64,000 nt of DNA. It comes from Zootoca vivipara (Eukaryota). The stretch covers positions 41,726,001 through 41,790,000 of the forward strand of contig NC_083288.1 in assembly GCF_963506605.1 (NCBI RefSeq), in the 5' to 3' direction. Positions 1 through 64,000 of the stretch are shown here, piece by piece. Position 1 is the stretch's first letter. Each line of letters starts with the position of its first letter. A model generated the notes under the pieces. The model did not search any database. It worked only from the letters and a program-made list of their open reading frames with translations, and was not told the DNA's origin. The position numbers and the translations under genes are program-made.

Positions 1-1005
1 ACAATTGTGGTTTTGGCTAATACACAGGAAACTGCCACTGAGAAGATTGCACCAAAAGTAGTTTGTCGTAGGAGACATGTCAGTGAATCTGGTTTGCCAA
101 TGAATAGCAAAGCACAAAGAAAGGAGAGGAGGAGAGAGGAGAGGAGAACATAGGTGAGGTTTCGATTATTGGCTTTGACTATGGGAGTGTCCTGGTGCTT
201 GAGGAATATTCCAAGAACCAAAGTTGTGATTAAAGAAAGTAAAACTGCAAATGTGGTCAAGATGATCCCCAGAGGATCATTGTAAGTCAGGAAGCTTATG
301 TATTTTGGGAGGCATCCATCTTGGCCAATGTTTGGATAATGATCTTCTGAACATTGAAAACAATCATCCATGTCTGAAATCAAATATGAAAAATAGACAT
401 AATGTGATATTTAAGTATGGCATTCTGTTTCTGTATGAGGGTAGTGAACTTGAAATATCAAATGTTAATTTTGTAGTACAGTGGTACCTCTGGTTACGAA
501 CGCCTCAAGTTACGTTTTTTCAGGTTATGAACGTTTTTAACCGGGAGGTTTTCCAAGCTGTCAGAGGCCTCACCGCTGCCCGGAGTCAAGCCCGGACATC
601 CGCTGGGCCTGCAGAGGCTCTGCGACTGGGCTCCAGCAGTGGGCGCTCTCGGAGGCCTCCATGAATGCCTGGAGCTAAGCCTCAACATGTGTGGGGCCTG
701 CGGAGGCTCTGTGACTGGGCTCCAGCCATGGGAACTCTCGGAGGACTCCACAACTGCCCGGAGCCAGGCCTTGACATCCGAGGGGCCTACAGAGGCTCTG
801 CGATCAGCCTTCAGCTGCAGGAGCTCTCCAAGGCCCCCACAAATGCCCAGAGCCAGGCCCCGACATCTGCAGGATGCCCAGCAGGTCACATCCCAGCCCC
901 AAAGTTAGGTACTTATCAAACCTTTATTAGGCATTTTGCAAATAAAACCATAAAAGAGAAAATAACATATAAAAGCCTTGAAATATATATAAAAAGGCAG
1001 CAGTT

Positions 1006-1070
<65 letters not shown>

Positions 1071-4000
1071 CAATCTGTGGTTTTCCTTGTTAACCTGCTC
1101 CTTGGAGGACTGCTACCAAAAACTCGGCTACCCCCCCCCCCCCGTTACCCTTTGGTCAACATCAGATAGGCAGAATCCCACACTTTCACCTTGCTGGGAT
1201 TCCAGACCACCCAAAAGAGGGGACAGCACGCGTTGACGGAGCGTACTGTACAATGGGCAATGAGCTCTACAGTGTCTGGGACATTCATAGAGCATCTGCA
1301 GAATCTCTTGTTTCTAGGAATGTTTTGATATCTTCCCCTGACAAATGCCGAGGGAAAAACATTCAAACGGGCCAGCATAAAAGCCCTACGTTGGGCTGGG
1401 ATTATTAATTTAGTGACGTAATTGGATCTGCTATCTAAGATATTTAAATCATAGAATATAGGGGAGCAAATTTTGTTTACAGCTGCCATAATATTTTGTC
1501 TCTCGGCATCCTTTAGTCTAGTTAGGATATTATGGAAAATGTATTGCTCGTTAGGTTAACGAAGACCAAGAGCAGTGAAGCTGTTAAGAAAACAAAGATG
1601 AGCCTGGGCTGAAAAGCCCTTTACCAACCCTTCCCCCCCCCCAGCTGTAGCAAGATGGGTGGCACCTAGCCAGGTAAGCCCACTTACCCTGTGGGAGGGG
1701 AGGGGAAAATTTTGGGATTCTGCAAGAGATTTTGGAATTTGTTTATGTGAGTCTGCCCTGTGCTTTTGTCTCTGCTTTGTGCCTTCGTTTGGGGGACTTC
1801 TGGGGGACTCTGCCTACTGCTATTGTTTTGGGGATCGTGTGGATGACTATCATCAGTGCATGAAAGGGAAAAAAATGTTATTTTTTTCATCTACAATATT
1901 GTCTTATTTATTTTATAGTACAGTACATTGATTATTGCCTTCATTTTATGGATCAATGGTCTCGTTAGACAGTTAAATTTGTGTTAAATTGCTGTTCTAG
2001 GGGGTGTTTATCATCGTCTGGAACAGATCAATCCACTTTTCCATTACTTTCAATGGGAACATGCGCTTCAGGTTAAGAACGGACTTCTGGAACCAATTAA
2101 GTGCTTAACCTGAGGTGCCAGTGTAATTATAATATGAAATTCTGTTGTTGTTTAGTCGTTTAGTCGTGTCCGACTCTTCGTGACCCTATGGACCAGAGCA
2201 CGCCAGGCACTCCTGTCTTCCACTGCCTCTCGCAGTTTTGACAAACTCATGTTGGTAGCTTTGAGAACACTGTCCAACCATCTTGTCCTCTGTCATCTCC
2301 TTCTCCTTGTGCAACATCAGGGTCTTTTCCAGGGAGTCTTCTCTTCTCATGAGGTGGCCAAAGTATTGGAGCCTCAGCTTCACGATCTGTCCTTCCAGTG
2401 AGCACTCAGGGCTGATTTCCTTCAGAATGGAGAGGTTTGATCTTCTTGCAGTCGATGAGACTCCCAAGAGTCTCCTCCAGCACCATTCTACTTCCTGCAT
2501 AATCTGAGTTTGATGGCATCAAGGGCCTGCTTTCTCATGGGTTCCAAGCAAATCCAGAAATATAAACAAATCTCAGCCATCCTGCTAGCGCCTGAAGGTG
2601 TCAGGGGCCTCTGTGTCTTTTGATTTGTGTGTTTGGGGCTGGGGCTTGCACAGTCTTTTTGTTTCAACTGATCCAACCCACTAATATTCTTATCCTGGAT
2701 GAATTTGTCTGATATTTTCTTCGGCCACCCAAGTTACCTCATGTGAAGTATGTGGAAGACAGCCCTGGGTCGTTTGACCCTTTTCTTATTTCTACTTTCC
2801 CTCCTATAAAAACTACACAAGAAACTCTCTGTTTAAAGTTGAAAGAACAAATAACTTTGTCTTAGTATTCTTGCAGTTGCAGATTATTATGTTCAATTCA
2901 GGTAAGTGATACTGCAATTGCTAATAGCTTTTTACATAGATTAAACTGTTACAGACTGTAACAGTTTAATCTATGGAAATTTTTTAAAAAATAAGAAAAT
3001 TGTCCAATAGCACCTTAGAAACTAACTAAGTTTGTTCTGGGTATAAGCTTCTTCAGATAACCCTTAAGGTAAGGTTACCAGATTTTTTTCAATGAATCCG
3101 GGGGCACTTTTCAACTTCAATGGATTTTGTATGAGGACTGATTTGTAAATCCGGGGACTGTCCCCAGGAAAAGGGGACGTTTGGTAACCTTATCTTAGGC
3201 AGACAACAGCAGCACACAACAAACCTCCTGTTCTAACTGTTAGACCCTTCAAATAAATGCCACCACTGCCACAGAGTGTGTGACATCACAGAGTTCTATA
3301 GTTCTTGCAATTAACCCTTTACATATGCTTTGTGGATACTAATACAGTGGTACCTCGCTAGACGAATGCCCTGCTAGATGAATTTTTCGCTAGACGAATG
3401 GGTTTTACGATTGGAGGTTGCCTCGCAAGATGAATTTGTTTTGTGAAAAATTCGTCTAGCGAATCGCGGTTTCCCATAGGAATGCATTGAAATTCAATTA
3501 ATGCATTCCTATGGGCAAAAAATAATAATTTTTTCCCCAATGCATTTCTACGGGATTTGCAAGACGAAATTTTCGCAAAACGATTTGACTCACAGAACAA
3601 ATTAAATTAGTCTTGCGAGGCACCACTGTATTTCACAATTTTGAATGCTAGAGCAATTAGTTTAAGCATTTAAAACACTGATGGGAGCAAGCTGGATTGT
3701 AGTCAATCTATTTACAAAATAGAAGGCATCAATCTATTAAATAGGTGACAACTGTTAAAAAGAACACATCGACATATGACATTCCTTACCTTTCTTGTTT
3801 GAGATCTTCCCTTCTGGACATGGAAAGCAATCATAGCAGCAAAATGCCTTCCCTTCTTTTTTAGCTCTTCTATAACCTGAACTGCAGTGATCATTACATA
3901 TGGAAATGGGGGATATCTGTTAGTAAATGATAAAGTAGTTTTTTAAAAAATAATAATAATCCAAAAATAGGTTGTCGAGCTTTTAGTTCATTATTATTCC

Positions 4001-7000
4001 TCTGCAGTGAAGGAATGGGTCAAGGAAGTGAAGGAAATATAATGAATTATTGAGTGCACATCATATTTATGTGTTGAACTTACTTTCCTATAACTGGAGT
4101 CCTTTGTCCACATTCAGAAAACATGAGACAAAATACGCATTATGACAGTGTTGCTTGAATTCTGTACATTTTTCTTCAGCAGTCTAACAACCACTTCAAA
4201 ATCTGGAGACAATGTGACTTTTTGAACATTGAAGAACTTATTCAATAGCTCCCAAAATGTGCACAGTCACTACCTGTTTAAACTGGTTGGGCCATACGAT
4301 GGCATCCTCATTAATGATGAAGACATTGTCCTGGTGAACCATTGGCTCAATCTTTCCAACTTTGACCTTGAGGAAGGATTTGTTTGGAAATGTGACCCAG
4401 TTTATAATGTCAAATCCAGCAACTAATTCCCTGTTTTGATCAAAGGACACTGTTTCCTCCACACTGTTGTTAAAGGAAATACTTCCGAGAACATGATGGA
4501 GCTAATTTATGAGGGTGAAAAAATAGGAGGCTGTACTTTAAAGGTGCAAAGGATGCAAATACACATCAAGGTTATAATCTATCAGACATGGAGATTTGGA
4601 TTATGTTTCTTTGAAAGGATGTATGTATGTAGGCTAATCCTGGTTGAACTTTATTGTAGGAGGTGGCAAAATGTCCGGGGTTGCTGCCCATAAGAAGCAG
4701 GAATGGAATTGAGACAGTGCCATGGAGCAGCTGCCCATATAACACCCCCCCCAAAAGGTGGGCATGTAGGACCCACAAAAAAGGAAATGCCTTGGAATTC
4801 CCAGACGTGGTACAGAAATGAAATGAATCATCATCATCACCATAATTATGATGGGCCATTGCCTGATCCAACAGGCTCTTCTAACATTCTATGAGTAAAG
4901 ATTTTTTTTGAAGTGAAAATTATCAAAGGAGGGGCGAGAAGCTGGTTCTTCATAGGATGTGGCATTCTTGTTCAACCTTCTGTGTTTGCCCCTCAGTGTA
5001 TTCACTCAACTCCAAGGGATATACTGGCAGGAATTGGAGAAAGGAAATGATACTTTCCCCTAGCTCTCACATCAGGTCTTTCCTCCCTTGTTCTACCATA
5101 CAGAAATTTTGAGTTAAACTGAAAAGAGCTTTCTAAGTCTCACCTATCTCTGCTTGCCATAAAATCAGCGAATAGTTGCTAAATGTCTTGGGTGGAGATG
5201 CATGCAATGGGAAGTTGTTGCACCTACAAATATGGGAGTACACCCCAATCTTTAAAATCATGAGCAGGACATTACCTGCCATGGTTGTTGGTCCAATCTT
5301 ACTCCATCTGCCATTGCTCTGTGTTTGACTTGGGATAAATGCCTTGTAGTGAATGCATGTGCCACTGCATAGACCGCATTGTAGATGCTGTAGCTATTTC
5401 CTGTCATAGACATTTCAAAAACAGACATGGGAAGGGTCTCTAGCTTCTCCTCTCCAGTGCAGACTTTCTTGTTCATCTTGTCTAGAAAAGAATCTGGGTA
5501 TGTACAGCTGAATGATTCTTCCCAGAAGTTCCTTATAAAACCATCATTGTTTTCTGAGTAAGGGTTCCTATGCTGAATAAATTTATGGAATCCTGACACC
5601 TCCTTTGAGTGAATTGCTAGAGATATAGCACCATGGAGGAAATTTATGTCTGAACTTCTTTGGAACGAAAATGATGTGAAATCCATCTGAGCTGTCATAA
5701 TCCAGACTTTTGCCTGGAACTTCATTGATATATTTGCAAATTGTAAAAGCTGGTGCATTGTTCTCATTGCCATTATACTCTGAATTTCTCCATATACAAC
5801 CACAACTTTGGCAGTGCTTTCCATAACAACTTTGATAGATTTAAAGCCCTCTTCTACCATGTCACCAAAATCACTGGAAGAAGTTTGTTTGGGGAATTTT
5901 TCTATGAAGTCAAAGCAGATTCCCCCTTTGGAAAACAATGGGAGCATCTCCTCTTTAAACTTCTCTATAGTATCATCATCCTGAGAAAGCATCCCAACCC
6001 ATGTCCATGCAAAATGCAACAGTAATTGGAGAATGCCTTCATATAGGTGGCTCACATTTGGGAACATTTGGTAGAAGAAAATCCCATCAGTTTTTTTATT
6101 CAGAACTGGAGCAGAGCCGTATATGAGCTAAATAATATTTCAAAAATGTTAAAGGAATATGAGAGAGAATGATTTGGGTTAGATTTGAAAAAAACTGTGA
6201 TTTACATTAGCTTATATCCACTCCTAACATGAATTTGCAAATGTGACACAGGCTTAGAAAATATGCCTTAGAAGCAGGAGGCAATACATTAAGATTACTC
6301 AACGTTGTGGATCATTTGTTGGAAATTTATGATAAAGCCAAACAGGCTGATAGGCATAGGGAGAAAATAGCTGAGTGCTTCTATTCTGGCTATCCTTTCT
6401 ACAGTGGTACCTCGGGTTGAGTACACAATTTGTTCTGGGGTGCTGTTTGCAACCCGAAAAGTATTCAACCCGAGCAGTGCTTTAGCGCATGTGCAAAGCG
6501 CTGATAGAGCGCTTATGTGTGCACGCACAGCACACAGAACACTTCTGTGCATGCACACGCAGCGAAACCTGGAAGTAAACACTTCCCGGTCTGCCGAGTA
6601 CTTAACTCGAAAGTACATGACCCGCAGCGAACGCAACCCGAGGTATGACTGTACTGATGTTCTGGTGCCTATTCATTGTGACAAAACCAAGAACCGTATG
6701 GAATTCTGCATATGTGCCTTGTGCCATCCTCTCATCATCAGGAATCTGGCCTATGACATACTTGCCTCAAAGTTTGCCCAGTGGCTTAGGCAGCTGTGTA
6801 TGTTTAGCCTGGAGAAGAGAAGGTTAAGGGGTGATATGATAGCCATATTCAAATATATAAAAGGATGCCATATAGAGGAGGGAGAAAGGTTGTTTTCTGC
6901 TGCTCCAGAGAAGCGGACACGGAGCAATAGATTCAAGCTACAAGAAAGAAGATTCCACCTAAACATTAGGAAGAACTTCCTGACAGTAAGAGCTGTTCGG

Positions 7001-8591
7001 CAGTGGAATTTGCTACCAAGGAGTGTGGTGGAGTCTCCTTCTTTGGAGGTCTTTAAGCAGAGGCTTGACATATCTCAAGAATGCTTTGATGGTGTTTCCT
7101 GCTTGGCAGGGGGTTGAACTGGATGACCCTTGTTGTCTCTTCCAACTCTGTGAATCTATGATTCTAAGATCATATCACTTTAGAAATAACTCTAGAATCA
7201 GATATGGAAGACAATCTGCAACCTTTCCTTGAAATAATAGTATTTAAAAAATGCAACAGTATTTCTATAAGTGATGTTATGGGTTTTTTTGTTTTTTTTT
7301 GTATTCCATCCAGGATACATGAATGCTGCTTTACATTAGATGAAGAGCTTGTGCAGAATACATTGAATGCACATCTATTTATTCCTACTGCACCAGACGT
7401 AAAGTACACACATTTGATATGACGAATGTGCTGGGAATTTTCTTTAGATTCAAATGAACTTTGTACATATATTGGAATGGAGTATAGTTATGGGTTTTAA
7501 TACATTAAATTGTGTTAAATTCTCACTTTGCACACTACAGATCTGGAGTGGGAAACCTCTGTTCTGCCAGGCCTTGGAGATTGGCCCAACATGCCATCTT
7601 GGACAAACCATAAGCACATTTCCAAGGTTTCACATTATATACTATATTAGGGATGGGAAAGTTCAAGAAACTGCTTGAAACCACAAGGTAAATATCAGAT
7701 GACCGACAGATGGGCACCTCTGTCCCTATGAAGGTGGTCTATGGAATGGGAAACTCAAGGTGCGACCCACTAGCTAAATCCTCTTCTCCATCCCTACTAT
7801 GGATTTGTGACGTCTACAGAAAATAGAAATTAGAATTATTAGCATACCAGCATACCCGTGAACCTATTGAAGTTACTGTAGATTGCATGAACAATCAATT
7901 AGTTTGTCAGACAGAATAGTAGAGTGAGTGTACCAAAAGCACTTTACTATGTTCAAAATGTTGGGAAAGAGACACATTCAAACACCTTCTTGTAAAACCG
8001 ATATTGACTAGGAGAAGCATGAATCTGTAAAACTGTCCATGGTTATTGAAAGCACTTTTTGGGTGTCCTGATATACATAGATCCGCTCTACAATCTTGTA
8101 TCTTCAGCTTTACGTATTAAACAGGAATATGAGAAGACAAAATGTAGAACAATAGCATAATTTCTGAAATGCAAGAGAAGTTCGAATGGCTTCTTAAACA
8201 TGCGTATTTATGTTCCATATTTAAATCTTACTTGTGGTATCTTGTAGGTACACAGGATGGGTGCCATGTTAGGTGCAATATAAGAGTTTGGTCCTCCAAT
8301 GACTGCAACTGGAGTATTTTCAGCATCACACTTGTAGTTAGGGATGAATTTGGCCCTTCTTGAGAGAAGCTCTATTGAAGCTTGAAAGGTCCACTTTTCA
8401 CTAAAATGGCTGTTATACATGTGGAATCCGAGAGTAGCATTGGGCAAGACACAGGGATTTCCATTGATCTCCTTTACAGCAAATGCCAAGGCCAGGATGT
8501 GTTGATAGAGCTGAGTCATCATCCTGTATTGAGAGTTGAAGGGTGCATCACAATACAGTATATTGTCATAAGATTAGAACTGGGGTGCATG

Positions 8592-8635
<44 letters not shown>

Positions 8636-10185
8636 TTTATTTATACTCTGCACATCTGGCTAGGTTGCCACAGCCACTCTGCGCGGCTTCCAACGCATGA
8701 AAACATAATAAAACATCAAGCATTGATAGTAACAATCTAATCCAATATAAAAGTCACAATAACTTTAAAATAGTTTATATCAAACAAAGCAGCAATCCGT
8801 CAGAATCCAATAGTAAACAGTAAAATTAAACATGGAGGTGGAGACACTCCTTCAGGTATACAGGACCGAGGCCGTTTAGGGCTTTAAAGGTCAGCACCAA
8901 CACTTTGAATTGTGCTCGGAAACGTACTGGGAGCTCCTCTCTTCCCAGATGCTGCTGCTGTTCTCAAAATCATAGTCTGGGAAAGGCTGGGTTGGGTAGG
9001 GCACCTGACACCCTGACCCTGACTGTCCCAAAGGCTTCTGAGAGGCCAGACCCAATCTGGGGCAATCTGGGGCTGCTTCCACCTAACTCAGTCAAAGTCC
9101 AGATCCACCCAAAATTGCCTGATTCATTTCAAGATTCAAGCATTGGCTGAATCTGCTGCACAGCCCTAGCAACCCCTTCAGGGTTGCTCTTTGTGTGTTA
9201 GAGCTGAAGGAATGTTTCATTTCTTTTTTCCTAATTTAATTTTCTGCATGATCACATCATGTTGCATTTATCTTTAAAAAATCATCATAAAAATTCAGCA
9301 GTGAAATACATATCTTTAGAAATGCTACCTTGTCAGGCAGAATACTAGGGTAAAGATGCCAGGCACTGCACAACATTCAAAGAAGCATTCCTTTGCTGAT
9401 ACAAACTTCTGAATCTTCAAGGTAAACCCTGCAGACTAGAGGGGGGATGAACAAGGAACATCCTTATGGCTTCATGTACTGGATGTATGCAGTGCCCTTA
9501 GAAGTGAAATTGCACTTTATGTTAAGGTGTCTTGGGGGGGGGGGCATTTTTTGGTCTGAATTCTTATGCCTATGTTTAGATGCTTAATCAATATAGGAAG
9601 ATCTTTTATTTATTTATTTTAAAAACCCCAAGTGAATCATAAGATTTCTTTTTTTAAGATGCCAATCAAAATGTGACTCTATATTGCAGTCAAAATACTT
9701 TAAATCTGCCAGCCACATGAAAAATTGTAGGTTTGTTAAACTTCCATGCTGCATTTACTCATGGTATCCCACAGGGACACAAGATGACCACGTAAAGACA
9801 AACAACATGTGTAAACACAAGATCAAATGGAGGTAGACTTAAATGAATTAATAGAACAACTGAAGCTCCAATAATTTGCCAGCCCACTGGCTATATCCAG
9901 TGGAAGTCCAACCCCGAGGAATAGGTCATTTTAGAATATGGCTTTGAAAAACTCAACTACTTACATAGGGTCATCTGAAAGCTCCTGAGATGGGTGTTTT
10001 TCAAAGGTCACGGTGTCTGAAAATATATAGATCTGAGAAATAATACCAGCAATGATGAGGTCACCTGCCTGATAATATTTGTGAAGAATATGGACAGGCT
10101 CTCTGACAGAACACAGAGGAAGAGGAAGAAACTTGCACAAACCCTGTAGTGGAAGTAATACCACCTGCAATAAAAATACTACCAT
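1..10185 (-). CDS. Vmn2r: V2R gene A (vomeronasal type-2 receptor), 6 exons, 3' end runs off the window
   Basis: Exons with GT-AG ends: e1 9965-10185 (signal peptide MVVFLLQ.., GDLIIAGI), e2 8232-8523 (292 bp; [22 protein letters not shown]), e3 5276-6127 ([22 protein letters not shown]), e4 4274-4501 (228 bp), e5 3790-3916 ([15 protein letters not shown]), e6 <1-373 ([13 protein letters not shown]). No stop seen. Symbol is family-level only. Confidence 0.93.
560..900. repeat. GC-rich ~89-bp tandem repeat (~3.5-4 diverged copies)
   Basis: TGCCYRGAG recurs at ~577, 666, 755 and 844. Confidence 0.8.
1008..1068. repeat. (TA)n microsatellite
   Basis: Direct reading. Confidence 0.98.
1069..1600 (-). 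mobile_element. 3' fragment of a non-LTR retrotransposon (RTE-X-like)
   Basis: ORF 1145-1489 [27 protein letters not shown] resembles the Cys-rich C-terminus of RTE-X-type ORFs; ends next to a (TA)n tract. Confidence 0.6.
2143..2486 (-). mobile_element. BovB (RTE) LINE, 5'-truncated
   Basis: [47 protein letters not shown]; (CAA)-type tail. Confidence 0.93.
3070..3192. mobile_element. hAT-like MITE
   Basis: Terminal inverted repeats TAAGGTTACCA / TGGTAACCTTA. Confidence 0.7.
3345..3628. mobile_element. Tc1/mariner MITE
   Basis: TA-CAGTGGTACCTCGC...GCGAGGCACCACTG-TA. Confidence 0.88.
6402..6651. mobile_element. Tc1/mariner MITE
   Basis: TA-CAGTGGTACCTCGGGTTG...CAACCCGAGGTATGACTG-TA. Confidence 0.85.
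6783..7166 (+). mobile_element. CR1 LINE 3' end
   Basis: [35 protein letters not shown] and a TTCCAACTCT..ATTCTA-type tail. Confidence 0.93.
8592..8935 (-). mobile_element. L2 LINE 3' fragment with (TAA)n tail
   Basis: (TAA)n 8592-8634 followed by sequence homologous to the L2 copy at 48679-49528. Confidence 0.75.
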
Positions 10186-11467
10186 CTTGCAAGGGGTTCT
10201 TTGTTTCTGGCACAAATTTAACTATTCTGTCATTGCTATTCAAGTGATCCCGAGTACCAAAGCCTGACTTGAATGGTCACTTCCACAGATGATGCCAAAC
10301 CAGAATAGTACAATATATAAAAAAGGGTCACCACAATGATGAGTCTGTGTTTCTATATAACCAGCTCTGAATAGTTCATAGTTATTAATCAGACCTTACT
10401 TATTAATAGTTTTAGCATTTTGCATGTAGCCAAAATAAGTCCTAAGGGTGTGGGAAGGATGCTATTATGAATAATGGGATAATTACAGGTGAGGTAATCA
10501 CTTGATTGTAGATTCTTTGCAATATTACTAAAGAAAACATGTTTATCGCTTTTCAGCCAAAGTCTTCTCGGAGTCATCCTGAATGGGAGACCAAGAGAGT
10601 GAAGACTTCTGGGAGCAAAGATGGTTGACTAGTCATCTACTGCTGACACTCCATTGACAGAACTATGTGGTGGTTAATGACTGTGATAAATGATGACATG
10701 TGATCTGTCTGCTAATTGGAAATTTTGCTTGGTATGTGAGGTGACAGCTTGCATAAGAGGTCAGTTTTAACAGGCTGAAAACAAAACAAAAGCATTTTTT
10801 ATTATATTCAACTAAGAAAGATTAAATACTGGGAAGGGTGCATTGATCGTTAAGAATTTTATTTTATATTACTTTTAACTCTTCATCCCTTTTGTGAAAG
10901 TGCTGGCTTCAAAGTGAAACCGAAATCTGTGGGAAACTGTGGGAAATAATGTGCTCCTCTGATAAGGAGAGAGACACAAGTGTCCAAGGCAGAGACTGCT
11001 AGGGTGGCAAATATACTGTTGAACACCCCCATTGAGTGCACCATGCAGCAATTATTAGATGAGCAACTGAAGGAGCTCAGAGCTGAGATGCATAAAATGG
11101 TGAATAAAAATGCATTAAATTTCCCATCTCCAGCTTGAAATTTTCACAGAGTTAACTCTTACAAAATTAAACACATTTATTTCCCACAGTGGAAACATGA
11201 AGTGATAGTTACATTCAATTTCTTGACAATACTTTCACTGACAAAAAAATAAAAATAAAATATCTTAGTATACAGAACTCCTTTGTTTAAAACATTCCCT
11301 CTCCATTTTTGTAATAATTTTTATTAGTTTTCAGTTACAAAAATCCAATGTAAGCCTTATTATATCAATACCAAATTACAATACCAATCCAAATACCAAT
11401 CAAACAGATAGCCAGTCACACACTTTTGGTTGCCCCCCCCATTTACTAGATTTCAAGGTTTAATTGA

Positions 11468-11953
11468 TGTTGTTTAGTCATTTAGTTGTGTCCGACTCTT
11501 TGTGATCCCATGGACCAGAGCACGCCAGGCACTCCTGTCTTCCATTGCCTCCCACAGTTTTGTCAGACTCATGTTCGTAGCTTCAAGAACACTGTCCAAC
11601 CATCTCATCCTCTGTCGTCCCCTTCTCCTTGTGCCCTCCATGTTTCCCAACATCAGGGTCTTTTCCAGGGAGTCTTCTCTTCTCATGAGGTGGCCAAAGT
11701 ACTGGAGCCTCAGCTTCAGGATCTGTCCTTCCAGTGAGCACTCAGGTCTGATTTCCTTAAGAATGGATAGGTTTGATCTTCTTGCAGTCCTTGGGACTCT
11801 CAAGAGTCTCCTCCAGCACCATAATTCAAAAGCATCAATTCTTCGGTGATCAGCCTTCTTTATGGTCCAGCTCTCACTTCCATACATCACTACTGGGAAA
11901 ACCATAGCTTTAACAATACGGACCTTTGTCGGCAAGGTGATGTCTCTGCTTTT
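11468..11953 (-). mobile_element. BovB (RTE) LINE, 5'-truncated
   Basis: ORF 11474-11935 PTKVRIVKAMVFPVVMYGSESWT..ITKSRTQLND. Confidence 0.95.
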
Positions 11954-12832
11954 AATTCTGCCTCCAGACTGTTATTCAGTTCCAATCTTAATGATAATCC
12001 CTTATACAACAGTTACAATGTTTTAACCTCAGTGTTGACTCATTTAATAATTCATGAATCCGCAAATGAAGCTCTCCTTTATTCTTCCTGTGTGTGGTAT
12101 TTATTTTAACCAAATTATTACTTTTTGTCCTTGCCAAATATTATGTCTATCTTGGTTATTCCTGATCCCCATCGTGCCTTGTGGCATTGTTGTCTCAATG
12201 TTGTTCTAAAGCAATCTCTCTTCCTTTTTTTTCAACTCAGGAAGTAGTTGCAAAGCTCCATCACTGCTCTTTTTCAGCCTAGGGAAAGGAGTAGCCTTGC
12301 ACCCCGCCAAAGCCCTGGCACATCTCCAAGTTCTCCCTTCTCCGTCAAACTGAAAAGAAGCCTAGCTATTATTACTCACAAAAGAGTGACAAAGCCCTGG
12401 CAAGTCCCCAAGCTCCAATTTTTCTCCGCTCAGCCAGAGATAAAGTGAAAGTTAACTCCATCCAGTTGTTACGAATTCCAAGTCTTTTAAAAATTATCCC
12501 ATTTTATTTTATTTAGTTCTGTTTCACATTGTTATCTATATCTGTATTCTCATTTCCCCTCATCGTCACTTGCTATATAAAAAAACATTTTCACATTCTT
12601 GGGTGCTTTGCTGAGCAATTTATGAAGCAGCTTCTTCAGAGCATCAGAGGTTAATTCCCTGCTCACACTTTTCTCCAGCGTAAATTCAATAGTCTGTATT
12701 TATGACTGGCTATCATCAATCATCATATCTAGAAAAATCATATAAGGCAGCTGCTGAACACATGTTTGCAAATATTCTATTGTACACACAGAGAAAAGCA
12801 CAAAATGCAGAAAAGACAGGTTTCTTAATTCT

Positions 12833-25444: not shown

Positions 25445-26045
25445 CCATACAAGGGCAACTGTTTGTTCTACACAGAAACCATTATTTCTTCTCCACGATA
25501 AAAATGGTCTCATTTTAATGGTAGTTCAGTTTCCTGAGAAAATGCAATCTGGGAGTATCCCAGACAGTATTTAAGTAAATCTGGTTATGTTACAGCATCC
25601 TTTGTGTTATGTTGCCAGTTGCCAGTGAAAACGCAGAGGGATTTTTGAGGAGCAGCAGATTTAATCATAGACCTGTTAATAACCAAGGAGGAAAGTAGGT
25701 ATTCAGTGCTAGGTTTTCCCTGTGGAATTGCTGAAGGAAATGTGTTTGTCACATACTCAGGACTGTTATTGTTAATTCCCTTTCATTAGCTAATAAGGGA
25801 CCAGTGGCGTATTGGTGAAGTTAGAAGTTAGAAGTTCATCCTAGAAGACCTTGTATCCAATGGAGATCCCAAAAATTAGGATGGTGGTCAGGATCTTGGG
25901 ATTTGGCTGAGCAGACCTATATTCACCACACCCATGTGGCATGACTGCAACAGCACGCATAGTAGTTACTTGGGACAAAGCTTCCATCGGTTTTTTAAAT
26001 CACTTGTAAAATATGGTGAATTTTACAACAATATCTTTAGTAGTC
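25445..26045 (-). promoter_or_regulatory. Candidate promoter/5' UTR block of gene B, shared with C (38641-39262) and D (51837-52454)
   Basis: Collinear non-coding sequence upstream of all three ATGs, with a TATA-like TTAAATA ~125-145 bp upstream. Conservation may only reflect recent duplication. Confidence 0.4.
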
Positions 26046-26212
26046 TGAAATGAAACCTTTAGCTTTCCATTCAAAATTTAAATTATTTGTTCCTAAGGGT
26101 TCCTTTTTAAACTTTAGTATGGGGGGAGGGGGAGACATTAAATTCAGAGAAGAATGAAGAGTGGCTCTGCTATGGTTCATGCCCACATAGCTGTCTGTGT
26201 TCCTTGTTGGTA

Positions 26213-27016
26213 TCAGGGTACTTTGTCAGGGAGAAAAGCTACATGACCTGCTCTATTGACTTGTTCATGCTTTAATTCTTTCTTAGAATAATTCTTTCTT
26301 AGAATAAACTGTCTCCTGCTGTTTAACTCTGGCCTTAGCAAAATGATATAACATTTGGGGGAAAAGATGCAGCCCAATAATCCAAAACAAGAGGCCAAAA
26401 TAGAAAAGATCTCCACAGCCACCATATACTTTCCCTTGGTACTCAGGTAGGTAGGAACAAAGGACAGCCACACACTGCAAAAAACCAACATGCTGAAGGT
26501 GATAAACTTGGCTTCATTAAAACTGTTGGGTAACTTCCTGGCTAGGAAGGCTACACTGAAACTGACCATGACCAGCATTCCCATGAAGCCTAGGACACAG
26601 TAGAACATGGTGACTGATCCTTCGTTACATTGCAGTACAATTTCTTTAGTCCCTGAGTGCTTGTCTAAATGAGGGAGTGGGGGAGCAACTATCAGCCAGG
26701 CACTGCAAATAATCATTTGAACAAGGAAGCTGAAAAGAACAATAGAGATGGACACGTGTTTCCCTACCCATCTCCTGATTCTGGACCTGGCTAGGTAGCC
26801 ATGAAGGCTAGAACCACTTTAGTTGTTTTTGCTAAGATGCAAGACACTACTACTGGGAAAGCAGTTTGGAGGCAAGTTATTTTTGTGGGCTGGTCAATGA
26901 ATAGCAAAGGACAGAGAATGAGGGCTATGAGGAGAACATAGGTGAGGGTCTGATTGTTGCCTTTCACAATGGGAGTCTCTTTGTGCTTGAGGAAGATCCT
27001 AAGCACCAAAACTGTA
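26213..27016 (-). pseudogene. Orphan V2R exon-6 (7TM) fragment, copy 1
   Basis: ORFs 26213-26755 and 26791-27024 encode V2R TM segments ([13 protein letters not shown]). Premature TAG plus 1-bp deletion near 26785, small internal deletions, no acceptor or upstream exons. Confidence 0.9.
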
Positions 27017-27134
27017 TCAATCATAAATTATAGCCACCTCAGAGATAGTTAGAAAAGGGAGTCTTTTGCAAACCCCATGCCCATCAGGGTTCTTATGTGT
27101 TTTGGGGATGAGAAGTTAATGTCACTTAACTTTG

Positions 27135-27260
27135 GACAAGTTGTTATTTCTTTATTTTTTCTTCCTTATTAGCTGTTCCCTATTGTTCAGCTCAGGCCTC
27201 AGAATGATTACATAACATTTTGGGAAGAAGATGCAAACCAGCAGTCCAACACCGGCTAAG
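27135..27260 (-). repeat. Local duplicate of the last ~125 bp of gene C exon 6
   Basis: ttcttccttattagctgttccctattgttcagctcaggcctcagaatgatta..gatgcaaaccagc repeats about 27303-27432. Confidence 0.85.
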
Positions 27261-27319
27261 ATTCTACTGTACACAAAGAAAAAAGCACAAGATACAGGAA
27301 AGGACAGGTTGCTATTTCT

Positions 27320-30300
27320 TTAATTTTTCTTCCTTATTAGTTGTTCCCTATTGTTCAACTCAGGCCTCAGAATGATTATATAACATTTTGGGAAGAAGAT
27401 GCAAACCAGCAACCCAACACCAGAAGCTAAGATGGAGAAGATCTCCACAGCTACCATATATTTTCCCTTGGTGCTCAGGTAGGAAGGAATAAATGACAGC
27501 CAAACACTGCAGAAGACCAACATGCTGAAAGTGATGAACTTGGCTTCGTTGAAACTGTCTGGTAACTTCCTGGCGAGGAAAGCCACAGCAAAACTTACAG
27601 TTGCCAGGAAGCTCATGTAGATGAGGACACAGTAAAACATGGCCACAGACCCTTCATTACATTCTAGTATGATTTCTTCAGTCTTTGAGTGCATGTCCAC
27701 ATCTGGGTATGGGGGAGAGGTTGCCAGCCACACAATACATATCCCTGCTTGGACTATGGAGCAGGAAAGGAGAATGGAGTGGCCTAGTCCTTTCCCCACC
27801 CATTTCCTCATCCTGGATTCTGGTTTTGTAGCCATGAAGGCCAAAACCACCATGAAGGTTTTTGCCAGGACACAAGAAACAGCGGTTGAGAAGATGATGC
27901 CAAAAGCTGTTTGTCGGAGGAGGCAGGTCACCTTCTCTGGTCGGCCGATGAAGAGCAATGCACAAAGGAAGCAGAGCAGGAGAGAGATGAGGAGAGCGTA
28001 GGTGAGGTTTCGGTTGTTTGCAATGACAATGGGTGTGTTGTGGTGTTTTATAAATATACAAAGTACCAGAGCTGCGATCAGGGAAAGGGAAAGAGAGAAG
28101 CAGGCTAAACTGATGCCCAAAGGTTCTTCATAAGACAAGAAGCTGATATCCTTGGGTAGACATGCATCCCGGTTCTTGCTTGGATAGTCTTTGTCTGGAC
28201 ATTTTTTACAGTCATTCATATCTGGAAAATAATAATAAGGAAATGACCTTTAACTCATGGCATGTCATCTTCCTGAAATGTTGACTTTCTGTTTGAGAAG
28301 AATAGAGCTCTGCTGAAATTAAAACACATGTTTAATACTGTCTGATGCTCTGTAATGTTTTGTTGGATTTAATCAGTTCAGAGCTATTTGTTCTGTAAAT
28401 GGCACAGCCAGGGCCATTCCTCCTCATGCTTTTGGAACGTATCATTGCACTAGCCTGGGTGCAGCCTGTGTTCATTCATTAATAAGGATTGAAATAGCCC
28501 CTTCTAGGACTTCCAGAGTATTGCAAATGGCTGCGGAGGGCGGGTCTTGATCATCAAGGGGTGAAAGGGGGAAGCACAAAGGCACTGTGAACCCCTATAA
28601 GAGGCTCAAAAGGGAATTCTGGGCACTGGTTCCAGTGGCGCTGAATTTTGTGCTCTCCAAACCCTTTCTGAGGCTCTGAAAGATGTGAAGGGGGCGGGGT
28701 AGAGATTGAGCGAAAAGCACTATTAATGATGACAAACTCCCGATGAGAAGCCTCAGCCTCCAGACGTGGATGCGGTAACCTTTTATATTAATTTAAAGCA
28801 AAGTACTTTAAAATCTGAAGGATTATTTGGAAAAATTAGGATGATTTGGTGTAGAAATGGGTTGATATGAAGAAAGTTCACCCGGATTGTGGTCTCATTT
28901 ACCCAGCTTGGGACAACTTGCAACTAAACGAGAAGACCATGTTTTAAATCATAAAGAATATCATCTTGCGAAATAAACTGCAAGAGTGAGACAAGCAGTT
29001 GTCTTAAAATGGGACTGCGAACCCCCCCCAACCGGTTTGGAAGGGGGGTAGAGGGAAATATTCACACCTGGAACTGAACTTTCTGATAGGAAAGCAGTTA
29101 AAACAATGGCTTTTCCTCATACATTTTAATTTTTAACTTTTGTCACTGGACGCTTGGAGGAACAGCAATCAGAGGATTTGGTTTTCCTTTCTTTCTTCCC
29201 CCTTTTTCCTTTTTTGGTATGTAAGAAAAAGAACAGTGGGGAACTGTGTCCCTGCCTCAGTCTCAGAGCTTAAATATTTTTTCTTCTGTTGGAAGATACT
29301 TTTTTTGCTGTCATAATATAACTGTAACGAAGGGGGTTGTACTTGGTGTTAAATCTGAAGAAATGATTTGGATTAGGCTTCAGTGCAAGCTGAAGAAATG
29401 GGTTATCTACTTTTTGTTCCCAATTAAAGCTCCCCCCACCAGTCAGTTAAAGGGGGCAGGGAGAATACAGATGGAAACCCCCTGTTCTCCTAACTTTTAA
29501 GTTCTGTTGTGGATGTTGGTGGAGTTCTTGCAAGGGTGGATTAGGCTTGGGGAAGAAAGCTGAAGAGTATTTTGACTTTGTGACCCTTTTTTTCTTATTA
29601 ACAGGAAACACCATATAAACTCAACAATGGAAGCAGAAAGGAAAGGGAAAGAAGAAAGAAGGAAGGAGGGGGTGAGGAGAGAGGAGACGAAAGGGGAGGA
29701 GGACATCTAGTGGTGAAAAGAAGTAATTGCAGGAAAGAAAAAATAGTTGTTGTTTTCCCCCTGGCTGGAACTGAAACAGGGGAAGCAGGGGTCCCAGAGG
29801 AAAAGAGGGGAACAAAAGAGTAATGGTATAAAATAATTTAAGGGAAAATAAATATAAGAAAAAAGTTTCTTTTTGAAAATCAAACATGGAAACAAAAAAG
29901 TCACAATCAGTGTCAGGAAGTAAAATTACCACACAGACAAGAAGGGGATCTGCAATAGAGACAGAACCAAAGGTGGATATTGCAGACATTTTGATGGATT
30001 TGAATAAAAAAGATTTAAGAGAAAATACGGACAACTTAGATAAAATGTCTGGGAAAATAGAACAGAACACCAAGACTGTGGAGGGTTTAACGGGACAGAT
30101 TAAGCAATTTATGACAAAGATGACAGACTTAACAAAAATCCATGCAAGAGTTAAGGGGAAAAAACTACAAGGCTTAGAGAAAACCAGAAAAAGGACACAA
30201 GGAGAAGGAAAAAAAGATGAAAAGGGAACAGGAAAAGATGAGAGAGTATATGACGGAAAACAGGAGGCAACATGGAGATGCAGCAAAAGGAGCTGTTTTT

Positions 30301-33300
30301 ACATTATAGAGGGATCCCAGAGGAGGAGGAGGACATGAGAGAGAGAATTATATCAGAGATTGTTGAAGGCCAGCAAGGCTGAACCTGATGTAAACTGCCA
30401 ACTAAAACCATTTGGATACAGCAGAGTATGCGCAGATAGACAGGAAGGTTCTTGGCTGCAAAACGTTGGCAAGTAGAATGGACGCAGGAACTCACTGCCA
30501 CTATGTACAACTTTATTTACAGCAGTCTCCAGACTATATACAAACTTGAATCTTTGGGAAAACAATAAACAGTACAAATCCTTTACTCTCACTACTCTCT
30601 CTATACAACCTTCTCCAACCACTATCAACCAACACTAAGAGTCATGATTGTGCCTGCCTTTATTGGCCCCTCAACCAATCACCAAGTTGTTACTAAGGCT
30701 ATCTCCAGGCAGATTAGAGATAGTTTGTCTTGACCTACTTTTTCTTGGTTATAAGCCAACTCTTAATTGCTCAATGTGAGGAGCTGCAGAATTGCATGTA
30801 CACACTAAAAACCCAACAGAGATGACACATTGGTTGGGATTGGATGTAGATAATTTGCAGCAATCAATTGATAAAATGTTCAGAGTGAAATCAAGTTACA
30901 CAAAGAAAAATAAATTATCAGGGGACTGCCTGGTAATTTTTAATTCACGAATGGTAAGCGAGTAATAGAGACGAATCCTTAAGGAAATTCTGATGAGATT
31001 GCTGAAAAAGAGATCTAATTATAAAACCCTGACTGACACCATGAAGAATAACAAGATTGCATACAGATGGGAGTTCTCTGAAGGTGTCTCTTTCACATAT
31101 AAAGGGAAAGAACAAAAATGTAAATGTATACAAGAAATGGAGAAGTTCTGGAGGAAATATAAGAAGGAACTGGGAAGAAAAAACCTGAAGCACTTGGTGG
31201 AGAAGGAGAATCAGATTCTGGAAAGGAGGAAGAATTGCAGGAAGAAGATAAACAACAAGATATCAATTGACTGTTTATAAAATATTCAAATAAAACCCAA
31301 ATTGAATGTGAAAATCTTAACCTGGAATGTAAATGGAATAAGAATAAATTAAAAAGGAATAAAATTGATCACATATTACAAGGAGAAAATCTGGATATTA
31401 CTGGTTTGCAAGAAACTCATGTTGCAAGAAAACATAGAAAACTATTGATAAATAAAAGATTAGGGATGGATTTCATAGCATCAGACAAGACAAAAAATGA
31501 GGTGTGGTAATTTATGGAACAGACATATACAACGCTAAACGGTTATTTAAAGATGAGGATGGAAGAATGATGGCTATACAGATAACATTACAAGGTGAAA
31601 AATTGTGATAATTGGAATCAATGCCTCAACACCGTTCAATCCTAAATACTGGGTCTGGATCTATTTAATCTATTTATTTCTCTCACCATCCTGGTTTGCA
31701 ATCTTCTCCTCCGGACATGGGATGCAATCGTAGCAGCAAGGGGGCTGTCCTTCCTTCACTTTCTTGCTGGATCCCGGAAGACATCTCCCAGTACATACAG
31801 AAAGAGGCTGAGTCTAATCCATAAATGGAAGAGCAGAAGGGTCATCAAGAGACTAATGAGTTTGGAACCCTTTATGTTCCTGGGCCTTTCTCTATGTTAT
31901 TAAACTGACACAGCCTTTCAGTAATGTGTAATGCCAATACAAAGAGTCACTGCTTCTTTTCTTATTAGTAGTAGTAATGTTTGAAATCATGTGATATCCC
32001 CTCTATATTGCTCTAGGATGTGCAGTGCCCCATCTGTTCTGCAAAGATTGCTTTGTCTATTAAGGTACACTTTGAAGTAGTTTCCTTGTTAATTTTGTTA
32101 TAATTGTTACTTTTGAGTATTTCATCCCCTTGGTAGACAGCTCTAGAATTGATTTTGTTGCCTGTGGCTACACCTATTCTTGGACCCATCAGATGCTGCC
32201 TGGAGCACAGTTCCGGAAATGCTACCCAGAGTGGCTGGAAAACCCCACCGAGATTGGGGATGGTATTATTGTTGTTCTTGTTTTTAATTTTTGAGGAAGA
32301 CTATCATTGTGAATTCTAATACAAATATATTCTGGACAAATACATGAATTGGAAAGAAGCTATGCAAGACCTATGACACTCCTCGCCAAACAATTCTGAG
32401 CATGTTAAGAAGAAAAAAATACTTTTGAATACATAGTTTGGGATCACTCTTTTAAAAAGACTGATGCATCCATTCTTAATGCTCAGTCGATTGCTCTTCA
32501 CACCTTAATCCTCAGGTCCCTCCTTCAATCTCTCATTCTCCACCACGTCTCCTCCTTCCACCTCTTCCACCCCCACCCTTAGAAGATGAGTGTTCTCCTG
32601 CACCTGCTGCTGTCTGTTCTCAGTTTCTTCCTCTGGTATTATTATGCCTCCTTTCCCCAACTTTCTAGCAAGAAATTCAATGTCCCGGAGCTTATCAATT
32701 CATACATTATCTTTCACTGTCAGAAATCAGTATTTAATAAGTGTAAAGCAATCCCAATTTCTTTGGTTTATTTTAAAATAGTTTTCTTTTCTACTTAGGA
32801 TTCTGGTTAAAGACCTCCAGCTGGGGAAAGATTAATCCATTGAATTAGTCCAATTTACCACTTGTGTCCACTTTTTGATATAAGGTTGCTTCAAGGTCAA
32901 AATGATTGTGAGGATGATAGCTTCATGGTCTCTGAGCTTCAAGCTCTTGTGCTGGGGAAATTTACCCAGAGGCTCTATTTGACTGAAAGAAAACCTGCCC
33001 TCCTGTCTCCAGGCCTTTTCATAGAAAAAACTGATATTTGATCTGGACCTAATGACCCACATTCAGATGAAGGATTGTGTGGTGCAAAAACCACATTTGC
33101 TTGGATGAAGCTTGTAGTGGAGTCTGTGAATGGTTTGGATTAGAGAGAAAAAACCTAGCTTTTCTTAATTTCATCTGAAGTAGGATCCCCCTAAAGTCTA
33201 TTCACACTGTTAAGCATTTTGTAGTAAAAGGATTCTTCTGTTTTGTAACCTCCTTATTAAAATATTGGTCTTCTAGCAGTAAACGTTTGGCTCTTAATCT

Positions 33301-36300
33301 GGTACCTGAATGCTCTGGTCATACACCACTCATCAATTTACGACTCAAAAGACAGTGAGTAGACCTGCAGGTGGATAATAATTGCTTATTCAATACTGAA
33401 TCTCTTTTGAATTAGCAAACAATGCAACTCTACCTGGTTAAACCAACCGTGCCATGTGATGGAATCTTCATCAATGAGTAATGATTGGTCTGGTGGAGCC
33501 TGAGGATCTACCCTGCCAACTTTCACTCTCTGCAAACTTTGGTTGGCGAATATAATCCAATTGACAATATCCAAGCTAGATGCTGCCTCTCCATTCTGGT
33601 TGATGAAGACCACATCTCCTGCCGTATTGTTAAATGTGATGCTTCTCAGAAATTGATTGAGCTAGATTGAAAACAGAAAAGACAGTGGTTTGGAAAAGAC
33701 TGCAGTCTAATGAAGGGAGGAGCATTTTCCCCTATGAGCAGAAGCTACAGCAAATGGTGAGGGGTGATTCAGTCAACTGCCAGTGGATTTAGGTCCAAGC
33801 TTGGAGAGAGTCAACCAATTTTCTTTCACACGGATGCCTCTCTCTCAGTCTTCCTTACAACCCTTCTCATTCTGAATGCCCACAAGTTAAATACAGTGGT
33901 ACCTCTACTTACGAATAACTCTACTTATGAATGTTTCTACTTACGAATGGAGCTCCGTCCGCCATCTTGGATGCGGTTTAGATAGGATTTTTTCTACTTA
34001 CGAATTTTTAGATAGGGTTGCTTCGACTTACGAATTTTTTCTCCCAATGCATTCCTATGGGATTCGACTTACAAATTTTTTCGACTTACAAATGTGTGTT
34101 TGGAACGCATTAAATTCGTAAGTAGAGGTACCACTGTATGTGTGAGTAGCAAAGTTCTTCTCTCTGCTACTCCTCCTCCCCCTCACTGAACATCTCGGAG
34201 AACACAGCATTAATGTGCAACACCTCCTCTAAGGAAGGATTTGGTTGATATGGAATAGAGGGAATACTGAACATCTCTCTCAACTGTTACCACAGCATTC
34301 ATATATAGGAAGCTGTGGTAACGGTTGAGAGAAATGTTCAGTGGCAGCTCACTGGGCACTAAAGCTTCCCTCATACAAATACTTTCTCTTCAAACACAGG
34401 ACAGTACAGTCAAACCTTGGAATTCAAATGTAATCTGTTCTGGAAGGACTTTTAACTTCTGAAATGTTTGATTTCTGAGGCTTTGTTTCCTATTGGCTCT
34501 TTATATTCCGATTTGAAAACCGGAACACTTAATCACTTAACTTCTGATCAACGGACATGATCAGAAACCGATCTTTGAATGAAGTGGGATATCATTGGAC
34601 TGCAAAGCTTCCCTCATACAAATGCTTTCTGCTCAAAAACAGGGCAGTACCTGCTCAAAAAGGACACAACCATCACTTCCCTTCCCTATAGAGTCTTCTG
34701 CCATTTGCAAGCAGAACAATATACGGGAATCATCTAGGATACTATCACATCAGTGCCACCTCTTACTTTGTCTGCAGACTTATAAATTCCGTTCTGGGCT
34801 CTTCTTCCTCATACACTAGTGCAAATGTTTGAACTCTGAGAAGAAAGAGCAAGCTGAAAGCATTTTGGGAACCCATACAGTGTCAGAAAGTAACAGGGCT
34901 TTGCCAGTTGAGGATGTTCAGCTTTTACCTGCCAAAACTCTTGATTTGGATTCTTCCCTCTCCCTCCATATGCAATTACTCTGTGCCTGAGTCTGGATGT
35001 GGACATGGCATGTAAAGCATGGGCCATGGCGTAGACAGCACTGTGGATGCTGTAACTGTGGCCTGTCATGCTCATTTCAAAAAGTGATCCAGGAAGGTTC
35101 TCCAGCTTCTCTTCTCCAGTGCAAATATTCCCTTCTGCATTGTCTGAAGTGATATCCTGGAATACACATTCAAAGGTCTGTTGCCAGAAGTCCCTGATAA
35201 AACCATCCCTATATGTGCTGGAAGGGTTTCTGTGCAGAACATACTGATGAAATCCTGGTGGGTTTCTAAAGTGAATTTCAAAGGCTATAGCACCATTGAA
35301 TATTCCTGAATCCCAGTCCCTTTGAAAGACATATGAAGCAAACTCAACCTTGGCTGTGAATATCCATACTTTACTTCTTACATTATTATTTATGTCATCA
35401 TGTTCTAAAAGGTTTGGAAGCCATCTAAAAGTTCCCATGGAACAAGATTCTCCAGAGGCAACCACTACGTTAGCTTTGCTGCTAAAAATTTTCTGGCTTA
35501 TTGTTTCACCCTTTTTTAGCATTCCAATAACTTCAGAACGAAAACTAAATTTGGGAATTCTTTCTATGAATGCAAAGCAGACACCACTCTTGGTAAACAT
35601 TGGGGAAATGGTTTGCACAAATCTTTCTCCCTTGTCATTGTCTGTTGCAATGACTCCAATCCACGTCCACCTGAAATGCAGAAGCAAAGAGAGAATTCCC
35701 TTATACTGAAGGGCTTCCGGGGCTGCCATCTGGTAGAAGGGAAGCCCTGGGCTTTTATCATTCATCATTGGAGCAGAGCCATAAATGAGCTAAAGCAGGA
35801 ATAGAGGAAGAGAAGAGACAAAGTAATATTTGCAGAATTCTTTTAAACTATTCATATACATTATGTGGTGAATCCTGTTAGTCAGACATGTCCTTTTCCA
35901 CCCACCAGGCCTTGCATGCCTTCATGCAGATGGGCTGAAAATTGAGGTCATCTCCCATTCCTACTTCTAAAACATTCGCTGTGTTGACCCGAGAGCGGCA
36001 TTTTCCATATTATATTCTTAAACAAACAAACAACCCCCTTGTGTGTACTTTCCCAATTGGGCAGGGTAAAGCTGAATGAAGGGACACACCATGACCCAAA
36101 TAGAGGATTGCCTAACACTGTGTTAGACATTAGTCACTGCAGCCCCATCAGAATTGCAACTTTTGTCAGATACACATTTCCTCTCTGGCGTTTCTGTTGT
36201 CTTCATGATGTCTTCATGATCCCAGCACACAGCAGAACTTCCATTTCAGCCTCCTCTTTTCCAAGACTTCTTAGACTTCGTCTATCAACATTTATTTCAC

Positions 36301-38640
36301 TTCGGAACCAGATGCTCAATACTATTGCTGTTCTCCTGCAGAACTGGACTGTATCTGCAATTTGCCATAACTCCAGAGTGTGTGTAATTTGAAAGCCCTT
36401 TCCCCCCTAAACATTCACATAATGGTTACAGGTAGGTAGCCGTGTTGGTCTGACGTAGTTGAAACAAAAAATTAAAAAAATTCCTTCCAGTACCACCTTA
36501 GAGACCAACTAAGTTTGTCATTGGTATGAGCTTTCGTGCTGAAGAAATTTGCATGCACACAAAAGCTCATACCAATGACAAACTTAGTTTGTCTCTAAGG
36601 TGCTACTGGAAGGATTCACATATTTGGTGTGGTGTTGTGAAAAGGAATAATTATTGTATTTGCACTTCCTTGTGAATTTTTATCCTGTAAGCAATTCCCC
36701 CACTTCCCCTGAAACTCAATTCAGGAACTCTTCTCATTAAGCAGGAAATGCTTCATATCCAAAAATGGCTGGTGAGGGTGGAGTGCATGATTCTGCCCCC
36801 AATTTCATCCTTGCCCTGAACTGGGGATACACTCTGAACTGGTGCTGTGAATTCAGCCTCATTCTCTATGCAAGCTAAGAGAGGTATTGTACGTAGGTGT
36901 CTTACCTGTGGAATCTTATAGATATCCAACACTGTTGCCACATAAAATGAGATTTCAGAATTAAGTCCCCCAATGACCCCAGCCAGATTATTTTCAACAT
37001 CACATGTGTAGTTTGGGACAAATTTCTCCACCATGGATAAAAGCAGCAGTGTTGCAAGATACGTGCTCCTTGCATTGTCATAGCTGTCATATAAGCGAAA
37101 CCCCAAGGTGATATTGGGTAAGACGTGAGGGTCTTCATTGATCTCCTTGACTGCAAATGCCAAGGCCACAATGTGCTGGTAAAGCTTAGGCACCACCCTA
37201 GAATGAGAGTTGTAAACAGTATCAGAAGGAACTGATATATCCATTTACATATCCATTCCATTGCTGAACAGTTCCTATAACCAGTAAGTTTTCCCGATGT
37301 TTAGACAGAATCTCCTTTCTTTCAACTTGAATCCATTGGTTTGGGTCCTACCCTCTGCAGCAAGAGAAAACAAGCTTGCTCCATCTTCCTGGTTACAGCC
37401 CTTGAGATATTTGAAAATGGCTATCCTATATCCCACCAATCTTCTATTTTTATAGCTCAACATACCAAACCCCCTCAACTTTTCCTCATAAGGTTTGGCT
37501 TCCAGACCCTTGATCATATGTGTCCGCCTCTTCTGCACATGTTGTAGCTTCTCAGTATCCTTCTTAAATTGTGCTGAACACAATTGAACACAATACACTA
37601 GGTGTGTTCTGCGCAATGCAGAAGAGATCTCTTCTGGGTTTTTTGTTTTGTTTTATTGAGGCACTATGCTTCTGTTGATGCAGACTTGACCCTTTTCAGA
37701 TTTACTACTGGCAAGCCAGGTGTTCCCCATCTTAAATTTGTGCAGCTGGTATTTCCTGAGTGCAGAACCTGACATTTGTCCCTACTGAAATTCATTTTGT
37801 TAGTTTTGTCCCAGTTCTCCATTCTGGTAAGGCCAATGGTTTCTAGACCAAGGGTTGCTAGTGTGGTGCCCATAGGCACTTTGAACTCCTGGGGTCTTTC
37901 CCTGAAACATCTGAAGTCTTTCCCTGACATTTACAAAGTTTCTGAGCTCTCTCCCGCAATGACCCCTTCCTTTTTCATGAGGCAGAGATGGTGGTTGTAA
38001 TTCACAGAATTCTATACTTCATAGTATATATCGTTATTGTGAAACAAACTTTAGCCTAAGATCAGGAAATGAAACAATATGAGCATTTAGCTTCTGTAAA
38101 GCTTTTTAATTCATTTTCACTAACACTCCTATTCAGATAAAGTCTATCAAATTCGGCTGTTGAAAAGGGCTATCTCAGACACATAGATATGTACCAGTAT
38201 ACATTTATATTCATTTCCCTATTGAGATGGGAGCTTCTAGATTATTATTTTAATTCAGAAAACATTCCTATGTATTTTTACATCAGCGTATATTGAAGGA
38301 AATCAAAAGTGGTTATCCCTAGGTTAATTGGTAGACGTTTACAGCCTAAATTGTTATGCTGAGGCTGCAACTCTAGGTTTGATCATTACTCTGCAGTAAT
38401 AAATGAGTGACTTAGTTCTTACACAAGCTCTTCAGGCAGCACTGATCGGGGTTCCTCAGTGAAATTTGCTGCAGAGGAGAGGAAGCCACCATGGGAAACA
38501 ATGCCACCAATGAGGAACTCTCCTGGCTGATGGTACGTTTGAAGTGGACGGTGTGGACCTTGGAGCCTGCATCTTTCTATGTGAGCCTGACATACATTGT
38601 AAGAAATCAGTTCCAGTAGCAAGACGACTAAAAACACCAT
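27320..38640 (-). CDS. Vmn2r: V2R gene C, apparently intact, ~875 aa; paralogue of B
   Basis: e1 38423-38640, e2 36906-37197, e3 34929-35789, e4 33434-33661, e5 31687-31813, e6 27320-28221. Sum 2628 nt, in frame; canonical splice sites. Confidence 0.94.
28507..31625 (+). mobile_element. Old L1 5' portion (5' UTR, degenerate ORF1, start of ORF2) in gene C intron 5
   Basis: GGACTTCC start; ORF1-like pieces 29886-30338 and 30993-31280 ([15 protein letters not shown]); [15 protein letters not shown] endonuclease start. Absent at the same site in gene F. Confidence 0.85.
30361..30818 (-). mobile_element. Solo LTR nested in L1
   Basis: TGTTG...CAACA termini, 5-bp TSD GAGAT (30356-30360 and 30819-30823), AATAAA on the minus strand near 30512. 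Confidence 0.85.
33894..34137. mobile_element. Tc1/mariner MITE specific to gene C intron 3
   Basis: TA-CAGTGGTACCTCTACTTACG...CGTAAGTAGAGGTACCACTG-TA; the equivalent site in D (~46696) is empty. Confidence 0.92.
36422..36613. mobile_element. Penelope-like element fragment with internal inverted repeat
   Basis: GGTTACAGGTAGGTAGCCGTGTTGGTC start, arms 36483-36538 and 36558-36613, flanking duplication ATTCACATA; absent from B, D and F. Confidence 0.8.
37255..37830 (-). mobile_element. CR1 fragment in gene C intron 1
   Basis: [30 protein letters not shown]. Confidence 0.88.
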
Positions 38641-39429
38641 CCATACAAGGGCAACTGTTTGTTCTACACAGAAACCATGATTTCTCTGGCAATAGTATAA
38701 TCAGCTTCTCCAAGACAATAAAAAGTCTCATTTGAATCGTAGTTAAGTTTCCTGAGAGGATGCAATCTGGGAGTATCTCAGACACTATTTAAGTAATTCT
38801 GGTTAAGTTGCAGTATCCTTTGTGTTATGTTGCCAATTGCCAGTAAAAACGCAGAGGGATTTTTGAGGAGCAGCAGATTTAATTATAGACCTGTTAATAA
38901 CCAAGGAGGAATCTAGGTATTCAGTGCTAGGGATTCCCTGTGGAATTTCTGAAGGAAATGTGTTTGTCACATATTCAGGACTGTTATTTTTAATTTCCTT
39001 AATTATATAATAAGGGACCAGTGGTGTATTGGTGAAGTTAGAAGTCAGAAGTTCTTCATAGAAGACCTTGTATCCAATGGAGATCCCAAAAATTAGGATG
39101 GTGGTCAGGATCTTGGGATTTGGCTGAGCAGACCTATATTCACCACACCCATGTGGCATGACTGCAACAGCACGCATAGTAGTTACTTGGGACAAAGCTT
39201 CCATCGGTTTTTTAAATCACTTGTAAAATATGGTGAATTTTACAACAATATCTTTAGTAGTCTGAAATGAAACCTTTAGCTTTCCATTCAAAATTTAAAT
39301 TATTTGTTCCTAAGGGTTCCTTTTTAAACTTTAGTATGGGGGGAGGGGGAGACATTAAATTCAGAGAAGAATGAAGAGTGGCTCTGCTATGGTTCATGCC
39401 CACATAGCTGTCTGTGTTCCTTGTTGGTA

Positions 39430-40245
39430 TCAGGGTACTTTGTCAGGGAGACAAGCTACATGACCTGCTCTATTGACTTGTTCATGCTTTAATTCTTTCT
39501 TAGAATAATTCTTTCTTAGAATAAACTGTCTCCTGCTGTTTAACTCTGGCCTTAGCAAAATGATATAACATTTGGGGGAAAAGATACAGCCCAATAATCC
39601 AAAACAAGAGGCCAAAATAGAAAAGATCTCCACAGCCACCATATACTTTCCCTTGGTACTCAGGTAGGTAGGAACAAAGGACAGCCACACACTGCAAAAA
39701 ACCAACATGCTGAAGGTGATAAACTTGGCTTCATTAAAACTGTTGGGTAACTTCCTGGCTAGGAAGGCTACACTGAAACTAACCATGGCCAAGATTCCCA
39801 TGAAGCCTAGGACACAGTAGAACATGGTGACTGATCCTTCGTTACACTGCAGTACAATTTCTTTAGTCCCTGAGTGCTTGTCTAAATGAGGGAGTGGGGG
39901 AGCAACTATCAGCCAGGCACTGCAAATAATCATTTGAACAAGGAAGCTGAAAAGAACAATAGAGATGGACACATGTTTCCCCACCCATCTCCTCATTCTG
40001 GTCCCTGGCTTGGTAGCCATGAAGGCTAGAACCACTATAATTGTTTTTGCTAAGATGCAAGACACTGCTACTGAGAAGATGACTCCAAAAGCAGTCTGTC
40101 AAAGGAGGCAGGTTATTTTTGTGGGCTGGCCAATGAAGAGCAAAGGACAGAGGAAGAAGAGAATGAGGGCTAGGAGGAGAACATAGGTGAGGGTCCGATT
40201 GTTGGCTTTGATGAGTTTCTTTGTGTTTGATGAAGATCCTAAACA
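39430..40245 (-). pseudogene. Orphan V2R exon-6 (7TM) fragment, copy 2
   Basis: ORF 39430-40065 is near-identical to copy 1. Premature TGA at 40099-40101 in place of the conserved Arg of CLLRQ. The 5' side is fused to a LINE RT fragment. Confidence 0.9.
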
Positions 40246-40900
40246 AGATACAAAGGCTTGTTTAGCCAATGAGGTGTTCGAGGCATCTGTGAGGTTGGTG
40301 ATAAAACACAGAAATCTTAAGTGGGCCCTGGCAGACACAGAAGGTAATTTTACTTCCACTCTTAGGAAAGCTGCTGGAGTACCCTGAGGGAGGCCTAGAA
40401 TTCTTCTGAGATAATTTTTTTGGAAGATTTCAAGCCGTTCCAGCAGCTTCTGATTCCATCCCCAGAGTTCTACCCCATATAGCATCTGGGGAATCACTTT
40501 TCCAACAAAAGCTTTTAGTGCCGGGATCACCAGTTGCCCTCCCCTCGTATTAAAAAAAACTGAGCAAAGTACCGATTGTCCTACGTGTTAGAAGGGTTAC
40601 AGCCTTGAAGTGGGCAAGCCAGCTAGATGTAGCTTGGAAAGTAATACCAAGATATTTTAAAAACGGACACTGTTCATTTATGTGTTCATCTAAAGACCAT
40701 CTAAATGTGTGGCGAGCTCTAGTAAACACCACCATTTTGTTTTGTCATAATTTATCTTTAAAGAGTTTTGGGAACAATAAGCTGCGAGCCCCTCCAGCAT
40801 GCTGTGTAGACCCCTTTGAGTAAGTGCCATGACAGCCATGTCATCAGCATATAAAAATATATTCAGATGTTTGCCTTCCAGGGCAGGAGCTGATGACTTG
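40246..40900 (-). mobile_element. Non-LTR retrotransposon RT fragment (RTE-X-like)
   Basis: YADD motif near 40840-40852, [18 protein letters not shown]. Confidence 0.8.
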
Positions 40901-41267
40901 TACTTGCCATATGTTGAACAATGTCAATAACATATTTTAAAATAAACCAAAAGAATGTGCATTAAACAATAGAGGTGGTCTGTCCATAAATATTAGAATA
41001 TAATGTTTTAGGTAATATCATGAGCACTAGAGAGTATTGTGAATGCAGTGAACTTTTGGAACCTCCACCATGACTTGAGTCCTTGGCTCACATTATGGCA
41101 CAGTGTGGTTTATTTATATAACACTTTTTAGATCATCATCAAAGACCACCAAACCGGTGAGCAACATAAATGCAGCTGTATATATGTTATTAAATGAAAT
41201 CACAAATAGTCATTAAAATCTATAACGCATGTTAAAACAAACCAAAGAAAAGGGAGAACTTGACACC

Positions 41268-41357
41268 TATACCCAGCAGCTGCATGTGGAGGAGCGGAGA
41301 CGCAAACCCGGTTCCCCAGATTATGAGACTACCGCTCTTAACCACTGCACCACACTG
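41268..41357 (-). mobile_element. tRNA-derived squamate SINE head (Squam3-like)
   Basis: Reverse strand reads CAGTGTGGTGCAGTGGTTAAGAGCGGTAG..GAACCGGGTTTGCG (A/B-box-like). Confidence 0.55.
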
Positions 41358-43040
41358 ATCAGAATACATTTTATTCTGACTTCAGCCCATTAATGATTGA
41401 CTTCCCTTACCTTCTATTAAAAGCCATAAAGCAGCTCAATCACAGAATGTAAATTCCCACCAGCAAACAGAGAAACTTTTCTCAATCATAAATTATAGCC
41501 ACCACAGAGATAGTTAGAAAAGGGAGTCTTTTGCAAACCCCATGCCCATCAGGGTTCTTACGTGTTTTGGGGATGAGAAATTAATGTCACTTAATTTTGT
41601 CAGGATTCCTGGGAGCTGACAGCTTCTTGGTCTCCTAACACAGAAAATGACTTTTTCAGAGCACCAGAGGTTAATTCCCTGCACACACTTTTCTCCAGCG
41701 TAAATTCAATAGACTATCTTTATGACTGGCTATCATCATTCACTACATCTAGAAAAAAAATCATATAAGGCAGCTGCTGAATACGTAATTGCAAATATTC
41801 TACTGTACACAGAGAAAAGAGCACAAGATACAGGAAAGGACAGGTTGTTATTTCTTTAATTTTTCTTCCTTATTAGTTGTTCCCTGTTGTTCAGCTCAGG
41901 CCTCAGAAGGATTATATAACATTTTGGGAAGAAGATGCAAACCAGCAGCCCAACACCGGAGGCTAAGATGGAGAAGATCTCCACAGCTACCATATATTTT
42001 CCCTTGGTGCTCAGGTAGGAAGGAATAAAGGACAGCCAAACACTGCAGAAGACCAACATGCTGAAAGTGATGAACTTGGCTTCGTTGAAACTGTCTGGTA
42101 ACTTCCTAGCGAGAAAAGCCACAGCAAAACTTACAGTTGCCAGGAAGCTCATGTAGATGAGGACACAGTAAAACATGGCCACATTCCCCTCATTACATTC
42201 TAGTATAATTTCTTCTGTCATTGAGTGCATGTCCACATCGGGGTATGGGGGAGAGGTTGCCAGCCACACAGTACATATCCCTGCTTGAACTATGGAGCAG
42301 GAAATGAGAATGGAGTACCCCAGTCCTTTCCCCACCCATTTCCTCATCCTGGATTCTGGTTTTGTAGCCATGAAGGCCAAAACCACCGTGAAAGTTTTTG
42401 CCAGGACACAAGAAACAGCGGTTGAGAAGATGATGCCAAAAGCTGTTTGTCGGAGGAGGCAGGTCACCTTCTCTGGTCGGCCAATGAAGAGCAATGCACA
42501 AAGGAAGCAGAGCAGGAGAGAGATGAGGAGAGCGTAGGTGAGGTTTCGGTTGTTTGCAATGACAATGGGTGTGTTGTGGTGTTTCATAAATGTACCTAGT
42601 ACCAGGGCTGTGATCAAGGAAAGGGAAAGAGAGAAACAGGCTAAACTGATGCCCAGAGGTTCTTCATAAGACAAGAAGCTGATATCCTTGGGTAGACATG
42701 CATCCCGGTTCTTGCTTGGATATTCTTTGTCTGGGCATTTATTACAGTCATTCATATCTGGAAAAAAATAAGGAAATGACTTTTAGCTCATATCATGTCA
42801 GCTTCCTGAAATGTTGACTAGTTGTCAGAGAAGAAAAGAGCTGTGCTCAAATTAAAACACATGTTTAATACTGTCTGATGTTCTGTAATGTATTGTTGGA
42901 TTTAATCGGTTCAGAGCTATTTGGTCTGTAAATGGCACAGCCAGGGCTATTTCCTCCACCTGATTTTGTAACGTATCATTACACTAGCCTGGGTGCAGCC
43001 TGTGTTCATTCATTAATAAGGATTGAAATAGCCCCTTCTA

Positions 43041-45100
43041 GGACTTCCAGGGTATTGCAAATGGCTGCGGAGGGCGGGTCTTGATCATCAAGGGGTGAAA
43101 GGGGGAAACACAAAGGCACTGTGAACCCCTAGAAGAGGCTCAAAAGGGAATTCTGGGCACTGGTTTCAGTGGCGCTGAATTTTGTGCTCTCCAAACTCTT
43201 TCTGAGGCTCTGAAAGATGTGAACGGGGTGGGGTCGAGTCTGAGCGAAAAGCACTATTAATGATGACAAACTCCCGATGAGAAGCCTCAGGCTCCAGCAA
43301 CGGTGGATTAGGCTTGGGGAAGAAAGCGGAAGAATATTTTGACTTTGAGACCTTTTTTTTTATTTTCCCCTTTCTTCATTACCCTTTGCTTCAGTCCCCC
43401 CCCCCCCCCGGATTACCAATGGTGGCAGTCTAAGCCGCTTTAGAGGATAACCTCACTTAACTAATTAACAGGAAACACCATATAGATTCAACAATGGAAG
43501 CAGAAAGGAAAGGGAAAGAAGAAAGGAGGGAGGAGCGGGTGAGGAGAGAGGAGAAGAAAGGAAAGGAGGACATCTCGTGGTGAAAAGAAGTAATTGCAGG
43601 AATGGAAAAAAAATACGGTAGTTGTTTTTTCCCTGGCTATATCCATTTGAATTTGCTTTACCTCTCTTAAACAAAGGAGAGGAAGGCAGGAACTGAAACA
43701 GGGGAAGCAGGGGTCCCAGAGGAAAAGAGGGAAACATAAGAGTAAATGCATAAAATAATTTAAGGGAAATTAATATAAGAAAAAAAGTTTCTTTTTGAAA
43801 ATCAAAGTCAAAATCAGTGTCAGGAAGTGACCACACAGACAGGAAGGGGATCTGCAATAGAGACAGAAACAAAGGTGGCTATTGCAGACATTTTGATGGA
43901 TTTGGGGGGGGAAAAGATTTAAGAGAAAATACAGACCAATTGGATAAAATGTCTGGGAAAATAGAACAGAACACCAAGACTGTGGAGGGATTAATGGGAC
44001 AGATTAAGCAATTTATGACAAAGATGGCAGATTTAACAAAAATCCATGCCAGAGTTAAGGGGAAAAACCCCAAGGCTTAGAGAAAACCAGAAAAAGGACA
44101 CAAGCAGAAGGAAAAAAGATGAAAAGGGAACAGGAAAAGATAAAAGAGTATATGACTGAAAACAGGAGGCAACATGGAGATGCAGCAAAAGGAGCTGTTT
44201 TTACGTTATAGAGGGATCCCAGAGGAGGAGGAGGACATAAGAGAGAGAATTATATCAGAGATTGTTGAAGGCCAGCAAGGCTGAACCTGATGTAAACTGC
44301 CAACTAAAACCGGTTGGACACAGCAGAGTATGCGCAGATACACAGGAAGGTTCTTGGCTGCAAAAAAGGTTGGCAAGTAGAATGGACGCAGGAACTCACT
44401 GCCACTATGTACAACTTTATTTACAGCAGTCTCCAGAATATATACAAACTTGAATCTTTGGAAAAACAATAAACAGTACAAATCCTTTCCTCTCACTACT
44501 CTCTCTATACAACCTTCTCCAACAAGATCACATACTGATGGGAGTTCTCTGAAGGTGTCTCTTTCACATATAAAGGGAAAAAACAAAGATGTAAAAGTAT
44601 ACAAGACATGGAGAAGTTCTGGAGGAAATATGAGAAAGAACTGGGAAGGAAAAAACCTGAAGCACTTGGTGGAGGAGGAGAAACAGATTCGACTGGAAAG
44701 GAGGAAGAATGGCAGGAAGAAGATAAGCAACAAGATATCAATTGACTGTTTATAAAATATTTAAATAAAACCAAAAATGAATGTGAAAATCTTAACCTGG
44801 AATGTAAATGGACTAAGAATCAATTAATAAGGAATAAAATTGAACACATATTACAAGGAGAAAATTTGGATATTACTGGTTTGCAAGAAACTCATGTTGC
44901 AAGAAAACATAGAAAACTATTGATAAATAAAAGATTCGGGATGGATTTCATAGCATTAGACAAGACAAAAAATGATGTGTGGTAATTTATGCAACAGGAA
45001 TATGCAATGCTAAACAGTTATTTAAAGATGAGGATGGAAGAATGATGGCTATACAGATAACATTACAAGGTGAATTTTTTTTGATAATTGGAATCAATGC
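43041..45100 (+). mobile_element. Old L1 5' portion with partial solo LTR in gene D intron 5
   Basis: Collinear with 28507-31625 with internal deletions; LTR piece ~44263-44523. Confidence 0.85.
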
Positions 45101-45394
45101 CCAAACACCTCTCAATCTATTTATTTCTCCTACCATCCTGGTTTGCAATCTTCCCCTCTGGACATGGGATGCAATCGTAGCAGCAAGGTGGCTGTCCCTC
45201 CTTCACTTTCTTGCTGGATCCCGGAAGACATCTCCCAGTACATACAGAAAGAGGCTGAGTCTAATCCATAAATGAAAGAGCAGAAGGGTCATCAAGAGAC
45301 TAATGAGTTTGGAACCCTTTATGATCCCGGGCCTTTCTCTATGTGACTAAACTGACACAGACTTTCAGTAATGTGTAATTGCAATACAAAGAGC

Positions 45395-45677
45395 GACAAG
45401 AAGGGCGATTTACATTGTCACGTGACTTTGGCACTGACCCACCGGAAAGCAATATTTCTCCTCCTCTTTACCAAAGCTCAGTGCAAACGAGCCTGGCGGC
45501 CGCCAATACTCAACACTAACCTGCCGGAAAGCAATATTTGGCAAGTGTTTCTTACAGTCATAATTATAATACAGGGCGGCACAGAGTTAAATTTTTTAAC
45601 TTTTTTAATGGTGGTGTGCCTCGTGATTTTTTTCACTTACAAGTGTGCCGTGGCCCAAAAAAGGTTGAGAAACACTG
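45395..45677. mobile_element. hAT-like DNA transposon fragment specific to D
   Basis: Ends GTGTGCCGTGGCCCAAAAAAGGTTGAGAAACACTG; not present in B, C or F intron 4. Confidence 0.65.
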
Positions 45678-48677
45678 TATTAAGGTACACTTTGAAGTAG
45701 TTTCCCTGTTAATTTTGTTATAATTGATACTTTTGAGTAGACAGTTCTAGAACTGATTTTGGTGCAGGTGGCTACACCTATTCTTGGACCCATCAGATGC
45801 TGCCTGGAGTAGAGTTCCGAAAAACTGATATTCTACCTGGACCTAATGACCCACAATCAGATGAAGGATTGTGTGATGCAAAAACCACATTTGCTTGGAT
45901 GCAGCTTGTAGTGGGGTCTGTGAATGGTTTGGATTAGGGAGAGAAAACCTAGCTTTTCTTATTTTCATCTGAAGTAGGATCCCCCTAAAGTCTATTCACA
46001 CTGTTAGCCATTCTTAACTTTATTTTGTAATAAAAGGGTTCTTCTGTTTTGTAACCTCCTTAATAAAATATTGGTCTTCTAGCAGTAAACCTTTGGCTCT
46101 TAATCTGGTACCTGAATGCTCTGGTCATACAACACTCATCAATTTCCGACTCAAAAGACAGTGAGTAGACCTGCAGGTGGATAATGATTGCTTATTCAAT
46201 ACTGAATCTCTTTTGAATTAGCAAACAATGCAACTCTACCTGGTTAAACCAACTGTGCCATGTGATGGCATCTTCATCAAGGAGCAATGATTGGTCTGGT
46301 GGAGCCTGTGGATCTATCCTCCCAACTCTCACTCTCTGCAAACTTTGGTTGGTGAATATAATCCAATTGACAATATCCAAGCTAGATGATGCCTCTCCAT
46401 TCTGGTTGATGAAGACCACATCTCTGGCCGTATTGTTAAATGAGATACTTCTCAGAAAGTGATGGAGCTACATTAAAAACAGAAAAGACAAGGGTTTGGA
46501 AAAGACTGCAGTTGAATGCACGGAGGAGCATTTTCCCCTATGAGCAGAACCTACAGCAAATGATATGGGGTGATTCAGTCAACTATCAGTGGATTCAGGT
46601 CCAAGCTTGGAGAGAGTCAACCAATTTTCTTTCACACATTTTCTTTCTCAGTCTTCCTTACAACCCGTCTACCTATGAAAGTCCACAAGTTAAATATGTG
46701 TGAGTAGCGAGGTTTTTCTCTCTACTCCTCCTCCTCCCCTTCACTGAACTTCTCGGAAGACGCGGCAGTGGTGTGTGACCACCAGTTCCAAGGAAGGATT
46801 TTGTTGATATGGGATGGAGGGAATGCTGAACATCTCTCTCAACCATTACCTCACCTTAGTATATATGATTGCAGTGGCACCTCTCTGGGCTGTAAAGCTT
46901 CCCTTATACAAATGCTTTCTCTTCACACACAGGATGGTACAGTCAAACCTTGGAATTCAAATGTAATCTGTTCTGGAAGGACTTTCAACTTCTGAAATGT
47001 TTGATTTCCGAGTCATACCTATTGGTTCTTTCAATTCCGGTTTGTAAACCGGAACACTTAATCTGCGCTTTCAATGTTTGGGAACTGAAACGTTTGGCAA
47101 CGGAGATGATCAGAAACCAATCTTTGAATGGAATGGGATATCATGGGACCACAAAGCTTCCCTCATACCAATGCCTTCTGCTCAAACACAGGGCAGTACC
47201 TGCTCAAATAAGGACACAACCATCACTTCCCTTCCCTATAGGGTCTACTGCCATTTGCAAGCAGAACAATATACAGGGAATCATCTAGGATACCATCATA
47301 TCAGTGCCACCTCTTACTTTGTCTGCAGAATTATAAATTCAGTTCTGGGTTCTTCTTCCTCATGCACTAGTTCAACTGTTTGAACTCTGAGAGGAAAGAG
47401 CAAGCTGAAAGCATTTTGGGAACCCATACAGTGTCAGAAAGTAACAGGGCTTCGTGAGTTGAGGATGTTCAGCCTTTACCTGCCAAAACTGTGGATTTGG
47501 ATTCTTCCTTCTCCCTCCGTACACCATTCCTCTGTGTCTGAGTCTGGATGTGGACATGGCATGTAAAGCATGGGCCATGGCGTAGACAGCACTGTGGATG
47601 CTGTAACTGTGGCCTGTCATGCTCATTTCAAAAAGTGATCCAGGAAGGTTCTCCAGCTTCTCTTCTCCTGTGCAAATATTCCCCACCACCTTGTCTGAAG
47701 TGATATCTGGGAATTCACATCCAAAGGTCTGTTGCCAGAAGTCCCTGATAAAACCGTCCCCTTCTGTGGTGGAAGGGTTTCTGTGCAGAACATATTGATG
47801 AAATCCTGGTAGGTTTCTGAAGTGAATTTCAAAGGCTATAGCACCATTGAATATTCCTGAATCCCAGTCCCTTTGAAAGACATATGAAGCAAACTCAACT
47901 TTGGCTGTTGATATCCATACTTTACTTCTTACATTATTTCTTATGTCATCATGTTCTGATAGGTAAGGAAGCCATCTAAAAGTTCCCATGGAACAAGATT
48001 CCCCATAGGCAACCACTACGTTAGCTTTGCTGCTAAAAATATTCTGGCTTATTGTTGCACCCTGTTCTAGCATTCCATTAATTTCAGAAATAAACTATAT
48101 TTTGGAATTTTTTCTATGAATGCAAAGCAGACACCACTCTTGGTAAACATTGGGAAAATGGTTTGTACAAATCTTTCTCCCTTGTCATTATCTGTTGCAA
48201 TGACTCCAATCCACGTCCACCTGAAATGCAGAAGCAAAGAGAGAATCCCCTTGTACTGAAGGGCTTCTGGGGCTGCCATCTGGTAGAAGGGAAGCCCTGG
48301 GCTTTTCTCATTCATCACTGGAGCAGAGCCATAAATGAGCTAAAGTGGGAATGGAGGAAGAGAAGAGACCAAGTAATATTTGCAGAGCTCTTTTAAACTA
48401 TTCATATATATTATGTAGTGAATCCTGTTAGTCAGATATGCCCTTTTCCACCCACCAGGCATTGCATGCCCTCTCCAATTCATACAAAAGACACACATGC
48501 AGATGGGCTGAAAATTGAGGTCATATTCCATTCCTGCTTGTAAAACATTTGTTCTGTTGACCTGAGAGGGGCATTTCCCCTATTATATTCTTAAAAAAAC
48601 AAAGAAATCCCCTTTGTGTACTTTCCCAATTGGGCAGGGCAAAGCTGACTGGAGGGACACACCATGCCCTAAACAGA

Positions 48678-48678
<1 letters not shown>

Positions 48679-48721
<43 letters not shown>

Positions 48722-49528
48722 TTATTATATATACCCTGCCCATCTGGCTGAGTCTCCCCAGCCACTCTGGGTGGCTCCCAATTGAATATTAAAACAATAT
48801 AGCAATAAATATTAAAAGCTTCCCTAAACAGGGCTGCCTTCAGATGTATTTTAAAATTAGGATAGCTACTGTACTTATTTCCTTGACATCTGATGGAAGG
48901 GCATTCCACAGGGCGTGTGCTGCTACCCTCTGTCTGGTTCCCTGAAACCTCAATTCTCACAATGAGGGAACCACCAGAAGGCCCTCAGCGCTGGATCTCA
49001 GTGTCCGGGCTGAACGGTGGGGGTGGATACGCTCCTTCAGGTGTACAGGGCCAAGGCCATTTAGGGCTTTAAACGTCAACACCAACACTTTGAGCTATGC
49101 TTGGAAATGTACTGGGAGCCAGTGTAGATCTCTCAGGACAGGTGTTATGTGGTCCCAGTCACCAGTCTAACTGCCGCATTCTGGATTAGTTGCAGTTTCC
49201 GGGTCACCTTCAAAGGTAGCCCCATGTAGAGTGAGTAATCCAAGCAGGAGATAACTAGAGCATGCACCACTCTGGCGTGACAGTCCACCGGCAGGTAGGG
49301 ACTCAGCCTGCGTACCAGATGGAGCTGATAAGCAGCTGCCCTGGACACAGAATTGACCTGTGCCTCCATGGACAGCTGTGAGTCCAAAATGCCTCTCGGG
49401 GTGTGCACCTGGTCCTTCAGGGGCACAATTACCCCATTCAGGACCAGGGAGTCCCCCACACCTGCCCGCCTCCTGTCCCCACAAACAGTACTTCTGTCTT
49501 GTCAGGATTCAACCTCAATCTGTTAGAC
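48679..49528 (-). mobile_element. L2 LINE 3' part with (TAA)n tail, specific to gene D intron 2
   Basis: LDSQLSMEAQV..VVHALVISCLDY..LQLIQNAAVRLVTG; (TAA)n 48679-48720. Confidence 0.9.
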
Positions 49529-50452
49529 ATTATTTACTGCAGCCACATCAGAATTGCAACTTGGGTCAGATACACATTTCTTGCTGGATTTTTTTTTTGT
49601 CTTAATTATGCACATATCCTAGCACACTTCCCTTTCTGCCTCTTTCTCAAGACTTCTTAGACTTTGTCTATGAACATTTATTTCACTTTGGAACCAGCTG
49701 CTCAATACTATTGCTGTTCTCCTGCAGAACTGGACTCTATCTGCAATTTGCCATAACTCCAGAGTGTGTTTAATTTGAAAGCCCTTTCCCCCTAAGCATT
49801 CACATATTGGGTGTGGTGTTCTGAAGAGGAATAATTATTGTACTTTGACTTCCTTGTGAATTTTTATCCTGTAAGCAATTCCCCCACAACTCAATTCAGA
49901 TACCCTTCTCATTAAGCAGGAAATGCTTCATATCCAAAAATGACTGGTGAGGGTGGAGTGCATGGTTCTGCCCCCAATTTCATCCTCGCCCTGAAGTGGG
50001 GATACACTCTGAACTGGTGCTGTGAATTCCGCCTCATTCTCTATGCAAGCTAAGAGAGGTACTGTCTTACCTGTGGAATCTTATAGATATCCAACACTGT
50101 TGCCACATAAAAGGAGATTTCAGAATTAAGTCCCCCAACGACCCCAGCCAGATTATTTTCAACATCACATGTGTAGTTTGGGACAAATTTCTCCACCCTG
50201 GATAAAAGCAGCAGTGTGGCAAGATATGTGCTCCTTGCATTGTCATAGCTGTCATATAAGCGAAACCCCAAGGTGATATTGGGTAAGATGTGAGGGTCTT
50301 CATTGATCTCCTTGACTGCAAATGCCAAGGCCACAATGTGCTGGTAAAGCTTAGGCACTACCCTAGAATGAGAGTTGTAAACAGTATCAGAAGGAACAGA
50401 TATAATTAGGAATAGTTAATCATATAGAGTTCAGTGAAGTTAACTCCCTGTC

Positions 50453-51030
50453 CATTCCACTGCTGAACAGTTCTAATAATCAGCAAGTTCTTCCTCATGT
50501 TTACACAGAATCTCCTGTCTTGCAACTTGAATCCATTGGTTTTGGTCTTACCCTCTGAAGCAAGAGAAAACAAGCTTGCTCCATCTTCCTGGTGCCAGCC
50601 CTTGAGATATTTGAAAATGGCTATCCTATATCCCCTCAGTCTTCTAATTTCATAGCTCAACATACCAACCCCCCTCAACTTTTCCTCATAAGGTTTGGCT
50701 TCTGACCCTAGAACATATGTGTCCGCCTCTTCTGCACATGTTGTAGCTTCTCAGTATCCTTCTTAAATTTTGGTTAGCACAACTGAACACAATACACTAG
50801 GTGTGTTCTGTGCAATGCAGAAGAGATCTCTTCTGGGTTTTTTGTTTTGTTTTATTGAGGCACTATGCTTCTGTTGATGCCGACACAACCCTTTTCAGGT
50901 GTACTACCGGCAATCCAGGTGTTCCCCATCTTATATTTGTGCAGCTGGTATTTTCTGCCTAAGTGCAGAACCTGACATTTGTCCCTATAGAAATTCATTT
51001 TCTTTGTTTTCTCCAAGTTCTCCATTCAGT
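50453..51030 (-). mobile_element. CR1 fragment in gene D intron 1
   Basis: [22 protein letters not shown]; collinear with the copy in C. Confidence 0.85.
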
Positions 51031-52377
51031 TAAGGGCAATGGTATCTAGACCAAAGGTTGCTCATCTGGTGCTCATAGGAACTTTGAAACATCTGAAGTC
51101 TTTTCCTGAAATTTTCAAAGTTTCAGAGCTCTCTCCTGCCAATGACCCCTTCCTTACTCATGAGGCAGAGATGGTGGCTGTAATTACCAGAATTCTCTAC
51201 TTCATAATATATGTCATCATTGTGAAACAAACTTTAACCTAAGATCAGGAAATGAAACAATATGAGCATTCCGGTTCTGTAAGGCTTTTTCATTCATTTT
51301 CACTAACACTCCTGTTTCAATAAAGTCTATCAAAATCGGCTGTTCAAAAGGGCTGTCTCAGACACATAAATATGTACCAGTATGCATTTCAATACATTTA
51401 TATTCATTTCCCTATCAAGAAATGGGAGCTTCTAGAGAATTATCTTAATTCAGAAAACATTCCTATGTATTTTTACATCAGCATATGTCCCAATGAAATC
51501 GAAACTGGTTATCACTAGGTTAATCGGTAGACGTTTGCGGTCTAAGTTGTTATGCTGAGGCTGCAACTCTAGGTTTGATCATTTCTCTGCAGTAATAAAT
51601 GAGTGACTTAGTTCTCACACAAGCTCTTCAGGCAGCGCTGGTGGGGGTTCCTCAGTGAATGTTGCTGGAGAGGAGATGAAGCCACCCTGGGAAATAATGC
51701 CACCAATGAGGAATTCTCCTGGCTGATGGTACGTTTGAAGTGGACGGTGTGGACTTTGTAGCCTGCATCTTTCTATGTGAGCCTGACATACTTTGTAAGA
51801 AAACAGTTGCAGCAGCAAGACCACTAAAACCACCATCCATAGAAGGGCAACTGTTTGTTCTACACAGAAACCATGATTTCTCTGGCAATAGTATAATGAG
51901 CTTCTCCAAGTTAAAAAATGTCTCATTTGAATCATAGTTAAGTTTCCTGAGAGGATGCAATCTGAGAGTATCCCAGACACTATTTAAGGAATCCTGGTTA
52001 AATTGCAGTATCCTTTGTGTCATGTTGCCAGTTGCCAGTGAAAATGCAGAGGGATTTTTGAGGAGCAGCAGATTTAATTATAGACCTGTTAATAACCAAG
52101 GAGGAATCTAGGTATTCATTGCTAGGGATTCCCTGTGGAATAGCTGAAGGAAATGTGTTTGTCGCATATTCAGGACTGTTATTTTTAATTTCCTTAATTA
52201 CATATTAAGGGACCAGTGGTGTATTGGTGAAGTTAGAAGTTCTTCATAGAAGACCTTGTATCCAATGGAGAAACCGATATGTAGTATGGTGTAGTCAGGA
52301 TCCTGGGATTTGACTGAGCAGACCTGGATTCACACCAGCCACGTAACATGACTGCAAACCTACGCGTAGCAGTTACT

Positions 52378-52554
52378 TGGGACTAAGCTTCCATGGTTTT
52401 TTTAAAAAATCACTTGTAAAATATGGTGAATTTTACAACAATATCTTTAGTAGTTCTTTAATTCCTCCTTTAATTCAAAGAACTACTAAAGATATTGTTG
52501 TAAAATTCACCATATTTTACAAGTGATTAAAAAAACCATGGAAGCTTAGTCCCA
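52378..52554. repeat. Fold-back inverted repeat (~80-bp arms)
   Basis: 52378-52459 is the reverse complement of 52477-52554 apart from a few bases in an A/T run. Confidence 0.93.
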
Positions 52555-52610
52555 TGTAAGAAATCAGTTTCAGCAGCAAGACCACTAAAACCACCATCCA
52601 TACGAGGGCA

Positions 52611-53360
52611 GGAGGAATTAAAGAACCTTTTAATGAGGGTGAAAGAGGAGAGTGCAAAATGTGGTCTGAAGCTCAACATAAAAAAAAACCCAAGATCATG
52701 GCCACTGGTCCCATCACCTCCTGGCAAATAAAAGGGGAAGAAATGGAGGCAGTGAGAGATTTTACTTTCTTGGGCTCCATGATCACTGAAGATGGTGACA
52801 GCAGTCACGAAATTAAAAGACGCCTGCTTCTTGGGAGAAAAGCAATGACAAACCTAGACAGCATCTTTAAAAGCAGAGATATCACCTTGCCGACAAAGGT
52901 CCGTATAGTTAAAGCTATGGTTTTCCCAGTAGTGATGTATGGAAGTGAGAGCTGAAACATAAAGAAGGCTGATCGCCAAAGAATAGATACTTTTGAATTA
53001 TGGTGCTGGAGGAGACTCTTGAGAGTCCCATGTACTGCAAGAAGATCAAACCTATCCATTCTTAAGGAAATCAGCCCTGAGTGCTCACTGGAAGGACAGA
53101 TCGTGAAGCTGAGGCTCCAATACTTTGGCCACCTCATGAGAAGAGAAGACTCCCTGGAAAAGACCCTGATGTTGGGAAAGATTGAGGGCACTAGGAGAAG
53201 GGGACGGCAGAGGACGAGATGGTTGGACAGTGTTCTCGAAGCTACAAACATGAGTTTGACCAAACTGCGGGAAGCAGTGCAAGACAGGAGTGCCTGGCGT
53301 GCTCTGGTCCATGGGGTCACAAAGAGTCGGACACGACTAAATGACTAAACAACAACAAAA
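52611..53360 (+). mobile_element. BovB (RTE) LINE, 5'-truncated
   Basis: [40 protein letters not shown], tail AAACAACAACAAAA. Confidence 0.95.
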
Positions 53361-53993
53361 CCAACCAAAGCTGTAGTGAAAGTCAATAAAAGAGCAAAAG
53401 TGACTAAACTGATTCCCAGAGGCTCATTGTAAGACAGGAAGCTTATATCTTTTGGAAGACATATATCCTGGCCAATGTTTGGGTACTGATCTTCTGGACA
53501 TTGAAAACAGTCGTCCATGTCTGAAAACACAAAACAAAAACCTGTTTACTGAAGACTTTTAGAGTCCAGTGGTGGTAGGGGGAAAGGCTTTTTTGTTTTA
53601 TATCCCATTTTTTACTTGACTCTTCAAAGCATTCAACAATATTTAGAAAACAAGGCAAAACTACCAGCCCCTTGAAACAGCAGTGAGCACCGAATGTTTC
53701 TTTGTTCAGTTAGCTCTGTCTTTACCCAACTAAACCAGGCGCTGATGTGGTATTTTGCTCTGTTCTTCCTTCCCACAAGGCAAGTGTCTGTTGGCCCTAG
53801 TCCACATTTCCCCCCTATATCTCTCATTCAATGTCATATTTGTGGAAATAATGCAGATAGATGCACATTTCATAAACTACTTCAATATTTTGGTGGAATG
53901 CAATTAAATCTCAGCAGACTACAACCCTCCAAGCGTCCATATTTTCCAGGGATGTCCTGATTTGATCCCCAAATGTCCCACTTTTCCTTAGGA

Positions 53994-54500
53994 CAGTGAT
54001 GGCGAACTTATGACACACGTGTCAGACGTGAGACACAGAGCCCTCACTGTTGACACACGCCCCATCGGCCCATTCGCGCTGTTGTTGTTTCCCCCCCCAT
54101 TTGTTCTTCCGCTCCTCCTACAGCTTGTCTCCGCTAGAGCTTGTCTCCGCTAGAGCTTGTCTCCGCTGTTAAAACCAGGATCCTTTTTTGTTGTTGTTGT
54201 TGCTGGTAGCCAAAGATCGTTTTTAACCCTTTCTGTGCTGTTTTTTCCCCATGCGCTTTGGCAGACTATGATTGGGTGTAACAGCGTTCGTTTTTTAACC
54301 CGTTCTGTGCTGGCTTTTTTGGCGCTTTGTCAGAATATGTTGGTGCTGCGTGTTAGTTCCAGCGAAGGTATTATTCATCATTTAATTCTGTTCTCTCCCC
54401 CCCCCCAAAAGCGCAACAGCTTTGGGGTATCCCCCCCAAAAGCAAAGCAACTTTTGCACACACCCCCAAGCTCAACAACTCTGGGCACTTTGTGATAAAT
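53994..54500. mobile_element. hAT-like non-autonomous DNA transposon fragment, containing a 16-bp x3 tandem repeat at ~54122-54167
   Basis: Starts CAGTGATGGCGAAC; (AGCTTGTCTCCGCTAG)n inside. Right end not clearly seen. Confidence 0.55.
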
Positions 54501-54715
54501 AAGAGGGTTTTGGTTTGGTTTGGTTAAATAATAACATATTGGATTCAGTGGTGGGTGGGATGCCCCCCCCAAGACTTCCACCCCCTTTAAAAATTTTATT
54601 TATTAATTTTGCCAAGCACATAAAGCTGAGTGCCCACATGTTAAATGTGTGAGTAGTGAGTTCTCCCTCTCCTCTGCTCCATCTCTCTCTCTCCCCCCTC
54701 TCATGTATTTGTGTA

Positions 54716-55079
54716 GGTAAAAAGGTAAAGGTAAATGACTCCTGGATGGTTAAGTCCAGTCAAGGAGACTATGGGTTGCGATGCTCATCTCGCTTCAGGC
54801 CGAGAGAGTTGGCGTTTATCCACAGCTTTGGCCACATGACTAAACTGCCTCTGGCACAACAGAACACCATGATGGAAGCCAGAGCGCACGGAAACACCAT
54901 TTACCTTCCCACCACAGTGGTAGCTATATATCTACTTGCACTGGTATGCTTTCGAACTACTAGGTTGGCAGAAGCTGGGACCAAGCAACAAGAGCTCACC
55001 CCATTGCACGGATTTGAACCACTGGCGTGTTGATTGGTAAACCCAAGAGGCTCAGTGGTTTTAACCACAGTGCCACCCA
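54716..55079 (-). mobile_element. Sauria SINE
   Basis: AAAGGTAAAGGT tail and CTCAGTGGTTTTAACCACAGTGCCACC head, reverse of the copy at 62832. Confidence 0.85.
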
Positions 55080-57639
55080 CTTCAATCAGCTGACAGTAGT
55101 GTTCAATGTGGAGACTTGGTACTTGCCTATCCTGCCATCACATGCTTAATGAATGAAATGGGGTTTTAGCTCCCCCCCCCACAAATACAGTGAATGAGCA
55201 TGCCTAATATTAATTGGAGGTGGGTTCTAGAATGTTGGTGCTACCGCTCTGAATTAATGAATCCTTGTAAGTGCAGAAGGAACATTAAGTGGCATATGAA
55301 TGTTCAGATTGAACAAGGCTCACTATATTTACAGAATACTGAGAAACAGCCGTTTGGGTAACTATCTTCTTCCTGACCATTTGGCAGGTGATGGAATGAA
55401 CCCTGAAAAGTGCAGAGAACCCACCTGGTTAAATTGGTTGGGCCATACAATGGCATCCACATGAATGATGAACGATTTTTCCTGGGTACCCAGAGAGTCT
55501 ATCTTCCCAATTTTGACTCTAAGAAAGGACTGATTTGGAAACATGAGCCAGTTTATAATGTCAAAGTCAGCAAGTAATTTGCCATTTTCATCAAAGTGCA
55601 CCTTTTCTCCTGCACTGTTGTTAAATGAAATACTTTTGAGAATGTGGTGGAGCTAAATAATATAAATAAAAAGGAAATTTATATAAATGTTCTAATTATG
55701 TTATCATAGAACATGGTGAAAATACATCCAAGGTTCAGGATTATGATCCCATGAAAGCTTTGTGCAAGGGAATTTTAGAATTCAATCCTGAGCTGAGGAT
55801 TTTTAAAAAGAAGTAAGAGGGAGAAAGTGATTCTCAATATAAAACATTTGCTTGTGCGTATTTGTGTTCTGTGTTTGAATTTTTCATGATAGGCTTCTCA
55901 AAGTGTTGTGATTATATCCAAACATCTACAGAAATCCAATCTACCCTTCAATGCTTATATAAGGGGGATTAATGTGAATGAAGGCCCATTGCTTCTATCA
56001 GTGAGAGGCAATATCACACAAAGGCACGGCTGAACTAAAACTATGACACTGCAGACAGCAGTAGATTCAGTCCTGTTGGAAACTGTTTTGCCAACACATT
56101 CCCTGGAAGGAACATATTTATTTGACTTGTGATTTTGAACTAATATTCGCATTTGCTTTCCAAACAGAGACAGCAGCGCATTTTAAAATTTGTGTTGAAG
56201 GAACAAATTTTTATCTTGAAGCTGCTCACAATAATGACAGCATTGTTGTTGTTGTTGTTATTGTGATTGTAATATAACAACAACAACAACAGTACAAACT
56301 CACAGTGATTCAAAATATCAGAAATAGCTGCTGCAGGAGTGAATTTTCCAATGGTGAGTAGAGGATACAATCCTGCCAGGGTCACCTTCTTTTCATTTTT
56401 GGCAGGGACCATACTGGTGAAGCAGATCCTACAGATTGCAGGATTGAATTCTCTGCTTACCTGCCGGGGTCTACTTTCCCTGTGCATTCCCTGCAAAGAA
56501 CACACTGGTGAAGCAGGCGCCTGCAACTATCAGGACTGAATCCTCAACTCACCAGATGCTCTGCCTAGGGGATTCTACTGCTCCATCTGAATGTGTGTTT
56601 CAGTCAACTGCTTGGTACAGTCACGTGCTGACAAATCTTCCTACCCAAGACCCTGTCCCTGAAAGCCTGAGAGCACTCCTGGGGGCCAGACTGAATCTGG
56701 GACTGTCTCTACCTAACTCATCTCATTCCACCCAAATTAGCTTTGACTGAATCTGATGCAAAGTCCTTGCAACTCCTTCTTGACTGCTCTCTCCCTGTGT
56801 TTGATGTGTGCATGGATCTGTCAATATTTATCCCAGTTTTGTGTTTTTAAATCTTATGTTTAATTCTCCATACAATCACATCAACTAGCATTTTTTAAAA
56901 CCTCATGAAAATTCATTACTGACTAAAATACAAATCTTATATACTATTTTTGCCTTATATGCACATTTTTGCAAATACACCAAAATAATGTTATTTTTAC
57001 AAATGTGCATTTTTATGCACACTTTACCTTAATCTGTGCATTTTTGGACACATTGTTTGACTGAATACATGCGTTCCACAATCAGGGTAAGTTTGAATTT
57101 CAGAGAATGGCTGCATGTAAATTCTGTGAAATTCTGATGTGAATGCATTTAGATCTTACTTGTGGTATCTTGTAGGTAGACAGGATGGGTATCATGTGAA
57201 GACAGACATTAGAATTAGGTCCCCCAATGACTGCTATTGGAGTGTTCTCAGCATCACATTTATAGTTCGGGATGACCCTGGTCCTTCTGGAGAGAAGCTC
57301 TATTGAGGCTTCATAGGTCCAGCTTGCACTGAAATGGCTGTTATAAATGTGGAAGCCCAGGGTGACGTTTGGCAAGATCTGGGGAGTTACACTGATCTCC
57401 TTTACAGCAAATACCAAGGCCAGGATGTGCTGGTAGAGGTGAGTCAGCACCCTGTATTGAGAGTTACATGCCACATTTACAGTTCATCTGCTTCAGACAA
57501 TAACATTGACTGCTTTTCAGTTCAGTATCCCATTCAAAAATAGTTTGTAATATCATATTTCACAGGTGTGTAAAAGAAGACTAGATAATGAAACAGTATG
57601 TGAATTAGTAGTATATATGGTCACCCTACATATGCATGA

Positions 57640-57698
<59 letters not shown>
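57640..57698. repeat. (CA)n(GA)n microsatellite
   Basis: Direct reading. Confidence 0.95.
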
Positions 57699-57702
<4 letters not shown>

Positions 57703-58501
57703 ATACACACAAGCAGATCACAGACCCCCTCATGGGCGTACCCAGCGCGGGGCCGGAGCAAAAAATAGAAGCAAAAAACAAGCATGGCAAAAGCGGCTCC
57801 CCGTCCTCCCCCCCCGCTCCCTCCCTGGCTGTCTCTCCGGCAAAGCCTCTCAAAGGGGGGGAGTTGTGAGCGGGAGCCGGTTCCCTGCGTTAGCCGTCCC
57901 AGCTGCCACGCCCTGCCTACTGCACCCAGCCAATAGGGCTGGCTTGGGGGCGGGGTTTAGTTGCATTCAAACAGCCACGGCAGCCCTGAGTCATCCATCC
58001 TTATTGCCTCCAGTCCTCCTTCGCTCAGCTGACTACCTTGGGCTTTGAGCCGGCAGCACCTCGCCGCTCGCCCCTTTCGGCTTTTCCTGGTTTGTCCACA
58101 GAAGCGGAATAGGTTCCTTCTCCCTGGGAGTGGTAACGTTCGGGGATCAGGGCTTGTACCTGTGGGGGGGGGGTCTTGTTTCGGAGGCTTTTTTCTTTGC
58201 TGATTACTTCCTAATTGGGCATTTTCTGCCTTTTAACTGCTTTACAGTTTAGCAAAGGCTTTTGGTGGGAAGGGGTGCATCTGGGAGCGTAGCTGAGCAT
58301 TTTTCCCTTCCTGCATCTGGGAGCGTTTTTTCCCTTCCTGCTCCCGAGTGAATTCAATAGACAATATTTATGATTGGCTAACATTAATGACCATGTCTAG
58401 AAAAAATTATATAACACAACTGCTGAACACTTGTTTGCAAATATCCTACTGCACATAAAAAGAAAAGCACAAAATACAGCAAAGTGCAGGTTATTATTTC
58501 T

Positions 58502-61500
58502 TTAATTTTTCTTCCTAATTAGCTGTTCCCTATTGTTCAGCTCTGGCCTCAGAATGATTATGAAACATTTGGGGGCAAAGATGCAGCTCAGCAACCCACC
58601 ACTGGAGGTTAAGATGGTGAAGATCTCCACAGCGACCATATATTTTCCTTTGGTGCTCAGATAGGAAGGAATAAAGGACAGCCAAACACTGCAGAAGACC
58701 AACATGCTGAAAGTGATGAACTTGGCTTCGTTGAAACTGTCTGGTAACTTCCTGGCGAGAAAAGCCACAGCAAAACTTACAGTTGCCAGGCAGCTCATGT
58801 AGATGAGGACACAGTAAAACATTGTCACAGACCCTTCATTACATTCTAGTATGATTTCTTCTGTCACTGAGTGCATGTCCACATCTGGGTATGGGGGAGA
58901 GGTTGCCAGCCACACAGTACATATCCCTGCTTGAACCATGGAGCAGGAAAGGAGAATGGAGTGGCCTAGTCCTTTCCCCACCCATTTCCTCATCCTGGAT
59001 TCTGGTTTTGTAGCCAGGAAGGCCAAAACCACAGTTAAAGTTTTTGCCAGGACAGAAGAAACAGCGGTTGAGAAGATGATGCCAAAAGCTGTTTGTCGGA
59101 GGAGGCAGGTCACCTTCTCTGGTCGGCCAATGAAGAGCAATGCACAAAGGAAGCAGAGCAGGAGAGAGATGAGGAGAGCGTAGGTGAGGTTCCGGTTGTT
59201 TGCAATGACAATGGGTGTGTCGTGGTGTTTCATAAATGTACCTAGTACAAGAGCTGTGATCAAGGAAAGGGAAAGAGAGAAACAAGCTAAACTGATTCCC
59301 AAAGGTTCTTCATAAGACAAGAAGCTGATATCCTTGGGTAGACATGCATTCCGGTTCTTGCTTGGATATTCTTTGTCTGGGCATTTATTACAGTCATTCA
59401 TATCTGGAGAAAATAAGGAAATGGTCTTTAGCTCATATCACCTTGTTGGGTCCGATGTTGACTTTCTGTCTGAGAAGAAAAGAGCTCTGCTCAAATTAAA
59501 ACACATATTTCATAATGTCTGATACTCTGTAATGTGGTATTGTTGTATATAATTGGTTCAGAGCTATTGGTCTATAAACTGCAGAGCCAGGGTCATTCCT
59601 CCACCTGATTTTGTAACATATCATTACAGTAGCCTGGTTGCCGCCTCTGTAAGTCAAAGAATGTAAAGCCCCTTCTACATTTGATTTGAATCACATATCA
59701 CCTGTCTACTCTCAATGCATAGTCATTCTCATATGATTAACATATTTAGACTATCTGAAGGGCAATGATCACAAAGAGGTAGGATCACACACAGTAGATC
59801 ATCTCCTCTTTTGAATCTTCAACTCAGCCATCCTTACAGCACCTTTTAATGCTAAGTGCTGAGTCTGAATCTATTTAATATATTTATTTCTCTTACCATC
59901 CTGGTTTGCAATCTTCCCCTCTGCACATGGGATGCAATCATAGCAGCAAGGGGGCTGTCCCTCCTTCACTTTCTTGCTGGATCCTGGAAGACAACTCTCA
60001 GTACAGACCGAAAGAGGCTGAGTCTAATGCATAAATGAAACAGCAGAAGGTTCAACAATAGACTTTTAATCCTTTATGTTCTTGGTCCTTTCTCTAAGTT
60101 ACCAAACTGACACAGCATTTCAGTAATATGTAATGGCTATAAAAAGAGCCATTGCTCCTTTTCTTATTATTATTAGCAATTTCTAGGACCCATCCGATGC
60201 TGCCAGGGAAAGTGTTCCAAATCCACTTCAAAGTTTCATGGTCTCTGAGCATGTATAGCCTCTTGTGCTGGGGAAATGAACCCAGAGGCTCCATTTGACT
60301 GGAAGAAAACCTGCCCTCCTGTCTCCAGGCGTTTTCATAGAAAAACTGATATTTCACCTGGACCTAATGACCCACATTCAAATGAAGAATTTTGTGATGC
60401 AAAACCCACATTTTCATGGATGCACTTGTAGTGGGGTCTGCAAATGTTTGGGATTAAGGTGAGGTAATCTAGTTTTTCTTATTTTCATTTGAACTAGGAT
60501 AACCTAAGGAATATTTACACTGTTAGCCTTGCTTAACTGCATTTTGTACGGTAGTAAAATGTTTTGTATCCTCATTAATAAAATATTTGCCTTGAATCTG
60601 TGTGTGGCTTCTAGTAGTAAGCTTTTGGCTCTTAATCTTTACCTGGATGTGTTGGTCATACACCACTCATCAATTTACGACTCAAGACAGTGAGTAGACC
60701 TGCAAGTGGATAATGATTGCTTATTCAATACTGAATTTCTTTTGAATTAGCAAACAATGCAACTCTACCTGGTTAAACCAACTGTGCCATGTGATGGCAT
60801 CTTCATCAAGGAATAATGATTGGTCTGGTGGAGCCTGCGGATCTATCCTCCCAACTCTCACTCTCTGCAAACTTTTGTTAGCAAATATAATCCAATTCAT
60901 AATATCCAAGCTAGATGCTGCCTCTCCATTCTGGTTGATGAAGACCACATCTCCTGCCGTATTGTTAAATGAGATATTTCTCAGAAAGTGATGGAGCTAG
61001 ATTGAAAACAGAAAAGACAAGGGTTTGGAAAAGATTGCAGCTTCCAGGATGGAGTAGTTCTTTTTTCTGTGGGAAGAACCTACAACAAATGGGTGTGTGT
61101 GTGATTCCATCAACTGCCAGTGGATTCAGGTCCAAGCATGGAGAGAGTCAATAAACTTTCTTTCACACAATTTCTCTCACACATCAATTTTCTTTCTCTC
61201 TCTCTCTCTCCCCCCGCCCCCGAACATCTCGGAAGACACGGCAGTGGTGTGTATCCACCAGCTCTAAGGAAGGATTTTGTTGATATGGGATGGAGGGAAT
61301 GCTGAACATCTCTCTCAACCATTACCACTACTTCCTATATATGAATGCAGTGGCACCTCACTGGGCTGTAAAGCTTCCCTCATACCAATGCTTTCTGCTC
61401 GAACACAGGGCAGTACCTGCTCAAAGAAGGACACAACCATCATTTCCCTTTCCCATAGGGTCTACTGCCATTTGCAAGCCGAACAATATACGGGGAATCT

Positions 61501-64000
61501 TCTAGGATACTATCATATCAGTGCCACCTCTTACTTTGTTTTCAGAATTATAAATTCAATTCTGGGTTCCTCTTCCTCATGCACTAGTGCAAGTGTTTGA
61601 CCTCTGAGAGGAAAGAGCAAGCTGAAAGCATTTTGGGAACCCATACATTGTCAGGAAGGAACAGGGCTCTGCAAGTTGAGGATGTTCAGCCTTTACCTGC
61701 CAAAACTCTTGATTTGGATTCTTCCCACTCCCTCCATATGCAATTACTCTGTGTCTGAGTCTGGATGTGGACATGGCATGTAAAGCATGGGCCATGGCAT
61801 AGACAGCACTGTGGATGCTGTAACTGTGGCCTGTCATGCTCATTTCAAAAAGTGATCCAGGAAGGCTCTCCAGCTTCTCTTCTCCTGTGCACATATTCAC
61901 CTCAACCTTGTCTGAACTGATATCTGGGAGTACACATTCAAAGGCTTGTTGCCAGAAGTCCCTGATAAAACCGTCCCCATCTGTGCTGGAAGGGTTTCTG
62001 TGCAGAACATACTGATGAAATCCTGGTGGGTTTCTGAAGTGAATTTCTAAGGTTATAGCGCCATTGAATATTCCTGAATCCCAATACCTTTGAAAGACAA
62101 ATGAAGCAAACTCAACCTGGGCTGTTGTTATCCATACTTTACTTTTTACATTCTTTGTTATGTCATCATGGTTTGATATGTATGAAAGGACCATAAAAGT
62201 TGCCATGGAATAAGATTCTCCAGAGGCAACCACTACATTAGCTTTGCTGCTAAAAATTTTATTGCTTATTATTGCCCCCTGTGTTACCATGCCAAAAATT
62301 TCAGAAATAAAAGTAAAATTGGGGATTCTTTCTAGGAATGCAAAGCAGACACCATTCTTGGTAAACATTGGGGAAATGGTTTGCACAAATCTTTCTCCAT
62401 TGTCATTGTCTGTTGCAATGACTCCAATCCACGTCCACCTGAAATGCAGAAGCAAAGAGAGAATTCCCTTATACTGAAGGGCTTCTGGGGCTGCCATCTG
62501 GTAGAAGCGAAGCCCTGGGCTTTTATCATTCATCACTGGAGCAGAGCCGTAAATGAGCTAAAGCGGGAATGGAGGAAGAGAAGAGACAAAGTAATAGTTG
62601 CAGAATTCTTTCAAACTACTCATATACATTATGTAGTGAATCCTGTTAGTCAGATATGCCCTTGGCCACCCACCAGGCATTGCATGCCCTCTCTCATTTA
62701 CATAAATGACAAACATGCATATGGTCTGGAAATTGGGATCATCTCCCATTCCTGTTTTTTACACATTTGTTCTGTTGACCCGAAATGGGCATACTTTCAA
62801 AATTTGGCAGGGTCTTGTACGATGGATATAATGGACCCAGGTGGCGCTGTGGTTAAACCACTGAGCCTAGGGCTTGCTGATCAGAAGGTTGGCGGTTCGA
62901 ATCCCTGTGACAGGGTGAGCTCCCGTTGCTCGGTCCCAGCTCCTGCCAACCTAGCAGTTCGAAAGCACGTCAAAATGTAAGTAGATAACTAGGAACCGCT
63001 ACAGCGGGAAGTTAAACCGCGTTTCCATGTGCTGCTCTGGTTTGCCAGAAGCGGCTTTGTCATGCTGGCCACATGACCTGGAAGCTGTACGCCGGCTCCC
63101 TCGGCCAATAATGTGAGATGAGCACGCAACCCCAGAGTCGGTCACGACTGGACCTAATGGTCAGGGGTCCCTTTACCTTTACCTTTACCTTTACCTTGTA
63201 TAATGGATAAAACTGATTGGAGGGACACACCATACCCTAAACAGAGGATTGCCTACCCCTACATGAGACATTATTTACTGTAGCCATGTCAGAATTGCAA
63301 CTTGGGTTGGATACAAATTCCTTCTCTCAAGCTTCTTTTGTCTTCACTATGCACATACCCCAACTGACACGACTTCCATTTCTGCTCCTCCTCTCCCAAG
63401 GCTTCTCAGACTTCACTTATGAACATTTATTTCACGATTTCATTTCTGCCTCCTCTTTTTCAAGACTTCTTAGACTTTGTCTAGGAACACTTATTTCACT
63501 TTGTAACCAGCTGCTCAAAACTATTGATGTTCTCCTGCAGAACTGGACGGTATCTGCAATTTGCCATAACTCCAGAGTATGTTTAACTTGAAAGCCCTTT
63601 CCCCCTAAAGATTCACATTTTGGGTGTGGTGTTCTGAAGAGGAATAATAATTCTTCTTGGACTTCCTTGTGAATTTTTATCCTGTAAGCAATTCCCCCGC
63701 TTCCCCTGCAACTCAATTCAGTTACCGTTTTCATTAAGCAGGAAATGCTTCATATCCAAAACTGGCTGGTGAGGGTGGAGTGCATGGTTCTGCCCCCAAT
63801 TTCATCCTCGCCCTGAAGTGGGAATACACTCTGAACTGGTGCTGTGAATTCAGCCTCATTCTCTATGCAAGCTAAGAGAGGTATTGTACATGGGTGTCTT
63901 ACCTGTGGAATCTTATAGATATCCAACACTGTTGCCACATAAAAGGAGATTTCAGAATCAAGTCCCCCAACGACCCCAGCCAGATTATTTTCAACACCAC
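58502..64000 (-). CDS. Vmn2r: V2R gene F, 5' end outside the window; paralogue of B/C/D
   Basis: e2 63903->64000, e3 61697-62557, e4 60769-60996, e5 59897-60023, e6 58502-59403. Open frames, canonical splice sites. Confidence 0.92.
62832..63196 (+). mobile_element. Sauria SINE, full length
   Basis: GGACCCAGGTGGCGCTGTGGTTAAACC..GGTTCGAATCCC head, (ACCTTT)n tail, degenerate TSD CTTGTA..ATGGATA. Confidence 0.92.

What the first reader, a model, noticed from the sequence alone, without database searches (positions are those of the whole stretch)
52378..53370. Multi-template-switch scar at a BovB insertion that appears to have deleted a V2R 7TM domain
Seen, left to right: host sequence collinear with units B and C stops at ~52453. 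Then come 16 nt (GTTCTTTAATTCCTCC, 52453-52468) that are the exact reverse complement of the BovB copy's own 5' end (GGAGGAATTAAAGAAC, 52611-52626); a TTTAATTC re-copy; an ~80-bp inverted copy of the host flank (52477-52554); a 56-bp copy of V2R exon 1 from ~750 bp away (52555-52610, cf. 51794-51849); and BovB, whose 3' tail lands inside exon 6 of gene E. There is no TSD, and the ~1 kb that follows in units B and C (3' flank plus most of the E-type exon 6) is missing. Inference: one retrotransposition event resolved by iterative templated synthesis (Pol-theta end joining or MMBIR-like) with target-site deletion, truncating a receptor gene. The captured exon-1 piece keeps B-like bases (AAATCAG, CATAC) that D lacks, so it may be a snapshot of the ancestral allele.
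Basis: partly seen in the sequence, partly recalled or inferred. Interest (0 to 1): 0.7.

Follow-up and report, generated by a model that had tools for sequence, protein, structure and literature searches.

The report
Jumping-gene scar with patchwork filler DNA
A BovB jumping-gene copy sits where about 1 kb of a vomeronasal (smell) receptor cluster is missing, joined on by three small pieces copied from nearby DNA; this is likely one botched insertion of a kind already known from human L1 elements, in a gene copy that has lost three other exons too.

Summary
The scar is real and nearly as described. Host DNA stops at 52454. Then come a 17-nt reverse copy of the BovB's own 5' end, a 7-nt re-copy, a 78-nt fold-back of the flank, 55-56 nt of V2R exon 1, and a 750-nt 5'-truncated BovB ending in exon 6 of gene E. 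Against the intact sister unit F-G, 1,004 bp are gone, including nearly all of the 7TM coding sequence. Short-read contigs cross the junctions without a difference, so it is not an assembly chimera. The exon-1 piece carries the ancestral base at all three informative sites. Best reading: one retrotransposition with target-site deletion and templated 5' extra nucleotides, a known class. Small templated fillers are common at BovB 5' ends here (28 of 104, control 3 of 104); this one is the extreme. Corrections: E also lacks exons 1, 3 and 5, so this event need not have killed it; the 3' junction misses the BovB cut motif; a later deletion through an older BovB is not excluded. Side finding: 9 of 104 BovB copies show a stereotyped 5' inversion.

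The parts
51794..51849 (-). Likely donor of the captured piece: 13 nt of leader plus the first 14 codons of V2R gene D exon 1 (ATG at 51836-51834)
   Evidence: a 29-nt core of the piece occurs with at most 1 mismatch at 3 places in the whole genome: B, D and the scar
52378..52454 (+). Host flank upstream of gene D, last stretch collinear with units B, C, F; template of the fold-back; its T/A run is 4 nt longer than in the inverted copy and in paralogs
52453..52469 (-). 17-nt reverse copy of the BovB copy's own 5' end (2-nt microhomology with host); stops exactly at the truncation point
52470..52476 (+). 7-nt slippage re-copy of the filler (2-nt microhomology); can also be read as the hairpin loop/stem of the fold-back
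52477..52554 (-). 78-nt fold-back copy of 52378-52459, including 5 nt of the new filler
   Evidence: crossed by X1 contigs
52555..52609 (-). 55-nt copy of V2R exon 1 start, same orientation as the gene; 2 private changes, ancestral base at 52564, 52574, 52603; 52610 is a 1-nt overlap with BovB
52610..53358 (+). 5'-truncated BovB (RTE-clade LINE) with intact 3' end and short CAA tail; no TSD
53359..53363 (+). About 5 nt between tail and host, probably a re-copy of the first host bases
   Evidence: inference
53364..53540 (-). Remnant of exon 6 of V2R gene E: end of the cysteine-rich region and the first half of TM1; the rest of the 7TM is missing
   Evidence: 7tm_3 begins at residue 37 of the intact exon in D
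55395..57465 (-). Remaining exons 4 and 2 of gene E; exon 3 removed by a separate 2.6-kb deletion near 55780, exons 1 and 5 also absent

Best explanation
This is a 5'-truncated BovB copy that replaces 1,004 bp of a V2R gene cluster and is joined on its 5' side by three locally copied pieces, likely all made in one insertion event. Shown: identity, order and orientation of the pieces, the size of the loss, the absence of a TSD, and that the fold-back copied filler that had just been made. Inferred steps: (1) reverse transcription was primed in exon 6 of gene E and stopped after about 750 nt; (2) the other host end was trimmed back about 1 kb; (3) that end primed on the sense strand of the truncated BovB by 2 nt and ran off its 5' end (a miniature second priming), slipped once, then snapped back and copied itself for about 80 nt; (4) either that strand or the cDNA end copied 55 nt of exon 1 from the resected single-stranded flank 600-660 nt further left; (5) the two extended ends were joined through a 4-nt (or 1-nt) microhomology. 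The polymerase is not identified: the element's own reverse transcriptase and host microhomology-mediated end joining both fit.
For: All pieces are nested between the host end and the BovB 5' end with no separate TSDs. The reverse copy ends at the exact truncation base, where full copies continue with G. Junction-proximal re-copies of 8 nt or more occur at 28 of 104 other BovB 5' ends against 3 of 104 control windows (5 of the 28 are simple repeats); at least 7 of them (L100, L102, L104, L124, L199, L202, L204) sit inside an 8-13 nt TSD-like pair, so such filler arises during insertion (read). Second priming by the host end on BovB RNA is common here: 9 of 104 copies have an inverted 5' end, 8 of 9 with a 10-12 nt TSD. 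E is sister to G (4.0% in the exon remnant) and D's flank is closest in BLAST to F, so F-G models the empty site. Precedent: PMC11702581 (passages) reports 3 L1-mediated insertions with inversion of host DNA at the reciprocal end and 3 with sequence templated from nearby DNA; PMC4245944 (passages) reports 5' extra nucleotides derived from flanks for an L2 element.
Against: No empty-site allele of the D-E unit itself was seen; contigs of 4 other organisms show no scar junction but also no identifiable D-E allele. The 3' junction does not fit the BovB cut motif derived from 43 TSD-bearing copies (rank 266 of 1,600 positions; 2 of 43 training sites score as low, with G as stand-in). The two fold-back arms have 0 substitutions in about 69 nt, improbable (p about 0.01-0.13) if they are as old as the BovB's 1.5-3.2% divergence, which hints at a younger fold-back or later homogenisation. 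E has three other deletions, so a deletion that happens to end inside a BovB is not rare in this array.
Confidence: 0.62

Rival explanations
1. Two steps: a BovB first inserted normally into exon 6 of E; a later double-strand break deleted the 1-kb left flank, the left TSD and the 5' part of the BovB, and host repair (Pol-theta-type or microhomology-mediated template switching) wrote the filler from both ends.
For: E carries three further deletions, B and C one each in exon 6; fold-back arms look younger than the BovB; every filler template is DNA next to one of the two ends.
Against: Filler of this kind is enriched at BovB 5' ends that keep their TSD; a normal first insertion should mostly show the T|A cut motif at the 3' junction, and this one does not.
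Confidence: 0.24
2. Endonuclease-independent patching: a break already existed at this point of exon 6 (a fragile spot), and BovB RNA was reverse transcribed into it during repair.
For: 3' junction misses the cut motif; 3 of 10 copies of this exon type in 264 kb are broken within 14 bp of the same spot (B at G-scale 67314, C at 67300-67303, E at 67303).
Against: The copy has a complete 3' end and tail, whereas the non-classical L1 insertions of PMC1920257 are defined by 3' truncation and no tail (passages). No sequence feature explains a fragile spot.
Confidence: 0.1
3. The 7TM was not deleted but displaced: C's 7TM remnant (ends exactly where E begins) and E are two halves of one gene split by a 13-kb duplication-insertion.
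For: C's remnant ends at G-scale 67300-67303 and E starts at 67303.
Against: C's and B's remnants group with the gene at -89 kb (bootstrap 100) and are 10.9% from G, while E is 4.0% from G; C's junction leads into the inside of an unrelated LINE.
Confidence: 0.03
4. Assembly or library fold-back chimera.
For: Fold-backs are a known long-read artefact (own knowledge).
Against: Short-read contigs of run X1 cross the junctions with no difference; the inverted arm and the exon piece differ from their present templates in the ancestral direction.
Confidence: 0.01

Closest known systems
LINE insertion-mediated deletion / long target-site truncation with 5' extra nucleotides (L1, L2; PMC4245944 passages; PMC2912911 passages)
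   Same: Intact 3' end and tail, 5' truncation, no TSD, host sequence lost on the 5' side, filler derived from flanking DNA and joined by short microhomology.
   Different: RTE-clade BovB in a germ line; filler is 155 nt long with four switches, including a 78-nt fold-back and a piece from 600-660 nt away.
Non-canonical L1 insertions with inverted host DNA or locally templated inserts (PMC11702581, passages and section 6; its figures S9-S10 not seen)
   Same: Inversion of genomic DNA at the reciprocal end and extra sequence templated near the site.
   Different: Those were de novo events in cultured human cells, each feature in 3 insertions; here both features and a reverse copy of the element's end occur in one inherited locus.
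Twin priming 5' inversion (PMC2912911, PMC11702581)
   Same: Host end primes by microhomology on the element's sense strand and makes an inverted piece.
   Different: Only 17 nt, duplicating the truncated end rather than continuing upstream; TSD lost, whereas L1 twin priming keeps it.
Endonuclease-independent (non-classical) L1 insertion (PMC1920257, passages)
   Same: No TSD, target deletion, filler, poor cut motif; one reported case deleted an olfactory receptor gene model.
   Different: 3' end and tail are intact here.
Pol-theta end joining templated insertions / MMBIR (recalled, no call)
   Same: Iterated short copies from both break ends in both orientations with 1-4 nt microhomology.
   Different: Enzyme cannot be told from sequence; 55-78 nt pieces are long for typical Pol-theta inserts (recalled).

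Membership tests
LINE insertion-mediated deletion with 5' extra nucleotides | Element has an intact 3' end and tail at the host junction | tested here: met
LINE insertion-mediated deletion with 5' extra nucleotides | No TSD and host sequence missing on the 5' side | tested here: met
   1,004 bp relative to paralogous unit F-G
LINE insertion-mediated deletion with 5' extra nucleotides | Extra nucleotides derived from flanking DNA or the element's end | tested here: met
LINE insertion-mediated deletion with 5' extra nucleotides | Endonuclease cut motif at the 3' junction | tested here: not met
   rank 266 of 1,600; G used as stand-in for the empty site, 4% diverged
LINE insertion-mediated deletion with 5' extra nucleotides | Orthologous empty site shows that deletion and insertion are simultaneous | tested here: inconclusive
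   4 other organisms show no scar junction, but fragmented contigs cannot be assigned to the D-E unit
Twin priming 5' inversion | Inverted element piece primed by microhomology on the host end | tested here: met
   17 nt, 2-nt microhomology
Twin priming 5' inversion | TSD kept; inverted piece joins the primary cDNA directly | tested here: not met
   no TSD; 140 nt of other filler lie between
Endonuclease-independent (non-classical) LINE insertion | 3' truncation and no tail | tested here: not met
   criteria from PMC1920257
Endonuclease-independent (non-classical) LINE insertion | No TSD and divergence from the cut motif | tested here: met
Pol-theta end joining / MMBIR scar | Dependence on POLQ or on replication restart | not testable with these tools
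   needs mutant cells
BovB (RTE clade) | CAA-repeat tail, about 3.2-3.5 kb full length with one long ORF, Tn-TA insertion motif in the family | tested here: met
   3.23-kb copies with a 1,036-aa frame; T at -1 in 35 of 43, A at +1 in 41 of 43, T at -12 in 31 of 43; description in PMC13295347 Results. No Repbase or Dfam comparison was available.

The most novel reading that the evidence does not exclude
The whole scar was written by the BovB reverse transcriptase jumping between templates, and the exon-1 piece was copied from the 5' end of a V2R mRNA present in the germ line; the scar would then be the extreme of a BovB-specific habit of second priming by the host end, seen in the 9 of 104 copies whose inverted piece is always the first 180-250 nt of the element while about 1.9-2.9 kb between are skipped. 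The orientation and exonic position of the piece allow an RNA template, but a DNA template explains them equally well.
Probability: 0.08. Interest if true: 0.6.

Novelty: new member of a known kind. Interest (0 to 1): 0.27.

Why it matters
As a single locus it is a clean, inherited teaching example of how a LINE insertion can delete host DNA and leave an ordered record of template switches, in an RTE-clade element for which my searches listed no such description; it also keeps a 55-nt sample of an older V2R exon-1 state. Its biological effect is probably small: gene E is a redundant, multiply deleted copy whose sister G has open frames in the exons checked. The by-product, a stereotyped BovB 5' inversion, may matter more for how RTE elements finish insertion.

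Tried and rejected
Displaced-7TM model (C remnant + E as one split gene): rejected by tree and distances. Assembly chimera: rejected. Distant donor for the exon piece: none closer than B, D, C, F among the 30 exon-1 loci fetched of 40 listed or by genome-wide pattern. BovB cut motif as the cause of the three clustered exon-6 breaks: the spot scores poorly. Cross-species laying (X3, X7, X8, X12): no cover at 52461-52473 and 52539-52551 in 4 of 4, which is a hole and proves nothing. Raw reads X20 (about 1x) give 1-5 reads in each bin across the scar, but no read was shown to span a junction; X21 has no cover over most of it. Pfam found nothing on the BovB pieces or on E's exon 4 and exon 6 remnant (2 of 6 peptides hit). 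My first count of 5' inversions (0 of 104) was wrong because the reference lacked the element's 5' end; redone with a full-length natural copy it is 9 of 104. Rows dropped before the base rates: of 136 loci, 12 without the 5' end or enough flank, 10 duplicates, 10 without the 3' end; the loci are top BLAST neighbours of the focal copy, not a random sample. Earlier scan notes: nothing found. Paper search on V2R clusters and transposons: listing only, nothing used.

Full report
Setting. The window is G000:C13:41726001-41790000, part of a tandem cluster of V2R-type receptor genes on the minus strand (7tm_3 and ANF_receptor hits; exon map). I read 100 kb on each side; positions outside 1-64000 below are on the window's scale. 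Two gene types alternate. The unit just beyond the window (genes F and G) is collinear with D and E on both sides of the finding: 49633-52454 with 63443-66298 (89.5%) and 53364-53985 with 67303-67920 (93.7%). It serves as the model of the empty site.

Observation. Host sequence ends at 52454. 52453-52469 is the exact reverse complement of 52610-52626, the first 17 nt of the BovB; 2 nt are shared with the host. 52470-52476 repeats part of that filler. 52477-52554 is the reverse complement of 52378-52459 and so contains 5 nt of the BovB-derived filler: the fold-back copied a strand that had already been extended. 52555-52609 is V2R exon 1 (leader plus 14 codons); the switch can be read with a 4-nt microhomology at 52556-52559 and one mismatch. 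The BovB runs from 52610 to its CAA tail at about 53358, and host exon 6 resumes at 53364. 1,004 bp of the F-G model are absent, among them 747 nt of exon 6; what remains of E's exon 6 ends half-way through TM1.

Is it real? Contigs of short-read run X1 cover 52430-52506, 52514-52600 and 52571-52636 with no other letter at depth 28-46. X1 may or may not be the assembled individual, but the data type is independent of a fold-back in a long read only if the assembly was made from other reads, which I cannot check. A second argument needs no reads: the inverted arm lacks 4 nt of a T/A run that the forward arm has and paralogs B, C, F and H lack, and the exon piece differs from D at 4 of 55 sites; a chimera would copy the present sequence.

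The captured exon piece. Against D it has 4 differences, against B 3, C 5, F 7, and 10 or more against the other exon-1 loci fetched (30 loci of 40 listed). Two differences (52570, 52604) are not shared with B, C, D or F. At 52564 and 52603 it agrees with B, C and F against D; at 52574 it agrees with D, F and the outgroups against B and C. It thus has the ancestral base at all three informative sites. Contigs from three of four other organisms match the whole piece with 2 other letters and the fourth matches 47 nt with 1 (that these are the private sites is inferred, the tool does not list them). The snapshot idea holds, but no D-specific base is shared, so D is the donor by proximity only. 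A 29-nt core occurs at just 3 places in the genome with at most one mismatch: B, D and the scar.

How unusual for BovB here? I collected 136 loci of close BovB relatives; 104 had both ends in view after dropping 12 + 10 + 10. They are top BLAST neighbours, not a random sample. 43 have a TSD of 8 nt or more right at the junction. 28 have a re-copy of 8 nt or more within 40 nt of the 5' junction, against 3 control windows 200 nt further out (5 of the 28 are simple repeats); at least 7 have such filler inside a TSD-like pair (read). 1 of 104 has a reverse copy of its own end of 12 nt or more, 4 have a fold-back of 20-27 nt (one a microsatellite), 4 a local copy of 20 nt or more (two microsatellites), and none combines these. 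9 of 104 have an inverted piece of the element's first 180-250 nt, 8 of them with a 10-12 nt TSD. So templated filler and host-primed second synthesis are routine for this family, and the focal scar is the far tail.

The 3' junction. The 43 TSD-bearing copies reproduce the Tn-TA motif described in PMC13295347 (abstract and Results read): T at -1 in 35, A at +1 in 41, T at -12 and -11 in 31 and 26. The focal junction, scored on G, ranks 266 of 1,600; 2 of the 43 training sites score as low. The fit is poor but not impossible.

Age and order. The BovB is 3.2% from the majority of its 29 nearest copies, an upper bound because 20 of 26 differences are shared with at least one other copy. E and G differ at 56 of 1,290 and 26 of 441 intron sites, so the insertion followed the D-E/F-G duplication closely. 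The fold-back arms show no substitution in about 69 nt (p 0.01-0.13 for ages of 3.2-1.5%), which counts against strict simultaneity or points to homogenisation of the inverted repeat. E lacks exon 3 (2.6-kb deletion near 55780), exon 5 and exon 1, while G has open frames in exons 2, 3, 4 and 6 and has exons 1 and 5. Which lesion came first cannot be told.

An alternative that I tested. C's 7TM remnant ends at G-scale 67300-67303, exactly where E resumes, and B's ends at 67314. If C's remnant were E's missing half, the 'deletion' would be a 13-kb insertion. It is not: B's and C's remnants group with the gene at -89 kb (bootstrap 100) and lie 10.9% from G, whereas E lies 4.0% from G, and C's junction runs into the middle of an unrelated LINE. 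Three of 10 copies of this exon type are nevertheless broken within 14 bp, which I cannot explain.

Mechanism. Shown: pieces, order, orientation, microhomologies of 1-4 nt, size of loss. Inferred: priming in exon 6; trimming of the left end by about 1 kb; priming of that end on the sense strand of the truncated BovB with run-off at its 5' base; a slip; snap-back; copying of exon 1 from the resected left flank, by either end; final joining. One event (0.62) is favoured by the nesting and by the family's habit; a later deletion through an older BovB (0.24) and patching of an existing break (0.10) remain. The polymerase cannot be named from sequence.

Comparison. PMC4245944 (passages) describes long target-site truncations and 5' extra nucleotides derived from flanks; PMC2912911 (passages) gives twin priming, template jumping and extra nucleotides in 14.6% of 5'-truncated L1; PMC11702581 (passages and one section; supplementary figures S9-S10 not seen and may show very similar junctions) reports 3 insertions with inverted host DNA and 3 with locally templated sequence; PMC1920257 (passages) reports an olfactory receptor gene model deleted at a non-classical L1 insertion. 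Pol-theta and MMBIR signatures are recalled, not looked up. My searches (listings only for papers not named here) showed no paper on such scars or on 5' inversions in BovB; the library is incomplete, so this is no proof of absence.

Verdict. A real, well-preserved, unusually elaborate example of a known outcome of LINE insertion, with little likely effect on the organism. Interest 0.27.

Noticed in passing
L028, L125, L130, L133, L138, L142, L148, L182, L195 (BovB copies elsewhere in G000): Stereotyped 5' inversion: 9 of 104 BovB copies carry an inverted piece that is always the first 180-250 nt of the 3.2-kb element (reaching nt 1-9), joined to a 3' part of 140-1,176 nt; about 1.9-2.9 kb are skipped and 8 of 9 keep a 10-12 nt TSD. 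L1 twin priming has adjacent breakpoints. Three share a breakpoint near 369 nt from the end and may be one subfamily. Possibly more interesting than the finding itself.
   Followed up: partly
window 27016, 40245 and 53364 (G-scale 67300-67314): Three of 10 copies of this exon-6 type in 264 kb are broken within 14 bp of one spot by apparently independent events; the spot does not fit the BovB cut motif. Unexplained.
   Followed up: partly
window 40245-40934: Internal reverse-transcriptase piece of a different, multi-copy LINE (93-95% to its best copies) on the minus strand; its 3' part was removed by the deletion that truncated C's exon-6 remnant. Family not named.
   Followed up: partly
window about 48090-48100: Gene D exon 3 has a 1-bp deletion relative to B, C and F: D is probably a pseudogene too, or this is an assembly slip in a short T run; not checked against reads.
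   Followed up: no
window 51892-52467, run X21: No reads over most of D's upstream region at about 1x depth while X20 covers it: a weak hint that unit D or the scar varies between individuals; dips in depth are unreliable.
   Followed up: no
window 52395-52409: The T/A run in the forward arm is unstable: 4 nt longer than in the inverted arm and paralogs, and run X20 shows another form.
   Followed up: no
L194: BovB with its first 184 nt fused in forward orientation to the last 815 nt: an internally deleted copy.
   Followed up: no
G-scale 75448-76212 and -80794 to -80048: G's exon-1 region is 95.6% identical (99% in the exon) to a gene 156 kb away, much closer than their other parts: likely gene conversion.
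   Followed up: no
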